From Candidatus Saccharimonadia bacterium (GTDB lineage Bacteria; Patescibacteriota; Saccharimonadia; UBA4664): 64,000 nt of DNA. The number at the start of each line of letters is the position of its first letter. Position 1 is the first letter of the stretch. The position numbers and the translations under genes were made by a program. The notes below the pieces were generated by a model that worked only from the letters and a program-made list of their open reading frames with translations, did no database searches and was not told the DNA's origin. Positions 1-64,000 of this stretch are shown in pieces. The stretch covers positions 1,804-65,803 of the forward strand of contig JBBRSS010000004.1 in assembly GCA_038245115.1 (NCBI GenBank), read 5' to 3'.

Positions 1-120
1 GCTAATCACTACCGGCGCCGGTTCAACCAACGGCCGATGGTACCTACCGCACGGCACATTCTACGCCGGCAACAACAATGCCAACATTGACCTCCAGTGG
101 CTCTACGTCAAGAATGGTCT

Positions 121-787
121 CTACGGTTTCGCCAGCGGCGTACCGGTCAACCCCCGCAACCAGTTTAGGAATCGCTTCATCACCATTACCAATGCCAATG
201 GCTCGGCAGTGACTTGGAAGGGCCCGTAGGCTTTGCCTCCAAATTGCTCAGTCCTAAGCAACGGCTCATTAGCCTCTAAACCAGCTTTTGCATCTGCCGA
301 AGTTAATCCACTCCACCACATAAAATCTTGGAGAGTTGCCGGTCCATGGCTCGTAAAGGAGCGCTTCATTAAATATTTTTCGGGATATTTGCAGTGTATT
401 ATCGTCTATCCCTAATTGCTCTCGCCTTCGTTTAGCCCCTTTTAGTAGCCGCAGCGCCGACAGCCCAACCAGCCATTTTGCATCCCGGGCGGGCACCATA
501 TGTAGCGTTCCCCGCTGCGGCCAGGTCCGGATAATCGCGCCAGTTTCAATTTCGCGTATGATCTCTTTTTGTGTTTTTCCCGTCCGCAAACCCAGCGCCC
601 ATAACGTGCCGTTATAGTCCTGGGCTTGCATCGCACCCATGTACCCAACGATTTCGCCAGGGTTCAGCTTATGGCTGCCGGCAATGTTCTGGCTGAGCAG
701 CCTCAGAGTGGTGATATCTTGAGTAGTCACTTTGTAATAATAGCAAAAACCGTACCATATTTGCGTCCACTCGCAATACATAAGCAT
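121..787 (-). pseudogene. Winged-helix DNA-binding (YcaQ/DUF1006-like) gene, frame-shifted and probably truncated. Two ORFs, 269..787 and 121..369, lie in different frames and overlap by about 100 nt.
   Basis: The 172-aa N-terminal ORF (..GAMQAQDYNGTLWALGLR..) and the 82-aa ORF (..GPATLQDFMWWSGL..) both resemble successive parts of the YcaQ winged-helix family. A frame change lies between 269 and 369, and too little C-terminus follows. Confidence 0.4.
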
Positions 788-808
788 TTAGCATAATATT
801 GCGATACT

Positions 809-1660
809 ATGTCTTGGCAACTCCTCACAGTGATAAGCGTTTTAGGGTTATCGGTATCAATCCTTCTGCAGCGGGTCTTGCTCCACAAACACAAAACCGA
901 CCCGGTCGCATATTCGGCGCTATTCCAGGCAATAACAGCTGCCATCATCGCGGTGTTCGCGGTGGCAAATGGTTTTAGCTTAGCCGGCATCGACGGCGTT
1001 TGGCTCATATCGATTGTATGCATTGTGCTATATGGATTCGGAACAGTAATTTACGCCAAAACTTTGCAATACGTCGAAGCATCAGCGTTTTCGGTCCTGT
1101 TTGCTACCCATGCTGTCTGGGTGATGGCACTTGGGATTTTGCTGTTTCACGAGCACATCACCACCCTACAGATACTTGGGACTGGCCTAATATTTTCGAG
1201 TGTTATCTTTCTCATCAAGAATATCCGTACACTGAGTCTAGATAAGGGTACGGCCTACGGCTTGCTAACGGGATTAATTTACGGTGGGGCAGTTACGAGT
1301 TGGGCCTACGTGGGCCGCGAAATCGATACCCTTAGCTGGGCGGCATTCAGTTTCGCCGGCTCAGCCCTTGTCTCTTTTATGGTCAAGCCAAGCTCGTCCA
1401 GCAAGATTTTACCCATGCTCAAGGGTGTAATTCTGCCCAAAATGCTGCTTCTCGGCCTGTTTTACGGCATAGGCAGCGTTGCTATGCTATTCGCCTATAA
1501 ATACGGTAGTCTGACCTTGGTATCCCCACTTCGGCAGACGGGTATTGTCGTCACCACCCTCCTAGCCCTGTTCTTTTTAAAGAGCGAGCGGAATCGAATT
1601 TCTCGCAAGTTAATTGCCGCCGCCGTTTGCTTCGTCGGTATCGTGTTAATTATCGTCTAA
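809..1660 (+). CDS. EamA/DMT-superfamily transporter, 10 TM
   Basis: 283 aa, ten hydrophobic segments in the duplicated 5+5 EamA arrangement; no other motifs. Confidence 0.55.
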   Translation: MSWQLLTVISVLGLSVSILLQRVLLHKHKTDPVAYSALFQAITAAIIAVFAVANGFSLAGIDGVWLISIVCIVLYGFGTVIYAKTLQYVEASAFSVLFATHAVWVMALGILLFHEHITTLQILGTGLIFSSVIFLIKNIRTLSLDKGTAYGLLTGLIYGGAVTSWAYVGREIDTLSWAAFSFAGSALVSFMVKPSSSSKILPMLKGVILPKMLLLGLFYGIGSVAMLFAYKYGSLTLVSPLRQTGIVVTTLLALFFLKSERNRISRKLIAAAVCFVGIVLIIV

Positions 1661-1671
1661 ATAAGGCCGGG

Positions 1672-3855
1672 TTATCGCCGCACACGTGAGAGCTTCGATG
1701 GCCACCAAATACTGTGGCCAATGTCGTAAGATAACGCCGGGACCAGGAGTGATCTCACGATTATTGTGTCTAACAACACCCCGAATGCAACTATAAACGC
1801 GAGCTGGGCCAAGAACAGAATCGGTATAATCGCGAGGGCCGCAAAGGTGGCTGCCAAGACCATTCCCGCCGAGGTAATAACACTGCCCGTTACTCCCAGC
1901 CCACGCAATATCCCCGGACGGGTACCAATTTTCAACGACTCCTCGCGCACTCGAGTCATGAGAAAAATATTGTAATCAACGCCGAGCGCCACCAAGAACA
2001 CAAAACCAAATAATGGCACCGTTGGATCTGCCCCAGGGAAGTTTAGTAGATGGTTAAATACCAGAGCCGACACGCCCAAGGTTGCAGCGTAGCTAATAAC
2101 CACACTCAAGATTAGCAGGATAGGCGCCAAGATAGAACGTAGCAATAGCATCAGTATCAGCAAAATTACCACCAGTACGATCGGGATTATCCTGTAGAGG
2201 TCGGCGCGAGCAGTATCGTTACTATCGATAGCGATAGCGGTCACACCGCCAACTTTCACGGTAGAGTCCGTACTCGGTAACGCCTGCCTTAGGTTACGTA
2301 CCACCAGCTCGGCCGCCGCCGAGTCAGCCTGGTCTATTAGGGTGGCATTAATGAGCGCTTTGCCATCAACAACTTTGGGTGCTGGACGATTGGAGGCCGT
2401 GGGGTCGACCGGTCCAGCGTAAATGTAGGCAGCCCCGATGCCGGCGGTGCCCCCGACCGCTTTGAGAGTATCCTGAGCCTTGGCTTCATCGGTAATAATA
2501 GCCACCGGACTGCCCGATCCGGCGTCGAAATGCTTGCCAAGCGCCTGCTGCCCGTCAACCGCCTCCGACTTTGACAGAATCAGGGCGGTTTGGGAGACGC
2601 CGCTGGCTTTGAGTTGCGGCAAGCCCAAAATACAGGCCCCTAGAACAGCCAAAGCGACCAGCCAAGTCGTCCGCGGTCGACGCGCAATTAGGCTGCCAAC
2701 TCCCCTCCAAAAGCCGGGAATGCCCTCAAGCCCAGTTGCATTGTTTGTGGTATTCGCATGCGGGTGGGCGAGATTAATTTTGGGCGTTAGCGGCCAGTAT
2801 GCCTTGCGTCCAAAGGCAAACAGTAGCGCCGGCAGCAGCGACATCGCGGCCAGGAATGAGAAGAAAATGCCGATGGCGGCAATCGGACCCAGGCTGCGGT
2901 TGGAATTGAGGTCAGAGAATAATAGGCAAAGCAGGGCCAAAATTACCGTTGCGGCTGACGCGGCTATTGGCTCTATCGAGTTTTTTATGGCATGCATAAT
3001 CGCTACCCATTTACTCTCGACTGTTTCCAGGGCTTCACGATAACGAGCGCAAAGCAACAGTGAGTAATCTGTCGCTGCGCCGATCACCAGTATGGATAGA
3101 ATGCCCTGGCTCTGCCCGTTGAGTTTAATCCAGCCCCAACTAGCCATGAAGTAGACCAGTAATATTGCAGCAGTAAGGGCGAACATGGCAGTAAACAGAA
3201 CCACAAAGGGCAGTATTATTGATCGGTAAACCAAGAGCAAAATAACAAAAACCGCCCCAATAGCTACCAGTAACAAAATACCGTCAATTCCGCCGAAGGC
3301 AGATACGAGGTCGGCGGTTAGTCCCGCCGGGCCCGTTACGTATCCAACAGTCCCATCTGGCGTATTGGCGCTCACTTGCTTACGTAGCTCCTTTACAACC
3401 ACGCCCACATTGTTGGTATCAGCCACGGGGACGATATATTCTACGGCCAAACCGTCTACCGATGGTATCGGACCCGCCACCGCTGTAGACTGTCCCGCCG
3501 GAGCTGACTGAACTCCGCTAACTGAGCCCAAATTCACGCCCAGCTTCACCAACTGAGGCAGTTGTGACGGAGTAATTTTGACGGGGGAGGTTACTACTAC
3601 AATTGCCGGAATAGATTTGGAGGCCGCAAACTTAGCTTGAACAGATTGGACTTTGGTACTCTCGGCGCTCGCTGGCAAAAACGATGCCTGATCATTGCTC
3701 GACACCGATTTGAGCTTGCCGAAAGTCGGCCCTCCTACACCTGCCGCAATAAACCACCCAACTATAACAATTGCCGGCAGCACAATTCGCACCCAACGGG
3801 CGGGTCCGTTATTGGGCATTGGTTTCACAGCTTCTCGTTTTGGTGAATGTGGCAT
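1672..3855 (-). CDS. MMPL-family (RND superfamily) membrane transporter
   Basis: 727 aa with two 6-TM bundles, each followed by a large extracytoplasmic loop. Carries the MMPL-typical GVDYNIFLMTRVREE signature. Confidence 0.8.
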   Translation of the reverse strand: MPHSPKREAVKPMPNNGPARWVRIVLPAIVIVGWFIAAGVGGPTFGKLKSVSSNDQASFLPASAESTKVQSVQAKFAASKSIPAIVVVTSPVKITPSQLPQLVKLGVNLGSVSGVQSAPAGQSTAVAGPIPSVDGLAVEYIVPVADTNNVGVVVKELRKQVSANTPDGTVGYVTGPAGLTADLVSAFGGIDGILLLVAIGAVFVILLLVYRSIILPFVVLFTAMFALTAAILLVYFMASWGWIKLNGQSQGILSILVIGAATDYSLLLCARYREALETVESKWVAIMHAIKNSIEPIAASAATVILALLCLLFSDLNSNRSLGPIAAIGIFFSFLAAMSLLPALLFAFGRKAYWPLTPKINLAHPHANTTNNATGLEGIPGFWRGVGSLIARRPRTTWLVALAVLGACILGLPQLKASGVSQTALILSKSEAVDGQQALGKHFDAGSGSPVAIITDEAKAQDTLKAVGGTAGIGAAYIYAGPVDPTASNRPAPKVVDGKALINATLIDQADSAAAELVVRNLRQALPSTDSTVKVGGVTAIAIDSNDTARADLYRIIPIVLVVILLILMLLLRSILAPILLILSVVISYAATLGVSALVFNHLLNFPGADPTVPLFGFVFLVALGVDYNIFLMTRVREESLKIGTRPGILRGLGVTGSVITSAGMVLAATFAALAIIPILFLAQLAFIVAFGVLLDTIIVRSLLVPALSYDIGHSIWWPSKLSRVRR

Positions 3856-3967
3856 AAAATTTTAACTTTCAGGCTCTTATAACTCCACAATTTTAGTCCA
3901 TGTCGTGATCTAAAGTAAAACAGGCGCAGTTGCGTGGCACTAGCTAGGTTTCGGCGAGCAAATGACC

Positions 3968-3983
3968 TGTGATCTTAATCACA
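3968..3983. promoter_or_regulatory. Perfect CRP-family palindrome TGTGATCTTAATCACA in the divergent MMPL / cytochrome-b-like intergenic region
   Basis: TGTGA-N6-TCACA read directly from the sequence. It sits 86 bp upstream of the 4069 start and about 113 bp upstream of the 3855 start. Confidence 0.45.
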
Positions 3984-4068
3984 CTGTACGGCACAGCATA
4001 AGTGGTATATTTAACAAAATAATAATGACGCCGCTCGCGAGTTTCGCTCGTCGGTCGCCAAGGAACAA

Positions 4069-5478
4069 ATGGCTAAACGCAATTCTTCTTCCAGACCAAT
4101 TCGCACTGCCCTGCAAAATCTCATGATTCGCGATGTCCCGTCCTATGCCAACAAGTTCGCCTATTCGCTGGGTTTTCTTTCGGCCGTCTCATTCTTTTTG
4201 CTAGTTGCCACCGGCATTATTATGGCTATGGCCGGGCCTCATTGGTGGATAACCAGCTCCTTAGGGCAGTATCTGCGCAGCTTCCATCTCTGGGCTACCC
4301 AAGCCTTCGTCGTATTTATCCTGCTGCATTTAACGATTGTATTTCTAACGTCAGGCTACAAAGGCTCCCGCAAATTCACCTGGGTGCTGGGCGTCTTGAT
4401 GTTCTTCTTTGCTCTAGCCGAAGCCGAATTCGGTTACGTATTGCGTGGAGATTTCTCCTCTCAATACCGCAGCCTGCAGGGTTCCGACCTCTACAACGGC
4501 AGCGGTATAGGCTGGGTTCTCAACAACCTCAACACCGGTCAAGTCATGGGCATTCACATTGCAGTATTGCCGCTGACCTTAATTGTCCTCATTCTGGCCC
4601 ATTATTTTCTTGTGCGGGTCCTTGGTATTGGCAAGCCGTCACCGGCCGCCGACGCTTACCCGATGGTCAAAGCGAATCACGGCTTACTATTTTGGCGCGG
4701 CGGTACCGTAATTGCGCTGGTGGCGGCCTTGGCCTTTGCTTACCCTTCGCCCTATTTGGCGCCGCTGACTATCAGCAAGATTGCCAGTGACGATCCGGCG
4801 CTAATTTCGCAAACCCTCGTTAAGGAATTTGACGGCACATCCGACACCGCCACCTATAAAAACAATATTGCCCCGTACACGTTTAATTCGCGGTCCGTCT
4901 ATATCGAGGCCCCCTATACGCAGCTTAAGGCTACCCAGACCACTCCTAGCCAATTGAAGCTGTTCCTGGCACAGCCAGCCGAGGTTCAAAAGACGCAGCT
5001 TGATGCCGCCACGGCGTTTTATGCTGCCGACCCAGTGAGCAAAACGCTGCCCAAGGGCAACCAGGCCATCGCCGTAGTCGACAGCCTTACGACCATGGCA
5101 AAAAGCGGCCTCTACGAAGCCGCTCTGCGCGACAGCAACGGATCCGGCTACCAAACTACTTATGTGGTCAGGTTCTTGTCTGATACTGGTGTACCCGAAG
5201 AAACCGCCACTAGTATGAATATGACCACAGATCAATACGGCATGGTTCGCGAAGAGGCCAACAGCCAAGCACCCGGCGCTTGGTGGCTGGCACCAATCGG
5301 GTTGCTCAACCACACCGTCCTGGCCAAAGATGAGGACAACGGCGACCGCGACGGTGCTATCATTATTGGCACCTCCTTGCTTCTGTTGCTGGCCTTTCCC
5401 TTTATTCCGTTCCTAAACCGGCTTCCTGAGGTGTTGCGTATACGCAAGCTGTTTTGGCGCAAACCAAGCTCCAAGTAG
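4069..5478 (+). CDS. Di-heme cytochrome b N-terminal-domain protein (b6 type) fused to a roughly 200-aa extracytoplasmic domain between two extra TM helices
   Basis: Helix B carries H-x13-H (FHLWATQAFVVFILLH) and helix D carries H-x14-H (GIHIAVLPLTLIVLILAH), which is the b6-type spacing. RKFTWVLGVLMFFFALAEAEFGYVLRGDFSSQ matches the cytochrome b TW..G....AF.GYVLPWGQMS block. The quinol-site C-terminal domain is absent, replaced by a TM, a soluble domain and a final TM. Confidence 0.65.
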   Translation: MAKRNSSSRPIRTALQNLMIRDVPSYANKFAYSLGFLSAVSFFLLVATGIIMAMAGPHWWITSSLGQYLRSFHLWATQAFVVFILLHLTIVFLTSGYKGSRKFTWVLGVLMFFFALAEAEFGYVLRGDFSSQYRSLQGSDLYNGSGIGWVLNNLNTGQVMGIHIAVLPLTLIVLILAHYFLVRVLGIGKPSPAADAYPMVKANHGLLFWRGGTVIALVAALAFAYPSPYLAPLTISKIASDDPALISQTLVKEFDGTSDTATYKNNIAPYTFNSRSVYIEAPYTQLKATQTTPSQLKLFLAQPAEVQKTQLDAATAFYAADPVSKTLPKGNQAIAVVDSLTTMAKSGLYEAALRDSNGSGYQTTYVVRFLSDTGVPEETATSMNMTTDQYGMVREEANSQAPGAWWLAPIGLLNHTVLAKDEDNGDRDGAIIIGTSLLLLLAFPFIPFLNRLPEVLRIRKLFWRKPSSK

Positions 5479-5540
5479 TTATCGCAAGGTTCTCCTGTCC
5501 TTCTCATCTAATTCTAAGCAAATCGTAGTACATTTGGCTC

Positions 5541-5993
5541 ATGAAAAAACTCTTACTAGGTGCATTTGTTGTCGGAAGCTATATCATATATAGCTTCCAT
5601 CAGCGCGGGGAGGGATCAGCGGCCGTGGTGCCGCCATCTATCCAATCCACGCCGCCCGCCTCAGGGGCTACTGCCACTCCAGGTGCTGCCTCTACGCCTG
5701 CTGTTGCCTATAAGGACGGGCAATATACCGGCCAGTCTGCCGATGCCTACTACGGCTACATTCAGGTAAAAGTGACGATCTCCGGGGGTAAACTGTCCAA
5801 CGTTGAATTCTTGCAATCTCCCAGTGATCGATCCACCTCGGTGCGAATTAACTCTCAAGCCATGCCCTACCTCAAACAGGAGGCCATACAGGCTCAGAGC
5901 GCCGGCGTAGACGGTGTTTCTGGCGCCACCGATACCAGCCAAGCTTTCATCCAGTCCCTAACATCTGCGCTCAAAGCCGCACAAGCAGCTTGA
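5541..5993 (+). CDS. Membrane-anchored FMN-binding-domain protein (FMN_bind), predicted ApbE flavinylation substrate
   Basis: N-terminal TM (LLLGAFVVGSYIIYSF), a Pro/Ala/Thr linker, the YKDGQYTG FMN_bind start, and the flavinylation motif VDGVSGAT (Thr codon at 5928-5930). Confidence 0.75.
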   Translation: MKKLLLGAFVVGSYIIYSFHQRGEGSAAVVPPSIQSTPPASGATATPGAASTPAVAYKDGQYTGQSADAYYGYIQVKVTISGGKLSNVEFLQSPSDRSTSVRINSQAMPYLKQEAIQAQSAGVDGVSGATDTSQAFIQSLTSALKAAQAA

Positions 5994-6733
5994 AACAGAC
6001 CCGACAAATAATGGGTATGCCGGTGACGCTTATTGTCGAGGATGAAACTGCCTCCGCAGACATATTTGATCAAGCCTATGCTTATTTTACGAAGGTCGAT
6101 CAAGCCTACAGCCCGTACATCGCCACCAGCGAAGTCTCGCGAATTAACTCTGGCCTGCCCGAATCTGATTGGAGCCCCCAAATTACCGAGGTCGCGCAAC
6201 TATGCCGCGACACCTCCACTGCCACCGATGGCTATTTCGACGCCTGGCATCACGGCAAATTCGATCCCTCCGGTATCGTCAAGGGCTGGGCTATCAATAA
6301 TGCCGCCAAGCTATTGAGCAGCCTTGGTTGTCAAAATTATTACGTTGAAGCGGGTGGCGACATTCAGGTGAGCGGTTTTAACGCTTCGCACGAACCTTGG
6401 CATATTGGCATTCGCAACCCGTTTGATCGCCGGCAGAACGTCAAGGTGGTCTCGCTTAGTACCCAGGGAATTGCCACCTCGGGGCTTTATATCCGCGGCG
6501 CACATATATACAACCCACACGATGATAAAGCGCAACTTTCCGAAGTCGCTTCTCTGAGCGTCATCGGGCCAAATATTTACGAAGCCGACCGCTTCGCCAC
6601 CGCTGCTTTTGCAATGGGCCCTGCCGGCATCAATTTTATCGAGTCGCTGCCGGGCCTAGAGGCTTATATGATAAATAAGTCAGGCCAGGCGACGCTCACA
6701 AGCGGCTTCGAGCAGTATGTGAGGGCTAATTGA
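5990..6733 (+). CDS. apbE: ApbE-family FAD:protein FMN transferase (short form with no signal peptide)
   Basis: MGMPVTLIV, FDPSGIVKGWA, AGGDI and NPHD blocks of ApbE. TTG start in a TTGA overlap with the upstream stop. 247 aa beginning directly at the conserved MG.P block. Paralog of 13712..14449. Confidence 0.7.
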   Translation: MKQTRQIMGMPVTLIVEDETASADIFDQAYAYFTKVDQAYSPYIATSEVSRINSGLPESDWSPQITEVAQLCRDTSTATDGYFDAWHHGKFDPSGIVKGWAINNAAKLLSSLGCQNYYVEAGGDIQVSGFNASHEPWHIGIRNPFDRRQNVKVVSLSTQGIATSGLYIRGAHIYNPHDDKAQLSEVASLSVIGPNIYEADRFATAAFAMGPAGINFIESLPGLEAYMINKSGQATLTSGFEQYVRAN

Positions 6734-8247
6734 TGAAATATCTCGATAAATTCCTCGACCGCATCACCATGTACCATTTGTTGGTCTATTACTTGTACGC
6801 GCTTCTGGGTGCTGCCATGCTATTGAGTGCAGTTGGCGCCTTGGCATATAATCCGCTGGCAATCGCTATTTCTGCCGGTTATTTAGTAGCGGTTTGCCTG
6901 GTAGCCAACCGTGTCTTTGCGGCCATCTTTAAAGCCCCAAGCAATCCTGAGTCATCCCTCATTACTGCCCTCATTTTGGCTTTAATTATTACGCCGCTAG
7001 CCTCTATCCAGAGCCTGGTATTCTTAACTGCCGCCGCCGGGCTCGCTATTGCCTCAAAGTATTTACTGACCATCCGGGGACGGCACATTTTTAACCCCGC
7101 CGCAGTGGCCGTAGCACTAACGGCGGTGGGCGCCGGCGAATCTGCCAGCTGGTGGGTGGGCAGCGCGGCTCTAGCTCCGGTGGTGATCATTGGCGGCATC
7201 ATGTTAGTACGCAAGGTCAGGCGGGTCCAGATGGTGGCGCTGTTCATTATCACTGCCGTGGTCGCTACGTCTATATTAACCATCATCAGCCAAGGCAATG
7301 TCGTCGGCGAAATCCAAAAAACCTTCCTGCAGTCATCATTGCTCTTTCTTGCATTTGTGATGCTCACTGAGCCGTTGACCTCGCCCGCACAAAGTCGTCA
7401 TCAACGCTGGTATGCCATATTGGCCGGGGTACTCTTTCCGCCCCAGATTCATTTGCTGTCGCTCTATTCCACGCCCGAACTTGTGCTGCTAATTAGTAAC
7501 ATCTATGCCTATATCGTTAATCCCAAGGTCAAGCTGTTGCCTTTGCTCCAAAAAAAGATTTCTTGGGGTCCGAATACTGCCGATTTTGTCTTTGCCCTCG
7601 ACCAGCCGATAGATTATTTGCCGGGACAATATATGGAATTTACTTTGCCGCACTCCAAACCGGACTCTCGCGGCAGCCGGCGTTACTTTACACTCGCGTC
7701 GTCACCAACTGAAAATAATCTTCGCTTGGGCGTTAAATTCTATCCCCGAGGCAGTACATTCAAACAGGCACTTCGCAACATGGGCAAGACTACGCCCTTC
7801 GCTGCGGCCCAGTTGAGTGGCGACTTTGTTCTCCCCAACGACTCTACCCGCAAACTCGCCTTCGTCGCCGGCGGTATCGGCGTGACACCATTTAGGAGTA
7901 TGATCAAATACTTGTCCGACACCGACGACCCCAGATCTGTGACCTTATTGTATTCCGAGCGGACCGCGGCCGATTTGGCGTACGTTGATGTATTCACGGC
8001 CGCCCAAGCCAAACCTGGGACCAAAATTGTCTATACCCTCACCGATGCCAACACAGCGGTACCGACAGGCATGCAGGCTGGGTTCATTACTGCCGAAATT
8101 ATTCAAGCCGAAATTCCTGACTACAAAGACCGTCTTTTCTACATTTCCGGGTCTCATTCTATGGTAAGTGCTATGCAGTCAGCCCTAGGCGAGCTCGGAG
8201 TATCTAAGCACAATATTAAGATTGATTTCTTCCCCGGCTACGTTTAA
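6733..8247 (+). CDS. Fusion of a polytopic membrane domain (NqrB/RnfD-like, HIFNPA motif) with an FNR-type FAD/NAD(P)-binding oxidoreductase domain
   Basis: N-terminal ~270 aa with about 8 TM and GRHIFNPAAV. C-terminal RRYFTLASSP (FAD RxYS/T motif) and AFVAGGIGVTPF (NAD GGxGxxP). TGATG overlap with apbE. Confidence 0.6.
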   Translation: MKYLDKFLDRITMYHLLVYYLYALLGAAMLLSAVGALAYNPLAIAISAGYLVAVCLVANRVFAAIFKAPSNPESSLITALILALIITPLASIQSLVFLTAAAGLAIASKYLLTIRGRHIFNPAAVAVALTAVGAGESASWWVGSAALAPVVIIGGIMLVRKVRRVQMVALFIITAVVATSILTIISQGNVVGEIQKTFLQSSLLFLAFVMLTEPLTSPAQSRHQRWYAILAGVLFPPQIHLLSLYSTPELVLLISNIYAYIVNPKVKLLPLLQKKISWGPNTADFVFALDQPIDYLPGQYMEFTLPHSKPDSRGSRRYFTLASSPTENNLRLGVKFYPRGSTFKQALRNMGKTTPFAAAQLSGDFVLPNDSTRKLAFVAGGIGVTPFRSMIKYLSDTDDPRSVTLLYSERTAADLAYVDVFTAAQAKPGTKIVYTLTDANTAVPTGMQAGFITAEIIQAEIPDYKDRLFYISGSHSMVSAMQSALGELGVSKHNIKIDFFPGYV

Positions 8248-8266
8248 TTGGTGGCCCACTGTAACC

Positions 8267-8665
8267 TTACTTATCGCGCCGGTGATCAATTCGCTCACCA
8301 AAAACTTGTGCATCCTGGCCAGCTGGGTAGCCACCCTGCATAGTCTTTTCTTCGGCGCCCGCAACATCTAGCGCAACTCCGCCCGAAGACCTCAGGACAA
8401 GGTTAAACACAAAGCCGTTCACGTAACCAATCAACCATCCGATGGCAAAGTAGACAACGGGTAACACAAACAGTGACAAGGCACCGATCGTCATACCCAT
8501 AAGCAACCCCTGTATCAAACTATCGGTGGCATTCGTGTACGCAATTGTCCCGCTAAACAAATACATTATTGACACTACCAGACCAATAATCGCACCAAAC
8601 ACACCCTCAAACATCGCTACTGTTGATGGCTTAATTCCTGTAACCATTACCTCTCGTTCATTCAT
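8267..8665 (-). CDS. Hypothetical small membrane protein (3-4 TM)
   Basis: ORF of 132 aa with hydrophobic helices, convergent with the upstream redox module. Confidence 0.4.
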   Translation of the reverse strand: MNEREVMVTGIKPSTVAMFEGVFGAIIGLVVSIMYLFSGTIAYTNATDSLIQGLLMGMTIGALSLFVLPVVYFAIGWLIGYVNGFVFNLVLRSSGGVALDVAGAEEKTMQGGYPAGQDAQVFGERIDHRRDK

Positions 8666-8841
8666 AATTCCGTACTCCTTATACCCAAAATTCTAAGCCT
8701 CCTCCAAGGCGCTAGACATTGGAAGATCATCCATGAATTCTGCACATCCGAAGCATTATTTTCGACAATACTAGGCTCCCGGTGGGCATTACCGGGTGCG
8801 ACCGTTTTCGTCCAGTTAGGCCTGCTAACATATATTCGCCC

Positions 8842-10884
8842 TTAGGCAGCGGCGGTCAGCGCAGGCGCCGCAAACTGGCTATTGTATAGCGAAGCGTAGA
8901 AACCGTCCCGGTATATAAGCTCCTCGTGAGTGCCCTGCTCCACAATATTGCCATCCTGCATTACCAGTATTAAGTCGGCGTTTCGGATCGTCGACAGCCG
9001 GTGCGCAATCACAAAGCTAGTCCGGCCCTTCATGAGCCGCTCCATGGCAGCCTGAATCATTATCTCCGTACGAGTGTCAACCGAGCTTGTCGCCTCGTCG
9101 AGGATCAACATGGGGGTGTCGGCTAACATGGCACGCGCAATCGTAATCAACTGCTTCTCGCCCTGAGAGATATTGTCTGCTTCCTCGTTGAGCATCATCT
9201 TATATCCGCCGGGCAGAGCGCGAATGAAGTGGTCGGCATGCGCCGCTTCTGCTGCCTCAACCACTTCCTGGTGAGTAGCCTTGGATTTACCGTAAGCAAT
9301 ATTGTCCTCGATTGTGCCATTAAATAACCAAGTGTCTTGCAGAACCATGCCAAATAGGCGTCGCACATCCGAGCGCTTCATCTCGCGGATATCAACACCA
9401 TCCATCCTGATACTGCCTTCGCTAACATCGTAAAATCGCATGAGCAGGTTTACGATTGTCGTCTTGCCGGCTCCCGTCGGGCCAACGATCGCCACCCGCT
9501 GACCCGGTCGAATAGCCGCATTCAAGCCCTTGATGACGGTTTTATCTGGGGTATAGCCAAAGACCACATTATCAAACTCAACGGCGCCCCTGACCTTGTC
9601 GATCGCGACGGGACTAGCTGCCTCCGCGACCTCTTCGTCCTCATCCAAGAATTCAAATACTCGCTCGGCCGCCGCTGCCGTAGACTGCAATACGTTAGCA
9701 ATGTTGGCAGTCTGGGCAATTGGCTGGGTGAACTGGTTCATATATTGAATAAATGCCTGAATATCACCGATGTTGACCTTGCCGTTAATTGCCAGCCATC
9801 CGCCTAACACCGCCACCGCAACATATCCTAAATTGCCCACGAATTGCATTATCGGCATCATTAACCCGGAGAGAAATTGTGACCGCCAAGCACTTCCGTA
9901 CAGCTCGGTATTAATCGAGCGAAATTTCCCAACTGAGCGCTTTTCACCGTTAAATGCCTTCATGACGGTATGGCCCGATAGCATCTCTTCCACGTGGCCG
10001 TTTATCTTGCCGAGAGACACCTGTTGGGCAACAAAATAGCCCTGTGACTTTCCGACGATCAGCTTTATTAGCACCATGCTAACCGGTAGCACCAACAGCG
10101 CGACCACCGTCATTTGCCAGCTAATCGTCAGCATAATAATCAGGATGCCGATTATGGTTGTCACCGAGGTTACGATCTGGCTCAGACTTTGGTTCAGGGT
10201 TTGGCTGACGGTATCGACATCGTTGGTCACCCGGCTCAGGACTTCGCCGTGCGTACGGTTATCAAAATATCGCAGCGGCAAGCGGCTGATTTTCTCGGAA
10301 ATATCGCGGCGTAAGTTAAAAGTTACCTTTTGTGATACGCCGGACATTATCCAGCCTTGAATGTAGCTAAAGAGGGCGCTAATGACGTAGAGTCCCACCA
10401 GCAACTCCACTAGCTTGGCGATGCCGCCAAAATCGATCGTTGGCCGTTTGGACAGGTTTAGGGTGGCAATTTTATTGAGCTCTTTGGCGGGAATTCGCTT
10501 GATATCACTTGCCGGCATCAGTTTAATCAACTGGGCCCCGGTCATACCCGGCGGAATATGCATGCCGGCAGGTAGTTTTCGCATCACTTGGTCGTAAACC
10601 ATCCCGTCTATATAACCGGTAGCAACTTTATTGGTGACGTTGCCCAATATTTTTGGACTGACTACCGCAAAAATTGTACTGGCAATCGCAAATATTAGCA
10701 CCGCCACAATCGATAATCTAAATGGCCGCAGGTATTTCAGCAGGGTTCGCATTGTTCCCTTGAAATTCTTTGGTTTCTCGGCCGGCCCGCCCATCATTGG
10801 ACCTCGTCCCATCCCCATTCCTAATGTTGCGGGAGGAGGGCTTTTGGGAGTTCGCGGTGCCGAGTTGGAGTGATTATTGCTCAT
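8842..10884 (-). CDS. ABC exporter, fused permease/ATPase (type I, MsbA-like), heterodimer partner 2
   Basis: 6-TM domain plus NBD with Walker A GPTGAGKT, signature ISQGEKQ and Walker B ILDEATS. 4-nt overlap with the upstream ABC gene. Confidence 0.85.
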   Translation of the reverse strand: MSNNHSNSAPRTPKSPPPATLGMGMGRGPMMGGPAEKPKNFKGTMRTLLKYLRPFRLSIVAVLIFAIASTIFAVVSPKILGNVTNKVATGYIDGMVYDQVMRKLPAGMHIPPGMTGAQLIKLMPASDIKRIPAKELNKIATLNLSKRPTIDFGGIAKLVELLVGLYVISALFSYIQGWIMSGVSQKVTFNLRRDISEKISRLPLRYFDNRTHGEVLSRVTNDVDTVSQTLNQSLSQIVTSVTTIIGILIIMLTISWQMTVVALLVLPVSMVLIKLIVGKSQGYFVAQQVSLGKINGHVEEMLSGHTVMKAFNGEKRSVGKFRSINTELYGSAWRSQFLSGLMMPIMQFVGNLGYVAVAVLGGWLAINGKVNIGDIQAFIQYMNQFTQPIAQTANIANVLQSTAAAAERVFEFLDEDEEVAEAASPVAIDKVRGAVEFDNVVFGYTPDKTVIKGLNAAIRPGQRVAIVGPTGAGKTTIVNLLMRFYDVSEGSIRMDGVDIREMKRSDVRRLFGMVLQDTWLFNGTIEDNIAYGKSKATHQEVVEAAEAAHADHFIRALPGGYKMMLNEEADNISQGEKQLITIARAMLADTPMLILDEATSSVDTRTEIMIQAAMERLMKGRTSFVIAHRLSTIRNADLILVMQDGNIVEQGTHEELIYRDGFYASLYNSQFAAPALTAAA

Positions 10885-12680
10885 ACGACCCCTCCGCCCG
10901 CCAGTGCGCCGCCAATATTGTCATCGTAAGACACGTCCCCCAGGGCCTTGGCTAGCTCGCCTTCAGATAATTGGGACGAGGCTATTTCGCGGTAAACCGC
11001 ACAGGTCTTAAGCAACTGGGTATGCGTTCCTTGGCCGACAATGTTACCACCATCAAGCACAATAATCTTCTCGGCCTGAATGATTGTGCTAATTCGTTGC
11101 GCCACAATTATCACGGTTTTGCCGGCCGTTTCATGCCCGAGGGCCTGCCGCAAGTTGGCATCCGTTTTAAAGTCCAACGACGAGAAGCTGTCGTCGAAGA
11201 TATATATCTCGGGCTTCTTGGCTAGTGCTCGGGCGATAGCCAATCGCTGTTTTTGACCACCCGAAACATTAGCGCCCCCCTGGGAAATCGGGCTCTGGAA
11301 CCCTTGCTCCAACTCACCAATAAATTCTGACGCTTGCGCAGTCCGAGCGGCATGCTCGACCTCAGCTTGGGTTGCCTTAGGATCGCCGTACCTAATGTTG
11401 TCCTCCACTTTACCCGAAAACAGCACGGCTTTTTGCGAAACATAGCCAATTCTGGCGCGCAGGTCCTCTTGCAGCATGTCCCGAATATTAACCTTGTCGA
11501 CCAGAATGGACCCCCCAGTAGCATCATAAAAGCGGGGGATTAGATTGATGAGGGTGGATTTGCCACTGCCGGTGCTCCCAACTAAGGCTGTTGTCTGTCC
11601 TGGTATGGCAGTAAAACTAATATGATGAAGCACAGGCTCTTCTGCCCCCGCATAACCAAAACTTACGTCCCGAAACTCGACCAGACCCTTGCCGATAGGC
11701 GTTCGTACCGGACGCTTTGGATCTTTGATGGTCGCTTCGGTATCTAGCACCTCGGCGACTCGATGGGCCGAAACCGATGCCCGCGGCACCATAATGAAGA
11801 TAATCGAAATCATCAGGAAAGCAAAAATAGCCTGCATGGCGTACTGCATAAATGCCAGCATGTCGCCGATCTGCAGGCTGCCCGTGTCTATCTGCCGCGC
11901 CCCCACCCATACAACTGCCACCGATGTTAGGTTCAAGATAAGCATCATGGCGGGCTGCATTATTACCATTAGCCGGTTCACAAAGAGGTTAACGTCGGTG
12001 AGTTCTTGGTTGGTTTTTTTAAATTTATGTTCCTCATAAGCTTCTTTGTCGAACGCCCGTACTACCCGAAGCCCAGTCAGAATCTCGCGTGTTACCAGGT
12101 TGAGCCGGTCGACCAGCTGCTGTAGCTGAGTAAATTTTGGAATTGCCGTGATAAACAATACTGTGATGATACTTATGAGGGTGAGAATCGCGATTGCCAT
12201 AATCCAGGCCATCGAAGGTGCCAGCTGGTAGGCCTTAATTATCGCGCCGATGCCCATGAACGGCGCCATCAATGCCAACCTCAACAGCATACCTAGCACC
12301 GTCTGGATCTGTTGAATATCGTTGGTGCAGCGGGTAATTAGTGAGGCGGTCGAAAAGGTGTTGAACTCGATTAGCGAAAAGCTCTCAACCTTCGTAAACA
12401 CTCTATCGCGTAGCTGCATGGCGAAGCCGGTCGCCACGCGTGAGGCCAAATACCCGACGCCAACCATACAGGCACCACCGAACAGGGCAATCAGCAGCAT
12501 TAGTAGGCCATTGCGTAAAATTAGGCTGCCGTCTTGGCCGACTATTCCCTGATTAACAATCTTGGCCATGTAGTCGGGCAGCGCCAATGTCGCGGTCGTT
12601 TGCCCATACGTTAAGATCAACATTAGGATCAGCAGCCATTTATACGGAGCGAAGTATTTGAGTAGTTTCAGGGTCTGCAT
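10881..12680 (-). CDS. ABC exporter, fused permease/ATPase, heterodimer partner 1
   Basis: Walker A GSTGSGKST, signature VSGGQKQRLAIARAL and Walker B IYIFDDSFS. Confidence 0.85.
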   Translation of the reverse strand: MQTLKLLKYFAPYKWLLILMLILTYGQTTATLALPDYMAKIVNQGIVGQDGSLILRNGLLMLLIALFGGACMVGVGYLASRVATGFAMQLRDRVFTKVESFSLIEFNTFSTASLITRCTNDIQQIQTVLGMLLRLALMAPFMGIGAIIKAYQLAPSMAWIMAIAILTLISIITVLFITAIPKFTQLQQLVDRLNLVTREILTGLRVVRAFDKEAYEEHKFKKTNQELTDVNLFVNRLMVIMQPAMMLILNLTSVAVVWVGARQIDTGSLQIGDMLAFMQYAMQAIFAFLMISIIFIMVPRASVSAHRVAEVLDTEATIKDPKRPVRTPIGKGLVEFRDVSFGYAGAEEPVLHHISFTAIPGQTTALVGSTGSGKSTLINLIPRFYDATGGSILVDKVNIRDMLQEDLRARIGYVSQKAVLFSGKVEDNIRYGDPKATQAEVEHAARTAQASEFIGELEQGFQSPISQGGANVSGGQKQRLAIARALAKKPEIYIFDDSFSSLDFKTDANLRQALGHETAGKTVIIVAQRISTIIQAEKIIVLDGGNIVGQGTHTQLLKTCAVYREIASSQLSEGELAKALGDVSYDDNIGGALAGGGVV

Positions 12681-12683
12681 ATA

Positions 12684-13106
12684 TTACTTAGAATCCTGCA
12701 GTAGTCCTAGGATACGGTCAAGTTCCTGCATATCGCTACGGTTTAATTTATCCAACATTCCCCCGGCGTGCCTCATTTTTTCCTTGAGTAACTGCACTAG
12801 CTTCTTCCCGGCTTCGGCCGACAATGCCAGGTAAATACTGCGACGGTCGTTCTCGTCCGGCGTTCGTATGAGCCAGCCGGATTCAACCAACCGATCGGCC
12901 AGCAGGGTAGCCGAGCCGGGAGAAATGAGCAACTCATCCGCCAGCTCGCGCATCCGTATCGGCTGTTCGTTCTTGATGAAGAACAGTGCCTGCATTTGGT
13001 GCATGGTGAGGTTCTCCACGCCGGTGTCTCCGGCGCTTTGTTGTCTCATCCGGCGGTTGATCTGGTACCAGTGGGTCAATATTGAACGCTTGAGATCTTC
13101 TTGCAT
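12684..13106 (-). CDS. MarR-family transcriptional regulator, first gene of the marR-abc-abc operon
   Basis: wHTH block LTMHQMQALFFIKNEQPIRMRELADELLISPGSATLLADRLVESGWLIRTPDENDRRS. Start taken at the internal Met (MQEDLK...), giving 140 aa. Confidence 0.75.
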   Translation of the reverse strand: MQEDLKRSILTHWYQINRRMRQQSAGDTGVENLTMHQMQALFFIKNEQPIRMRELADELLISPGSATLLADRLVESGWLIRTPDENDRRSIYLALSAEAGKKLVQLLKEKMRHAGGMLDKLNRSDMQELDRILGLLQDSK

Positions 13107-13109
13107 TTG

Positions 13110-13248
13110 AAACCAATATATTACGTTAGCGATACTAATAGTTCGTATATAAAAGTAATATACGCAACTAACCCTCGAATCGTCAATCAATCATTCTTAA
13201 GCCAAACTTTATTCGGTTGACTACTTCAAAATGGGACTATAATGATAA
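13110..13248. promoter_or_regulatory. AT-rich divergent promoter region with dyad repeats (CGTATATAAAAGTAATATACG; TTAGCGATACTAA), candidate MarR operators
   Basis: Inverted repeats read directly from the sequence between the divergent marR and dsbB-like starts. Confidence 0.3.
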
Positions 13249-13707
13249 ATGGTTATGAATAAACTCAACCCCAAGTCAGATAAGCCTCATCTGCCCGTCG
13301 CCGCTATAGTCGCCTGGGTTACCGCCCTGCTCGCCTCGGCCGCCAGCGTTTACTTTATCGAAATCTTGCACAACCCAGTTGCTACATTGTGTTGGGTTGA
13401 CCGAATGTTGGTCTTTTCGCTCCTGCTCGTGCTCACCGTTGGCATTATCGACCGAGACCGGCGCGTCGTGCGTTTTTGTTTCCCGTTTTTGGCCCTGGGT
13501 CTACCGCTGTCTTTCTATCAGCAGCTCGTGCATTGGGACCTCATCCACATCAATCCTCAGGTTTGCAGCATCAGCTATGTTTGTACAACCAAATATTTCA
13601 ATCTCTTCGGCATTATTACTCAAGCCACCCTCTGTTTTGCCGCTTTCGTCATTATTGCCGTGTCGATGTATATGCTGCGGGATCGTCACTTGCCAGCCAA
13701 GCCCTAG
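13249..13707 (+). CDS. DsbB/BdbC-family disulfide-oxidoreductase-like membrane protein with loop-1 CxxC replaced by TxxC
   Basis: Four TM. SVYFIEILHNPVATLCWVDRM aligns to the BdbC PCxLCWYQR block but keeps only one Cys. The second periplasmic loop keeps C-x5-C (CSISYVC) and the YFNLFG block. Confidence 0.5.
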   Translation: MVMNKLNPKSDKPHLPVAAIVAWVTALLASAASVYFIEILHNPVATLCWVDRMLVFSLLLVLTVGIIDRDRRVVRFCFPFLALGLPLSFYQQLVHWDLIHINPQVCSISYVCTTKYFNLFGIITQATLCFAAFVIIAVSMYMLRDRHLPAKP

Positions 13708-13711
13708 CTGG

Positions 13712-14449
13712 TTACGGCCGCTCAAACCTGCGAAAACCTTCGGTTAATACTACTCGGCCCTGCTTGTCGATCGACATTGCCTCGTAACCTTGTCTATGTA
13801 AAAACGGTAATGCTTGATCGCCCATGCAAAATGCCGCCGTCGCCAGAGCATCAACTTGGTCAATTGTTGGGCCGATTACGGTTAGACTCACCGGGTCCTC
13901 AACCATCTGCCCGGTTCGAGGATTGTATATATGGTTGCCGCGTTCGTAATTGCCCGAGGTAGCAACGGCCATATTTTTAAGGTAAAGCTTTTTTGCCAAC
14001 TTAGTGGGGTCAAAAGGATGGGCGATCCCGATAACCCATGGGCCTCCGGATGGTCCGTCGCCGCTAATCTGCATATCGCCCCCGGCATTAATGCAGTACC
14101 GGGTGATGTCGCGGCTGTTGAGGAGTCGTGCTGCGCGGTAAATAGCCCACCCCTTAACGTATCCGGACGGGTCGATATGCCCATCTCGTGCCACGTCAAA
14201 GTACCCTTCGGTCAATTTTTTCAAACGGGCGCATTCCTCCAGCACCGCCCGCAAATCATCACTCGATTTCGGCAACTCTAATTCGCCGCGGTTAAGCCGA
14301 CTAACCTCGCTTGTGGGCTTATAGGTACTAAACGCCTCGTCAACCTCGTGGAAATATTCAAATACATCGTCGATGGCGGCGTCCGCCGCATTGCCGTCAA
14401 GCACCTCTAGGGTGATAGGCATACCCATTATATTTTGTGAAACTTTCAT
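13712..14449 (-). CDS. apbE: ApbE-family FAD:protein FMN transferase, second paralog (no signal peptide)
   Basis: MGMPITLEV, HIDPSGYVKGWA, AGGDMQ and NPRTG blocks. Collinear with the 5990..6733 protein at about 40-50% identity. Confidence 0.7.
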   Translation of the reverse strand: MKVSQNIMGMPITLEVLDGNAADAAIDDVFEYFHEVDEAFSTYKPTSEVSRLNRGELELPKSSDDLRAVLEECARLKKLTEGYFDVARDGHIDPSGYVKGWAIYRAARLLNSRDITRYCINAGGDMQISGDGPSGGPWVIGIAHPFDPTKLAKKLYLKNMAVATSGNYERGNHIYNPRTGQMVEDPVSLTVIGPTIDQVDALATAAFCMGDQALPFLHRQGYEAMSIDKQGRVVLTEGFRRFERP

Positions 14450-14458
14450 GACTTTCTA

Positions 14459-16060
14459 TTGTACAATAACCATATGCACGATACGCCGCTAGAGAACGCG
14501 CAAAAGCTCATTTCGGAAGGAAAATCGACGGCCGAAATAAGGGCTGCTCTCAATGGCGAAAGCTTTGTGCCTTCGCCAGCTGTTGCGCCGCAGGCAAGCC
14601 TCACCCCCGCCGCCTCGAATGCAGCCTCTTCGCCCAAACCCAACGCCTCGGCTTCGCCTCAGCCGCCCGCTTCGGCCCCTCCTGCTCCCGCACCGAAGCC
14701 GATGGTCTACCCGCCGCTGCTGGATACGCCGCTACGGACGGGCGTTCAGGCCCCCAAGCTAGGCTGGCCGCTGATAGTGCTGGCCTGTTTAATACCGGCG
14801 CTCGCAATATCAGTCGATACGCCCTTTGCTGAGCGATTTGGTAGTTTATCGAATGCCCTTATTGCTTTCGGCGACATTACAGGTGTCATTGGCCTGGCGG
14901 CGTACGTTCTCAATTTGGTGCTGGCAACCCGCTTTCATTGGCTGGAAGATTTGTTTGGCGGCCTCAACCGCGCCCTGATAGCCCATCAAGTTTTGGGCGG
15001 CATAGCACTTATTATGCTGCTATTTCACCCCATCCTCACGGCAGCCTCTTACTATTCCTACGGTGTCCAGGCAGTTGCCCATTTTTTTGTGCCTTCGGTC
15101 GCCTATATTGGCACGGCTTTCGGTATTGTTGCTCTCGCGATGATCATCATCTTGTTGGTCCTGAGTTTCTATATCAAAATTGGCTACCGACTATGGCTGC
15201 AAACCCATAAATACCTTGGTCTGGCCTATCTCCTCATAATGCTGCATGTCCTATTGACGCCGAATCGCATCACGGCTGACCCGTTTGTTAAATGGTACCT
15301 GTACCTTCTTCTGGTTGTGGGGGCATTTGCCTTTATTTATCGCACGTTACTGCCAAATATATTCGTCCGCCGGTATCTGTATACCATTGCCGCTGCGCAG
15401 CCCAAAGGCATCGGCGTAGTCGAGGTTACGTTGGCGCCAGTGAACAAATCCGTCCACGTTCGAGCTGGGCAATTTATTTTTGTGACATTCAGTAGCGATG
15501 GGCTATCGTCCGAATCGCACCCTTTTAGCATCTCATCGGGCGAGAACTCCAACCAGCTGATGATCGACGTCAAGTCGCTCGGGTCGTATACGGAAACTCT
15601 CACCCGGCTTCTACCGCATATGGTTGGCATGACGGCTCAGGTTGAGGGAGCATATGGCCGATTTTCGTACCGCAACATTGGGAATTTAAACCAAGTTTGG
15701 ATTGGCGGGGGAATAGGTATAACGCCGTTTCTGAGTATGGCGCAAACTCTCGGATCCGGGCCGTATAATATCGACCTGTATTACTCGGTAAAGACGGCAA
15801 GTGAGCTAATTGACCTCGACACCCTGGCGATCCATCAATCCAACCTACCGGGCCAGGTGTTTCGGACTTTTCCGTTTATCACTGAAACTTACAAGTCGTA
15901 CTTGAGTGCCGGCATCATCAAGAAGAATAGCGGCAATCTCGATAAACGGGACTTCCTCTTGTGCGGCCCGCCCGGCATGATGCAGGAAATCAAGAAGCAG
16001 CTCATAAAGCTTGGGGTCAAAGAAACTCGGATTCACAGCGAAGAATTCTCGCTCGAATAA
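14459..16060 (+). CDS. NOX/ferric-reductase-family flavocytochrome: a 6-TM bis-heme domain plus FAD and NAD(P)H domains, with a Pro/Ala/Ser-rich N-terminal extension
   Basis: TM3 has H-x13-H (IAHQVLGGIALIMLLFH) and TM5 has H-x12-H (THKYLGLAYLLIMLH), the NOX spacing. HPFSISS is the FAD motif and GGGIGITPF the NAD motif. The first ~95 aa are low-complexity. Confidence 0.7.
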   Translation: MYNNHMHDTPLENAQKLISEGKSTAEIRAALNGESFVPSPAVAPQASLTPAASNAASSPKPNASASPQPPASAPPAPAPKPMVYPPLLDTPLRTGVQAPKLGWPLIVLACLIPALAISVDTPFAERFGSLSNALIAFGDITGVIGLAAYVLNLVLATRFHWLEDLFGGLNRALIAHQVLGGIALIMLLFHPILTAASYYSYGVQAVAHFFVPSVAYIGTAFGIVALAMIIILLVLSFYIKIGYRLWLQTHKYLGLAYLLIMLHVLLTPNRITADPFVKWYLYLLLVVGAFAFIYRTLLPNIFVRRYLYTIAAAQPKGIGVVEVTLAPVNKSVHVRAGQFIFVTFSSDGLSSESHPFSISSGENSNQLMIDVKSLGSYTETLTRLLPHMVGMTAQVEGAYGRFSYRNIGNLNQVWIGGGIGITPFLSMAQTLGSGPYNIDLYYSVKTASELIDLDTLAIHQSNLPGQVFRTFPFITETYKSYLSAGIIKKNSGNLDKRDFLLCGPPGMMQEIKKQLIKLGVKETRIHSEEFSLE

Positions 16061-16078
16061 GCAACCCGGTTTGGATTT

Positions 16079-17155
16079 CTAGCTTAGTAGATCGGCAACA
16101 AAAATTCCGATGAGGCTGACAAAGAACAGTATCAGTGAGACTCCCACCAGGGCTTTGATCGGCCTCGCGTGCCCGGAGCCAACCAACTTCAGCAGCCTTC
16201 GTCGCAAGACGTATACGGCTGCGGCGAACAGGGCGAAAACACTGCCGAATCCGATTAATATTCCCATTGGCAGAGGTTGTTTTGATGCCGCCGCCGTAAG
16301 CGAAAACTTTTCGCCCCCGGCCGTTCCTTGGACCGTCAGCTGAAACTGGCTCTTGTCGCCTTTGTATGTCACCTGCGCCAACTCTTGGCCCGCCGCAATA
16401 CCGCTAAAGAGCGCATCCCCCTTATCGTCTGTCGGCATAGTTTGGCCGCCCAGAGTCACCGTCGCGGCTACCGCTGGGCTGCCGTTTTTATCTGTGACAT
16501 GAATTAAGACCGTTCCAGGCAAAACCTCGGCCGCGGGCTGAGTCGGGTCGGTTGTTATAGGTTCGCTACTCACTACGGCTGGTGAGGGATTTGCATCTGG
16601 GGTTGCGCCGGGCGATGAGCCGGGTGATGCGTTTGTCGCCGGTGCCGGGGTGGTCGAGGGTGAGCCTGGCTTGGGAGTTGGCACGGGTGTGTGACCTGGG
16701 GCCACCGTTGGTGTCGGCGTGTGGGTTGGTAGGGGAGTTGGAGTGGGTGTGTGACCGGGGGCGGGAGTCGGCGCCGGCGTCGGTACAGGCGTCGGTTTGG
16801 GGGTCGGCACTGGCGTTGGTTTGGGCGTCGGCACCGGTGTTGGCACCGGCGTCGGTACTGGCGTCGGCTTTGGTGTCGGCACCGGCGTCGGCGTTGCGCA
16901 GGGCGTCGCGGTCGAACACGCATTAACACCAGTTGCCTTAAAGCCCCCGAGGACCTCATTTATTAATATTGTCACTCCCGACTTCGGGCCGTTCGATGCC
17001 ATACGGTCAGTATTGCCTGGTGTGCCGCTATATTTCTGAGCCGTCTGATTGATGTTGTATTGGCTTATCAATTCGTAGAGTATTGGCACAGCAAACACCC
17101 CCACCAAAATATAGGATCTGGTTAGGCGGCGCTTTAGGAGTTTTTGTCGCTTCAT
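16079..17155 (-). CDS. Cell-surface protein with a (PTPV/K)n proline-threonine repeat, an Ig-like/CarboxypepD_reg-like domain and a C-terminal LPMG-hydrophobic-RRR segment followed by another TM
   Basis: N-terminal signal anchor, roughly 100 aa of [12 protein letters not shown] repeats, then [28 protein letters not shown]. Start taken at the internal MKRQK. Confidence 0.5.
16768..16905. repeat. Tandem 12-nt repeat (GGCGTCGGCACC and variants) encoding the Pro-Thr-Pro-Val/Lys linker
   Basis: Period-12 repetition visible directly. It generates spurious ORFs on both strands. Confidence 0.7.
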
Positions 17156-17313
17156 TATGATAATACTATCACGCCTATGCTTTCCTCGATATACGCGCTG
17201 ACAAGCAACAATGAGGCTCCCGCGCCGAATAACCAGCAACGGCAGTCGGCAACTGTTTCAGCAATGATTCCAGATACGCTATACTAGTCGCGTACTTCAT
17301 CTCGGAGGCGCCC

Positions 17314-18180
17314 GTGCCCAGCGTTGTTTTGCTCTACTACAAATATGTGAATCTTCCCGACCCCGAGGCCGAGATGTTGGCGCAACGCCAACTGTGCGAA
17401 CGTTTGGGGCTCAAGGGTCGGATATTGTTAGCCAAAGAGGGGATTAACGGCACCATTGCCGGTTCGGCCGAGGCCGCGGATGCCTACGTTGCTGCTATGA
17501 ATGATCATCTATATTTCAACGACATCAGCTACAAGCGCGCCGAAAGTGAGCACCTGCCATTTCCGCGCTTGCGCATCAAGGTTCGGCCCGAAATCGTCAC
17601 TTTGGGCGTCGACATTGATCCCCGCGGAACTGCCCCCAGACTCACTCCGACCGAGTTTCATGAACTAGTAAAGGACCCATCGGTGGTTCTCTTTGATGCT
17701 CGCAACAATTATGAATCGGCCATCGGCCGGTTCCGCGGCGCCATCACCCCGGACATCAAATTGTTCAAGGATCTTCCGGCCGCCCTCAACGATTATGCTG
17801 ATCTCAAAGATAAAACAGTCGTGACCTACTGTACGGGCGGCATCCGTTGCGAAAAAGCCTCGGCTCTCCTGCGCCAGCGCGGCTTCAAGAACGTTTATCA
17901 GCTCGAGGGTGGGATCATCAAGTATGCCCAGGCCTACCCGGACGGAGCCTTTGCGGGTGAATGCTTTGTGTTCGACGACCGCATGAGTATGGCTTTCACT
18001 GATCAGCCCGAGCTGCTCGGCGCCTGCCGGTTGTGTGACGCTCCCACCAACACTTATCGCAACTGCGCCAACCCCCAATGTAACGACCTTATTCTGGTGT
18101 GCGGAAACTGCGCCGAGTCATCTAAGACACTTTGCCCAGATTGCCGGCTCATTGAAAACCCACTATACTTAGTAAAGTAA
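17314..18180 (+). CDS. trhO: tRNA uridine(34) hydroxylase TrhO (rhodanese-domain, UPF0176/YceA)
   Basis: YYKY..EGINGT start, rhodanese CTGGIRCEKA, and a Cys-rich C-terminal tail (CRLC...CGNC...CPDC). Confidence 0.75.
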   Translation: MPSVVLLYYKYVNLPDPEAEMLAQRQLCERLGLKGRILLAKEGINGTIAGSAEAADAYVAAMNDHLYFNDISYKRAESEHLPFPRLRIKVRPEIVTLGVDIDPRGTAPRLTPTEFHELVKDPSVVLFDARNNYESAIGRFRGAITPDIKLFKDLPAALNDYADLKDKTVVTYCTGGIRCEKASALLRQRGFKNVYQLEGGIIKYAQAYPDGAFAGECFVFDDRMSMAFTDQPELLGACRLCDAPTNTYRNCANPQCNDLILVCGNCAESSKTLCPDCRLIENPLYLVK

Positions 18181-18193
18181 TTGGAGAGTATAG

Positions 18194-19135
18194 ATGAAAG
18201 CAGCTCAGATCAACGAATATGGTGATGCTGGTGTCGTAAGCACGGTTGATAATGCCAGCAAGCCGGGAATTGACCCGGGCCAGGTGCTCGTGGAAGTCTA
18301 CGCCGCGGGCGTAAATCCGTTCGACTGGAAGGTCCGCGAAGGCATGGTTCGGCAGATGGCCGAGCTCACATTCCCCGGGGCTGTCCTTGGCGGCGATTTG
18401 GCCGGAGTGGTCGCCGAAGTCGGTGCGGAAGTTACCGATGTGAAGGTCGGGGATGAAGTTTACGGCCTAGCCGGCGCCCTCAGTAGCCACGGTTCTTTCG
18501 CGCAGTTTGCGCCCGCCGCCGCTGGCTCTATTGGGGCTAAGCCCAAGAATATCGACTCCACCACCGCCGCCGCCCTGCCGCTGGCCGGAGTCAGCGCATA
18601 CCAGGCTCTCGTCGAAACGCTTCATTTGTCCTCGGGGCAAAAGATTCTCGTTCACGGCGGTGCCGGCGGTATCGGTAGCCTTGCCATCCAGCTTGCCAAA
18701 CACCTCGGAGCCACCGTGGCCACGACCGTCTCGGCGGCCGGGGTCAGTTACGTCAAGAGCCTCGGCGCCGACGTCGTCATTGACTACGAACAGCAGTCAT
18801 TCAAAGATGAACTGTCCGACTACGATGCGGTCTTTGATACCATCGGTGGCGAAGTCTATGCTCAGTCTTTTGAAGTCCTCAAGGAAGGCGGGTCTATCGT
18901 GTCCATGAGCGCGGCCGTCGATGAAGCCCTCGCGTCTGGGCACAAAGTCACGGCTTACTCGCAGTTCACTCAAGCCACTACCGAGCGGCTGGCCGAGCTC
19001 ACTAAGCTTGTCGAAAGCGGCGCCATCAAAGTTAATATCGACCGTCTCTTCCCGCTCGAGCAGGCCAGTGAAGCCCTCGAATACGTCAAAACCGGCCGCC
19101 CTATCGGCAAGGTTGTCATCAAAGTCCGGGACTAA
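18194..19135 (+). CDS. Zinc-independent MDR-family NADPH:quinone oxidoreductase
   Basis: GroES-like N-terminus, GGAGGIGSLAIQLAK Rossmann motif, 313 aa. Confidence 0.7.
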   Translation: MKAAQINEYGDAGVVSTVDNASKPGIDPGQVLVEVYAAGVNPFDWKVREGMVRQMAELTFPGAVLGGDLAGVVAEVGAEVTDVKVGDEVYGLAGALSSHGSFAQFAPAAAGSIGAKPKNIDSTTAAALPLAGVSAYQALVETLHLSSGQKILVHGGAGGIGSLAIQLAKHLGATVATTVSAAGVSYVKSLGADVVIDYEQQSFKDELSDYDAVFDTIGGEVYAQSFEVLKEGGSIVSMSAAVDEALASGHKVTAYSQFTQATTERLAELTKLVESGAIKVNIDRLFPLEQASEALEYVKTGRPIGKVVIKVRD

Positions 19136-19563
19136 ACTTCTTCGATCAGCTGCTTCATGCTGCCAAGCACCATAGTCCAATTCGAGGAGGCCTGTTCGCG
19201 GGCCTCCTCGTTGTCGTTGCCATCTTGTAGAATTACCACCTCAGTCCCGCCGTCGTGCTCATTTAACAGATAGCTCACGGTAACGTAATTCTCCGGCACA
19301 TCTGCCTTGCCGCTCATGCCCGACCAATAAGTACTCACTAGCTTCATGCCCGGCTCAGCCTCCAGTACCGTACCCTTATCTTCGTAGGCTTGGCCTTTCC
19401 ATTCACCCTTATACGTAATGGGGCTTCCCACCTGCCAATCCGAGGTGGCCTCCGTTCCAAACAGATAAACCTTGATCTGCTCCGGGTCAGTCAGCGCCGC
19501 CCACACCCTATCGGTATCCGCGTTAATGATGATTTTTGATTCAGCCACCAATCCTTTTGCCAT
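19132..19563 (-). CDS. SRPBCC-superfamily protein (AHSA1/Aha1-like)
   Basis: IINADTDRVWAALTDPEQIKVY start typical of the AHSA1/SRPBCC family. 143 aa. Confidence 0.6.
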   Translation of the reverse strand: MAKGLVAESKIIINADTDRVWAALTDPEQIKVYLFGTEATSDWQVGSPITYKGEWKGQAYEDKGTVLEAEPGMKLVSTYWSGMSGKADVPENYVTVSYLLNEHDGGTEVVILQDGNDNEEAREQASSNWTMVLGSMKQLIEEV

Positions 19564-19604
19564 AACGATTCCTCCGCTGCATATATTAATCTCGTAGAAG
19601 TATT

Positions 19605-21209
19605 TTAGCGCAGTACGTCGTCGCGTTTATCGCGCAAAAATGAGTTCCACTGCTCAATAATTCTGAGGATTGTTTTGAACGGTGTTTCAATAATAATGTC
19701 CAAGATCGACGTGAAGATATTGATTCGGCTGTAGCGCTCGGCCAGCCATTGGCCCGCCCGAATGAAGGGTGTTAGCAGAAAATCGCTTAAATTCGCGATG
19801 AGGCCCGGGTCTTCCTCGATAACAGCGTACTCACGGACCGAGTAGGCGATACGGTAGGCAAAGAAGCTGACCGTCGAGAGAAATACGAAGAAAATAATTC
19901 CGCTTACTAGGTTGAATCCGACTATCTGCAACATCCACGATATTGCCGCCAAAGTTGCCAATGAGGTTAGCAAATAAAACAGGCTAAATGTGCTGCGCAT
20001 TTTTGACGTCCGCCCGCGACTGGATAGGGTGTAGCGTATTGGCTGCTGATCCGAAACATACACGATCTGCTTCAAATCGCTCAGGATTTTGGTGGTGTTG
20101 CGTTGGCCGGGGATCTTAATTGTGAGTCCGACCATTGCCATATATAGCGGCGGGAAGAGCAGATTGATTCCGAGCGGCAGGTAGTTGACCGCGCCGTAGG
20201 CGAATAGTTCATACGGAATCTCGATAATCATCCCCAAGACTACCTTGGTAATAAACAGGAATATTACCGCCTGCACCACGCTGCGTTTGAGGCGGCTCGA
20301 TACCACTTGATACTGCGTTTCGGCCACACTTCGGGCTTTTTCGATCAGTACGGATGGGGTAGTGGCGAGCTGCTCGAGGCCTTCGTGGCTGGTTTTGATA
20401 ATTTCGCGCAAAATCAGATACGGCGCAATGTGGCGACGCACTAACCGGAACATACGATGTGGGGTGGCACCCCCAGTTTGGTCATCCAGCTGAGCATTAA
20501 TTTCGACAAATTGCTTGCCGGCAGCCTCTAGTTGGGCATTATCCTCGAGCCAGCGGGGGAAGGCTCGCGAAAATACCCCGTAACGGATAGTTGCAATATC
20601 AGATTTCAATAGTGCCTTGTGTACGGCGGCGTACAGTGCCATTTGGTCTTCTCGGGCCACATCGGCGTGATCTATGAACGCCGCATACGTAAACTCGACT
20701 ATCGCGGCCTCGGTCGGGTTCGGCTGCAATGCCCGCTCGAGCTCCACCGAGAGCAAAGCGATAATATTGCTGGCAATTTCGTCGTGACTATCGTGACTTC
20801 GCGATAGCGCCGTCTGTTGTAGCGAGCCGTACCGCCGAACAATGTAATCGATATACTCAATTTCATCTTCGCGGATAGTGTCGTTATCCAAATAGCGGGT
20901 TTTGGTAAGTTCGCTTACCAATTCAAACCCGATGTCTTCCGACCCGTTGGGTTTTAATTCACGCAGTAAAAATCGTTCAATTGCGCCGCGCAAGAATAAG
21001 TGTTGTTCGCGATACTCAACGGCATTGCGAATCTGCTCATACAAAAAATATGCCCCGGCGGTAATTTCCGGAACGTGGACCTTTGTGCCTTTCCAGACCG
21101 GAGCCTGTTGCGCACGCAATAGCTGCACGAGTCCTTGCATTAGCGGTGATAACTTCGGCGCGTCCGCGGACGGGGCGGCAGTTATCTTATTCTCGAGCGG
21201 ATTATGCAT
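19605..21209 (-). CDS. Hypothetical protein, large N-terminal soluble domain plus C-terminal 4-TM region
   Basis: ORF of 534 aa with no recognised motifs; hydrophobic helices at residues ~330-450. Confidence 0.45.
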
Positions 21210-21249
21210 AGCGCAATTGTACCACTACGAGTTGGTGTACAATCGAATA

Positions 21250-22863
21250 ATGAAACTTACTACCCTCCCTGAATGGAAAAAACTTCAAGCTCATTACGAT
21301 GCCAACAAGACCGCTCATTTGCGCGATCTGTTTGCTACCGACCCGTCTCGAGCCGAGTCCTTAAGCCTCGAAGCAGGCGATATCTTTGTCGATTATTCGA
21401 AAAACCGCCTCACCCGCGAAACGCTTGAGTTGCTGCTCGATCTCGCCCGGGCCACCGGAGTCGAGCAGCTGCGTGACGGCATGTTTTCCGGGGTACACAT
21501 TAACACCACCGAAGATCGATCGGTACTTCATACCGCGCTGCGCCGTCAGTCGTCGGGCCCACTTGTAGTTGATAGTGTCGATGTCGCCGCTGACGTTCGT
21601 GCGGTGCTGGATCAAATGAGCCAATTCGCCACCGCTGTGCGGTCTGGTGCCTGGACTGGCCACACTGGTAAGCGCATCAAGACGGTCATTAATATTGGCA
21701 TTGGCGGCTCCGACCTTGGCCCGGTGATGGCAACTAGCGCGCTACGCTTTTACTCTCAGCGCGATATTACCCTCAAGTTTGTTTCCAATATCGACTCCAC
21801 TCATCTAGTGGAGGCCACCCGAGGTCTTGACCCCGCCGAAACGCTGTTTATTATTGCCTCCAAGACCTTTACTACCGACGAAACCATGACCAACGCCCAG
21901 AGCGCTCGTGAATGGCTAATTGCCGGCTTGGGCGATGAGGCCGCGGTGTCCAAGCACTTTGTGGCTCTTTCCACCAATGCCGCTGATGTCAAAAAGTTCG
22001 GTATCGATACTGCCAACATGTTTGGCTTCTGGGATTGGGTCGGCGGCCGCTACTCGCTCACCAGCGCCATCGGCCTGTCGTTGATGATATCTATTGGTCC
22101 GGATCACTTCCGCGAGCTCCTGGCCGGCTTCGACACCATGGATGAGCATTTTCGTACCGCCCCTCTCGAACAGAATTTGCCCGTAATCTTGGGTCTTATC
22201 GGCATTTGGTATACCGATTTCTTTGGCGCCGAAACCGAGGCCATCCTACCGTACGAACAGTACCTCGACCGGTTTGCGGCCTATATGCAGCAGGCCAATA
22301 TGGAATCCAATGGCAAGAGCGTTACCAAAGCCGGCCAGGCTGTGGACTACTCCACGGCGCCAGTTGTATGGGGCGAGCCGGGGACCAATGGCCAACATGC
22401 GTTCTACCAGCTGATTCACCAAGGCACGCACCTTATCCCAGCCGATTTTATTGGCTTCATGAAGCCATTGAACCCTCTAGGTGAACATCACCCCAAACTC
22501 ATCGCCAACTTGTTCGCGCAAACAGAGGCCTTGGCGTTTGGCAAAACCGCGGCCGAAGTAGCTGCTGCCGGAGTGCCCGCAGATCTGGTGGCTCACAAAA
22601 CCTTCGCCGGCAATCACCCCTCCAATACTATCCTGATGCCGTCACTCACTCCGCACGTCCTAGGCCAATTGATTGCCCTATATGAGCACAAAATATTCGT
22701 TCAGGGCGCCGTGTGGCAGATCAATTCCTTCGATCAATGGGGCGTTGAGCTTGGTAAGCAGTTGGCCAAAACCATCTATGGTGAGTTCGGGGCTGGCGAG
22801 GCTTCGCAAGTTCACGATTCTTCCACGACGCAGCTCATTAACCGTTTTTTGGCTCAACGCTAG
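21250..22863 (+). CDS. pgi: Glucose-6-phosphate isomerase
   Basis: [22 protein letters not shown] and [18 protein letters not shown]. The ORF track extends upstream only because no stop codon intervenes. Confidence 0.9.
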
Positions 22864-22920
22864 TTTCGGCCCCGTGAATAATAGCATCGGAAGGCTATTT
22901 ACTGTATAAACATAAGCAAG

Positions 22921-24588
22921 ATGAGGCTCCAAGCTAAGTTTCTGCTATTATTTATATTTCTCTTCGGAACCGTCGCAATGCTACTGGTGTTGCAACGTTC
23001 TTTTGACCTGGGCAGGTCACGGTCTGTGCTTGAAAGTGAACTCGCCCAGCGCCACAGGTATTTCCAGCAGATCACCAAGATAGAGGGCCACCCACTCGAG
23101 AGTCTGGCGGTAGATTATTCGTTTTGGGACGAGATGGTCAACTTCATCAAGAAGCGTAATCTGGAATTTGCCCGCGACAACATCGATACCGGCCTTTCTA
23201 CCTATGGCGCCGACGCTGCCTGGGTGTACCGCCCCGACAACTCGCTGGTATACTACAAATCCACCACGGATGACCTCACAATCCAAAATCTTGCCTTACC
23301 CAAAGCTTTTTTCGCCCAGCTAAATAGCAATCATTTCGCGCATTTCTACATTCAAGAACCAAACGGACTACTCGAAATCCGAGCTGCAACCGTTCACCCC
23401 GGTAACGATTCCGACCGTAAAACTCCTCCACAAGGATTTTGGGTAATCGGCAGATATCTCACTCCCGGCCTGGTTAAGAGCCTCGGTGATCTCACCCAAA
23501 GCACTATTACGATCGACCCAGTCGGTACGGCCTCCGGTGACCAGCTCGGTACGCATTCCGTTTCCTTTGGCACTACTTTGCCCGGCTGGGATTCTCGTCC
23601 GGTGGCGGTCCTGACGTCTGAGGCCGCCGTGCCAGTAGTTAGAGATCTGGAGAATCTTTATACCCGGCAGTTGACGCTACTCCTGCTATTCTCGCTAGCC
23701 TCAATAATGGTTGTTATCATCTCCATCTGGCGGCTGGTTTTGCGGCCGGTTCGCGAAATTACTGCCAGTTTAAAGAACCAAACCCCCGCTAGCCTAGACC
23801 GACTAGCCAAAGATCAATCCGAATTCGGAATCCTTGCCAATGCTGTTCAGCAGTTTTTTACATCTGAATTTATTAAAACCAAAATGATGGAGCTAAATAA
23901 CGCCAAGAGTGAATTCCTGGCTATCGCTGCCCATGAGCTAAAAGGTCCCGTTGGGAATGTGCATATTTTTGCCGAAAACCTGGCCGATCTCGTGAAGCAG
24001 GGTAATTCCAAGGTTAATCTCCTCGAAGAGGTTAAGCGTATCAGTCTGTCGGCGCACAAGGCTACAGTTCTAATCAACGACATCTATCAGGCCAGTAAGG
24101 GAGGTCAATCACTCGAGATCAAGCGAACGGAGTTCGAATTTGATACTTTCGTACGGGGTGAGGTAACTGACGCTCAGTACTCCACGACGCAGAATATAAT
24201 TATTGAAGGATCTAGCGGCAAGAAAATTGTCAGCGATATTGATCGACTCGGCCAAGTTATGGCCAACCTAATACGTAATGCCTCAAAATATTCACCGAAC
24301 TCAGATAAGATTATTATCCGTATTAAATCAGAGGGTACGAACGTTATTCTTGAGGTTCAGGACTACGGCCTAGGGATTTCAGCCGAGGACCAGCCCAAGC
24401 TGTTCGAACGATTCTTCCGTTCCAGTTCGGTCGCCACGTCATATCCCGGACTAGGTCTTGGTCTTTCGATTTGTAAAGAAATTATTGAAGCCTTAGACGG
24501 CAAAATCTGGCTTACGAGTGAGATTGGCCAAGGGTCGCATTTTTATTTCTCGTTGCCCCTTAGCTCCGAATTTACAGAGTTTTCATAA
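22921..24588 (+). CDS. Sensor histidine kinase (TM, periplasmic sensor domain, HisKA, HATPase_c); no response regulator adjacent
   Basis: H-box FLAIAAHELKGP; N-box NLIRNASKYS; G-boxes DYGLGI and GLGLGLSICKEII. Confidence 0.8.
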   Translation: MRLQAKFLLLFIFLFGTVAMLLVLQRSFDLGRSRSVLESELAQRHRYFQQITKIEGHPLESLAVDYSFWDEMVNFIKKRNLEFARDNIDTGLSTYGADAAWVYRPDNSLVYYKSTTDDLTIQNLALPKAFFAQLNSNHFAHFYIQEPNGLLEIRAATVHPGNDSDRKTPPQGFWVIGRYLTPGLVKSLGDLTQSTITIDPVGTASGDQLGTHSVSFGTTLPGWDSRPVAVLTSEAAVPVVRDLENLYTRQLTLLLLFSLASIMVVIISIWRLVLRPVREITASLKNQTPASLDRLAKDQSEFGILANAVQQFFTSEFIKTKMMELNNAKSEFLAIAAHELKGPVGNVHIFAENLADLVKQGNSKVNLLEEVKRISLSAHKATVLINDIYQASKGGQSLEIKRTEFEFDTFVRGEVTDAQYSTTQNIIIEGSSGKKIVSDIDRLGQVMANLIRNASKYSPNSDKIIIRIKSEGTNVILEVQDYGLGISAEDQPKLFERFFRSSSVATSYPGLGLGLSICKEIIEALDGKIWLTSEIGQGSHFYFSLPLSSEFTEFS

Positions 24589-24634
24589 ACCGTGGTACAT
24601 TTAGTGCCAACAATCATTACGAAAAGAGGCTCAA

Positions 24635-24709
24635 ATGGGTAAGGATAAATCTAAGGGCGGCAAAAAAGAAGTCAAGAAGCCCAAGCAGCCCAAGAAGCCC
24701 AAGCTGTAG
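24635..24709 (+). CDS. 24-aa Lys-rich basic peptide (MGKDKSKGGKKEVKKPKQPKKPKL) with a strong SD
   Basis: AAGAGG lies 8 nt upstream of the ATG. The stop sits 3 nt before the nudix start. Coding status unproven. Confidence 0.3.
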   Translation: MGKDKSKGGKKEVKKPKQPKKPKL

Positions 24710-24712
24710 CCG

Positions 24713-25237
24713 ATGAAACTGCTGGCGACCTTGCGCGACGAAGATATTATCATTGGTTCGCCCAAGATTCGGACCGACAACTTTTCTCCGCGAGTGGCTG
24801 CCCGGGCGATCGTGTTCGATGGACGCGCCGCCGTAGCGCTTTTGCACGCCACTAAGCATTCCTACCACAAGCTGCCCGGCGGGGGAGTTGAACCTGGCGA
24901 AGATCTGGCTTCCGCACTCGCGCGCGAGATTAAGGAAGAGATCGGTTGTGCCGCCGAAGTAACGGGTGAGGTTGGCCAAATTGACGAGTACCGGGGTGAG
25001 TGGAAATTATTCCAGCAGTCGTACTGCTATCTAGGCCGAGTAGTCGGCCCAAAGGGTAGTCCGGATTTTACCCAAGAAGAGCTCGGCGACGGGTTTGAAA
25101 TAGTCTGGGTAGCCTCTTTGGAGGCAGCTATCTCCTTGCTTGAGGCCGATCGGCCGGCCAATTACGACGGCAAGTTTATACATGCCCGCGATTTGCTGTT
25201 GCTTCGTGCCGCCTACGGCCAGACATCTCAGTCCTAA
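24713..25237 (+). CDS. NUDIX hydrolase
   Basis: Nudix box GGGVEPGEDLASALAREIKEEIG. Confidence 0.75.
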   Translation: MKLLATLRDEDIIIGSPKIRTDNFSPRVAARAIVFDGRAAVALLHATKHSYHKLPGGGVEPGEDLASALAREIKEEIGCAAEVTGEVGQIDEYRGEWKLFQQSYCYLGRVVGPKGSPDFTQEELGDGFEIVWVASLEAAISLLEADRPANYDGKFIHARDLLLLRAAYGQTSQS

Positions 25238-25307
25238 GCAATTTATCAGCTCATCGTGACATGCTAGTATTGTTCATTCAGTTTGAACCATTAATCAGGG
25301 GAACAAT

Positions 25308-25856
25308 ATGCAAAGTCTATCCAAAAAAGTAATCATTCCAATGGCCGCCATCGCCGTAATTGGCGCCGGCGCCTTCGGGGTCGCTCAGGTATCGGCCGCC
25401 ACCGACACCGCCAACCCTCAGGCCTCGCTTATCCAAAAACTGGCTGACACTTTCCATGTCGACAAGTCCAAGGTGCAGGCGGTGTTTGACGAGAACAAGA
25501 CTGAGCGGCAAGCAGCTCATCAGGCAACTTACGAGGCTAAACTCGCCCAAGCCGTCACCGACGGCAAGCTCACCGCTGCCCAAAAAGACCTGGTCTTAGC
25601 CGAGCACAACAAGCTAGCTGCCGAAATGAAGGCCGCCGCGACCGATACTAATGCCGACCGGCGCGCCGCAATGGAAAAAATTCGCCAGGAATCCACCGAC
25701 TGGGCGAAGGCTAACAACGTCGACGCTAAGTGGCTGATGGGCCCAGGCGGTCCCGGCGGACGCCACGGTGGCATGATGGGCGGCAAAATGATGGGACACA
25801 CTCCGGATGGCGACGCCGATGACGCCGCTGCTCCCAGCCCTTCGTCAGCCCTCTAG
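25308..25856 (+). CDS. Secreted hypothetical protein with a Gly/Met-rich C-terminus
   Basis: Signal peptide MQSLSKKVIIPMAAIAVIGAGAFGVAQVSAA, helical Ala/Lys-rich body, and a GPGGPGGRHGGMMGGKMMGH tail. Confidence 0.5.
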   Translation: MQSLSKKVIIPMAAIAVIGAGAFGVAQVSAATDTANPQASLIQKLADTFHVDKSKVQAVFDENKTERQAAHQATYEAKLAQAVTDGKLTAAQKDLVLAEHNKLAAEMKAAATDTNADRRAAMEKIRQESTDWAKANNVDAKWLMGPGGPGGRHGGMMGGKMMGHTPDGDADDAAAPSPSSAL

Positions 25857-26254
25857 CCCATCTGATCCAGTGCCAAAATATTGCCCTCGGAGTCCTTAAA
25901 CCAGGCGGCCTTGTTTTCGCCATAGGTTACTACGCCGTTATCGGTCTTGAGACCAGGCATGTCATACTCCTCAAACACTACGCCCTTGTTGCGTAGTGTT
26001 TGCATTTGAGACTCAATATTGTCGACCTTAAACGATGCGTAGGTGGCCTGTGATGTCCCGGCTCCGGCCGATTTGTAGACAAACAGCACTGTTCCTTCGC
26101 CGGCTTCATACATCACGCCCCCATCAGAGTCATTCGTTTTCAAAATTTCAAGTCCGAGCTTGTTGCTATAAAAATCCTTAGCCCGATCCATATCACTTGC
26201 TGGTATGGTCGGCATTACTGCTGAATTACTTAACATCTTGTCCTCCCGTTTCAT
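25853..26254 (-). CDS. VOC-family (glyoxalase/bleomycin-resistance fold) protein
   Basis: DMDRAKDFYSNKLGLE and the paired beta-alpha-beta-beta-beta modules. 133 aa. Confidence 0.6.
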   Translation of the reverse strand: MKREDKMLSNSAVMPTIPASDMDRAKDFYSNKLGLEILKTNDSDGGVMYEAGEGTVLFVYKSAGAGTSQATYASFKVDNIESQMQTLRNKGVVFEEYDMPGLKTDNGVVTYGENKAAWFKDSEGNILALDQMG

Positions 26255-26362
26255 TATTGGTCCACAAATTAAATCATTCTAGACTCAGCTGCCGCATTAG
26301 TAGAATTGCTAGAAGCTGTTCGGTGGGTAGCTAAATAAGCCCACTGCGATTATGCTTATGAT

Positions 26363-28021
26363 ATGAATTTAAAAGACGATATTTCTCGAATTATATCTGG
26401 TGAAGTTGAGGATGCTCCCGAGGCCCTGGAAGCTTATAGCCACGATGCCAGTCTGTTCGAAGTCAAGCCACAAATTGTGGTCTATCCCAAGAACGCCGAT
26501 GACGTGAAGGCGTTAGTAAAGTACGCCAAAGCCAACAAAACCGAGAGCTCAAACCTTTCCATTACCGCCCGTAGTGCCGGTACCGATATGTCGGGCGGCG
26601 CGGTTAACGATTCAATCATTGCCGATTTTAACCGTCATTTTAACCAGATATTTGATGTTTCACCGACCCTCGGCCACGCTCAACCAGGCGTGTTCTACCG
26701 CGATTTCGAGAAAGCTACGTTTGAGCACAAAGCCCTCATGCCCAGCTATCCCGCATCGCGCGATCTCTGCACTATTGGCGGAATGGTCAATAATAATTCC
26801 GGCGGCGAAAAGTCGCTCGAATTTGGTAAGACCGAGGATTTCGTGACGCAGCTGAAGGTGGTATTTGCCGATGGCAACGAATACACTGTTGAGCCCCTCA
26901 CGCGGGAAATGCTCGAGGTTAAGAAGCAACTCAACACCTTTGAGGGCGAAGTATACCGCAAGACTTTCGACCTGGTCGATAAGCATTACGACGCCATTAA
27001 GGCCGCCAAGCCAAATGTCACCAAGAACTCCACCGGCTATAATCTCTGGGATGTCTGGGACCGCAAGACTGGTATTTTTGACCTCACCAAGCTGATCGTT
27101 GGCGCCCAAGGTACCCTCGGCCTCACCACCGACATCAAGTTCCGATTGGTGCCGCACCGGCCGCATTCCGGGGTGCTCGTCGTATTTTTACGCGATATCG
27201 ACCGCCTAGGCGAGGTCATTAACGTAGTTCTCAAGAGCAAGCCGGCATCGTTCGAATCATTCGATGACGTCACCCTCATGCTGTCTATTAAGTTCATGCC
27301 CTACTTCCTCAAGATGCTTGGACTCAAAAAGTTCATTCATTTATTGATTGGGCTCATCCCCGAAGGCTTTTTACTTCTGCGCGGTATCCCGAAGCTGATT
27401 CTTATGATCGAATTTAACGGTGAGACTGTCGATGAAGTTCGCGAAAAGGTGAAGGCCCTCGATCGCCAGCTCTACACCAAGCATGCCTATTACGAAATCG
27501 AAGGATCGGAAGAAGACCCTACCGAGAGTAAGGCCGAAAAGTTTTGGATAATGCGCCGCCAAAGTTTTCAAATTTTGCGCAAAAAGGTCAAAGACAAGCA
27601 CACTGCGCCGTTTATTGACGATTTGGTAGTCAACCCCGAGTATTTGCCCGAGTTTTTGCCGCAAATGCGCAAGATCATCAAGAAATACAACCTCTTTGCG
27701 ACGATAGCCGGCCACATGGGCGATGGTAACTTTCACATTATTCCATTGATGAAGCTCGAAAAGCAGTCCGAGCGCGATAAGCTTCGCCCTGCCATGCAAG
27801 AAACCAACGAGCTTGTGCTCAAGTATCATGGTGTTCTCTCCGGCGAACACAACGACGGCATGATCCGCGGCCCCTGGCTGCAGCGAGCGTACGGTGACGA
27901 AATTTATGGTTATTTCAAAGACGTCAAAGATATTTTCGACCCCCAGGGCATCTTCAACCCCCACAAAAAGGCTAATGCCGACTGGGATTGGACCATGAGC
28001 CACATCCGGCAGTCATTCTAG
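26363..28021 (+). CDS. FAD-linked oxidase (PCMH-type FAD-binding; GlcD/D-lactate dehydrogenase-like)
   Basis: FAD_binding_4 block YPKNADDVKALVKYAKANK...ITARSAGTDMSGGAV plus an FAD-oxidase_C-like C-terminus. 552 aa. Confidence 0.7.
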   Translation: MNLKDDISRIISGEVEDAPEALEAYSHDASLFEVKPQIVVYPKNADDVKALVKYAKANKTESSNLSITARSAGTDMSGGAVNDSIIADFNRHFNQIFDVSPTLGHAQPGVFYRDFEKATFEHKALMPSYPASRDLCTIGGMVNNNSGGEKSLEFGKTEDFVTQLKVVFADGNEYTVEPLTREMLEVKKQLNTFEGEVYRKTFDLVDKHYDAIKAAKPNVTKNSTGYNLWDVWDRKTGIFDLTKLIVGAQGTLGLTTDIKFRLVPHRPHSGVLVVFLRDIDRLGEVINVVLKSKPASFESFDDVTLMLSIKFMPYFLKMLGLKKFIHLLIGLIPEGFLLLRGIPKLILMIEFNGETVDEVREKVKALDRQLYTKHAYYEIEGSEEDPTESKAEKFWIMRRQSFQILRKKVKDKHTAPFIDDLVVNPEYLPEFLPQMRKIIKKYNLFATIAGHMGDGNFHIIPLMKLEKQSERDKLRPAMQETNELVLKYHGVLSGEHNDGMIRGPWLQRAYGDEIYGYFKDVKDIFDPQGIFNPHKKANADWDWTMSHIRQSF

Positions 28022-28150
28022 GAGAAATCAGGCCATGAAAAAATTCATTATCGATGTCGTCGATGTCCGAGATGATTCGGAGTGGGCCGCGCATTACCTA
28101 GAAAATCCGGAGCGTTATCCGGAAATTCACGAGCCAAATATAAAATAGGC

Positions 28151-28584
28151 TTATTCCGGTGGCGTTTGCCGATCGGGCCGGTGGGTGCGGCGTCTCATTT
28201 GAGCCACGCCCAGACGGACGGTTTGGCGGTCCACCAGTTCTTGGGCACGGGCCAGCTCGTGTTTGTCGCCAGCCTTTGCCTTAAGCGCCTCGGCTTCAGC
28301 TAAAGCTATCTGAATCTCTCCCTGCACCAACGAGTCTTCGTGTTCAGCCTCGTCGGCCAAGACGCGTGTAGCGTCTGGTGTGACTTCCAGCAGGCCCCCG
28401 AACGTCGCAAAGATTGTCTGCTTGCCGCCTTTTTCGCGCACCACTACCGAACCTGGCTTCACGACGGCGGTGAGCGGTTCGTGATTCGGCAATACACCGA
28501 TTTGGCCGTTCGCCGTGGTGAGAGTAACCTCTGTCACCTCGCCACGGAATTTGGCCCCGGTTAATGTGAGCAGTTCAAACAGCA

Positions 28585-28585
<1 letters not shown>
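28151..28585 (-). CDS. atpC: F1 ATP synthase epsilon subunit
   Basis: Operon position; GQIGVLPNHEPL; C-terminal helices. Confidence 0.8.
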
Positions 28586-30856
<2,271 letters not shown>

Positions 30857-30859
30857 TGA

Positions 30860-32395
30860 TTACTCTTTCGTACCGAACGATTTAGCCACGGTACTCGCTG
30901 CGTTAACAATTTGCTCGATCTGTTTATCGTCGGGCTTGGTGCCTTTGTTCAGGCTCTCAATCAGCTCAGGGTGAGCCTTCATGACCTTAGCCAAAAGTTC
31001 TCGCACGGCTTCTTCGATGTTCTCGGACGCCAACCCATCGAAGGCACCTTTGCCTGCCGCCATCAGCATGATGACCTGCTCGGCCACGCTCAGCGGGGCG
31101 TATTGCTTTTGCTTCAATATTTCGGTGAGCAGACGGCCGCGCGCAATGCGTTTCTTGGTGTCGTCATCCAGATCGCTGGCAAACTGCGAGAAGGCCGCCA
31201 GTTCGCGGAACTGCGCCAACTCAATCCGTAGGCTACCCGCCACGCTCTTGGTGGACTTCAGCTGAGCGGCGCCACCTACGCGGCTTACGCTCAATCCCAC
31301 CGAAATAGCCGGGCGAATCCCCTGGTAGAACAGATTGGTTTCGAGGAAAATCTGGCCGTCGGTAATCGAGATAACGTTAGTCGGAATATAGGCGCTTACG
31401 TCGCCGGCCTGTGTCTCGATGATCGGCAGGGCGGTTAGTGATCCGGATCCCAGCTCCTCGCTGAGTTTGGCGCTGCGTTCGAGCAGTCGCGAGTGCAGGT
31501 AGAATACGTCGCCGGGGTAAGCCTCGCGACCCGGGGGGCGCCTCAGTAGCAGACTCATCTGGCGGTAGGCCACGGCGTGCTTACTAAGGTCATCGTAGAT
31601 CATCAGCGCGTGTTGCGAGTTGTCGCGGAAGTATTCGCCCATGGCGGTTCCTGCGTAGGGTGCCAGGTATAGTAGTGCGGCCGGGTCGGCGGGGGAGGTG
31701 GCTACCACAATGGTTTGCTCCATCACGCCTTCCGCCTTGAGCCGAGCCACCAACGCCGCTACCTTGGACAGTTTCTGGCCAATCGCGACGTACACGTTGA
31801 TAACGCCGGTATTTTGGCGCTTCTGGTTAATCATGGTGTCGATGGCGATGGCGGTTTTGCCGGTCTGCCGGTCGCCAATAATTAGTTCGCGCTGGCCGCG
31901 GCCGATCGGCACCATGGTGTCGATGGCGATGATGCCGGTTGCCAGCGGCTCGTGCACACCTTTGCGCTCCATCACGCCCGGCGCCATCCGCTCGATCATA
32001 CCTGTGGCCTTAGTCTTGATTGGGCCCAGCCCGTCCAACGGCCGACCTAGCGGGTCAACCACGCGGCCAACTAGCTCAGGGCCAACGGGTACTTGCAAGC
32101 TCTCGCCGGTGAGCTTAGCCTTGGCGCCAGCTCGCACGCCGGTTTCTTTGTCGAGCAATACGGCGCCCAATTCATCTTCGAACAGGTTGAGCACGAACGC
32201 CCGCGCCGGCACGTCGCCGTCGGTTTCAATCTCGATCACCTCACTAAAGCCAGCTTGGCGCAGGCCGTAGACCCACACCACGCCATCGCTCACGCGCGTC
32301 ACGACGCCGGTTTCGGCCAGTCCGTCGGTGCGCTTGAGGCCGCCAATGGCGTCTTCGAGCTCGCGGGTTATTCCTTTAATATTCAAATCATTCAT
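30860..32395 (-). CDS. atpA: F1 ATP synthase alpha subunit
   Basis: GDRQTGKT P-loop; [45 protein letters not shown]. Confidence 0.95.
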
Positions 32396-32775
32396 CGGCT
32401 GACTCCTTGTACAAATGTTGCGAGCTTAGTTCGAACGGTAGCATCGAGGTGCGCATCGGGGGTCTCTATTTGAGCTCCGCCGATAATTGCTGGGTCCACT
32501 GCAGTATCAAGCTCCAGCTCTTTGGCACCCGTAGCTTCTCGAATAAATTTCTCAATCCGACCTTGGGTTTCGTCGGACATCGGCCGCGCGGTGGTGACCC
32601 TGGCGCTCACGTAACCGCGGGAGGCCAATACTTTGGCGACGTCCCTCGCCAAATATCCGGCCTGGCGCTGTCGCCCGGTGCTTACCAACCAGGCCGCGGC
32701 CGACTTCATCGCGCCGTTTCGGTCGGATGTGAGGGAGCTAGCCACGTGGGCAGCTACTTGTGCGCGGCTGGCCAT
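32392..32775 (-). CDS. atpH: ATP synthase delta (OSCP) subunit, short 127-aa form
   Basis: [26 protein letters not shown] is the OSCP C-terminal block. 4-nt overlap with atpA. Confidence 0.7.
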
Positions 32776-33302
32776 TATTTCTTAATCTCCAGGCTGCGGT
32801 CAATCAGCTCGGCATCATGCTTGCTGTCGAGCTTTTCGCCCAGTACCGTCTCGGCCGCCGCCGCCACGATCCGGGCTGTCTCCACGCGCAACGTCTTGCG
32901 AGCGTCCGACACGTCGTGCGCCAGCTGCTCGCGAGCCTCGTTGATGGTCCGTGCCGCCTGAGCTTCGGTCTTAGCCCGCGCTTCGTCCAGCTGCGTCGCC
33001 GCCGCCTCTTTGGACGCTGCCAAAATTTCACCGGCCGCTGCCCGTGCTTCGGCAACTACCGCCTCGGCTTTGTTGCCTGCCTGCTCGAGCGCCTCTTTGG
33101 CTTCTCTTTCTAGGCGCACCGCTGCCTCTAGCTCGTCTTTCTTGGCGTCGAGCGCCTTGATGAGCGAAGGGTAGACGTATTTACCCAACACGGCCACAAT
33201 CACCAGAAACGCCAGCGTGTTGAGCACAAGCGATTGCAGGTTGAGGCCGAGGGCCGTAAATAACCCCCCGATACCGCCACTTTCTGCTAGTAATAACGTC
33301 AT
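32775..33302 (-). CDS. atpF: Fo ATP synthase b subunit
   Basis: Single N-terminal TM followed by a long Ala/Glu/Lys/Arg helix. Confidence 0.8.
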   Translation of the reverse strand: MTLLLAESGGIGGLFTALGLNLQSLVLNTLAFLVIVAVLGKYVYPSLIKALDAKKDELEAAVRLEREAKEALEQAGNKAEAVVAEARAAAGEILAASKEAAATQLDEARAKTEAQAARTINEAREQLAHDVSDARKTLRVETARIVAAAAETVLGEKLDSKHDAELIDRSLEIKK

Positions 33303-33309
33303 AGTTAAA

Positions 33310-33525
33310 TTACTTGAGGAACTTAATGATCAGCGCGACCACCAGGCCGATGATGGCCAAGGCGTCCACGAAACCCATGGCGAGAATCATCATGGTACGA
33401 ATCTTGCCGATGGCGTCGGGGTTACGGCCGACTGCGCCGACGGCAGCAGCGCCTACGAGCCCGAGGCCTACGGCGGCCAAGCCGCCAGCGATTGAATATG
33501 TTAGTCCGAATGCGAGGGAATCCAT
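33310..33525 (-). CDS. atpE: Fo ATP synthase c subunit (ion-binding carboxylate is Asp)
   Basis: 71-aa hairpin with GRNPD loop and ..FVDALAIIGLVVAL... Confidence 0.85.
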   Translation of the reverse strand: MDSLAFGLTYSIAGGLAAVGLGLVGAAAVGAVGRNPDAIGKIRTMMILAMGFVDALAIIGLVVALIIKFLK

Positions 33526-33594
33526 TGAGGAATGTTCCTTTATTTATTATGTACTTTGATGAAATATATCTTGACTGTTAAGAATATAAGCTCA

Positions 33595-34401
33595 TTACAC
33601 AGCTACTTCTCCAGCGAGCTTTAGGGGTTCGTCAGAAGAAGCAGTTTCATGATGGCTAGCGGTGCCAAGGGATACGAATACGACCGTGAGCATAAAGAAT
33701 ACGTAGGCCTGAATCGCGCCCACGAACAGCTCCAGGAACATGAACGGGGGCAGGGCGATGGGCGCCGCCCAAACCGTGATGAAACCCATCACCGCCAACA
33801 GCACTTCGCCGCCGAAGATATTTCCGAACAACCGCATGGCCAGTGCTATTAAACGCGAAAATTCAGCGATAATCTCTAAGAACCCGGTAAATACGCCCAC
33901 TGGGTCTTTTAGCGGATTCACGAAATAGCGACCGAGGTTGCCAAAAAAGCCATGAGTTCTAATGGCCCAAATCTGCGCCGTCACCATGGTAATAATTGCC
34001 AGTGCCGCCGTAAAGTTCAGATCGGCCGCCAACCCCCGGAACAGCGGCATGCCGTTATAGGTAATCGGGCCCACAAACGGCAGTAGCTCTAGCCAGTTGT
34101 TGATCAAAATTATGAAAAACAAGCTAATCGCCAGCGGCGCCAATTTAACGGCCATCTTGCGGCTACCCAGTACTTCCTCGGCTGTCCCGAGTAGGATATC
34201 AAACATCCACAACATGGCAATTGAAATCCGAGTATGTTTGTTGCCTTGGATCTTCGACTTCGTGTACCAAAACAGCCAGAACGTTATCGCCACGCCGATA
34301 AACCCGAGCATCATCGAGTTCGTAAAGTGGATCGGGCCCACATCAAACAGTCGTTCGGCCGGCAGGCTTACAACCGGTACTTCGCCAAGCATTAAGTTCA
34401 T
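33595..34401 (-). CDS. atpB: Fo ATP synthase a subunit
   Basis: Conserved Arg in MRLFGNIFGGEVL. Start taken at the internal Met, giving an ATGA overlap with the upstream ORF. Confidence 0.85.
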   Translation of the reverse strand: MNLMLGEVPVVSLPAERLFDVGPIHFTNSMMLGFIGVAITFWLFWYTKSKIQGNKHTRISIAMLWMFDILLGTAEEVLGSRKMAVKLAPLAISLFFIILINNWLELLPFVGPITYNGMPLFRGLAADLNFTAALAIITMVTAQIWAIRTHGFFGNLGRYFVNPLKDPVGVFTGFLEIIAEFSRLIALAMRLFGNIFGGEVLLAVMGFITVWAAPIALPPFMFLELFVGAIQAYVFFMLTVVFVSLGTASHHETASSDEPLKLAGEVAV

Positions 34402-34646
34402 TGGGCCCTCCGCAGCTGTGCTCGTACCAACAAAATAGAGCAACCCAAGCCCACTATCGTTGCTGCCGCCGTCACCCAGGGCTTGGTGCCCCAGTGCAGG
34501 TCAATCCAGAGTCCGCCTGCTACAAAAAGTGCCGGGGGAGTGAACATGCGCCAGGTTGTATCTGCCATGGAGGCGAGTAACACAAACGTCGAGGCCCCAT
34601 CCTGGGGCGCATCGCTAGCTTGCTTTTTGTCGGAATTACTCGTCAT
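34398..34646 (-). CDS. AtpZ/AtpI-like small membrane protein, first gene of the ATP synthase operon
   Basis: 82 aa, two TM, translationally coupled to atpB. Confidence 0.4.
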   Translation of the reverse strand: MTSNSDKKQASDAPQDGASTFVLLASMADTTWRMFTPPALFVAGGLWIDLHWGTKPWVTAAATIVGLGCSILLVRAQLRRAQ

Positions 34647-34746
34647 TTCGCAAGAACCTTATCAGATTTGCCCTGCGTACGCAACGCTCCTGACGCGTGA
34701 AGCATCTTCGGCGTACCTCGTACGCCCGTCGCGGGTTGTTTGCTGC

Positions 34747-34778
34747 CCAAAAAGAAAAGCGACCACAATTGTGGTCGC
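34747..34778 (-). terminator. Rho-independent terminator on the minus strand (perfect 20-nt palindrome GCGACCACAATTGTGGTCGC followed by TTTTCTTTTT)
   Basis: Read directly from the sequence. Lies downstream of the 34925..35149 ORF and upstream of the atp operon. Confidence 0.65.
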
Positions 34779-34924
34779 CCTGCGCATAGACCCGGCAGGG
34801 GGAGGTAAAACAAACTGCAAATTCAGCCAAGCGTACCGCGCTGCTGCATGCATATTCAGCACTAATTCAGGTAGTTCATCGTTCTACATCTGTGGCTGGT
34901 GTTTCGAAGGCTTCGACTTACTGG

Positions 34925-35149
34925 TTAGTAGCCCCAATCGTCGTTCATTATCCGATGCATATAGACCTGACCGGTCTTCGGGTTGAAAACTGCGGTTAAG
35001 TGTGTCGCATAGGCATGGCTACCGCCAAAGTCTGAGTCGTAACCGACTATGTTCTCGCCAGTAACGCAGAGGTTTCCTTTTTTGGAATACCGGCTGGTGG
35101 TCCAGCGCGTAATGCCGCACTGCGACATCAATTCCTGAATCGTTATCAT
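34925..35149 (-). CDS. Hypothetical 74-aa protein, no signal peptide
   Basis: AGGAG lies 7 nt upstream of the internal ATG (MITIQEL...). No recognised motif. Confidence 0.4.
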   Translation of the reverse strand: MITIQELMSQCGITRWTTSRYSKKGNLCVTGENIVGYDSDFGGSHAYATHLTAVFNPKTGQVYMHRIMNDDWGY

Positions 35150-35275
35150 GCTGGCTCCTAAGAGGAGACAAGTGCGTCTGGGCTTTCCAGATGCGAACAA
35201 TAATAGCATAAGCATAAAGAAAAGTCAAGGGTTGAATCTATGTTGGACGCTAATCCGTAGTAAACTACTAATGCT

Positions 35276-35857
35276 ATGACTGGCCGAACCCACGACACCG
35301 CCGCCCTCACCGCCCTCGGAATTACCGTCGCCCTGGTAGGAATCCCGAGCGTCACCCTTGCCACTGCCCTCGTGGCAATTTTGGCTAACCAAATCGGCGG
35401 CATCGCCCCCGACATCGATCAACCCACCGCCCCTTTCTGGCGCAACCTGCCCATCGGCGGCTTCTTCGGCCGCTTCACCGACAAGCTCCTGGGCGGCCAC
35501 CGCTTCCTCACGCACTCTCTCGTCGGTGTCGCCCTCCTAGCCTGGCTGGCCAACTGGTTGCTCATCTTTCTCCAGCCCATCATGCCCCACGTCAACATTC
35601 ATCTGGTTTGGTGGGCGTTTGTTATCGGTCTCATTTCTCACCTAATCATGGACAGCTTCACCAAAGAGGGCGTCCCGTGGCTGCTGCCCATCCCGGTTAA
35701 GCTCGGTATCCCGCCCATCAAAGCCCTGCGCGTCACCACCGGCAAAGTCCTCGAAAACTTTGTCATCTTTCCAGGGCTAATTCTCGTTAATATCGCCCTC
35801 TGTGCCTTTTATTACCCCGAAATCGTCAACTTTATCCACACCCGCCTCGGCGGCTGA
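35276..35857 (+). CDS. Membrane-bound metal-dependent hydrolase (YdjM/DUF457 family)
   Basis: Four TM with conserved His/Asp (THSL.G, SHLIMDSFTKEGVPW). Confidence 0.6.
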   Translation: MTGRTHDTAALTALGITVALVGIPSVTLATALVAILANQIGGIAPDIDQPTAPFWRNLPIGGFFGRFTDKLLGGHRFLTHSLVGVALLAWLANWLLIFLQPIMPHVNIHLVWWAFVIGLISHLIMDSFTKEGVPWLLPIPVKLGIPPIKALRVTTGKVLENFVIFPGLILVNIALCAFYYPEIVNFIHTRLGG

Positions 35858-35861
35858 ACGC

Positions 35862-35885
35862 AGAAAAACCCCAGAGCCAGGGGTT
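35862..35885. terminator. Hairpin AACCCC-agagcca-GGGGTT with an A-run on the plus strand and a T-run on the minus strand
   Basis: On the minus strand the hairpin is followed by TTTTTCTG. Probably terminates the 35953..36348 gene. Confidence 0.45.
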
Positions 35886-35952
35886 CCTGGTTGGGGTCGG
35901 TGGCGGCGGTGGCCGCACTCAGGTTCGAATGCAGCCACCGTGCCGGGTGATC

Positions 35953-36348
35953 TCACGCCTCTGTGGGCCTGGGGTTCTTCTTGTGCCGCTTGCGCTTGGG
36001 TTTGTAAGCTGGCGGTACAACAACTGGCCTAACATCACCCAAATAGTCCTTAGGTAGGATCCCCCAGGTATTGGCGCGAAGTTTGCCGGTATCAGTCTGT
36101 GCCACTACCATCGCAATCACGGTTTCATTGATAGTGATGCGGCGCATCTGGTCTTTTGGACTGTCCCCTAGGACGTATACGTCGTCGACAAGAGCGACCT
36201 CTACTTGGCCGTCCATGCGAAAGGAAATCTTGAATGCCATCCTTCCCAGTTCCGCGATGGCTATACCATGGCCTTCCCTCCCGTCGTAGAAAACGACGGT
36301 TCCAATCGTTGGTACAGGTGTAGCTGGCGGCACGGTGACATCGGTCAT
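35953..36348 (-). CDS. Hypothetical protein with a basic C-terminal tail (KPKRKRHKKNPRP)
   Basis: Start taken at the internal MTDVT, giving 131 aa. No recognised motif. Confidence 0.4.
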   Translation of the reverse strand: MTDVTVPPATPVPTIGTVVFYDGREGHGIAIAELGRMAFKISFRMDGQVEVALVDDVYVLGDSPKDQMRRITINETVIAMVVAQTDTGKLRANTWGILPKDYLGDVRPVVVPPAYKPKRKRHKKNPRPTEA

Positions 36349-36624
36349 GCCAAACCTTCCATCGAGTAGTGATCCGACATAACAACACAATTACATCATA
36401 AATATTGGTTAATTACAAATTACGTATCTGTAAGCTTGCTCCAAATGCAGTTTGGCGGCACGATGACTGCGCTCATACCTTCCTTTCGGGTCGGGGTGGG
36501 GTATGAGCAAGCGTTGCATCATATATGGCCATAAATTGTCATATTATATTGCACAAAAAGACCGTTGCATGGCTGAAGCGATTATGCGATTATGCCTCCC
36601 TATATGAACAAAGGAGTCCATGTC

Positions 36625-37038
36625 ATGAGTGAGACAACGTTAAATCCTTACCTCAATTTTAACGGCAACACCAGAGAAGCCATGGAGTTCTATCACCATG
36701 TCCTTGGCGGTGAATTGAAGCTTCAAACCTTTAGTGAAGTGCCCGATATGGACGTGCCAGCAGGGTATGAAGACAAAATAATGCATTCTCAGCTGGAAAG
36801 CGACGCCATCAACATTATGGCAACCGAAGCTCAGCCCGGTACGGTAGTGAAGTTTGGTGACAACGTGAGCCTCAGCCTCGTGGGTACAGACACCGACAAG
36901 CTCACCGAAATTTTTAATGCTCTATCCGAAGAAGGCGAAATTACTATGCCGCTGGAAAAGCAATTTTGGGGCGACGTCTTCGGTGCATTTAAGGACAAAT
37001 TTGGTATCAACTGGATGGTCAACATTTCCGCAGAGTAG
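36625..37038 (+). CDS. VOC-family protein (PhnB/YjdN-like glyoxalase fold)
   Basis: GGAG lies about 10 nt upstream of the ATG (MSETT). NPYLNFNGNTREAMEFYHHVLGGE is typical of PhnB-like VOC proteins. Confidence 0.6.
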   Translation: MSETTLNPYLNFNGNTREAMEFYHHVLGGELKLQTFSEVPDMDVPAGYEDKIMHSQLESDAINIMATEAQPGTVVKFGDNVSLSLVGTDTDKLTEIFNALSEEGEITMPLEKQFWGDVFGAFKDKFGINWMVNISAE

Positions 37039-37081
37039 GACATTTTACCAGCGCGCCGCCGCACGTGATATCGTTACAACT

Positions 37082-37747
37082 ATGAACATGACTTTTATTA
37101 CTACCACCACGCCTGATGCGGCAGGTGAGTATCTGGCCGATGTCATTGCGACCCAGTTGGCCGCCTCACGTACGGTACTCTGGCTAGTGTCGGGCGGTTC
37201 GGCCGTGGCCGTGGCCGTGGCTGCATCTCATCACCTGGCCGGCCACGACCTCAGCCGACTTACAGTTAGCCTCATTGATGAGCGCTACGGCCCGGTCGGC
37301 CATCCCGATTCGAATTGGAGCAAACTCCAAAATGCCGGGTTTGAACTCGACGGCGCAACTCGCCACCCCGTCTTGGCCGACGCTCCCCAGGCCGATACCG
37401 CCGAAGCCTTCGATGAATTCCTTCAGGCCCAGTTTGCCCGCACCGATTATCATGTGGGCTTACTTGGGATCGGCTCAGATGGCCACACCTCCGGAATCCT
37501 CCCGCACAGCCCCGCTCTCACCGCACCGGGCCTGGTGGCCTCGTATGACGGCGGAGGGTACCAACGCATTACTACCACCCCCCGCGCCATCGCACACCTT
37601 TCCGAAGCCGTCGTGTACGCCGTCGGACAAGATAAATGGCTGGTATTAGACGCCCTCGAAACCGATCTGTCTGCCGCCATTCAGCCCGCCCAGGTACTGA
37701 AAAGCGTCTCCAAGCTCACCATCTTCACCGATCGCCCGCAATCCTAA
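37082..37747 (+). CDS. pgl: 6-phosphogluconolactonase-like (NagB/RpiA/CoA-transferase-fold) protein
   Basis: GLLGIGSDGHTSGILP matches the Pgl/NagB block LLG.G.DGHTAS.FP. 221 aa. Confidence 0.6.
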   Translation: MNMTFITTTTPDAAGEYLADVIATQLAASRTVLWLVSGGSAVAVAVAASHHLAGHDLSRLTVSLIDERYGPVGHPDSNWSKLQNAGFELDGATRHPVLADAPQADTAEAFDEFLQAQFARTDYHVGLLGIGSDGHTSGILPHSPALTAPGLVASYDGGGYQRITTTPRAIAHLSEAVVYAVGQDKWLVLDALETDLSAAIQPAQVLKSVSKLTIFTDRPQS

Positions 37748-37907
37748 AATTCAAGAATAATTGCTCCTTAAACGGGAAAAACCACCTCCTAGTGGCCCGG
37801 TTCGTCTGTGGTACAGACAAACAAGTAGGGGGTGGGTTTGGTTGATCTCTTGGCAGCCTAGGCTACAAGAGGTCGGATGGGCGCGACAGCCCGGGTATTG
37901 TGAAGGC

Positions 37908-38579
37908 TTACGCCGCTATCGGCTCGGTGTACTCAGTCGTGAAGGTCTTGGGCAACCCGAAGGGCGAGAGGCCGATGTTGGTGACGAAGCACCTAACGCT
38001 GATGGGCTGAGCCGGGAATTCCTTCTTCCACCCATCGAGTACGACCTGTCGTGCATCGTGCAAAAGACGGAAAAGACCTGTTTCGGACGTCGCGTCATAG
38101 TTTGACAGCTCGCCGCCGAGAGCGGTTGCGATCTCTAGCATTCCGCACCCAAGGTGAACAAACAGGTTGACCTCTTCGAGGGGGTATCCCCGGTTCAGGC
38201 CAACGCGGTTGGCCAGGATGATCTGCCCAAGGACATAGTCCCTGTAGCCCTCCAGAAGTAGGGCAGCTGCGCCGCCGGCCAGCCTGCAGCTGAAGTCGTG
38301 AGTGAACGTCAGCTCTTTGAAGCTGTTCAGCCTCATCAGACGCCGCGCGTGATCGAGATTCAGGCGGCCATCGAAGCAGCCCATCCAGAAAGCTCGCTCG
38401 GAGTGAGGGCAGTGGTGGCGGTTCGAGTGGTTAGCCGAAACAATCCTTGCAGCCCGTGCAAGTACGGCCGCCGACGGAATGCCGGCAGCAAGAAGGAGGC
38501 CTTTGCGGGTCGAGAGGGGCACGTTAATCTCCTGTCGTAGTGATGACGTACGGACTGAAGTATGTGGGTGGTACAGCAT
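37908..38579 (-). CDS. Hypothetical protein
   Basis: ORF of 223 aa with no recognised motif. The flanking sequence is AT-rich and non-coding. Confidence 0.35.
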   Translation of the reverse strand: MLYHPHTSVRTSSLRQEINVPLSTRKGLLLAAGIPSAAVLARAARIVSANHSNRHHCPHSERAFWMGCFDGRLNLDHARRLMRLNSFKELTFTHDFSCRLAGGAAALLLEGYRDYVLGQIILANRVGLNRGYPLEEVNLFVHLGCGMLEIATALGGELSNYDATSETGLFRLLHDARQVVLDGWKKEFPAQPISVRCFVTNIGLSPFGLPKTFTTEYTEPIAA

Positions 38580-38738
38580 TGATGTTGAAAAATGCCTCAG
38601 TGAGCATAGCAGAAAATCCTTGCCATGTCGAGAAGATTATGGTCTAGTACTGATAAAAGCATCCTTAATACACCAAATCAAAGGGTTTTTGACTTGGAAT
38701 GGCTATTAGTCAGATGTGCAAAACAATCCAGAAAGAAA

Positions 38739-39326
38739 TTAGCGTGAAACCGCCATCGCCTCTTCGAACATACCGGCCGGTGCATTCTGGCGCCAGCTGT
38801 CATCCTCAAATTCAACCCGGCTCGTAACATCGGCCAGATCCATCATCTCGGTGACCGCTTTGTGCTCGCCGAACCTGGTCCAGGTTACGTACAGCCGCAT
38901 GGGGTGGCCGGTTTGGATTGCCACGTTGTCAATAAATCGTTGGGCGTGGGTTTTTACTAGCTTGGCTTGGGCCTCAAACTGGTCACCGGTGTGCTCCGGG
39001 TGTGCTCCGGAAAATCCGGCACAGTCCGAGTGGACGTCGGCAACGATGCACCAGTCGCTGGGGCCGATTACATTCGGGTTCAATGCCAAGAGGGCACCCA
39101 TGCGCGAAGGCTGGGCAATAATCTCGACCGGCCCTTCAACGCGTACAACGTGCGGGTCGATGTCTTGGTGGTTCGCCGGGTGGTCCCGTACGAAACTGAC
39201 GAGGCCATGGACTCGGCTTTCCTCTGACTCCTCTTGGCCCTTCGATCGGTCCCTGGCAAATTCTTTCGTGTATGCCCAGTCTGAGCAACACAAAACCACA
39301 AAACCACTATGCTTACGGTGCGCCAT
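38739..39326 (-). CDS. Small cytoplasmic molybdopterin-binding oxidoreductase of the sulfite-oxidase/MsrP fold
   Basis: SFVRDH (the FVRNH motif), a Mo-ligand Cys in DVHSDCAGFSG, no signal or TAT peptide. 195 aa. Confidence 0.5.
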   Translation of the reverse strand: MAHRKHSGFVVLCCSDWAYTKEFARDRSKGQEESEESRVHGLVSFVRDHPANHQDIDPHVVRVEGPVEIIAQPSRMGALLALNPNVIGPSDWCIVADVHSDCAGFSGAHPEHTGDQFEAQAKLVKTHAQRFIDNVAIQTGHPMRLYVTWTRFGEHKAVTEMMDLADVTSRVEFEDDSWRQNAPAGMFEEAMAVSR

Positions 39327-39591
39327 GAAATCTCCTTGAACGATTAGTGAGTAAATATTTCATTTAAGAAACAATATAAGAGATACTGGCACACTCCATA
39401 TGCGTTGTCGAGTAGATAATTAAAGTCGCCTATTACGCTTGCGCTATTGACTCTGCAAACCGCTAATGCTACAAACAGAACTAGATAGTTGAGGTGGAGT
39501 CACGATAAAAATTCAAAAGGGCGAGTTTGAACCTTTTGGACTGAGTACTGCAGGTATCAAATAGTCGGGACTTCTAGATACTATCTTGAAA

Positions 39592-39617
39592 CGGGTCGGG
39601 TGCGGCCCGTTTTTTTT
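39592..39617 (+). terminator. Rho-independent terminator: CGGGTCG-GGTG-CGGCCCG followed by T8
   Basis: 7-bp GC stem with a tetraloop and eight consecutive T on the plus strand. Both flanking genes are on the minus strand. Confidence 0.6.
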
Positions 39618-39643
39618 GTTTATTTGTTTCGTCCGCTCCGGTG

Positions 39644-40765
39644 CTATCTCGTGTCGATTCCGACTGCTTCGCTGACACTGTTAAAATAATCACGCTTTAG
39701 TAGCTTCACTAGGCCCAAATTTATCTCAGAAATAGATTGTGGACCCTGATATATCATCCCAGTAATAAGCTGAATCAAGCTCGCGCCCAAGCGAATTTTC
39801 CGATAAGCATCTTCGGCAGTAAATACGCCGCCGCAGCCCATAACTAAATGTGTCCGCCCTACGCGTGAGTACACCCGCCTAATTTGTTCGTCGGACATTT
39901 CCTGCTGCACTTTGCCGCTCAGCCCGCCGGTGGGCGGCACATCCGCATCGAGAATATGCGGGTTGTCGCGTGGCTTGGTCAGATTTGAGCATATAAACCC
40001 CTCAATATTGTGGGCTAGAGTCACTTCCAGTAGATGATCCAACTCGATTTCACTCAAATCGGGCGAGAATTTAATAAAAACCGGCTTGGTGTGCTTCTGG
40101 CGGTCGACCGCACTAAGGAGTTTTTCCAACCGCGACGGGTTCGTAAACGGCTGGCCGCCAAAAGTGTTGGGGCAGGAAATATTGATGGTTACATAGGCGC
40201 CCACGCCCATAGTCGCCCGGTAGGCTTTCACGTAGTCGGCCACGCCTGCATCCTCATCCACCGTTGTCTCGGAGTTCGTTTTGGCTACACTAATGCCCAC
40301 GGGAACCGCGAACTTACGCCCTTGAAGTCGCTTGGCTATTGCCTCCGCTCCGTCGTTCATGAGCCCGTAATTCACTACCAGCGATTGGCTTTTTGGCAGC
40401 CGCCATAGTCTGGGCTTGGGGTTGCCGGCGCAGGGCTCGCCCGTAACCGAGCCGATTTCCATAAAACCGAATCCCACAGTAGGGATAAAATCCACTAGGC
40501 GGGCATTTTTGTCGAATCCGGCCGACAGCCCGATGGGGTTCACAAATTTAATCCCCAGAATTGTCTGCTCCAGCATTGGGTGTCGGTACCCGAATGCAGC
40601 CCGAGTTAGGCCCCGTCCCAGACCGTTGCGCCCGATTGCCTCGCCAATTTTAGAGATATTATCATGTACAACTTCCGGATCTTGGCGAAAAAATGCCGGC
40701 TTTAATGCGTGCGTATAGACCGCCGCCTCGAGTTTGTTGCGGGTTAAAATCAAAGTATCTTTCAT
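39644..40765 (-). CDS. pyrD: Dihydroorotate dehydrogenase (quinone), class 2
   Basis: GLSAGFDKN and GFGFMEIGSVT blocks, an N-terminal membrane-association helix. Start taken at MKDTL. Confidence 0.85.
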   Translation of the reverse strand: MKDTLILTRNKLEAAVYTHALKPAFFRQDPEVVHDNISKIGEAIGRNGLGRGLTRAAFGYRHPMLEQTILGIKFVNPIGLSAGFDKNARLVDFIPTVGFGFMEIGSVTGEPCAGNPKPRLWRLPKSQSLVVNYGLMNDGAEAIAKRLQGRKFAVPVGISVAKTNSETTVDEDAGVADYVKAYRATMGVGAYVTINISCPNTFGGQPFTNPSRLEKLLSAVDRQKHTKPVFIKFSPDLSEIELDHLLEVTLAHNIEGFICSNLTKPRDNPHILDADVPPTGGLSGKVQQEMSDEQIRRVYSRVGRTHLVMGCGGVFTAEDAYRKIRLGASLIQLITGMIYQGPQSISEINLGLVKLLKRDYFNSVSEAVGIDTR

Positions 40766-40831
40766 GCATCTAGTGTATACCCGCTGATATGAGTGCGGCT
40801 TCGGTCCAATATATTTGCTACAGTAGATAAC

Positions 40832-41383
40832 ATGAAGCAACCATCTGTCGGCAGCCAGTCAATCGTTCTCGGAGGAGGGTGTTTTTGGTGCCTTGAAGCC
40901 ACCTACCAGATGGTCGAGGGGGTCGAGAGTGTTGTTTCGGGCTACGCCGGGGGCCATGTCGAAGAGCCAACCTATGAGCAGGTGAGCGGGGGTGCTACCG
41001 GCCATGCCGAGGTCGTCAAAGTCGATTTTAACCCTGAGGTGATCGACCTGGACGCAATTCTGGAGATATTTTGGGCAGTTCACGACCCCACCACGCCCAA
41101 CCGGCAAGGGTACGATATTGGCTCCCAGTATCGTTCGATTATTTTGTTCGCCGACGATGAGCAAAAGCGGCTTGCCGAAGCCTCTATGCAGGCTATAGCC
41201 AATTTGTGGCCTGGCCCAATCGTTACCGAAATTGTCCCACTCGAGCATTTTTATGAGGCCGAAAGCTACCATCAAAACTATTTCCGCAACAATCCCGAGC
41301 AGGGCTACTGCCAAGCTATAATAAATCCCAAACTCGCCAAACTCCGTCAACATTTTGCATCGCGATTAAGAAAGGCCGCATAA
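40832..41383 (+). CDS. msrA: Peptide-methionine (S)-S-oxide reductase
   Basis: Active-site GGGCFWC; HDPTT; YHQNYF. Start could alternatively be the GTG at 40793. Confidence 0.85.
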   Translation: MKQPSVGSQSIVLGGGCFWCLEATYQMVEGVESVVSGYAGGHVEEPTYEQVSGGATGHAEVVKVDFNPEVIDLDAILEIFWAVHDPTTPNRQGYDIGSQYRSIILFADDEQKRLAEASMQAIANLWPGPIVTEIVPLEHFYEAESYHQNYFRNNPEQGYCQAIINPKLAKLRQHFASRLRKAA

Positions 41384-41387
41384 ACCC

Positions 41388-42977
41388 ATGATCAATACCC
41401 TCACTGCCGTCACTCCGGAAGTTCTAGAAGATATCGCCGCCGAACAGCGCCTGCGCCAAACCACCGAGGTATTTCTACTGTTCGCTATGGGCAGTCAATT
41501 CGACCATCTTATTAAGCTCCAGCTTGACCGTTTGGGGGTATATTGCCTGGTCGCCGACCCGTCGCACGTGAACGTCGAGGACGTGAAGCGGTTGGCCCCC
41601 ACCGGCATCATCGTCTCCGGCGGACCAGCCTCAGTTCATACCGATGCGGTTCCTTTCGATTCCGGAATTTATGAGCTTGGCATCCCGGTGCTGGGAATTT
41701 GCCTCGGTTTCCAGATGTGGGCCGCCCACCATGGGGCGGTAGTGGCGCCGGCACCTCAGCGCGAGTTTGGCGTTCACTCGCTCAATGTTGCTCAGGTAGA
41801 CTCGCCATTATTTGTGGGCATACCGGGCCACACTAAAGTGCTTCAAAGCCACGGTGACCGCATTGAGCCCGGAGACCAAATGGAAGTCCTCGCCGGCACC
41901 GACAATGCGCCAGTGGCGGCCGGTCACCTAGGCCACCTCTGGGGCGTGCAGTTTCATCCCGAGGTTACCGCCAGCGAGCACGGCGGTCAGGTGTTCGAAA
42001 ATTTCTGTTTCACCATATGCGGCGCCAAAGACCGTTTTCCGGCCGAAGATGTCGCCGGCCGCAAGGTAGCTGAGGTGCGTGAACGTGTCGGCACGGGCAA
42101 GGTCTTGTTGGCCCTATCTGGGGGTAGTGACTCATCCGTAGTGGCAACTATCCTTACCGCAGCCCTCAGTCCAGACCAGATCCGAGCCGTTTATATCCGC
42201 GGCATCGATCGCCCCGACGACGAAGCGTTTGTGCATCAATACTTTGGCCATCTCGACTTGGTAGTTTGCGATGCCACGGATGATTTTCTCGTCGCTTTGG
42301 CCGGTCACACCGGTATGCACGCCAAGCGCGTGGCCATGCGCGGGGTTTATAAACAAGTGCTCGAAAACGAAGTTACCAAATTTGGTGCCGATTTTATTGC
42401 CCAGGGCACACTGTACACCGACCTCACGGAGTCGGGCGGGGGACACAGCTCCGGCGCACGCAAAGCTCAGATCAAGCTTCATCATAATACCGGCCTCGAA
42501 TTTTCCTGTGCCGAACTCACTCCGCTCGACGATATGGTCAAAGACACCGCCCGCGCCGTCGGTCGCAGCCTAGGCACCCGCGAAGAACTACTAGTACGCC
42601 ATCCCTTTCCGGGGCCGGGTTTGGTAGTGCGCATAGAGGGTGAAGTCACTGCCGACAAACTCCGCATTGCGCGCGCCGCCGATGGTATCTACCTCGAGGA
42701 GTTGCGCGCCGCCGATTTGTACAATAGCGTTTGGCAGGCCGGCGCAGTGGTGACTCACTCGGTGGCGACATATTCCAAGGGCGATGATGCCGGCACCGGT
42801 TTGGTACTGGCAATCTGGGCCGTCTGGAGCGTTAACGGCTTTACCGCCGAGTGGGCCGAGTTGCCCTATGATTTCTTGCGCGGCCTATCGCGCCGCCTAA
42901 CCAATGAAATTCCCGAGCTGGCTTCGGTGGTCTACCGCATCTCCGACAAACCACCCGCCACGATCGAATGGGGGTAA
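41388..42977 (+). CDS. guaA: GMP synthase (glutamine-hydrolysing): class I GATase domain plus a PP-loop ATP pyrophosphatase
   Basis: GICLGFQMW with the conserved Cys; PP-loop LLALSGGSDSSVVA; C-terminal dimerisation domain. Confidence 0.8.
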   Translation: MINTLTAVTPEVLEDIAAEQRLRQTTEVFLLFAMGSQFDHLIKLQLDRLGVYCLVADPSHVNVEDVKRLAPTGIIVSGGPASVHTDAVPFDSGIYELGIPVLGICLGFQMWAAHHGAVVAPAPQREFGVHSLNVAQVDSPLFVGIPGHTKVLQSHGDRIEPGDQMEVLAGTDNAPVAAGHLGHLWGVQFHPEVTASEHGGQVFENFCFTICGAKDRFPAEDVAGRKVAEVRERVGTGKVLLALSGGSDSSVVATILTAALSPDQIRAVYIRGIDRPDDEAFVHQYFGHLDLVVCDATDDFLVALAGHTGMHAKRVAMRGVYKQVLENEVTKFGADFIAQGTLYTDLTESGGGHSSGARKAQIKLHHNTGLEFSCAELTPLDDMVKDTARAVGRSLGTREELLVRHPFPGPGLVVRIEGEVTADKLRIARAADGIYLEELRAADLYNSVWQAGAVVTHSVATYSKGDDAGTGLVLAIWAVWSVNGFTAEWAELPYDFLRGLSRRLTNEIPELASVVYRISDKPPATIEWG

Positions 42978-43145
42978 TCCGCAGAATAACTTTGCAAAAT
43001 GGGTTATGATAAGGCCATAAATTCAAACCTGAAATGAAATTTACCACTCTTAAAATGTCACCAATTACCCCAGTCCGGATTGCCAATTTTGCATTTGTTT
43101 TGGCTCTGCCTGGGTATTTTTGTGATGATTGTCGTGATTAAATAA

Positions 43146-43631
43146 ATGTCCCGTATTGTCATAGGTTCAGCTTCGCCGAGTTCGCTTCCTGCCCTCAACC
43201 GTTTATTCACCGACGCTGTTGCTATTCATTTTTCGTATTTCCCGCCTGCCGTCCAAAAGCGCGTTATCGATGATCATTCCGTATTTCGGTTAATCTTGGC
43301 CACGCTTGACCCGCATCGCGTAATTTTAGTAGCTCGTACCAAGGGAAAAATTATCGGCTATGCTATCGGGGCTGCTCCCGCCAGCGGACCTGCTCAGCTA
43401 TTTTGGCTGTATGTGGACCCTGATTATCGCGGCGCCAACACCGGCCTAAGCCTGCTCTCGCGTATGCTGCGGCATCTTCAGACAAAGGGTGCCCAAGTAG
43501 TATCTATCGCCACTCATGATCACCGGGCTTACTACGAACGCCAGGGCTTTAAATTTGTTAAGAATACCCTTGTTAACGGTGTTAAAATGGACGTGCTTAG
43601 CTTCAGACTTACGCCGCCGATATCGATATGA
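43146..43631 (+). CDS. GNAT-family N-acetyltransferase
   Basis: LYVDPDYRGANTGLSLLSRML is the acetyl-CoA-binding motif A. Confidence 0.7.
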   Translation: MSRIVIGSASPSSLPALNRLFTDAVAIHFSYFPPAVQKRVIDDHSVFRLILATLDPHRVILVARTKGKIIGYAIGAAPASGPAQLFWLYVDPDYRGANTGLSLLSRMLRHLQTKGAQVVSIATHDHRAYYERQGFKFVKNTLVNGVKMDVLSFRLTPPISI

Positions 43632-44938
43632 AATTAGTCAAACCCAAACTCAAATCCCAAAACGTTCATGTGAGACCCGTCTTCGGTCTGCTATTGCTGC
43701 TCACTGTCTTTGAGGCCGGTATAGTTTATTTGGCTAACAGTACGTCCGTCCCGGTGGGCAGTTCTCCTCTGGTATCGCCGAAATCGCCCGTCCGAGCGGG
43801 TTCGGTAATCTCTGTGGCTACCGTCGAGCATTTCTCACCGGACGCCACAACGGCGCTCATCAAGCATAATTACCCGGCGGGCGTACCGGGGGAGGGTATT
43901 GGCGTTACTAAAATAACGTTTAGCTACCGCACCCAGGTGCCGAATGGTCAAATGGTTGCTATCCATGGGCGTGCCTATTTGCCGGATGACGCTCGTGCCA
44001 ATTTGCCGATATTCGCCTTCGGTCCAGGCACCACCGGTATCGGCGACCAGTGCGCCCCCAGCCTCGAGAAGCCAGCCGTGGCCAACTGGGGCAATTACGA
44101 CGCGCACATGAGCGCCTACGCCCTTCAGGGCTTCGCTGCCGTTACGACCGACTATGAGGGTATGCGTGACCCCGATCGGGTTCACCATTACATGGTGGGC
44201 GAGCTAGAAGGACGTGCCCTACTTGATGCCGTTCGGGGCTTGCGCCATCTTCCTCAGGGGCAGGGCCGCCTCAGCCCGACCAGCGTCTTTTTGGCGGGCT
44301 ACTCTCAGGGCGGCCATGCCGCATTTTGGGCCGACAAAATTGCCGATCGCTATGCGCCCGACGTTCGCCCGCTCGGCGTGATAGGCTTTGGGCCCGTCAT
44401 GAGCGTGAAGCAAACTCTGGCTGACGTCACTCACGGCGCCAACATTAACTGGTTTGGGCCCAACGTAGTGCGCAGTTTCGAGGATTATTACCAGCAAACT
44501 TACCCGGGTGTCATTCTCCCTGCGCGCGAGAATAACCTGGCGGCCAATGTTGACGCTCATTGTATTGATACCGACTTATCGTACTGGGGCCACAACCCTG
44601 CCGCTATCTACACTCCCGAGTTCATCGGGTCGGCTCTGGCCGGGGACATTTCCACTAAGTACAGCGAGTTTGGCAAAGCTCTCGACGAAAATGAGGTCGG
44701 TGCAGTCAGTACTGACAGTGCCAAGCGTATCAATCAAGGCGCTAACGATAATGTAGTTCTGCCCGCCCAGCAGGCCGTTGCCTTGCCTAAACTTTGTGCC
44801 TCCAGTGCTGGGCCAGTGCAATTAGTAGTCTATTCCGGCACCACCCATTACGACGCCATGCTCCATAGTTTTGGCGACACTATCGGCTGGATGCGTGCTC
44901 TCGAGAATCACCAGCCCGTGCCCTCAACCTGTAGTTAG
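43628..44938 (+). CDS. Secreted alpha/beta hydrolase of the secretory-lipase (LIP) family
   Basis: N-terminal signal anchor; nucleophile elbow GYSQGG; ATGA overlap with the GNAT gene. Confidence 0.55.
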   Translation: MKLVKPKLKSQNVHVRPVFGLLLLLTVFEAGIVYLANSTSVPVGSSPLVSPKSPVRAGSVISVATVEHFSPDATTALIKHNYPAGVPGEGIGVTKITFSYRTQVPNGQMVAIHGRAYLPDDARANLPIFAFGPGTTGIGDQCAPSLEKPAVANWGNYDAHMSAYALQGFAAVTTDYEGMRDPDRVHHYMVGELEGRALLDAVRGLRHLPQGQGRLSPTSVFLAGYSQGGHAAFWADKIADRYAPDVRPLGVIGFGPVMSVKQTLADVTHGANINWFGPNVVRSFEDYYQQTYPGVILPARENNLAANVDAHCIDTDLSYWGHNPAAIYTPEFIGSALAGDISTKYSEFGKALDENEVGAVSTDSAKRINQGANDNVVLPAQQAVALPKLCASSAGPVQLVVYSGTTHYDAMLHSFGDTIGWMRALENHQPVPSTCS

Positions 44939-44970
44939 CGTAAGATGTAATAAGATACGTCAACAAAACA

Positions 44971-46107
44971 ATGTCAAAATATAAGCAACAATTCGAAACC
45001 GCTACCGGCCGCCTCTCCCGTCCCGGCAATAAAATCACCGTGCTTCAAAACGGGAATGAAATATTCCCCGCTATGATGCGGGCTATTAATGGTGCGCAGA
45101 CGAGCATTGAGTTTACGACTTACGTCTTGTGGCGCAGTCATATTGCTACCGACATTGCCGATGCCCTCTGCGAGCGGGCGAGGGCGGGTGTATCGGTTCG
45201 GTTGCTCATCGACGCCGTTGGTGGTGCCATTATGAGCACCCGTACCTTCGGTAAGTTGGTGCAGGCTGGCGTTAAAGTGGCCTGGTTTAGGCCCATGGGG
45301 GTCAGGCAGCTACGTCACCTCAATCACCGCACCCATCGCAAAATCCTGTTGGTAGATGGCCTAATCGGTTTTACCGGCGGGGTTGGCATAGCCGATCAAT
45401 GGGGCGGGAATGCTCAGGGGCCAGATCATTGGCGCGAAACGCATTGCCGCATCGAGGGGCCGGCCTGTATCGATCTCCATGAGGGCTTTGCCGACAACTG
45501 GCTAGAAGCCACTTCGGAACGGCTCCCGCCGCCTGCCACACCGCCCAGCCTCGGGCCCACCGAGATTCTCACCACGCCCAGCACCGACGGGCCGCGTCCC
45601 ACCGGTATTGAGCGCCTGTTTGGAGCGGCCATCGCCACCGCGCAGAACCGACTTTGGATAGCCACCGCTTACTTTGTGCCCAGACCAGAGCAAATAGCGG
45701 CCCTCTGTGCCGCCGCGGCTCGAGGTGTGGATGTGCGCGTGCTCACCAACGGTCCGAGCACCAACCATAAGCTCACGCGGCTTGCCGGGCAGGCTAGTTA
45801 TGAGGCGTTAATTGAAAACGGTGTGCGCATTTATGAGTATCAGCGCACCGTTTTGCATGTTAAACTCATCACGGTTGATTCGCAGTGGGCCACAATTGGC
45901 TCGGCCAACTTCGATAACCGGTCCTTTGTTCTTAATGATGAGCTCAACATTTCCATCGAAGGCGCCGATTTTGCGGCCCTACTCGATAAACAGTTTATGC
46001 AGGACCTCAAGGGCTCGAAGCATATCAGCATGGCGTCTTGGCAGCATCGTGGCTGGCGCAATCGTATGCTGGAGGCAGGTTCCCGAGCATTCAGTCAACA
46101 ACTATAG
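44971..46107 (+). CDS. cls: Cardiolipin synthase / phospholipase-D family (two HKD motifs, no TM)
   Basis: HRKILLVDG and HVKLITVDSQWATIGSANFDNRS. Confidence 0.75.
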   Translation: MSKYKQQFETATGRLSRPGNKITVLQNGNEIFPAMMRAINGAQTSIEFTTYVLWRSHIATDIADALCERARAGVSVRLLIDAVGGAIMSTRTFGKLVQAGVKVAWFRPMGVRQLRHLNHRTHRKILLVDGLIGFTGGVGIADQWGGNAQGPDHWRETHCRIEGPACIDLHEGFADNWLEATSERLPPPATPPSLGPTEILTTPSTDGPRPTGIERLFGAAIATAQNRLWIATAYFVPRPEQIAALCAAAARGVDVRVLTNGPSTNHKLTRLAGQASYEALIENGVRIYEYQRTVLHVKLITVDSQWATIGSANFDNRSFVLNDELNISIEGADFAALLDKQFMQDLKGSKHISMASWQHRGWRNRMLEAGSRAFSQQL

Positions 46108-46138
46108 TAAAATACCCCTGAATTAGGAGATCATCAGT

Positions 46139-47032
46139 ATGTCCAAAAAAGTTACCAAAGCAATTATTTGCGCCGCCGGCCTCGGAACGCGTTTTTTGCC
46201 CATGACCAAAGCCATGCCCAAAGAGATGCTGCCCATCATCGATAAGCCGATTATTCAGTATGTCGTCGAAGAGGCAGTAGCGGCCGGTATTACCGACATT
46301 ATTATCGTCGGGAGCGCCAACAAGCGCACCATTGAGGACCATTTTGACCACCAGTATGAACTCGAGGCCAAATTACGCAAAGATGGCAAAGCCGAGCTCG
46401 CCGAAAGCATGGAAAAGGTCGCCGAGCTCGCCAACTTTATTTACCTGCGCCAAAAAGGCATATACGGCAATGCTACTCCCGTACTAAATGCGGCTCACCT
46501 GCTCCACGACGAACCCTTCTTGGTTCTGTTTGCCGACGACTTCTTTAACTCCCGAGTCCCGCGTTCGGTCCAGCTGGTTGAGGCGTATGAGCGCTTCCAG
46601 AAGCCAATTATTTCGCTCGTGCCCGTTGATCCGTCCCGGGCAAAGAGCTATGGCATCGCCGATATCAAGCAGACCATCGACGAACGCAACTTTGAGCTCT
46701 CCGGTTTACTCGAAAAGCCTGAGCCCAACGAAACGCCTGAGCACAATGGCCATATCTACGCGAGTGTTGCCGGTTATATCTTTACTCCCGAAATGATGGC
46801 CTACGTCGAACGGCTCGTTCCCGACAAAACCGGTGAATTGGTTCTGGCCAACGCCATTAATGCCTACTCCAAAGACGATCAAGTATACGGGCGCATCATT
46901 GAAGGCAAATGGCACGACGCGGGGAATAAAGAGAAATATCTTGAAGCCATCGTGGACGTCGCCCTAGACGATCCAGCCATCGCGCCGGCCTTCAAGAAGT
47001 TCCTCGACGAAAAACTTAAAGGATCGGCATAA
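46139..47032 (+). CDS. galU: UTP--glucose-1-phosphate uridylyltransferase
   Basis: KAIICAAGLGTRFLPMTKAMPKEMLPIIDKP. Confidence 0.85.
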   Translation: MSKKVTKAIICAAGLGTRFLPMTKAMPKEMLPIIDKPIIQYVVEEAVAAGITDIIIVGSANKRTIEDHFDHQYELEAKLRKDGKAELAESMEKVAELANFIYLRQKGIYGNATPVLNAAHLLHDEPFLVLFADDFFNSRVPRSVQLVEAYERFQKPIISLVPVDPSRAKSYGIADIKQTIDERNFELSGLLEKPEPNETPEHNGHIYASVAGYIFTPEMMAYVERLVPDKTGELVLANAINAYSKDDQVYGRIIEGKWHDAGNKEKYLEAIVDVALDDPAIAPAFKKFLDEKLKGSA

Positions 47033-47034
47033 CC

Positions 47035-48051
47035 ATGATGAAGCCAAGAGTCGCCTTTTATGATGTCCACCCAATTGATCAGGCCGTTTATCAAGATCTC
47101 ATGGCCGAAGATTTTGAGCTGATTTTTTGCGATACCGCTTTGTCCGCCGGCAACGCTAAGCTAGCCCTTGAGGCAGAGGTGCTGTCGGTGCATGTTACCA
47201 GCCCGGTTACGGCTGAGTTTATGGCGGCAATGCCCAAATTGCGTCATGTAGCTTGCCGTTCTACCGGCTATGACAATGTTGATCTGGTATATGCCAAAGC
47301 CCACGATATTTCGGTGTCAACCGTCCCTGCCTACGGTCAGGAAACGGTTGCAGAATACGCCTTTTTGATGATGCTGGCTGTCTCTCGGAAATTAATGCCG
47401 GCGGCTCATTCGGTTCAAACTCAGGAGATAATTCCCGAAAAGCTCACTGGCCATGAACTTTCCGGCAAAACCCTGGGCATTATTGGCACCGGTCGCATTG
47501 GTCAGCATGTTGCTGCGATTGGGGCTGGTTTCGGCATGAAGCTGCTGGGCTACGATCCATATCCTCAGCCCGAGGCAGCCGCTCGTCTCGGATTCACCTA
47601 TACCGATCTGCCTGAGTTGCTGGCAGCGGCCGATTATATCTCACTGCACGCGCCAGGTCGGCCGGACAATCATCACCTCATAAGCACTGAAGAATTTGAT
47701 CAGATGAAACCCGGGGTGTTTATTGTTAACACCGCTCGGGGGTCGCTCCTCGACACTGTAGCGCTCATTGACGCCCTCGAATCTGGTAAAGTTGCCGGAG
47801 CCGGCCTGGACGTCCTCGAAGGCGAAGAACTGCTCAATCTGCCGTCCGAGCTGCATCTGCTTGGCACTGCCAAATTAGGCGATGAAGCTCGTCAGGTTCT
47901 GGGCATCGAGGTTTTGCATACCATGCCCAATGTGCTGATCACTTCACACAACGCCTACAACTCGGCCGAAGCGCTTAGTCGCATTCGAACCATCACAGTA
48001 GAAAATATTATGGCTTGGCAAAAGGAAAAACCTCAAAATCTGGTCGGCTAG
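47035..48051 (+). CDS. D-isomer-specific 2-hydroxyacid dehydrogenase (D-lactate dehydrogenase-like)
   Basis: GKTLGIIGTGRIGQHVA Rossmann motif; catalytic R/E/H triad region (NTARG..., ITSHNAY). Confidence 0.75.
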   Translation: MMKPRVAFYDVHPIDQAVYQDLMAEDFELIFCDTALSAGNAKLALEAEVLSVHVTSPVTAEFMAAMPKLRHVACRSTGYDNVDLVYAKAHDISVSTVPAYGQETVAEYAFLMMLAVSRKLMPAAHSVQTQEIIPEKLTGHELSGKTLGIIGTGRIGQHVAAIGAGFGMKLLGYDPYPQPEAAARLGFTYTDLPELLAAADYISLHAPGRPDNHHLISTEEFDQMKPGVFIVNTARGSLLDTVALIDALESGKVAGAGLDVLEGEELLNLPSELHLLGTAKLGDEARQVLGIEVLHTMPNVLITSHNAYNSAEALSRIRTITVENIMAWQKEKPQNLVG

Positions 48052-48083
48052 CCAAGCCTGCCATTTTGGCGCATAATCGCCCC

Positions 48084-48251
48084 ATGAGCAACCGTAGCCT
48101 TTATCTTCTTGGCGCCACCGTGGGCGGCACACTCGGCGGTCTCCTGCCTGGAATTTGGGGCGGCAGCGACTTTTCGGGTACGGGTGTACTACTTAGCACC
48201 CTCGGCGGAATCATCGGTATTTGGGCGACCTACAAATTTATTGTCGCCTAG
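48084..48251 (+). CDS. Small Gly-rich membrane protein (Transgly_assoc/GlsB-like?)
   Basis: 55 aa with G-rich TM segments GGTLGGLLPGIWGG and GGIIGIWATY. Confidence 0.3.
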   Translation: MSNRSLYLLGATVGGTLGGLLPGIWGGSDFSGTGVLLSTLGGIIGIWATYKFIVA

Positions 48252-48320
48252 CCTGTACGCTAACCACTAAATAAACCGCCACGAAAATTGGGCGGTTTAT
48301 TTAGTGAGCAATCAATATTA

Positions 48321-48584
48321 CTAAAGCGAGTCTTTCCTAAATACCCTTACCAGCGATAGCAGAATTACGGCTCCCAGCACTGCCGTCAGTAGGCTGCCAA
48401 CGCTAAAGCTGCTAGTCGTCGACACACCCAGCATTTGCAGCGCCAACCCACCAATAAACGCGCCAATTACACCGACCGCCACATTCATCCACCCGTTAAC
48501 TTGAGCGTTCGTACCTGTCAGCATCGAGGCAATCCACCCCGCTAACGCCCCTAGTACAATCCACGTAATTATTGTCCACAACAT
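48321..48584 (-). CDS. GlsB/YeaQ/YmgE-family (transglycosylase-associated) stress membrane protein
   Basis: IVLGALAGWIASMLTG ... VGVIGAFIGGLAL matches the family signature. Confidence 0.6.
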   Translation of the reverse strand: MLWTIITWIVLGALAGWIASMLTGTNAQVNGWMNVAVGVIGAFIGGLALQMLGVSTTSSFSVGSLLTAVLGAVILLSLVRVFRKDSL

Positions 48585-48775
48585 AAGATAACTCCTCACT
48601 TAAATGCTTAACCACAATATCTTCTCGAGGTATTTGAGGGTAATAGTCATAATTCCAATACTACAAAATAATTCCAAGTTAACCTTAGAAATATCACCAA
48701 ATTGCATTTAGCCGTGGCGGCACACCCGCCATCATGATATAAATATCCTTAACGATAACCACACACAGGAGATAT

Positions 48776-49309
48776 ATGGGCTACCCCTACAATAAACTAG
48801 CATTTGGCAAAGACGGCGAATACGTGACCACGGTCATTGAGATCCCCAAGGGTTCAACCCTCAAGGTCGAATGGCGCCGTCACGAGGAATTATTTGCGCT
48901 CGACCGTGTCGAGCCCGCTATCTTCGCTAAGCCCACCAGCTATGGATTTATCCCCCAAACTCTCGATGAGGACGGCGACGAGCTCGATGTCCTCCTGGTC
49001 ACCACCGAGCCCCTCCCCATGGGCCTGGTCATCGAGCAAACTCGTGTTATCGGCATGGTCGACTTCGAAGACGACGGCGAAAACGACCACAAAGTCATCT
49101 GCGTTCCGGTGGACGACCGCCACTCCGGCACCATCACGCATGTCGACGAGCTGGGTGAGCAGTGGAAGCGCCAAGTAACACATCATTTCACCCACTACAA
49201 AGATCTCAAAAAGGGCGGTACGCTCGTTCGAGGCATCGTCGGCCCCGACGAAGCCTGGAAAGTCATCCGTGAATGCTCCGACCGCGCCCAAGCCGACAAG
49301 TGGTGGTAA
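48776..49309 (+). CDS. ppa: Inorganic pyrophosphatase, family I
   Basis: DGDELDVLLV, DDGENDHKVI and the conserved Asp cluster. Confidence 0.85.
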   Translation: MGYPYNKLAFGKDGEYVTTVIEIPKGSTLKVEWRRHEELFALDRVEPAIFAKPTSYGFIPQTLDEDGDELDVLLVTTEPLPMGLVIEQTRVIGMVDFEDDGENDHKVICVPVDDRHSGTITHVDELGEQWKRQVTHHFTHYKDLKKGGTLVRGIVGPDEAWKVIRECSDRAQADKWW

Positions 49310-49419
49310 ACCCTAGCTTTACACATGGTCTAATTATACGTAGAATAATAAAAGTTTCACCTAACTAGAACGTTAGGAGGTGGAAACTAGTCCGAAGCAC
49401 CCCTACAGAAGGGCACGAC

Positions 49420-49590
49420 ATGAAAATGGTCAAGAAGATCTTGCTGTGGACGGTGATTGCATTCATCGTCTTCGCAGTTTTCAAGTACCCCACCCAGGCG
49501 GCAGCGGATGTGCAAACCGTATGGGGATGGGTGGTGAACCTGTTCAAGAGTCTCGCAACGTTCTTCAACAGCATCCTTACCACTCACTGA
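49420..49590 (+). CDS. Small hydrophobic protein (56 aa, one TM), uncertain
   Basis: MKMVKKILLWTVIAFIVFAVF... with GAAGGG 8 nt upstream. Followed by a long imperfect hairpin at 49649..49690. Confidence 0.25.
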   Translation: MKMVKKILLWTVIAFIVFAVFKYPTQAAADVQTVWGWVVNLFKSLATFFNSILTTH

Positions 49591-49790
49591 AGCCCAACAT
49601 GGGTACCAGAAGGGGAGCGTCAACTTCCCTTCAATCTTCCCCGTGCCACAGTCAGTCGGGGGCTCCCTTCGGGGCGCCTCCGACTGACGGCTCAATGCAA
49701 TTATTCGTCTGAAGATCACGCCCCGCTTGTCACTTCCAGCTCAACCTTATATGCTGGGGTTAACATAAGCGGAAAAATATTGACACAATT

Positions 49791-50801
49791 ATGACCTACA
49801 AAGTTGCCATTAATGGTTTCGGCCGCATCGGCCGCAACGCTTTTAAAATTGCTCTTGGGCACCCCGAACTAGAAATAGTCGCTGTAAACGATATCACCAG
49901 CACCGAAACGTTGGCCTATTTACTAAAACACGACTCCAACTACGGCTCTTATCAAGAGGATGTTAGCCATGATGATCAAAATCTTATTGTTGGCGGCAAA
50001 AAAATCCGTGTCACTGCCGAAAAAGACCCGGCACTCTTGCCGTGGAAAGACATGGGCGTGGATATCGTTATTGAGTCTACCGGCCGCTTCACCAAATTCG
50101 AAGACGCCAGTAAGCACATTCAGGCCGGCGCCAAGCGCGTCGTGCTTTCCGGCCCGGGTAAGGGTGAGGGGATTGGCACGTATGTCATTGGCGTCAATGA
50201 AGGCGACCTCACGGCAGCCGACTCCGTCGTGTCCAATGCTTCCTGTACTACCAACTGCATCACTCCTGTCGCCGTCGTAATTGAAGAAAATTTCGGCATT
50301 GAAAAAGCTATGATGACCACCGTTCACAGCTACACTGCCAGCCAGTCGCTTCAGGATGCGCCTTCCAAGGATGTGCGCGAAGGCCGCAACGCCGCCGAAA
50401 ACATTGTTCCCACCACCACCGGTGCCGCCACTGCCGCCGCCAAAGCTTTTCCGGCCCTCAAAGGCAAGTTCGACGGCCTCAGCGTGCGTGTACCCACCCC
50501 CGTAGTTTCGTTGAGCGACTTCACCTTCGTGACCACCAAAGATGTCACGATTGAGCAGGTTAACGCCGCCCTCAAGGCTGCTACCAAGGAGCCACGTTTC
50601 GAAGGTGTGCTCGACGTCACCGAAGAGCCGCTAGTATCCTCGGACTTCATCGGCAACCCGCACTCCGGCATTGTCGACCTGGCCCTCACCAACGTGGTCG
50701 GCGGGAACCTGCTGAAGGTTGTTGTGTGGTACGACAATGAATGGGGTTACTCCAACCGCCTCGTCGAAAACGTCCTCAATGTCGCCAAAACCATCAGCTA
50801 G
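49791..50801 (+). CDS. gap: Glyceraldehyde-3-phosphate dehydrogenase, type I
   Basis: INGFGRIGR; ASCTTNC catalytic Cys; WYDNEWGYS. Confidence 0.95.
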   Translation: MTYKVAINGFGRIGRNAFKIALGHPELEIVAVNDITSTETLAYLLKHDSNYGSYQEDVSHDDQNLIVGGKKIRVTAEKDPALLPWKDMGVDIVIESTGRFTKFEDASKHIQAGAKRVVLSGPGKGEGIGTYVIGVNEGDLTAADSVVSNASCTTNCITPVAVVIEENFGIEKAMMTTVHSYTASQSLQDAPSKDVREGRNAAENIVPTTTGAATAAAKAFPALKGKFDGLSVRVPTPVVSLSDFTFVTTKDVTIEQVNAALKAATKEPRFEGVLDVTEEPLVSSDFIGNPHSGIVDLALTNVVGGNLLKVVVWYDNEWGYSNRLVENVLNVAKTIS

Positions 50802-50804
50802 ATA

Positions 50805-51299
50805 ATGGCATACAAGCGAAGTTCTACACTTTTCCCGCTATTAGGTATTGTAGGAGCCGTTTTAGTCGCCCTGGGTGGTTGGTTGGTCTTCCGGCAGATT
50901 GCTAGTTGGCAATTCGCCCTGTTCACCTGCTCCTATCCCGAGTATGGGAATTGCCAGGAAGCGTCTTCGATATATCGGCAAATTGTCGAAACGGCCGTGC
51001 CGATATTGCTTGGGGTAGCGCTTCTGGCTCCCCTGATTATCCGGCAGCATTGGCTGCGATATGCCACACTGATTTTCAGTGTAGGCGTAGTGTATGTCAC
51101 GTATCCGCTCGCGCTTATCTGCACAATCGAGTGCGGCTTTGCGGGCCCGAACGACCAAGGGGGCTGCCCCGTCGTGCAAATGTGCCATGTTAACCCCTCG
51201 TGGTACGCAATCTGGTTGCTCCCGTTGGCTGTACTTGCCTATATCATTCTTCGTCGGATAATTTTAGTTAGCTATAGGCTGGCCAAACAAAAAGGTTGA
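50805..51299 (+). CDS. Hypothetical Cys-rich membrane protein (4 TM)
   Basis: 164 aa with CSYPEYGNCQ and CTIECGF...GGCPVVQMC. Confidence 0.4.
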   Translation: MAYKRSSTLFPLLGIVGAVLVALGGWLVFRQIASWQFALFTCSYPEYGNCQEASSIYRQIVETAVPILLGVALLAPLIIRQHWLRYATLIFSVGVVYVTYPLALICTIECGFAGPNDQGGCPVVQMCHVNPSWYAIWLLPLAVLAYIILRRIILVSYRLAKQKG

Positions 51300-51467
51300 G
51301 CTTCGGTTGAGCAAAATACCCCGCTCCGAGAAGGGTATACCTTCTCCCGAAAATAGTCTCATTAAAAGACTAATCTAAATGAGACTAATCCGAGCAAAAA
51401 GGTGAGTTCCGCGCAAAATGGCCAGTAACCGGTTGCCCCTAAACCCATAATAGACAATACTTAAGCT

Positions 51468-51914
51468 ATGAAGATTTACCTTGCCGCTGATCACGCTGGC
51501 TATGAATTAAAAAACATCTTGAGCGAACATCTGGTTCACGCCGGGTACGATGTTGCCGATCTCGGTGCCAAAACCCTCGATCCCGTTGACGATTTTGCGC
51601 AATACGCCTACGCTACCACCGCGAAAATTCTCGGCGACGAGGGCGATTCCCGCGGCATCCTAGTCTGCGGGTCGGGGCAGGGGATGGCTATGGCCGCCAA
51701 CCGAGTGGGGGGCATTCGTGCCGCTGTGATCTGGAGCGTCGAGGGCGCCAAAGAGACCCGCAACGACAATGACTCCAACGTTCTCACCCTCCCTGCTCGC
51801 ATGATCGATACCGAAACCGCCATTGCCATCGCCGAGGCCTGGCTTACGGAGCCCTTCTCCGGCGAGGAGCGCTATCAGCGCCGTATTGACCAGATCGAGC
51901 AGCTGTATGGCTAG
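51468..51914 (+). CDS. rpiB: Ribose-5-phosphate isomerase B
   Basis: MKIYLAADHAGYELK and ILVCGSGQGMAMAANR (RpiB/LacAB fold). Confidence 0.85.
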   Translation: MKIYLAADHAGYELKNILSEHLVHAGYDVADLGAKTLDPVDDFAQYAYATTAKILGDEGDSRGILVCGSGQGMAMAANRVGGIRAAVIWSVEGAKETRNDNDSNVLTLPARMIDTETAIAIAEAWLTEPFSGEERYQRRIDQIEQLYG

Positions 51915-52545
51915 TGTCGCCCCCACAATCAACGCCACCAGCCCCGAAGATTATGCTCGGCGCATCGACAACGTCAAGTCGTTTGCTACTCGCCTCCATA
52001 TCGACGTGGGCGATGGGGTGTTTACTGACGTTAGAACCGTCGGCCTCAGTCAGGTTTACGACATCGACGGTGTACCGTTCGACCTTCACCTCATGTTAAG
52101 CCATCCCGAAAGCCAGATCGAAAACATCGTCAGTCTGCAGCCACAGCTCGTCATCGTTCACTTTGAGGTCCAATTCGACCGAGAAGCCTTTTTCAAGCAA
52201 TTACGGTCGATGGATATTAAGGTTGGCCTCGCAATCAACACCGAAACTACCATCGAGCAGGTTCGCGATATATTGCCAACAATAAATCATCTCGTCGTCT
52301 TCACAGGCCGTCTCGGCCATAATGGCGGCGAATTCCGTGGTGACTGCCTCGAGAAAATCGCTCAAGCCCGCGCCATCAACCCCGATCTGGAGATTGCCGT
52401 CGACGGGGGGCTCAATCAGGAAACCTGCCGCCTGGCCGTTGAGGCCGGCGCCAATCTGCTCGATGTTGGCAGCTTCATTCATGATGCCCCCGACCCCGAG
52501 ATTGCCTACATCGCCGTCCAGGCCATCGCCGAGGGCACAAGCTGA
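51907..52545 (+). CDS. rpe: Ribulose-phosphate 3-epimerase-family (TIM barrel) protein
   Basis: LHIDVGDGVF resembles H.D.MDG.F; the remaining TIM-barrel blocks are present. 8-nt overlap with rpiB. Confidence 0.6.
   Translation: MASVAPTINATSPEDYARRIDNVKSFATRLHIDVGDGVFTDVRTVGLSQVYDIDGVPFDLHLMLSHPESQIENIVSLQPQLVIVHFEVQFDREAFFKQLRSMDIKVGLAINTETTIEQVRDILPTINHLVVFTGRLGHNGGEFRGDCLEKIAQARAINPDLEIAVDGGLNQETCRLAVEAGANLLDVGSFIHDAPDPEIAYIAVQAIAEGTS
52510..52545 (+). repeat. Direct repeat copy 1: the last 36 nt of rpe, ATCGCCGTCCAGGCCATCGCCGAGGGCACAAGCTGA
   Basis: 30 of 36 nt identical, with a 17-nt exact core GCCATCGCCGAGGGCAC, to 53519..53554. Confidence 0.7.
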
Positions 52546-52586
52546 GCATGCCTGCTATCATTACTTCATAACCTCAAGAGGAACGT

Positions 52587-53519
52587 ATGGCTGAACAAGC
52601 AGAACAAAACGGCGATAAATCGAATTATGCCATCGGCTCATCAGGCGCCAATTTGGCTAGCGAGCACCTGGAAATTGTCGCCGTCAATCCCGAGCAAGCT
52701 GAAGCCCAACGTCCACCGCGCCTTCAGCTCAGCTTCGACCGCGAAAAAATAGCCACCTCCGAGCTGCCAGAAGAAATGAAGGATTGGTTGATGCGCTTGC
52801 CCGAAAACCTGAATTTCACCGACCCGGTCACGCTTATCGTTGGAGACAATGGCACAGGCAAGACTTCTATTGCCCGGGGAATCGTGGCCGCCCTCAGCAG
52901 GGCCCGCATGGCCGCCAACCCCGAAGGCCGTTTCAATGATCTATACCTTGAGAATGGCGAACCCGCCAATGCCATTGCGGACGCCATAAACGTGTCAGTC
53001 GAAGATGCTGCCAAGGGTAATATCATCACTACTTTTATCGAAGGATCGGAGGTCATGTTTAAATCCCGTGAATGGGCGCGCGAGCAGGCCAGGTCACAAG
53101 GAAGGCCGAATAGTACGGAAGTAGCTACATGGATGAAGGGCCATACTACCGAAGAGGAAATCGTCGCAAGAACCCCCATCCACGAGTTGTCGTCGCGCCA
53201 GTTGTTTGAGCAATCCATACAGGGCATTAAGCGCCAATCAATCGATAGTCACCGTCAGCGCGTTGGTGGAGATGTGGTAGTTATTTTCGATGAGCCAGAA
53301 CAGGGGTTGAGCCCACAACGCCAACTTGAACTCCCGGGTGTAATCGCTGGCTTTTTGGACGAACATGACACGATGCTCGTTCCTACAAACAACTTGGCTC
53401 TATATTTGTCGGATATGCCACGCATTGATGTTGATCACCCGGATCGTGGTGTGTACAAGCCCTCAGATTATGACGAAGGCGGGAAAATCGAGCTATTCCA
53501 CTCTGAAGGGCAGGAATGA
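52587..53519 (+). CDS. Solo P-loop ATPase (Walker A GDNGTGKTS, Walker B VVVIFDEPEQGLSP; ABC/AAA_21-like), carried on an insertion
   Basis: Motifs read directly. No permease or partner gene is present. Flanked by the duplicated rpe 3' end. Confidence 0.6.
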   Translation: MAEQAEQNGDKSNYAIGSSGANLASEHLEIVAVNPEQAEAQRPPRLQLSFDREKIATSELPEEMKDWLMRLPENLNFTDPVTLIVGDNGTGKTSIARGIVAALSRARMAANPEGRFNDLYLENGEPANAIADAINVSVEDAAKGNIITTFIEGSEVMFKSREWAREQARSQGRPNSTEVATWMKGHTTEEEIVARTPIHELSSRQLFEQSIQGIKRQSIDSHRQRVGGDVVVIFDEPEQGLSPQRQLELPGVIAGFLDEHDTMLVPTNNLALYLSDMPRIDVDHPDRGVYKPSDYDEGGKIELFHSEGQE

Positions 53520-53554
53520 TCGCCGTGGCTGCCATCGCCGAGGGCACGAGCTAA
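53519..53554 (+). repeat. Direct repeat copy 2 (ATCGCCGTGGCTGCCATCGCCGAGGGCACGAGCTAA), an orphan remnant encoding ..IAVAAIAEGTS*
   Basis: Begins immediately after the ATPase stop codon and is out of frame with it. Confidence 0.7.
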
Positions 53555-53591
53555 TCTCGCCAAAATCCATGAAAAAAGTTATGCTTAGCTT

Positions 53592-54464
53592 ATGACACAT
53601 AAACAGCTCGAGCTTCAGGCCGAGCAAATCCGCGAAGATATCGTCAATATGCTAGTGGAGGCCGGCAGTGGCCACAGCGCTGGGCCATTGGGTCTCGCCG
53701 ATATTTTTACTGCGCTGTATTTCGAAATCATGGATCACCGCCCGAAAGACCCGAACTGGGCCGGCCGCGACCGCTTATTCTTAAGTAACGGCCACTGCGT
53801 GCCCGTGCGCTACGCCACCATGGCCCGCGCCGGGTACTTTCCCGTCTCGGAGCTCAAAACTCTGCGCAAATTCGGCAGCCGCCTCCAAGGCCACCCCGAG
53901 CGCCTGCGCCTACCCGGCCTCGAATCCACCTCCGGCCCACTCGGCAGTGGCATCAGCCAGGCCGCCGGCCACGCTCTTGCCCTCCGCATGGACAACTCGC
54001 GCAGCCATGTTTACGTAGTCACTGGCGACGGTGAGCTCGATGAGGGCAACATTTGGGAGGCGGCCATGTTTGCCGCCAAGTACCAGCTTTCCAATCTCAC
54101 CGCCATCATCGACCGAAATTACATCCAAATCGACGGTTCCACCGAAAACGTTATGCCGCTGGGCGATGTAGGTGCAAAATTCGCCGCCTTTGGCTGGCAC
54201 GTCATCGAGATCGACGGTCACAACTTCCAGGCCATCATGGACGCGTGCCATCTCGCCAAGGCCATTGCCGATCAGCCTGTGGCCATCATTGCCCACACCA
54301 TCCCCGGCCGAGGCGTCGACTACATGGAGTACGACTATCACTGGCATGGCAACCCGCCCGGCACACTCGAAACCCCCGGCGCCCCGCCCTTGAAAGATCA
54401 GGCCCGCATCGCTCTGCATGAGCTACGAACGCTGGGCGGCCAAATTAGGGGCGAACATGAGTAA
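53592..54464 (+). CDS. tkt: Transketolase, N-terminal (TPP-binding) subunit
   Basis: GHSAGPLGLADI, VVTGDGELDEGNIWEA and NGHCVPVRYA. Confidence 0.9.
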   Translation: MTHKQLELQAEQIREDIVNMLVEAGSGHSAGPLGLADIFTALYFEIMDHRPKDPNWAGRDRLFLSNGHCVPVRYATMARAGYFPVSELKTLRKFGSRLQGHPERLRLPGLESTSGPLGSGISQAAGHALALRMDNSRSHVYVVTGDGELDEGNIWEAAMFAAKYQLSNLTAIIDRNYIQIDGSTENVMPLGDVGAKFAAFGWHVIEIDGHNFQAIMDACHLAKAIADQPVAIIAHTIPGRGVDYMEYDYHWHGNPPGTLETPGAPPLKDQARIALHELRTLGGQIRGEHE

Positions 54465-54777
54465 GGCGCGACATTTGAAGCTCATTTTTATTAGTGTATT
54501 TCTAACAGTGGTAGTTCTAAGCGTAGAATTAACTGTTCCGATATCCAAGATTAATAGGCCGTGCGCCGGGATTGGCGAATGCGGGGTAGTAGAACGACAT
54601 TATGGCTGGCCTCAAATGATACGAGCCGACCTCGTTTCTCCGCCACTAGTTATACCCAGCGATCTATCCGTGTCATTGCTGTTGGTTGACGCACTTATCA
54701 TCTTGGTGCCGGTTTCGCTAGTAGTGTACGGTATTCCACTCATCAACCGACGTCGTAACGCGAGGGCCACTCTATGA
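54457..54777 (+). CDS. Small membrane protein (106 aa, 2-3 TM) inserted between the two transketolase halves
   Basis: Overlaps both the tkt-N stop (ATGAGTAA) and the tkt-C start (ATGA). The segment is conspicuously AT-rich (54480-54560). Confidence 0.4.
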   Translation: MSKARHLKLIFISVFLTVVVLSVELTVPISKINRPCAGIGECGVVERHYGWPQMIRADLVSPPLVIPSDLSVSLLLVDALIILVPVSLVVYGIPLINRRRNARATL

Positions 54778-55760
54778 TAGAACCTCAACAACATTTAGCC
54801 CCCAATCTTTTCTCCAAAGAGGTCAAACAAGAGCCCATCCGCGTCGGTTTTGGCCGTGGCCTGCTCGAGTCCGGGCACGTCAATAAAAACATTGTGGCCC
54901 TGTGCGCCGACCTCACCGGTAGCACCAAGATGGACGAATTCGCCAAGAGCTACCCTGAGCGCTTTGTTGAAATCGGCATCGCTGAGCAAAACCTTGTCAC
55001 CGTGGCCGCCGGCATGGCACTGGCAGGGAAGATTCCGTTCGTCTCCAGCTACGCCGCGTTCTCGCCTGGCCGCAACTGGGAGCAAATCCGCACAACCATC
55101 TGCCTCAATGACACCAACGTCAAGATTGTAGGCTCACATGCTGGCCTCTACACCGGCGCCGATGGTGCCACCCACCAAATGCTCGAGGACATTGCGCTCA
55201 TGCGGGTACTACCGAATATGATCGTGGTTGTTCCTGCCGACGCCATGGAGGCCGAAAAAGCTACTATGGTCTTAGCTGCCCACCGTGGGCCTGCTTACAT
55301 CCGCCTCGCTCGCGAAAAAACACCGGTAGTCACCACCGCCAAATCACCGTTCTCACTTACCAAAGCCCAAGTGCTGCGTATCGGCCAAGACATCACCATC
55401 GTTGCCTGCGGCACCATGGTCTACCAGGCCCTCGTTGCCGCCGAAAAGCTCAGCGAAAAGGGGATTGAGGCCGAGGTCATTAATGTCGCCGTCATAAAAC
55501 CGCTCGATACCGTCACCATAATCCATAGCGCCCGCAAAACCGGCGCCGTACTTACCGTGGAAGAGGCTCAAATTATTGGCGGCCTCGGCGGCGCCGTGGC
55601 CGAAACCCTGGCCGATCATCACCCCGTGCCCATGACCCGCCTCGGCATGTTCGACCGTTTCGGCGAATCCGGCACCCCCGACGAGCTTCTCAAACATTTT
55701 GGCCTCACCGCGCCGAATATCGCCAAACAAGCCCTCGAACTCATTAAACGCAAAGGTTAA
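54774..55760 (+). CDS. tkt: Transketolase, C-terminal (pyrimidine-binding plus C-terminal domain) subunit
   Basis: EIGIAEQNLVTVAAGMALAG and the domain order. Confidence 0.9.
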   Translation: MIEPQQHLAPNLFSKEVKQEPIRVGFGRGLLESGHVNKNIVALCADLTGSTKMDEFAKSYPERFVEIGIAEQNLVTVAAGMALAGKIPFVSSYAAFSPGRNWEQIRTTICLNDTNVKIVGSHAGLYTGADGATHQMLEDIALMRVLPNMIVVVPADAMEAEKATMVLAAHRGPAYIRLAREKTPVVTTAKSPFSLTKAQVLRIGQDITIVACGTMVYQALVAAEKLSEKGIEAEVINVAVIKPLDTVTIIHSARKTGAVLTVEEAQIIGGLGGAVAETLADHHPVPMTRLGMFDRFGESGTPDELLKHFGLTAPNIAKQALELIKRKG

Positions 55761-55769
55761 ACTACAATT

Positions 55770-56657
55770 ATGTCCAATACTGCCGCCGCCCGTGCCCTCT
55801 ATACCCGTACCAAGACCGATAAATTCGCCCTCGGGGCCTTCAATATTGATAATCAAGAAACCCTCATTGCCATCGCCAAAGCCGCTCAGGCCAAGCAAAG
55901 CCCGGTACTGGTCGAAGTGAGCCAGGGCGAAGTGGAGGCTCTAGGCTTGCACAATATTCGCTGCCTGGTCGACAATTACCGCGATGAGTACGGCATCGAA
56001 ATGTACATCAACTTGGACCATTCTCCCAACGTCGATGCGGCCAAAGCGGGGATTGATGCCGGTTTTGAGTTTATTCACATAGACCTTTCCCAAGCCAAAA
56101 AAGACGCTTCCGATGAAGAAATAGTTGCCGCCACCAAAGAAGTCGTGGAGTATGCCAAGACCACCGGCGCGATAGTTGAGAGTGAGCCTCACTATTTTGG
56201 CGGTGCGTCGAACATTCACAAAGAAGCCATCGATTATGACGAAATCCGCAAGAGCTTCAGCACTCCGGACGAGGCCGTTAAATTTATTGAGGCTACCGGA
56301 ATTGATACCTTTGCCGTCGCTATTGGCAATCTCCACGGCCTGTATCCGGTTCCCAAGCAGCTCGACCTTGATCTCCTGGCCACCATCCGCGCCGCGGCCC
56401 CGGGTTTCTTGAGCCTCCACGGCGGTTCAGGCACTCCGGACGACCAGTTTATTGGCGCCGTAGAGCGCGGTATTTCCAAGATCAACATCAATTCCGAGAT
56501 GCGGCGTGCCTTCCGTGATACCCTCGAACAGGTCCTGGCTGCGCACCCCGACGAATACGCCGTAGTTAAGCTCATGCCCGAAGTGATTGCCGCGGTGCAG
56601 GTCGTAGTTGAGCACAAGATGGATGTTTTTGGCTCCGCCGGCAAAGCCGCCCACTAA
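55770..56657 (+). CDS. fba: Class II fructose-/tagatose-bisphosphate aldolase
   Basis: LGAFNI..ETL, YINLDHS, GNLHG and LHGGSG blocks. Confidence 0.85.
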   Translation: MSNTAAARALYTRTKTDKFALGAFNIDNQETLIAIAKAAQAKQSPVLVEVSQGEVEALGLHNIRCLVDNYRDEYGIEMYINLDHSPNVDAAKAGIDAGFEFIHIDLSQAKKDASDEEIVAATKEVVEYAKTTGAIVESEPHYFGGASNIHKEAIDYDEIRKSFSTPDEAVKFIEATGIDTFAVAIGNLHGLYPVPKQLDLDLLATIRAAAPGFLSLHGGSGTPDDQFIGAVERGISKININSEMRRAFRDTLEQVLAAHPDEYAVVKLMPEVIAAVQVVVEHKMDVFGSAGKAAH

Positions 56658-56710
56658 TCCCTCGGCTGTTGAGCTGTTAATTGCTAACCACAACTGGTAT
56701 TCTAGATACA

Positions 56711-57691
56711 ATGCATGAGGTGAATGTGAAAATCCTAACATTTGGAGCGGCTACTCAAGACGTGTTCTTGACCGGCAAGGCGCTCCATGCCCGCCGTGAT
56801 GTCCGTACGCGCGATTATGTGGAGCAATTTCCGCTTGGCGCCAAGATTGACGTCGAGAATGTCTATTTCGACACCGGCGGCGGTGCCACCAACGCGGCCG
56901 TTACTTTTGCTCGCCAGGGCCTTCACGTCGGATATATTGGCAAAATCGGCCATGATCCTGCCGGCGCTGAGGTGCTGCGCGTCCTGCGACGCGAGGGCAT
57001 AATGACCGATCGCGTAGTCCATGACCCCAAGCTCAATACCGGCTATTCCACGCTGCTTGTTGCCCCTACCGGCGAGCGGACTATTTTGACGCATCGCGGC
57101 GCTTCGCATGAGCTGGGAGCCAAAGATGTCGCTATCCGCACGCTCGAGGCCGACTGGTTTTATATTTCATCCCTCGCCGGCAACATCGATCTGCTAACTA
57201 AACTCCTCAAGCACGCCAATAATCATCACATTCAAGTTGCCATCGACCCCGGCGCCGCTGAACTGGCTCAAACCAAGAAATTCCGTGCCCTTTTGCCCCT
57301 CATTACCGTCCTCAAGGCCAACGCCGAGGAACTCCAGCTGTTATTCGGCGGCAACGATTTGCGCGAGACAGTAGTTCGAGCCGAGGGCGTTTGCCCGTAC
57401 GTAGTCGGCACCAACGGTCCGGCCGGATCCTATGCGGCCGTAGCGGGCAAGCTTTACCAGGCTGGTTCCTACCAGAAGGTTAAGGCTATTGACCGTACCG
57501 GCGCTGGGGACGCCTTTGGTTCGGGATTTGTCGCCGCCCTAGCCAAAGGACTTCCTGTCGAAGACGCCCTCACTCTTGGCAGCGCTAACGCCACCAGTGT
57601 TGTTGCCAAAATCGGCGCCAAGGCCGGCATTCTCAAAACTAGCCGTATCAAACGCATGAAGCTCAAAATCACCAACTTGGAGGGTAAATAA
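56711..57691 (+). CDS. PfkB-family carbohydrate kinase (candidate phosphofructokinase or ribokinase)
   Basis: GGGATNAAV (GG motif) and DRTGAGDAFGSGFVAAL (DTxGAGD). Confidence 0.7.
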   Translation: MHEVNVKILTFGAATQDVFLTGKALHARRDVRTRDYVEQFPLGAKIDVENVYFDTGGGATNAAVTFARQGLHVGYIGKIGHDPAGAEVLRVLRREGIMTDRVVHDPKLNTGYSTLLVAPTGERTILTHRGASHELGAKDVAIRTLEADWFYISSLAGNIDLLTKLLKHANNHHIQVAIDPGAAELAQTKKFRALLPLITVLKANAEELQLLFGGNDLRETVVRAEGVCPYVVGTNGPAGSYAAVAGKLYQAGSYQKVKAIDRTGAGDAFGSGFVAALAKGLPVEDALTLGSANATSVVAKIGAKAGILKTSRIKRMKLKITNLEGK

Positions 57692-58935
57692 TGTCTACTA
57701 TCGGTCGTTTTCTTCAGGCCAAGGAACCATTATTTGACCACGCCCTCCATCAGCTCGAGCTCAGGTCACACCAAAAAGGTATCGATATTAAACTTGCCGC
57801 CGAAATTGCCGAAACCGCTGCCGCGCGCATTCGCGATCTAGGCCTCACCGCCGATGCCACTGGCCCCGAGCTCTACGACGCGCTAATAAAACGGGTCGGG
57901 GAGCACGACGACCACCTCGCCCGCGCTATTGGCGGCACCGACCCTAGCGATCTGAGCCAGATGATCCCGCTCATCGTTAAGGCCGCCGAGGCCGCGCCCC
58001 TGCCGAAAGACGGCTGGTTCCTTAAGGAAGACAAAGCTAAAGACATGCTGCGCCGCACTCCTCCGATGGCTATTATGGACCGCCTTGGCTACCACCTGGT
58101 TTCGCGCCTGCTCGAGTCCGAAGACATTTACGAACTCTTCTTGGCGCTCAGGTTTGCCGAAAGCCCCGAGTGGCTCAACAATTTCGATCGCCAATACCTC
58201 GACCTCGTTGCCGCCGACTTTGAGTCCCGCCGTATCAAAGTGGTGCCGTTTGCCGCCAGCAAGTGGGGCGACATTGCCGAGCATTTCATCCAAAAGAAGC
58301 GCCACAACATTACTCATTCCAAAGAGATGGGCGCTATTGCTATCATGCCGATGCGTGAAACCCACATGACGGGCATTACGCTCAAAGTTATGCCCCTGCT
58401 CTTCCACTATTTCAACGAAATCCGCCTCTACAGCTCGTTTTTTAAGCTCATGCAGACCAAAAAGAACTTTGGCGCCATCGTTTCCGAAACGCTCATTGCC
58501 GACCCCGCTCACGTCAAGATCACCGACAATGCCCATATCCACTGGCGCGTCATTCAGCGGTATTTCGGCAAACTCACCACCGAAAAGCACCCCGAGATTT
58601 TTGAACCCCACGTGCAGCCCGAAGATTTACACTGGCGCCGCGCCGAAGAAGTACTCTACGACATCGATCCTGAGCTGCAGTTCTGGAAGAGTCTCGACTT
58701 TGTGGCTGTGCTCAAAGGCCCAGCCCACGACACCGTCACTTTTAACCTCATGGATCTTTCACTCGGCTACTCCAATAGCATCCCCTTTGCTGATCGCTAC
58801 CTGTATCACTTCCGAGAGGCCTTGTGGAATGAAGTGTTTGCCCGCTATATGGGCGAAAAAGTTCTAGAAGAGCAGCTGCTCGAAAAACTCGATAATGCCG
58901 TAATTTCGCCGGAGGTATTAACTCGCCATGAGTAA
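57691..58935 (+). CDS. Conserved hypothetical protein (414 aa), translationally coupled to the flanking genes
   Basis: TAATG overlap with the PfkB-family kinase and 8-nt overlap with the downstream gene. No recognised motif. Confidence 0.45.
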   Translation: MSTIGRFLQAKEPLFDHALHQLELRSHQKGIDIKLAAEIAETAAARIRDLGLTADATGPELYDALIKRVGEHDDHLARAIGGTDPSDLSQMIPLIVKAAEAAPLPKDGWFLKEDKAKDMLRRTPPMAIMDRLGYHLVSRLLESEDIYELFLALRFAESPEWLNNFDRQYLDLVAADFESRRIKVVPFAASKWGDIAEHFIQKKRHNITHSKEMGAIAIMPMRETHMTGITLKVMPLLFHYFNEIRLYSSFFKLMQTKKNFGAIVSETLIADPAHVKITDNAHIHWRVIQRYFGKLTTEKHPEIFEPHVQPEDLHWRRAEEVLYDIDPELQFWKSLDFVAVLKGPAHDTVTFNLMDLSLGYSNSIPFADRYLYHFREALWNEVFARYMGEKVLEEQLLEKLDNAVISPEVLTRHE

Positions 58936-59518
58936 GCACGAATTACGCTATCAGATCTGTGTATCGGGAGCTGCCCGCGGCGACAGTATAAAAGTTGGCG
59001 AAGAGTTAGCTGCTGAGGTTGCCCGCGAAATTGTTAGACGCGGGCACCTGGTGATCACGGGTGCCACTCGTGGCCTGCCGTACGCCGCCGCCAAGGCCGC
59101 CAAGATCGAAGGCGGGCGCGACATCACCTCGATTGGCTTCTCGCCGGCAGCCAGCCGCTTGGCGCACGTGAAAAAATACCAGCTGCCGCTGGATGTTTTC
59201 GACACTGTTATCTTTACCGGTTTTGAATATACCGGCCGTAACCTCCTACTGGTGCGCTCCAGCGACGCGGTTGTGATGGTCGGCGGCCGCATCGGCACCC
59301 TCAACGAGCTCACGATTGCCATTGAAGAACGCAAGCCCATTGGCGTTATGCTGGGTTCTGGTGGCATGACAGACGAAGTTGAACATGTCCTGAAGGCTGC
59401 CAAGCGCGCCCGTACCGGCATTATCTTTAGTCACGATCCAGTTGCGCTGGTCGATCAGCTTATTGATCTCATCGAAACCAAATCATCCAAACTCCCTGAT
59501 ATCCCTGACGAAGTTTAG
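58928..59518 (+). CDS. TIGR00725/LOG-like (SLOG) Rossmann-fold protein
   Basis: ICVSGAARGD...GHLVITGATRGLPYAAAKAA...VVMVGGRIGTLNEL blocks. Confidence 0.6.
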   Translation: MSKHELRYQICVSGAARGDSIKVGEELAAEVAREIVRRGHLVITGATRGLPYAAAKAAKIEGGRDITSIGFSPAASRLAHVKKYQLPLDVFDTVIFTGFEYTGRNLLLVRSSDAVVMVGGRIGTLNELTIAIEERKPIGVMLGSGGMTDEVEHVLKAAKRARTGIIFSHDPVALVDQLIDLIETKSSKLPDIPDEV

Positions 59519-59522
59519 CCCA

Positions 59523-60158
59523 ATGAAGGTGCTGAGCTATGTCCAGCAGCATCGATGGTTGCAGCTTCTGTTGGCTTTCATCGGGGCGGTCGCTCTAGCG
59601 CTGATCGTCCACGCCGGCACTACATCGCCCATCGATTCGTACGCCGCCTGCATTGAGGCTGGTAATCCGGTACTCGAAACTGAACCGCCCATTTGCCGAG
59701 ACGGCACCCATAATTTCACCGGCCCGCCGGCTCCGACCCTGAATTTGGCAGCCTCGAATACGGCCGTGCCCTTTGAGCTATTGGTTGATGGTGATACTCA
59801 CATCTCTGTCCCCGCGCACCGTCAAGACTACATCGATTCCCCAGCGCAGTGGCAGGCCTATTGGCGCCAGGTTCATGCCGGCCTTGCCTCGTTGCCGCCG
59901 ATTATCCCCGTAGATTTTGCTCAGTCCAGTGTTGTAGCGGTCAGCCTTGGCCAACAACCCACTAACGGATTTGGCCTCAAGATTACCAATATCACTACTG
60001 CCAAGGCCGGCACCACGGTTAATCTCACCGAATCCACGCCTACTATCTCTTGCACGGTTGCCCAAACGGTTACTAACCGTTATGTGATTGTGCGCACCGC
60101 TAAACTTACCGAGCCGGTGAGTTTTCGTATTACCTCTCAGAAGCGCCGCTGCCCATAG
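59523..60158 (+). CDS. Secreted protein with a PrcB_C-like beta-sandwich domain
   Basis: N-terminal signal anchor; VAVSLGQQPTNGFGLKITNI resembles the PrcB C-terminal domain. Start taken at the internal MKVLS. Confidence 0.35.
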   Translation: MKVLSYVQQHRWLQLLLAFIGAVALALIVHAGTTSPIDSYAACIEAGNPVLETEPPICRDGTHNFTGPPAPTLNLAASNTAVPFELLVDGDTHISVPAHRQDYIDSPAQWQAYWRQVHAGLASLPPIIPVDFAQSSVVAVSLGQQPTNGFGLKITNITTAKAGTTVNLTESTPTISCTVAQTVTNRYVIVRTAKLTEPVSFRITSQKRRCP

Positions 60159-60346
60159 CGATCAAGAAAACAGTCTGGGAGCTAAACATTTAAGCATATT
60201 TATGTTATAAACCTAAAATACAGAATGCACTTTTTGTGTTCTCGCATTTATTGACAACAAAGTCTCTTTGTTCTAAGCATTGTTTTAGCTCTCGGAAACA
60301 GACCCCCTTGCCAATGCATTGTTCCCCGAAAGGTGCGTGTATCTCG

Positions 60347-62125
60347 ATGATGCGTAAACTCATGTCTTCACGCCAAACCTCGTTTGCTGTTGTTGGCCTC
60401 GCTGTAATGGTGGTTGGCTTCCCGGTCCTGTACCTCTTGGTAGAGGTCGCCGGACTCAACCCTAGCTCTGCAAAGCTGGTTGAGCTGGGTGTATCAATCC
60501 AGCTTAACTACATCGGCAATCGAACCTTCACTTGGCGCGACCGCGAGTCCGGGTCGTGGCTGGGCGGCCTTGTTCGGGCCAACCTGTCGCGAGCTGGCTC
60601 GGCCATATTGTCCTGGGCCGTGTTCGTCGCCCTCAACAACCACTTCGGGGTTGGCTACCTTTTCGCCTCGGCCATCAGCGTGATCTCCGCAATGGGGATA
60701 AATTACGCTGCCAGCCATTACTGGGTCTTCCGGGACCCGAAAACAGCCCGTCGATTCAGCGTACCGGATCTGGCTATGCTCACAAGGCTGGCCCGTATCG
60801 GCGGTGGAATCGCCGCCACGATTATGATCTGGAGATTGCTCGGCACAACCGGGCTGATCTACGCCGGCGTGCTAGTGTTTGTCGCCGTTATGTTCTTCGT
60901 GGCCATCAGTTCGTTGTGGCTCAGTCTGTATGCCTGGCACTCGCCAGAGCATATGGAGTCCGTTGGGTTCGACACCCCTCAGGAGCCGCAAAACAGTTTC
61001 TCAATTGTCATACCGGTTCGGGACGAGGCTATTAATGTCCTGCGACCGACCGTCCAGGCCCTTGTCAACCAGAGCCACCCAGATTTTGAAATCATTCTGG
61101 TGGTCTCGGGTGAAGACGATGAAGATACGCGACTGGCAGCTGAATCTCTGCGCGACGACAACCCGGGGTCAATCCAGGTTGTTTATGTGACCGGTCGCAA
61201 GAATAAGCCGCTGGCACTAATAGCGGCAACGCCGTTGTGTACCAAAGATGTGTTCAGCATATTCGACGCCGAAAGCATTGCCGCGCCGGACCTGCTCATC
61301 CACGTGGATACCAAGTTCGTGACCTCCGGTGCCGACGTGGTGCAGGCGGGAGTTCAGCTGATGAACCACGACGATTCATGGTATTCCTTGCTCAACTGTC
61401 TAGAGTACTACCGCTGGTTCAAAAGCCGTCTTCACTGGCATGCGAACGAAGGGTTTATTACCCTCGGCGGCAATACTGTTTTCATAAAGCGGGAGGCCCT
61501 GCAGGCGGTCGGAGGCTACGACGGTAACATGTTGGCCGAAGATGCCGAAATTGGCGGGCGTCTGAGCGTCGCCGGGTACAAGGTGGCCGTTGCTTACGAC
61601 CCCAAACTGTCCACGCGTGAGGAAACCCCGGAGAGTGTCCCCAGCCTCGTGCGCCAACGCCGACGTTGGATGCAAGGATTCTTCCAGGCCTACAGTAAAG
61701 GAGATTGGCGTCAGTTGCCCACATTGCGGCAAAGAATGCTCGCCCGCTACACCCTGTTGATGCCGGCGTTCCAAGCTGCGTCCGGGCTTCTTATCCCGGT
61801 GTCCTTTGGCGCAGTATTCCTAGTGAAAGTACCAACCCTGTTGGCTTTGGCGACATTCTTGCCAATCATTCCGTCTCTCGCGACTATGGCCGCGGATCTT
61901 GTGGCTATGCGGGAGTTCGGAAGGGATTTCGATCTGAAGATCACATTGAAGCACCGCCTGCAGCTGGTGCTGGGGACCATGGTCTACCAGTCGCTCCTCT
62001 CGGCCGCTGCCGTTAGTGCTGCGTACCGTCACCTTCGTGGCATAAACGTGTGGGACAAGACCGCCCACTCCGGAAGCCATCACAAGTCCGAAGACACTCT
62101 CACGACTTCAGAGGAGTCAGTATGA
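60347..62125 (+). CDS. GtrA-like domain fused to a family-2 glycosyltransferase with C-terminal TM helices (processive synthase-like)
   Basis: N-terminal 4-TM GtrA block (FAVVGLAVMVVGF...NYAASHYWVF). GT2 block FSIVIPVRDEA...ILVVSGEDDED; QRRRW-type QRRRWMQGF; three C-terminal TM. Confidence 0.7.
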   Translation: MMRKLMSSRQTSFAVVGLAVMVVGFPVLYLLVEVAGLNPSSAKLVELGVSIQLNYIGNRTFTWRDRESGSWLGGLVRANLSRAGSAILSWAVFVALNNHFGVGYLFASAISVISAMGINYAASHYWVFRDPKTARRFSVPDLAMLTRLARIGGGIAATIMIWRLLGTTGLIYAGVLVFVAVMFFVAISSLWLSLYAWHSPEHMESVGFDTPQEPQNSFSIVIPVRDEAINVLRPTVQALVNQSHPDFEIILVVSGEDDEDTRLAAESLRDDNPGSIQVVYVTGRKNKPLALIAATPLCTKDVFSIFDAESIAAPDLLIHVDTKFVTSGADVVQAGVQLMNHDDSWYSLLNCLEYYRWFKSRLHWHANEGFITLGGNTVFIKREALQAVGGYDGNMLAEDAEIGGRLSVAGYKVAVAYDPKLSTREETPESVPSLVRQRRRWMQGFFQAYSKGDWRQLPTLRQRMLARYTLLMPAFQAASGLLIPVSFGAVFLVKVPTLLALATFLPIIPSLATMAADLVAMREFGRDFDLKITLKHRLQLVLGTMVYQSLLSAAAVSAAYRHLRGINVWDKTAHSGSHHKSEDTLTTSEESV

Positions 62126-63804
62126 GCAATGCAAAAACGGACGCCTCGCCAGCAAGTCAGCCCACGTCTACCGACTGGGCGGGACTCGGAGGTACTTTTA
62201 TTCGGTTCTGGCAGCGGTTCGCAAGGCGTATGTGGAGTGACCCAGTCATTATTGTTGGGTTGCTCCTTGTCGCCGGGCTGGTTCATGGTCTGCAAATGAC
62301 CGTGACTCCGTCGCTGCTAACCACCGACGACGAAGGAACCTACGTCGCACAGGCCTGGGCTATCCTCTACAAAGGAGCCCTCGCTCACTACACGTACTGG
62401 ATGGACCATCCGCCCGGGGGATGGATTCAGATGGCCGGTTGGGCCTGGTTAACCCATGCCTTCGACCGGTACGACTCGGCCATCGCCGTTGGCCGCGAGT
62501 TCATGCTAGTGGCAACCCTGGCCAGCGTGGCCTTGCTCTATCTTCTGGCTAAGCGCCTCGGGATGAACAAGTTCTTCTCAATCGGAGCAGTGGCATTGTT
62601 TGCGCTGAGCCCGTTGGCAGTTTATACCCACCGGCTAACGTTCCTGGATAACATCGCCATCCCATGGGTGCTGGCCGCGTTTCTGTTGGCTGCCTCACCG
62701 CGCAACCGGCTGGCAGCTGTCATTGGCTCGGCCGTGTGTTTCGGGGTGGCGGTTCTGACCAAAGAAACCATCCTGGTGGTTTTGCCGGCCCTCCTGTGGC
62801 AGCTCCGTCAGGGCACGCACCCTCGGACCAGACGGATGAGTTACTTTCTCTGGTCCGTATTTGCCGGGTGTGTGGGCTTTATCTACATACTGATGGCAAT
62901 CGTCAAAAACGAATTATTGCCGGGGCCCGGCCACGTCGACTTGCTGTACGCCATCCGGTGGCAGCTGTTCGATCGGGCCTCAAGCGGCAGTTTCTTCGAT
63001 CCCACAAGTGCCGCGAGTGTGATTGTTCACTCATGGGTTCGGCTCGACCCGTGGTTGATCGGCTTGGCAGTGGCTCTTGCGTTGCCGGCGATGTTGCGCC
63101 GGCAACTTCGACCTGTGGCGCTGGCGTTTGTTATCCAGATTGCAGTCATGCTGCGCCCGGGTGGCTACTTGCCTCAGCCTTATGTGATTGCCCTGATCCC
63201 GTTCGCCGCCCTCATTGTGGCGGGCGCGGTCGGGGCATTGTGGAACTCCGGGCTGCTGAACCGCTTCCATCTGTTGCGCAACCAGATACCCCGCACGGGG
63301 TTCTCGTACGCGCAGGTTCTGGTACAGGCGCCCGCTTTGGCCATTGTGGCCGTGTTTGGTCTGGTAATCGCGGTTCCCCAGTGGTCGCCGCGTCTCCACG
63401 ACCTCATGACCGATGACCGTAACGTGTCGGTTCGACAGACCATGGAGTGGGTCGAGACCCATATCCCGACCAAGAAAGGGGATGCCAGCCCTGTCCACAT
63501 CCTGGTGAGCGACGCTATGTGGGTTGATCTGAAACGGCTAGGCTATGCGCCTGACTGGTACTTCAAGGTCGACCTGGATCCCGCCGTGAAGGCCAATTAC
63601 CCGCAAGGTTGGCAAGATGTCGATTACGTGATCTTCACCAACGAGATGAACGAGATCGCCAAGTCCGACTCCAAGGCCGACATGACCACAACGCTCGCTT
63701 CACGCAAGCACGGAACCCTAGTGGCTAAGTTTGGTTCGCTCAGCGAGACAATTTGGATCTACCAGGTACACAAACCCCTCCGGACTAGTTCCGGTACCGG
63801 CTAA
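62122..63804 (+). CDS. GT-C-fold glycosyltransferase (PMT/ArnT, GT39/83-like)
   Basis: First-loop DE motif (TTDDEGTYVAQAW), about 11 TM, ATGA overlap with the upstream GT2 gene. Confidence 0.6.
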   Translation: MSNAKTDASPASQPTSTDWAGLGGTFIRFWQRFARRMWSDPVIIVGLLLVAGLVHGLQMTVTPSLLTTDDEGTYVAQAWAILYKGALAHYTYWMDHPPGGWIQMAGWAWLTHAFDRYDSAIAVGREFMLVATLASVALLYLLAKRLGMNKFFSIGAVALFALSPLAVYTHRLTFLDNIAIPWVLAAFLLAASPRNRLAAVIGSAVCFGVAVLTKETILVVLPALLWQLRQGTHPRTRRMSYFLWSVFAGCVGFIYILMAIVKNELLPGPGHVDLLYAIRWQLFDRASSGSFFDPTSAASVIVHSWVRLDPWLIGLAVALALPAMLRRQLRPVALAFVIQIAVMLRPGGYLPQPYVIALIPFAALIVAGAVGALWNSGLLNRFHLLRNQIPRTGFSYAQVLVQAPALAIVAVFGLVIAVPQWSPRLHDLMTDDRNVSVRQTMEWVETHIPTKKGDASPVHILVSDAMWVDLKRLGYAPDWYFKVDLDPAVKANYPQGWQDVDYVIFTNEMNEIAKSDSKADMTTTLASRKHGTLVAKFGSLSETIWIYQVHKPLRTSSGTG

Positions 63805-63828
63805 TCGGCCACAAACCGAAAGGCCGGC

Positions 63829-63876
63829 AGGCCTCCCCAGACGATGCAACCGCATCGTCTGGGGAGGCCTTTTTTC
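63829..63876 (+). terminator. Very strong rho-independent terminator: a perfect 19-bp stem AGGCCTCCCCAGACGATGC/GCATCGTCTGGGGAGGCCT with loop AACC, followed by T6
   Basis: Read directly from the sequence. Confidence 0.85.
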
Positions 63877-63901
63877 TGGGCCTACATCTTGGCGTTATGG
63901 A

Positions 63902-64000
63902 TTAATTTAGTTTCGATAAACTGAAGGCCGCCATAGCGCCGCCATCGTTTTCGTAATACTCGATGACAATACTGACGCTGCCGTTCGACGCAGTAGTAAA
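63902..64000 (-). CDS. 3' end of a minus-strand gene running out of the window (..NGSVSIVIEYYENDGGAMAAFSLSKLN*)
   Basis: Open frame to the window edge, stop at 63902-63904, convergent with the strong terminator. Confidence 0.3.
   Translation of the reverse strand, partial: FTTASNGSVSIVIEYYENDGGAMAAFSLSKLN

Follow-up and report, generated by a model that had tools for sequence, protein, structure and literature searches.

The window, a 64-kb stretch of DNA, contains a gene whose product is confirmed by sequence and predicted structure as a bacterial NADPH oxidase (NOX)-type membrane enzyme of Saccharimonadia. It stands beside a divergent apbE gene (Table 1). Taken together, the analyses probably describe an SpNOX-type enzyme that starts at ATG 14474, carries a cytoplasmic hairpin on a tether, and shares a bidirectional leaderless promoter with apbE.

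Prokaryotic NOX enzymes serve as models for the activation of eukaryotic NOX. A naturally occurring NOX that carries a tethered module and has ApbE as a constant partner would allow possible regulation or cofactor handling to be tested in a minimal organism. Redox metabolism is very limited in Patescibacteria, and the locus suggests a way in which these bacteria may carry electrons through the membrane. In this phylum, gene starts are frequently mis-annotated. The 24-bp spacer holds a conserved symmetric -10 palindrome and is a short candidate promoter that would work in both directions and yield two leaderless mRNAs; it offers a way into the promoter and start-codon rules of Patescibacteria.

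Table 1. Features of the NOX-apbE locus, in window coordinates.
Feature	Position	Strand	Basis
NOX-family gene, 528 aa + stop	14474..16060	+	P0001 call, Pfam, SpNOX, homologue N-termini
TTG, first possible ORF start, rejected	14459..14461	+	inside ATTGTACAAT; out of frame in L096, L097, L090, L003
Hairpin, residues 1-28	14474..14557	+	alignment A2, pN/pS, AF2, profile matches
Pro/Ala/Ser linker, residues 29-76	14558..14701	+	composition, codon-position GC, pLDDT <50
Juxtamembrane segment, residues 77-96	14702..14761	+	A2 columns 118-140; Met replaced by V, A, I or F
Predicted six-helix ferric-reductase-type membrane domain, residues 97-297	14762..15364	+	Pfam PF01794, AF2
Heme-ligand His codons (putative)	14984-14986, 15026-15028, 15206-15208, 15245-15247	+	invariance, regex
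Predicted cytoplasmic dehydrogenase domain, residues 300-528	15371..16057	+	Pfam PF08022, PF00175
HPFSI FAD motif	15518-15532	+	regex of Hajjar 2017
GIGITP NAD(P)H motif	15710-15727	+	regex of Hajjar 2017
Palindrome ATTGTACAAT	14458..14467	.	conservation across 10 distinct loci
Intergenic spacer, apbE ATG to NOX ATG, 24 bp	14450..14473	.	locus comparison
apbE, 245 aa	13712..14449	-	Pfam ApbE, PDB matches, divergent adjacency

Identity and catalytic core of the NOX enzyme

The forward-strand ORF (14459..16060) comprises 533 aa when counted from its first TTG. Pfam analysis placed three domains in the order Ferric_reduct (141-260), FAD_binding_8 (318-388), and NAD_binding_1 (415-512). SpNOX of Streptococcus pneumoniae (8qq7) was the best solved relative by sequence, with an E-value of 4e-26 and about 24% identity. 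A Foldseek search with the AF2 model also returned SpNOX at the top (8qt6, E 3e-21, TM-score 0.72 normalised by target length), and 8qta and 8qq7 were among the further top matches. The dehydrogenase domain also matched the SpNOX DH-domain structures 8qq5 and 8qq1. The family assignment of the earlier note was borne out by sequence and predicted fold.

The features published for bacterial NOX enzymes (Hajjar et al. 2017) include an H[PSA]F[TS][LIMV] motif for FAD; two His-X12/14-His pairs for heme, on the separate helices TM3 and TM5 and at least 20 residues apart; and an SpNOX-like fold of six TM helices followed by a C-terminal dehydrogenase domain. All of the published motif filters select this protein. 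Numbered from ATG 14474, the heme His pairs are H171-X13-H185 and H245-X12-H258, as found by the regex test; they lie across two separate helices of the AF2 model (164-191 and 238-261). The FAD motif HPFSI occupies residues 349-353 within HPFSISS, and the NAD(P)H motif GIGITP occupies residues 413-418. The His spacings of 13 and 12 and the HPF(S/T)ISS motif, read as NOX hallmarks from the DNA alone, were both recovered. All four heme His residues are invariant in 27 homologues, as are H349, P350, and F351 of the FAD motif and G413, I414, G415, and P418 of the NAD(P)H motif. The AF2 model (mean pLDDT 75.5) has six long helices over residues 97-297, followed by a β/α domain.

Sequence, motifs and predicted fold support a single-polypeptide flavocytochrome of the SpNOX type. 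Electrons would pass from a cytoplasmic NAD(P)H/FAD dehydrogenase to two bis-His hemes in the six-helix domain, and from there to an acceptor outside the cell. The acceptor may be O2, giving superoxide, or an extracytosolic redox protein.

The N-terminal extension

About 96 residues stand before TM1. The earlier note described a ~95-aa extension that was rich in Pro/Ala/Ser, of low complexity, rich in G+C, and probably coding. The length and the G+C content hold (0.64 over 14500-14799, whereas the window averages 0.54). However, the Pro/Ala/Ser-rich part is confined to residues 29-76, where these residues make up 75%; residues 1-28 have an ordinary composition and form a conserved helical motif. 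The coding reading is also well founded: in more than 10 loci the reading frame is uninterrupted across linkers that differ greatly in length, and codons 1-27 gave a pN of 0.26 against a pS of 0.81 (9 loci). These comparisons argue that the extension is genuine and translated.

Alignment A2 showed that residues 1-28 share the consensus M.(E/D)T.LE..Q(R/K)L..EG.ST.EIR..L. Two helices (5-14 and 19-26) were predicted by AF2 with pLDDT 71-84. On the alignment and the substitution rates, this segment is a conserved helix-turn-helix hairpin under purifying selection. The linker that follows is G+C-rich and hypervariable in sequence and length among homologues (~28-100 aa), and its frame is open in every locus, including L006, where the protein is annotated as short yet the extension is encoded in frame. 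In the model, the linker has pLDDT below 50 and residues 30-76 are disordered. A search of the linker for tandem repeats found none. The juxtamembrane segment after it opens with an unconserved Met. Since the number of TM helices is even and the C-terminal domain is cytoplasmic, the extension would also be cytoplasmic: a two-helix hairpin and a ~48-residue disordered Pro/Ala/Ser tether joined to TM1. The hairpin would most likely act as a tethered protein-interaction or regulatory module.

Short forms of ~440 aa without the extension make up about 85 of the 120 homologues listed. A genome-contig scan returned, among the matches listed, only distant short NOX forms (≤43% identity), which were of use solely for co-occurrence with apbE, and a first scan of metagenomes with a single-protein query gave no match. 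An exact-protein look-up of the NOX product likewise gave no contig. A profile of the hairpin gave 189 matches at E≤1e-3, including EamA transporters and single-pass membrane proteins; in these, a related hairpin or three-helix module comes first, then a low-complexity linker, then a TM segment. When the window and 97 loci were searched with an HMM of the N-terminal motif, no further protein carrying it turned up. RecX_HTH2 scored above its Pfam cutoff (26 bits) in two NOX homologues with two copies of the module, P0018 (31.0 bits) and P0030 (28.3 bits). A RecX unit has three helices, of which only two are predicted in the window's NOX; the third-helix segment of more distant NOX homologues is replaced here by linker. 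The profile also matched the UBA domains of CBL and MARK2 as well as generic designed helical repeats, and residues 1-95 had no Pfam match even at E≤10. Because of these last two results, the likeness of the N-terminal modules to RecX/UBA three-helix units is regarded as weak. The hairpin may be a truncated form of a RecX/UBA-like module of three helices, one that other membrane proteins also carry at their N-terminus.

The intergenic junction: start codon and promoter

The NOX translation start is most likely ATG 14474. The public gene call P0001 (528 aa) is identical to the ORF from this codon, and the N-termini of the homologues line up with it. Homologues at 50-64% identity all open with M.ET.LE..QRL..EG.ST.EIR directly after the palindrome. 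With this start, the gap to the apbE start is 24 bp. The same spacer length was found in L001, L004, L006, and L094, and spacers of 22-27 bp in L095, L096, L097, and L090.

The palindrome ATTGTACAAT is perfect over 10 bp and over 12 bp as TATTGTACAATA (14457-14468). It occurs once in the window. It is invariant in 10 distinct loci, with one mismatch in L095, even though synonymous sites are saturated; the flanking spacer bases vary. These loci were gathered by protein similarity and not by DNA pattern. The palindrome reads TACAAT on both strands, as TACAAT-N6-ATG towards NOX (+) and TACAAT-N8-ATG towards apbE (-). Across loci, 6-8 nt separate it from the NOX ATG and 6-10 nt from the apbE ATG, the latter taken from junction sequences. 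In the window, -10-like hexamers overlap symmetrically on the two strands, each within the 5-9 nt of a start codon that a promoter of this kind calls for, and the arrangement is conserved across loci. The predicted transcription start sites of NOX and apbE are 23 bp apart, a separation that belongs to the symmetric spacings described for bidirectional promoters in bacteria (Warman et al., bioRxiv 10.1101/2020.01.31.928960).

In the window, TANNNT boxes lie 5-8 nt upstream of 13 of 59 first ATGs, against a background of 4.7% (p = 3e-6). A Shine-Dalgarno core was found for 20 of 59 genes, and no gene has both signals. Among the other starts in the window that lack a Shine-Dalgarno core, 5 of 13 have TAC..T boxes. 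Upstream of either TACAAT, nothing convincing was found as a -35 hexamer or a TGn extended -10. A scan with generic sigma-70 and terminator models found no more than shuffled sequence would give and called nothing at the junction. To our knowledge, promoter rules for Patescibacteria are not established. GGAGG-like bases lie between the palindrome and the ATG in L097 and L090; these two cases count against a leaderless reading. The earlier note allowed for a promoter lying within the adjacent coding sequence. Such a promoter would not be wholly so placed: both -10 candidates are in the 24-bp spacer, and just a -35 region would overlap apbE. We infer from these patterns that the palindrome is a candidate bidirectional -10 element giving leaderless mRNAs in both directions. 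A symmetric promoter at this site would drive NOX and apbE, with RNA polymerase starting at or within ~2 nt of each ATG.

Three other readings of the junction were considered. The start 9 bp from apbE given in the earlier note corresponds to TTG 14459, which is in frame and the first start codon of the ORF; its mRNA would begin inside apbE. This TTG is present because it is part of the conserved palindrome. Its equivalent is in frame where the gap is 6 nt (L001, L004, L006, and L094), but out of frame where the gap is 7-8 nt (the four loci in Table 1). The five added residues (LYNNH) have no conserved counterpart, and no Shine-Dalgarno sequence stands ahead of the TTG, so that its use is very improbable. 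A start at the internal Met (14702), which the earlier note named as the result that would overturn its reading, would leave 14474-14701 as an untranslated leader or promoter region. The calls P0002 (452 aa) and P0005 (449 aa) of close homologues begin at the equivalent position, and the many short forms would agree. However, P0002 is a miscall: L006 holds the full in-frame extension, and the called start there is a GTG. The Met is Val (GTG) in L006 and Ala, Ile or Phe in other homologues, and the upstream peptide is kept at the amino-acid level; because of these two points, this start is very unlikely indeed. The purifying selection on codons 1-27, the open frame across variable linkers, and the lack of either a Shine-Dalgarno or a -10-like signal ahead of 14702 also speak against it, as does the lack of RNA features upstream. 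The palindrome might instead be primarily an operator for a dimeric factor, with leadered mRNAs starting from promoters inside the opposite genes and ATG 14474 used independently of a Shine-Dalgarno sequence. Perfect palindromes are typical operators. All 10 bases are kept, including the non-consensus C/G, which is more than two TAnnnT boxes require; a dimeric regulator may therefore also bind. No -35 element was found, and a MarR-family gene lies 1.3 kb away. On the other side, the distance from palindrome to ATG is fixed at 6-8 nt even in L003, which has no apbE; distant homologues carry plain -10-like boxes there (TATAAT-N8-ATG in L007 and TACTAT-N6-GTG in L098); TAC..T boxes precede other starts in the window, as counted above; the window holds no second copy of the motif; and no regulator gene is conserved near the apbE-NOX pair. 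A primary operator role is rather unlikely, and the palindrome could serve as operator and -10 element at once.

An Rfam scan of 14300-14900 found no RNA family, and 14474-14710 folded no more stably as RNA than its shuffled versions (z = +0.54); on these grounds a riboswitch or structured leader was rejected. The start is wrongly called in several public homologues.

The apbE partner and the electron acceptor

The divergent apbE reported in the earlier note is present (Pfam ApbE, 1e-45). PDB matches of its product align a His with the HI.DP motif. It is divergent from and adjacent to NOX in 10 of 11 distinct loci of the clade, whereas the other surrounding genes all differ. In two DPANN archaeal loci, a signal-less apbE lies immediately upstream of short NOX genes, in the same direction. 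The N-terminus of the window's protein, MKVSQNIMGMPITLEVLDG, has no hydrophobic stretch as judged by eye, and the second ApbE in the window also lacks a signal peptide by inspection. By homology, the compact ApbE is an FAD:protein FMN transferase homologue and a conserved divergent partner, and the two genes would form a conserved unit. The conserved pairing might mean that a cytoplasmic ApbE acts on NOX or its tethered hairpin, by covalent flavin attachment or flavin loading, but this is unlikely. The ApbE target motif [ST]GA[ST], sought by eye in NOX, was not found, and neither GDITGVIG (TM2) nor EGKST (hairpin) fits it. Were ApbE to act in this way, NOX would depend on ApbE in a manner not described before, its N-terminal module would be a docking or regulatory element, and the two genes would make up a minimal system by which ultrasmall symbionts export electrons through the membrane.

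The enzyme may, on another reading, be no O2-reducing oxidase but an MsrQ-like flavinylation conduit, which would pass NAD(P)H electrons to an ApbE-flavinylated extracytosolic protein, for example the product of 5541-5993, or to ferric iron. Clusters of apbE with PF01794/PF00175 proteins are a described class (Meheust et al. 2021, PMC8238504), and here apbE, a tightly conserved neighbour, and the PF01794 protein are likewise found together, 24 bp apart. The outer TM3-TM4 loop is highly conserved. Some 8 kb upstream, the gene 5541-5993 encodes an FMN_bind protein that has a signal anchor and the canonical site DGVSGAT; it is accompanied by the second ApbE and an NqrB/RnfD-FAD-NAD fusion; the same FMN_bind/ApbE/NqrB-RnfD fusion combination occurs within 7 kb in L006. 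However, the class calls for an FMN-binding (PF04205) substrate gene within five genes on either side (Meheust et al. 2021). The nearest one, with its N-terminal hydrophobic anchor, is eight genes away in a separate NQR/RNF-like cluster, and in the other loci too there is none within five genes of the pair; in L001, L004, L095, L096, and L097 none stands beside it. Both ApbEs appear to lack signal peptides. SpNOX, the nearest relative that has been characterised, reduces O2 and forms superoxide (Hajjar et al. 2017, PMC5676040). In L098, a NOX of the three-helix clade lies 0.9 kb from a Ni-superoxide dismutase gene, which hints at superoxide. The conduit reading is a serious possibility, though less likely than not.

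Comparison with known systems

SpNOX is described as constitutively active and without regulatory domains; it has 399-400 aa, with few residues ahead of TM1. The window's NOX has ~96 extra N-terminal residues, longer conserved outer loops, and an apbE partner gene. Each is a single polypeptide of six TM helices in which TM3 and TM5 carry the bis-His pairs, spaced by 13 and 12 residues, and each ends in a C-terminal FAD/NAD(P)H dehydrogenase with HPF(S/T) and G.G..P motifs (PMC5676040; PMC11031084). NOX5/DUOX and cyanobacterial NOX5-like enzymes also have an N-terminal cytoplasmic module and a linker before the NOX core, and N-terminal regulation of the same kind is a possible analogy. However, the 28-residue hairpin has no EF-hand or Ca-binding signature and no homology to their EF-hand domains. 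RecX repeats (PF02631/PF21982) and UBA domains share with the hairpin the pattern of a helix, a G-x-S/T N-cap, and a second helix, but the hairpin heads a membrane protein, whereas those modules serve RecA regulation or ubiquitin binding.

In MsrQ-like clusters, as in the window, apbE adjoins a PF01794 membrane protein fused to a PF00175 domain. Those clusters come mostly from actinobacteria, usually hold an FMN-binding gene, and were chosen for components bearing signal peptides; Patescibacteria are reported to be under-represented for extracytosolic flavinylation (Meheust et al. 2021, PMC8238504). The unit in the window, by contrast, is patescibacterial and consists of apbE and NOX only, with an ApbE that has no signal peptide by eye. 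The junction resembles the symmetric promoters of Warman et al. in its overlapping -10 hexamers on opposite strands, and it resembles leaderless mRNAs in that the ATG stands at the predicted +1 of NOX. It differs from those promoters in that the palindrome is perfect, phylogenetically fixed, and found in a phylum without characterised promoters, and in that both transcripts, as predicted from sequence, would be leaderless and would come from a conserved functional gene pair.

NOX family assignment

The NOX protein contains three Pfam domains: Ferric_reduct (residues 141-260), FAD_binding_8 (318-388), and NAD_binding_1 (415-512). Among solved structures, the S. pneumoniae NADPH oxidase SpNOX (8qq7, E = 4e-26) is closest in sequence, and the alignment begins at query residue 145, SpNOX residue 38. 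An AlphaFold2 model with 27 homologues as input (mean pLDDT 75.5) has six long membrane helices (residues 97-297) and, C-terminal to them, a beta/alpha dehydrogenase domain. SpNOX structures took the top three Foldseek ranks (E = 3e-21; TM-score 0.72, normalised by target length), followed by DUOX1, NOX5, and NOX2. The SpNOX comparison proposed in the earlier note places SpNOX first both by sequence and by fold. All the published motifs of bacterial NOX (Hajjar et al. 2017, PMC5676040) were found: HPFSI at 349, GIGITP at 413, H171-X13-H185, and H245-X12-H258. The four His residues, HPF, and G-I-G do not vary among 27 NOX homologues, and the His spacing and HPF motif named earlier as hallmarks were read correctly. 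Sequence and model together make the family assignment sound; catalysis is a prediction. NOX might feed a flavoprotein or an iron acceptor rather than reduce O2, which we regard as a serious but somewhat less probable reading.

Features of the apbE-NOX region and of the upstream redox cluster (window coordinates)
Feature	Position	Strand	Remarks
Cytochrome b-like gene	4069-5478	+	
FMN_bind protein	5541-5993	+	N-terminal signal anchor; canonical DGVSGAT flavinylation site
Second ApbE	6011-6733	+	no apparent signal peptide
NqrB/RnfD + FAD_binding_6 + NAD_binding_1 fusion	6733-8247	+	
MarR-family regulator	12684-13190	-	ORF-maximal start TTG 13190
Membrane protein, 152 aa	13249-13707	+	convergent on apbE 3' end; DsbB match sub-threshold (19.1 vs 22.1 bits)
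apbE (ApbE1)	13712-14449	-	ApbE family, Pfam E = 1e-45
NOX ORF from first possible start (TTG)	14459-16060	+	533 codons
NOX gene from ATG	14474-16060	+	528 aa
386-aa protein	16079-17239	-	long (P-T/P-K)-rich repeat region; sub-threshold CarboxypepD_reg domain

N-terminal hairpin and tether

A homologue search with NOX identified Saccharimonadia/Patescibacteria proteins, about 30 of them long forms (490-596 aa) and the remainder short forms of ~440 aa. Those long forms that have 50-64% identity all share the N-terminus M.ET.LE..QRL..EG.ST.EIR..L. Between this motif and the conserved G-W of TM1 lie ~28 to 100 residues, unrelated in sequence and very different in length. Across nine loci, codons 1-27 gave pS = 0.81 (saturated) and pN = 0.26, which indicates purifying selection at the protein level. 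AlphaFold2 predicted helices at residues 5-14 and 19-26 (pLDDT 71-84), and residues 30-76 had pLDDT below 50. Met77 (14702) varies in the alignment. No Rfam family matched 14300-14900, RNA folding of the extension region was not better than that of shuffles (z = +0.54), and no tandem repeat was found in the linker that follows the hairpin.

The N-terminal extension is therefore coding and consists of two parts, a conserved hairpin and then a tether. Since the membrane helices of NOX number six and its C-terminal domain is cytoplasmic, the extension should lie in the cytoplasm as well. The earlier note had described a NOX-type gene with an extension that was coding, GC-rich, and low-complexity. 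The gene and its extension are real, judging from the Pfam domains, the motifs, and the conserved N-termini, and the coding claim is borne out by the first 27 codons. G+C does rise to 0.64 in 14500-14799 (window mean 0.54), an effect of G+C-rich first and second codon positions. Low complexity holds for residues 29-76 (75% Pro+Ala+Ser), but not for the hairpin (residues 1-28).

More distant NOX homologues carry a longer three-helix module in one or two copies (e.g. VEQYKNYIKELHAQGYSADQIRQMLQKQGLDEATIDQLV). Three-helix N-termini scored 31.0 and 28.3 bits, exceeding the Pfam RecX_HTH2 cutoff of 26 bits; a Pfam search of the window's own NOX N-terminus gave no match. A 39-position module profile, searched against 1.84 billion representative proteins, gave 189 matches at E<=1e-3. 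These include EamA-family transporters (P0169, P0208, P0123) and single-pass membrane proteins (P0205, P0217, P0219, P0233, P0248, P0267), each of which opens with the module, often as tandem copies, while a low-complexity linker leads from it to the membrane segment. PDB matches of the profile were designed helical repeats and UBA domains, so this similarity is generic. The module was not found in other ORFs of the window or of the fetched loci. We read the extension as a recurrent "N-terminal helical module + tether" that was probably accreted onto NOX and, in the window's clade, cut down to two helices. Held on its tether, the hairpin may serve in interaction or regulation.

Start codon and shared palindrome

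For the junction comparison, loci were selected on the basis of protein identity or similarity; no DNA pattern entered the selection.

Junctions between apbE and NOX (apbE start as "cat" on the + strand, spacer, NOX ATG)
Locus	Junction
Window	cat-GACTTTCT-ATTGTACAAT-AACCAT-ATG
L001	cat-GACTTCGT-ATTGTACAAT-ATGCTT-ATG
L004	cat-GAGTCCGT-ATTGTACAAT-ATGCTT-ATG
L006	cat-AACCCTAT-ATTGTACAAT-AATCAT-ATG
L094	cat-GACTTCGT-ATTGTACAAT-ACGGTT-ATG

The 10-bp palindrome ATTGTACAAT (14458-14467) is 7 nt from the NOX ATG in L096 and 8 nt in L097 and L090. L095 has one mismatch (ATTGTAGAAT) and 7 nt, and L003 retains ATTGTACAAT-N7-ATG although apbE is not adjacent. The palindrome occurs once in the window, and in the fetched loci only at NOX junctions and at one L035 site (1607-1616; this locus is from a Buchananbacteria MAG, and a short-form NOX lies 1.4 kb downstream of the site). 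In the three-helix clade, the same position has plain -10-like boxes, TATAAT-N8-ATG (L007) and TACTAT-N6-GTG (L098). TTG 14459, the start proposed earlier, is the TTG within the palindrome. Only a 6-nt spacer to the ATG puts it in frame, and so it is not a conserved start. The comparison assigns the NOX translation start to ATG 14474 instead.

Several public starts of close homologues are wrong (L006 5785-6000; L094 243-275; L001/L004 6001-6006). P0002 (452 aa), the closest "short" homologue, was rejected as a true short form: its called start is a GTG, and its locus L006 carries the entire extension in frame (MQETPLEVAQRLLAEGRTTDEIRVALGG, then a Pro/Ala linker). This call is ~72 residues too short. 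P0004 is 11 residues too long, having been read through the palindrome, and P0003 and P0006 have "ML" added at the N-terminus.

Both strands of the palindrome contain TACAAT. The + strand copy ends 6 nt before the A of ATG 14474, which puts this A at the canonical +1 position; between the - strand copy and the apbE ATG lie 8 nt. The predicted divergent start sites are 23 bp apart, and 23 bp is among the symmetric spacings enriched at divergent bacterial start sites (Warman et al., bioRxiv 10.1101/2020.01.31.928960). The palindrome is probably the symmetric -10 of a bidirectional promoter for apbE and NOX, and both mRNAs would be leaderless. Neither a -35 nor a TGn element can be recognised upstream of either TACAAT, and a generic promoter scan made no call at the junction. 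Full conservation of all ten palindrome bases also leaves room for regulator binding at the same site.

Gene starts in the window were surveyed at the first ATG of 59 long ORFs. TANNNT lies 5-8 nt before 13 of them (background 4.7%, p = 3e-6), with a peak at 6 nt, and five of the 13 boxes begin with TAC. A Shine-Dalgarno core was present at 20/59 (background 9.6%), and no gene had both. These mutually exclusive classes fit a mixture of Shine-Dalgarno-led and leaderless genes in this Saccharimonadia genome, and suggest that leaderless mRNAs may be widespread in it.

The apbE partner and neighbouring genes

The apbE gene adjoins NOX divergently in 10 of 11 distinct two-helix-clade loci, and every other neighbour differs. 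Adjacent apbE is absent at L003, L007, and L098. Among the matches listed (species-representative genomes), apbE lies within 3 kb of NOX in only 4 of 80 short-form loci. In two of the four, the DPANN archaeal loci L039 (2133-2993) and L058 (2157-3008) from Woesearchaeota and Nanoarchaeum MAGs, apbE directly precedes a short-form NOX on the same strand; these loci are an independent recurrence of the link. Their ApbE, like ApbE1, lacks a hydrophobic segment at the N-terminus. With 245 aa, ApbE1 is compact (solved ApbEs have 325-340 aa), but both the His in HI.DP and the DALATA segment are retained. The neighbouring apbE is a conserved partner of NOX, the two having in common a 24-bp spacer with a fixed palindrome, the candidate symmetric -10.

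The MarR-family gene is the only regulator near the pair, and is not conserved at other loci; it likely starts at ATG 13106 (TATATT-N8-ATG), not at TTG 13190. The 152-aa membrane protein, whose start codon has a TATAAT box ahead of it (TATAAT-N5-ATG), apparently has one Cys (ATLCWVDR) in place of the usual first pair; it is not conserved beside the pair at other loci. The 386-aa protein has an ambiguous start, TTG 17239 or ATG 17155 with TAGTAT-N7, and its repeat-rich gene is the source of the high G+C (65-70%) and the strong GC skew seen at 16500-16900. In the three-helix clade, a 62-64-aa ORF overlaps the NOX stop codon (L098; L007 7626-7814). In L098 the stretch 5746-7387 also takes in a Ni-superoxide dismutase gene (Sod_Ni) with its S26 peptidase, ~0.9 kb downstream on the same strand, a possible hint of superoxide handling. 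At L008 (7314-8048), the short-form NOX P0064 has an overlapping downstream gene whose 244-aa product carries a cytochrome b5 domain.

Relation to known systems

The separate redox cluster 8 kb upstream of the pair (4069-8247, + strand) is of the "NQR/RNF-like" type described by Meheust et al. 2021, and L006 has the same gene combination near its NOX. Clusters of apbE with PF01794/PF00175 have been described as "MsrQ-like" systems (Meheust et al. 2021, PMC8238504). Most of these are from actinobacteria, and an FMN-binding gene and exported components are normally part of them. Unlike these, the apbE-NOX pair has no adjacent FMN-binding gene. SpNOX-type NOX, apbE-linked PF01794 systems, symmetric bidirectional promoters, and leaderless mRNAs are all known kinds; the combination of these elements, the N-terminal module on NOX, and the pairing with an apparently signal-less ApbE vary them in new ways.

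Follow-up and report, generated by a model that had tools for sequence, protein, structure and literature searches.

A one-gene unit with an ABC-type ATPase at the 3' end of rpe in a Saccharimonadia genome resembles an att-flanked mini-island without an integrase

CIMEs (cis-mobilizable elements), among the closest described counterparts of the locus reported here, are defined by having retained attL and attR in the absence of integration and transfer genes (PMC5704250). The 1,009-bp unit that we find between rpe and tkt in an uncultured Saccharimonadia bacterium, within a 64-kb window (the whole stretch of DNA that was analysed), has the same constitution: direct repeats of the attL/attR type flank it, and integrase and transfer genes of its own are absent. 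As with the CIMEs, ICESt1 and ICESt3 at the 3' end of fda in Streptococcus thermophilus, the site is the 3' end of a housekeeping gene of sugar metabolism whose coding end has been restored. The ICESt1/ICESt3 family reportedly targets fda with repeats of roughly 27 bp (Pavlovic et al. 2004). Unlike CIMEs, which are decayed ICEs or IMEs of several kb that move in cis once a functional element has accreted beside them, the unit is 1 kb long, carries a single gene and resides in a host of the candidate phyla radiation (CPR). We know of no complete relative of the unit that encodes an integrase, and a search for such a parent among the loci examined found none. Moreover, the same cargo family occurs at three targets, which the decay of three independent large elements does not predict.

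Other systems share further features with the unit and with two related loci, L001 and L090. As in tRNA islands and the tycheposons of Prochlorococcus, the ATPase cassette of L001 and L090 adjoins a tRNA gene, and partial tRNA 3' ends separate successive units. However, tycheposons encode a tyrosine recombinase and replication genes and extend over many kb, whereas the units in these arrays measure 0.27-1 kb, hold 1-2 genes each and lack a recombinase; the target in the window, in contrast to tRNA targets, is a protein-coding gene. Integron cassettes, too, are about 1 kb long, combine one ORF with one recombination site, lack a recombinase and form arrays, and in L001 cassettes of unrelated cargo have a conserved 3' arm of ~59 nt. 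Unlike integrons, no array (window, L001, L090) has intI or attI beside it, and the ATPase gene, unlike an integron cassette, has its own apparent promoter. An attC site is an imperfect palindrome whose hairpin carries R''/L''-L'/R' boxes. The repeats do not fold in this manner: for the single-strand DNA of all repeat regions the fold z-scores lie between -2.05 and +0.73, and no hairpin is common to them. IMEX elements lack an integrase of their own and exploit host Xer recombinases at dif, and the unit is similar in that its integrase is absent and integration may proceed through a host tyrosine recombinase in trans. The sites differ, being an rpe or tRNA 3' end here, and the repeat in the window does not have the dif architecture of 11-nt arms around a 6-8-nt centre. 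A likeness between the repeats and dif, or between the repeats and tRNA acceptor ends (GCCA), was judged too weak to be claimed.

The unit comprises the element-specific positions 52539-53530 and one copy of a 17-nt core (Table 1). It contains one self-contained ABC-type ATPase gene, an upstream spacer and 36 nt that mimic the 3' terminus of rpe. Its upstream neighbours in the window are rpiB/rpe, and tktN is the gene that directly follows rpe in relatives. The element-borne spacer, which has no counterpart within the empty sites of relatives, holds an extended -10-like TGCTATCAT (52553-52561) and a Shine-Dalgarno-like AAGAGGA (52576-52582); these motifs suggest a promoter, and a generic promoter scan left the spacer unflagged. 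The original rpe-tkt spacer is untouched by the insertion. It has a putative tkt promoter (TCGCCA, 17 nt, TATGCT, then 6 nt to the ATG), and its CTCGCCAA and TTATGCTT blocks are kept in relatives. A recurring TTATGCTTA was considered as an element motif and rejected: it is the local -10 box, which also precedes tkt and many other genes.

Table 1. Features of the rpe-tktN locus; positions are those of the window.
Feature	Position	Strand	Evidence or remark
rpe (ribulose-phosphate 3-epimerase), intact, 212 aa	51907..52545	+	Pfam Ribul_P_3_epim 1.3e-31; same 212-aa gene call in the identical contig L009
Repeat copy 1, attL-like	52510..52545	+	ATCGCCGTCCAGGCCATCGCCGAGGGCACAAGCTGA; left arm like L010 (GTCCAG), right arm unlike
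Copy 1, host-type left arm	52510-52521		
Copy 1, core	52522-52538		GCCATCGCCGAGGGCAC
Copy 1, element-type right arm	52539-52545		
Element-borne spacer upstream of ATPase, 41 nt	52546..52586	+	sequence reading
ABC/SMC-type ATPase, stand-alone, 310 aa, sole cargo gene	52587..53519	+	Pfam AAA_23 4.8e-10
Repeat copy 2, attR-like, non-coding orphan	53519..53554	+	ATCGCCGTGGCTGCCATCGCCGAGGGCACGAGCTAA; core and right arm identical to L010 over 24 nt
Copy 2, element-type left arm	53519-53530		ATCGCCGTGGCT
Copy 2, core	53531-53547		GCCATCGCCGAGGGCAC
Copy 2, displaced rpe end and stop	53548-53554		GAGCTAA
Original rpe-tkt intergenic spacer with putative tkt promoter	53555..53591	+	33/37 nt identical to L010 spacer
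tktN, N-terminal half of split transketolase	53592..54464	+	Pfam Transketolase_N 7.7e-58; 95% identical to L010

The original prediction held that the last 36 nt of rpe recur after the ATPase gene, and this was reproduced: 30 of the 36 nt are identical (mismatches at repeat positions 9-12, 30 and 35), including the exact 17-nt core. The core has just two matches in the window when up to two mismatches are permitted, where 0.02 are expected; between the copies, no other match to the 36-mer exceeds 20/36, while shuffled sequence reaches at most 22. The match between the copies is thus far above chance. A repeat search stretches the pair to 43 nt at 79% identity, and scanning the 64-kb window for further copies of the core or of the 36-mer, a check that the prediction had proposed for the genome, returned none. 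Copy 1 lies in the rpe frame and encodes IAVQAIAEGTS*, and copy 2 would encode IAVAAIAEGTS*. The frame analysis agrees with the earlier description of copy 2 as an out-of-frame orphan: it is out of frame relative to the ATPase ORF, its first base is the final base of the ATPase stop codon, and its own frame is open from 53474 only, with an ATG at 53516 that would begin the 12-codon MIAVAAIAEGTS*. All six differences between the copies respect the codon structure of rpe. GTC>GTG and ACA>ACG are synonymous, TGA>TAA exchanges one stop for another, and CAG>GCT changes Gln to Ala; an Ala at this position is natural in the rpe of relative L017, which ends in ..AVAAIAEGAS*. The six differences are of the type found between functional alleles.

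The locus had been predicted to be an insertion, and in nine close relatives (L010, L011, L012, L013, L017 and L023-L026), which span 73-95% TktN identity, the rpe stop codon is followed after 37-86 nt by tkt, without the ATPase gene. Checking 80 related loci for an ATPase at the rpe-tkt site gave 0/80. Two observations named beforehand as speaking against an insertion were not made: no relative carries the ATPase gene here without a repeat, and copy 2, which as a conserved regulatory element should recur, is absent from the relatives' intergenic regions. The closest relative is L010, whose Rpe is 94.8% identical at the amino acid level over the full length. By blastn, window positions 51464-52543 map to L010 3883-4961 and window positions 53531-54457 to L010 4940-5866; because the two L010 segments overlap, one segment of L010 corresponds to both copies. 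The empty site consists of the left arm of copy 1, the core and the right arm of copy 2. When copy 2 is compared with L010, 5 of the 12 left-arm bases are different and the remaining 24 all agree (hypergeometric p for all five falling in the left 12, calculated by hand, 792/376,992 = 0.002), and copy 1 has two differences in its right arm (ACA/TGA vs ACG/TAA). One base is common to the copies and not to L010 (ATC in both vs ATT). This composition of the empty site is the signature that a single reciprocal crossover inside the core would leave. It fits the earlier proposal that the element supplied a replacement terminus, the copies forming a chimera of the attL/attR type: the insert lies between direct repeats, of which one overlaps the target's 3' end. 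The rpe product is restored to full length, ending as in L010 in ..AIAEGTS*, with the last 7 nt differing synonymously only. Neutral divergence from L010 amounts to ~36% at third codon positions (76/212 third positions in rpe). Divergence does not rise near the junction, which suggests that the gene did not bring long flanks with it.

The junction between rpe and tkt is variable in the clade, and six relatives (L014-L016 and L018-L020) hold 0.96-3.3 kb of other cargo there. The relatives with other cargo show no duplication of the rpe terminus; none above shuffles was found in L014-16, L018-20, L032, L041, L063, L069, L071 or L087. In L014 the tkt promoter spacer is copied over 44 nt at 66% identity, a similarity below significance. 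Other exact direct repeats of at least 15 nt were sought across 836 kb of related loci and were limited to paralogue motifs and isolated 19-mers with dissimilar flanks.

The 1,009-bp unit is horizontally acquired DNA in this lineage. The GC3 of the ATPase gene is 0.556 vs 0.61-0.73 in the flanking metabolic genes, and its nearest homologue is just 53% identical and stands in an unrelated gene context. We consider it probable that this one-gene unit was acquired through a crossover in the core, in the manner of a CIME or a cassette, with the recombinase most probably acting in trans. The unit would have entered by one reciprocal (Campbell-type) crossover within the 17-nt core, between the chromosomal end of rpe and the unit's imitation of it; the element junction reconstructed on this basis, of the attP type, reads ...ATCGCCGTGGCT-core-AAGCTGAGCATGCC... 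The last two sense codons of rpe and its stop would now be element DNA, the final 7 nt (52539-52545, A AGC TGA) having probably been supplied by the element. The original rpe end and the tkt promoter would have shifted 1 kb downstream, where the rpe fragment persists as a non-coding orphan. That the end of the Rpe protein is unchanged would be a consequence of a crossover in an identical core. Both rpe and tkt are undamaged by the insertion.

The crossover was most probably catalysed by a site-specific recombinase of the tyrosine type, whose gene may lie elsewhere in the genome, of which the 64-kb window is only a part, or on a helper or parent element since gone. The cargo had been described as a single gene without an integrase, and the ATPase gene is indeed the sole supported ORF of the unit. 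No recombinase was found in the window, where most ORFs were classed by reading their translations and only part by HMM; none of ten otherwise unassigned window ORFs contains a recombinase domain, and no recombinase lies beside the L001 or L090 arrays. Nor were a tRNA, a tmRNA or an Rfam RNA found in or near the unit. Of the features of islands at 3' gene ends, the empty site and the restored target are present and an integrase of its own is missing. The unit is best read as an att-flanked mini-island without an integrase, CIME-like, that moved in trans or by short-homology recombination; its mobility is suggested by its anatomy.

The same ATPase family occurs directly 3' of tRNA-Gln (L001) and tRNA-Asn (L090), in homologues 39-53% identical to the one in the window. 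The three loci have a common layout of target-gene end, 36-49 nt, ATPase gene, 12-59 nt and duplicated target end. At both tRNA loci the ATPase cassette is the tRNA-proximal one and heads a short array of 1-2-gene cassettes; upstream lie an AI-2E transporter and tRNA-Gln in L001, and a 344-aa protein (no Pfam match) and tRNA-Asn in L090. In L001 (tRNA-Gln 5884-5958, ATPase 6001-6849) the tRNA end is repeated exactly over 13 nt (5949-5961 and 6895-6907), a tRNA-end-like 29-mer is present three times, and the 59-nt arms at the cassette ends, about half of which is unlike the tRNA, are 83% identical between cassettes. In L090 (tRNA-Asn 5010-5085) an exact 19-nt repeat, with 0.00 expected by chance, is found at 5079-5097 and 6061-6079, with a third copy at 6548-6566. 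The att-like repeats, 13-36 nt long depending on the locus, are wholly different among the three loci, and each equals its local target. Because the layout recurs at the tRNA-Gln and tRNA-Asn loci, it looks like a recurrent travel mode of the ATPase gene, not a one-off accident. Most other homologue loci (L003, L007, L093, L095, L096, L098, L099, L101, L120, L121, L122/123 and L126) have no flanking repeat, and several of these have ordinary terminators. A search for a common motif up- or downstream of the ATPase gene at 11 loci found nothing convincing. On viral contigs, two of the repeat-arm patterns had 0 matches, and the 18-mer from L090 had 10, none by a tRNA, which we take as chance.

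The main alternative catalyst is RecA acting on short homology, without a dedicated recombinase, and we regard this as a tentative possibility. A small circle or a circularised uptake fragment would have carried the ATPase gene together with the rpe end of its previous host, and a Campbell-type crossover with the resident rpe end would have run through 17-36 nt of homology. In line with this explanation, none of the three repeat-flanked units contains a recombinase or has one nearby, and the repeats, completely different among the loci, always equal the local target. Furthermore, the left arm of copy 2, with its codon-respecting differences and natural Ala, resembles a functional rpe allele; such an arm is easiest to explain by homologous recombination, because there crossover points vary between transfers. 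However, the minimal efficient processing segment of RecA is usually longer than 17 nt of identity, and the core falls short of it. The 59-nt arm shared by L001 cassettes with unrelated cargo also looks more like a protein recognition site, given that about half of it is not tRNA-like.

If the recombinase acts in trans, as we prefer to think, a more speculative idea, to which we assign a low probability, is that Saccharimonadia, or the CPR more widely, own a dedicated cassette system not yet described. Promoter-bearing units of 0.3-1 kb with 1-2 genes would each end in a short arm imitating the 3' end of a tRNA or protein gene, and a recombinase encoded elsewhere would insert them successively at that gene end. 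Such a system would function like an integron, with sites that mimic the target end replacing attC hairpins. On this view rpe would have received a single cassette recently, and the ATPase gene would be one of the passengers now active in the system. The mobile DNA of CPR/Patescibacteria has been little charted, and descriptions of their tiny genomes usually mention few classical mobile elements. At rpe, one occupied site and nine empty ones make an insertion readable at single-nucleotide resolution, with the crossover placed in a 17-nt core, and it appears that the end of a gene in an essential pathway can take up a single gene without being harmed and without a recombinase coming along. Together, rpe and the two tRNA loci suggest that these organisms have a route for gaining genes that can be used again. 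Should a trans-acting recombinase be found, the 36-nt site could double as a landing pad when genetic tools for Saccharibacteria are built.

The cargo had been labelled AAA_21/ABC-like. The ABC type stands; the AAA_21 assignment does not, since that model (20.6 bits vs a cut-off of 27) and AAA_15 (26 vs 32.1) score below their cut-offs and AAA_23 passes instead (40.8 bits vs 27). The protein has a Walker A motif (GDNGTGKT, 52842-52865), a signature-like LSSRQ (53187-53201), a Walker B motif (IFDEPE, 53283-53300), a D-loop (GLSP, 53304-53315) and VPTNN (53379-53393), of which the first four are invariant or nearly so in a 17-member family alignment. Its AF2 model (pLDDT 82.5) has a predicted ABC fold and matches ABC nucleotide-binding domains. 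These motifs and the modelled fold place the protein in the ABC/SMC/RecF class of the P-loop superfamily. Because every catalytic ABC motif is present, it is probably an ATP-driven dimerising switch. The Walker A motif, LSSRQ, DEPE, D-loop and predicted fold are features it has in common with the ABCE1 nucleotide-binding domain, the PtuA of Septu and retrons, and the AAA_23 heads of RecF and SMC. Unlike these, it has no coiled coil, Fe-S domain, second nucleotide-binding domain or nuclease partner. The family is rare and patchy: a set of 1.84 billion proteins contained 58 representatives at E<1e-30. The ATPase is a single domain of ~270-310 aa with a conserved C-terminal motif of its own, PR[LI]D..PERG..PSDYGE. 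Viral contigs contained no relatives of the ATPase.

It had also been hinted that such ATPases belong to anti-phage or abortive-infection systems, in which case the cargo would be a stand-alone defence ATPase and the unit a minimal defence island. We find this doubtful. A rare, patchy and mobile distribution like that of this gene is typical of defence genes, the top PADLOC match is mad8 of MADS (2.2e-10), with weaker matches to PtuA (Septu), AriA (PARIS), GajA (Gabija) and LmuB (Lamassu), and the leading Foldseek matches in the PDB are the PtuA ATPases of retrons Eco7/Ec78 (E ~1e-4). However, the PADLOC profile search, which had been suggested as a check, gave no full-length match to a defence ATPase model: the mad8 match spans profile positions 26-209 of 314, and the others cover 20-60 residues round the P-loop. 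The Foldseek TM-scores of 0.3-0.4 are the same as for ordinary ABC transporter subunits, the best relative of the family profile among solved structures is the ABCE1 nucleotide-binding domain (6.6e-10), and all NCBIfam models stay below cut-off (PtuA 23.6 bits vs 500). An adjoining partner or effector (HNH, Toprim/OLD, helicase, methylase) was sought; the ATPase gene stands alone in the window and in each context examined, with no nuclease or other effector gene in ~15 contexts, and larger members of the family have no extra Pfam domain. PADLOC, NCBIfam, PHROGs, Pfam, and PDB/BFVD searches by fold and sequence led only to the generic ABC ATPase class, the matches in PADLOC, NCBIfam and PHROGs being partial or at the level of the P-loop. 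This analysis gives no evidence of a defence role for the ATPase, nor of one in its own mobility, and an AAA_21-like ATPase on a mobile unit should not be called a defence gene without a system-level match.

As to the origin of the repeat, a 36-nt target-site duplication, transposition-like or by end-joining, with later decay of the non-coding copy, is improbable. The neutral divergence accumulated since the split from L010 is large, so that 6 differences in 36 nt are numerically possible and their number cannot by itself exclude such a history; the ATC of both copies also fits a duplication within the lineage. However, the differences are clustered, four of them consecutive, and those between copy 2 and L010 are all confined to the left arm; they also obey codon boundaries. 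No transposase was found for the unit, which does not qualify as a transposon, and an inverted-repeat search of the unit found no terminal inverted repeats, the best pair (13 nt, 85%) lying inside the ORF. Moreover, transposases are not known to make target-site duplications nearly as long as 36 nt.

That the arrangement is ancestral and that relatives lost the ATPase gene by recombination between the repeats is very unlikely. As a matter of logic, deletion between direct repeats would yield the same product as an unoccupied site, and the junction is variable in the clade. Parsimony nevertheless disfavours this history, as the ATPase gene is missing from 9/9 compact-junction relatives and 80/80 related loci, its nearest homologue is located elsewhere, its GC3 is below that of its neighbours, and an earlier event that created the repeat would still be required. 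We dismiss an assembly artefact, in which a chimeric join made the duplicated terminus: although the sequence comes from a metagenome assembly and assemblers may be misled by repeats, the six differences between the copies argue against a collapsed repeat, both rpe and tkt are intact with precise junctions, and the separately assembled Logan contig L009 (SRR19962014, 7.9 kb) spans both junctions with an identical arrangement.

In the co-directional sugar-metabolism cluster of the window (GAPDH, a small membrane ORF, rpiB, rpe, the ATPase gene, tktN, tktC, class II aldolase and a sugar kinase; tktN and tktC are the two halves of a split transketolase), the end of rpe recurs after the ATPase gene, at the coordinates that the original prediction gave. 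The two copies have an exact 17-nt core (GCCATCGCCGAGGGCAC) in common, and each encodes ..AIAEGTS and a stop in its own frame. The first base of copy 2 is the final base of the ATPase stop codon; the copy is out of frame with the ATPase ORF, and its own reading frame is open from 53474 only. With two mismatches permitted, the core is present only twice in the 64-kb window (0.02 expected), and between rpe and tkt the second-best match of the 36-mer is 20/36, the maximum among shuffles being 22. An in-frame ATG before copy 2 overlaps the ATPase stop codon (ATGA) and opens a 12-codon mini-ORF at 53516-53554 (MIAVAAIAEGTS, then a stop), which is probably fortuitous.

Comparison with relatives indicates that the ATPase-bearing segment is an insertion in the window's lineage. 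A TktN scan over species-representative genomes yielded 80 loci, nearly all labelled Saccharimonadia, Saccharibacteria or Patescibacteria, and the ATPase is at the rpe/tkt junction in none of them. Among loci with a compact junction, the nine closest (L010, L011, L012, L013, L017 and L023-L026; TktN identity from 95% in L010 down to 73% in L026) run from the rpe stop codon through 37-86 nt to the tkt start codon. Aligned by blastn to L010, the window gives two collinear blocks (51464-52543 to 3883-4961 and 53531-54457 to 4940-5866) that share 22 nt on L010; a single L010 segment thus matches both window copies. On neither side does mismatch density against L010 rise toward the junction, which argues that the ATPase gene was not imported with long homologous flanks.

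The empty site in L010 reads ..ATTGCCGTCCAG-core-GAGCTAA-TCTCGCCAAAATC.., and both copies are chimeric relative to it. In copy 1 the left arm is host-type (GTCCAG) and the right arm differs (A AGC TGA, then unrelated sequence); in copy 2 the left arm differs (GTGGCT, with the ATPase 3' end before it), and the right arm and spacer are host-type. Copy 2 has five differences from L010 in its first 12 bases and none in the next 24; by our own arithmetic, the chance of all five falling in the left 12 bases is 792/376,992 = 0.002. Such a pattern is that of attL and attR after one reciprocal crossover inside the core. The copies differ from each other at six positions, always as alleles would: two changes are synonymous (GTC>GTG, ACA>ACG), TGA>TAA exchanges one stop codon for another, and CAG>GCT replaces Gln with an Ala that L017 has naturally at the same point of its rpe (..AVAAIAEGAS and a stop). 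The element's 36-nt segment therefore looks like the end of another rpe and not like a decayed copy of the window's own. The original prediction of an insertion behind a duplicated, out-of-frame rpe terminus, with a replacement terminus brought in by the element, is supported by the chimeric arms and by the relatives in which rpe runs into tkt without the ATPase.

In its circular or pre-insertion form the unit would measure 1,009 bp. Insertion left rpe intact and the tkt promoter in place. The spacer upstream of the ATPase gene may supply a promoter and ribosome-binding site, whose elements a generic promoter scan did not call. The ATPase gene has a GC3 of 0.556, versus 0.61-0.73 for neighbouring metabolic genes, and its closest homologue is 53% identical and in an unrelated context, both of which fit a foreign origin. 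The unit holds one supported ORF, and none of the ten window ORFs without obvious assignment contains a recombinase domain, as expected from the predicted single-gene cargo without an integrase; the other translations of the window, itself part of the genome, were judged housekeeping or membrane proteins by reading and not by full HMM scan. No terminal inverted repeats, tRNA, tmRNA or Rfam match were found at the unit, and folding of the repeats gave no integron attC-type hairpins. At 53555-53591 and in the matching spacers of L010-L026, a conserved promoter-like CTCGCCAA.(14-15 nt).TTATGCTT ends 5-6 nt before the tkt ATG, so close that the tkt mRNA may be leaderless or nearly so. The TTATGCTTA box is also found upstream of cassette genes in L001, another contig with an ATPase homologue, and of inserted genes in L014 and L020.

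Features of the insertion and of two tRNA-associated loci with the same ATPase family
Feature	Position	Length	Description
rpe	51907-52545	212 aa	Pfam Ribul_P_3_epim, 1.3e-31
Repeat copy 1	52510-52545	36 nt	final 36 nt of rpe
Repeat copy 2	53519-53554	36 nt	30/36 identical to copy 1
Upstream spacer		41 nt	putative extended -10-like TGCTATCAT and putative ribosome-binding site AAGAGGA, read from sequence
ATPase ORF		933 nt	component of the 1,009-bp unit
rpe mimic		36 nt	component of the unit; 1-base overlap with the ATPase ORF stop codon
tkt promoter (putative)			TCGCCA, 17 nt, TATGCT, 6 nt upstream of ATG; conserved in relatives
L001 tRNA-Gln	5884-5958
L001 ATPase	6001-6849		directly 3' of tRNA-Gln
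L001 array			tRNA-Gln, ATPase cassette, frameshifted S51 peptidase, 67-aa ORF, 3-dmu-9_3-mt-family gene
L090 tRNA-Asn	5010-5085
L090 ATPase			directly 3' of tRNA-Asn

The ATPase family is small (17 matches in a set of 5.8 billion clustered proteins; in a search of 1.84 billion, 58 representatives at E<1e-30), and its neighbours differ in each of about 15 distinct genomic contexts, with no recurring partner gene. The window, L001 and L090 have one layout in common: target gene end, 36-49 nt, ATPase in the same orientation, 12-59 nt, duplicated target end. The exact tRNA-end repeat is 13 nt in L001 (5949-5961 and 6895-6907), with a T-loop-like GTTCGAA retained in the downstream copy, and 19 nt in L090 (5079-5097 and 6061-6079; 0.00 expected by chance). 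Both tRNA loci extend into arrays. In L001 a tRNA-3'-end-like 29-mer closes each of the first three units (6876-6904, 7642-7670 and 7909-7937); the 59-nt arms at later cassette ends have 83% and 63% identity with the first, the cargo is unrelated between cassettes, and about half of the conserved arm is unlike the tRNA and looks like a putative protein-binding site. In L090, where the 49-nt arms are 80% identical, a 19-23-nt repeat with the tRNA end (GGAGCCAAGCATAAGCATT) follows the tRNA, the ATPase and the next small ORF (132-148 aa), and the contig ends within the array after this third copy. The tRNA-adjacent cassette is the ATPase cassette in both arrays; under an accretion model it would have come in last, in line with its repeats, which have diverged least. 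No recombinase was found within 6 kb of the L001 array or near that of L090. At the remaining loci of the family no flanking repeats were found, and several have ordinary terminators. L001 5884-8460 lies on GCA_964582465.1 contig CAZOQX010000008.1, with an identical stretch in L002, and L090 5010-6578 is from SRR26786801, with identical stretches in L091 and L092; the divergent upstream neighbour in L090 is a 344-aa protein without a Pfam match. On a further contig, L123, the homologue P0010 (576-1412) lies ~340 nt downstream of tRNA-Gln (165-237) with a 103-aa ORF between them, and ~160 nt of unusually high GC content come after it (1440-1600); a partial tRNA repeat was looked for there and not found.

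Integration probably occurred by a single reciprocal crossover, which the comparison localises to the 17-nt core. The likelier catalyst in our view is a site-specific recombinase supplied in trans, and the unit would then be CIME-like or cassette-like; the main reason is the conserved arm, about half of it unlike the tRNA, that L001 cassettes with different cargo have in common. A serious rival is RecA-dependent short-homology integration of a circle bearing the rpe end of a previous host, and this best accounts for the resemblance of the element's left arm to a functional rpe allele. Decay of a long target-site duplication is a poorer explanation, as the boundary is sharp, the differences respect codons, and neither transposase nor inverted repeats are present. 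An ancestral ATPase lost repeatedly from the junction in all relatives is unparsimonious and would still need a prior event to create the repeat.

The closest analogue of the unit is the CIME or ICESt1/ICESt3 situation. ICESt1 and ICESt3 are reportedly integrated in the 3' end of a glycolytic gene; our unit likewise occupies the 3' end of a sugar-metabolism gene, keeps att-like sites and has no integrase. CIMEs are defined by retained att sites and the lack of an integrase (PMC5704250). The L001 and L090 arrays are similar to tycheposon islands, for which accretion in tandem at tRNA genes has been described (10.1101/2020.12.28.424599). Unlike these systems, the units are tiny (one gene and 1 kb; 0.27 kb in the arrays), have no known parent element and carry one cargo family at three different targets, and the host of the window's unit is a CPR bacterium. 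We file the unit as an att-flanked integrative unit without an integrase. It does not qualify as an integron cassette, with no attC and no intI, or as a transposon, with no transposase and no inverted repeats found. If an active system of such cassettes, served by a recombinase in trans, turned out to be general to Saccharimonadia, which we consider unlikely, their significance would be considerably greater.

The cargo is a stand-alone ABC-type ATPase, given that its matches are to the ABC class in general. The family alignment has an invariant Walker A, an LSSRQ signature-like motif, a DEPE Walker B, a D-loop, VPTNN and a family-specific C-terminal motif. The AF2 model (pLDDT 82.5, pTM 0.76) resembles ABC nucleotide-binding domains as a class, with similar scores for retron PtuA ATPases and LptB-like subunits (E ~1e-4, TM 0.3-0.4); its BFVD matches are viral ABC-domain proteins, and the top match in a profile search of PDB sequences is an archaeal ABCE1 nucleotide-binding domain (6.6e-10). 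Motifs and fold thus uphold the ABC-like part of the predicted AAA_21/ABC-like type, but not AAA_21, which like AAA_15 is below its Pfam cut-off, AAA_23 being the model that passes. A defence function is possible; however, the suggested anti-phage or abortive-infection role is not backed by PADLOC, where the best match, to mad8 (2.2e-10), falls short of full length and the others reach no further than the P-loop, nor by NCBIfam and PHROGs, which gave nothing specific, nor by any recurring partner. Larger family members have no added domain that we could find, and no link of the ATPase to recombination was seen in the evidence gathered.

The rpe/tkt junction is a recurrent insertion point in the clade. 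In six relatives (L014, L015, L016, L018, L019 and L020) unrelated cargo of 0.96-3.3 kb separates the two genes. Small membrane ORFs and an ABC exporter pair are among it, and none of the six has a duplicated rpe terminus. In L014 the tkt promoter spacer is repeated in register just past the rpe stop codon (44 nt, 66% identical), a similarity not above that of shuffles. Compared with L010 and L011, the window has another small insertion (54457-54777; 309 nt from the tktN stop codon to the tktC start codon). It codes for a membrane protein of 106 aa with two transmembrane segments predicted; its ATG overlaps the end of tktN and its stop codon overlaps the tktC ATG, and no flanking duplication was found. 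Twelve relatives have inserts of other kinds (288-936 nt) between tktN and tktC, where a ~100-aa protein (VDFxLxD...HTRQ) is common to L012, L017, L018 and L020. Elsewhere in the window, 1.3 kb at 19563-20902 has no ORF of at least 70 aa in a greedy gene call and no Rfam match, and near the window end a GC-rich 250-aa ORF (62664-63416), rich in Arg, Gly and Pro, looks non-coding or misframed.
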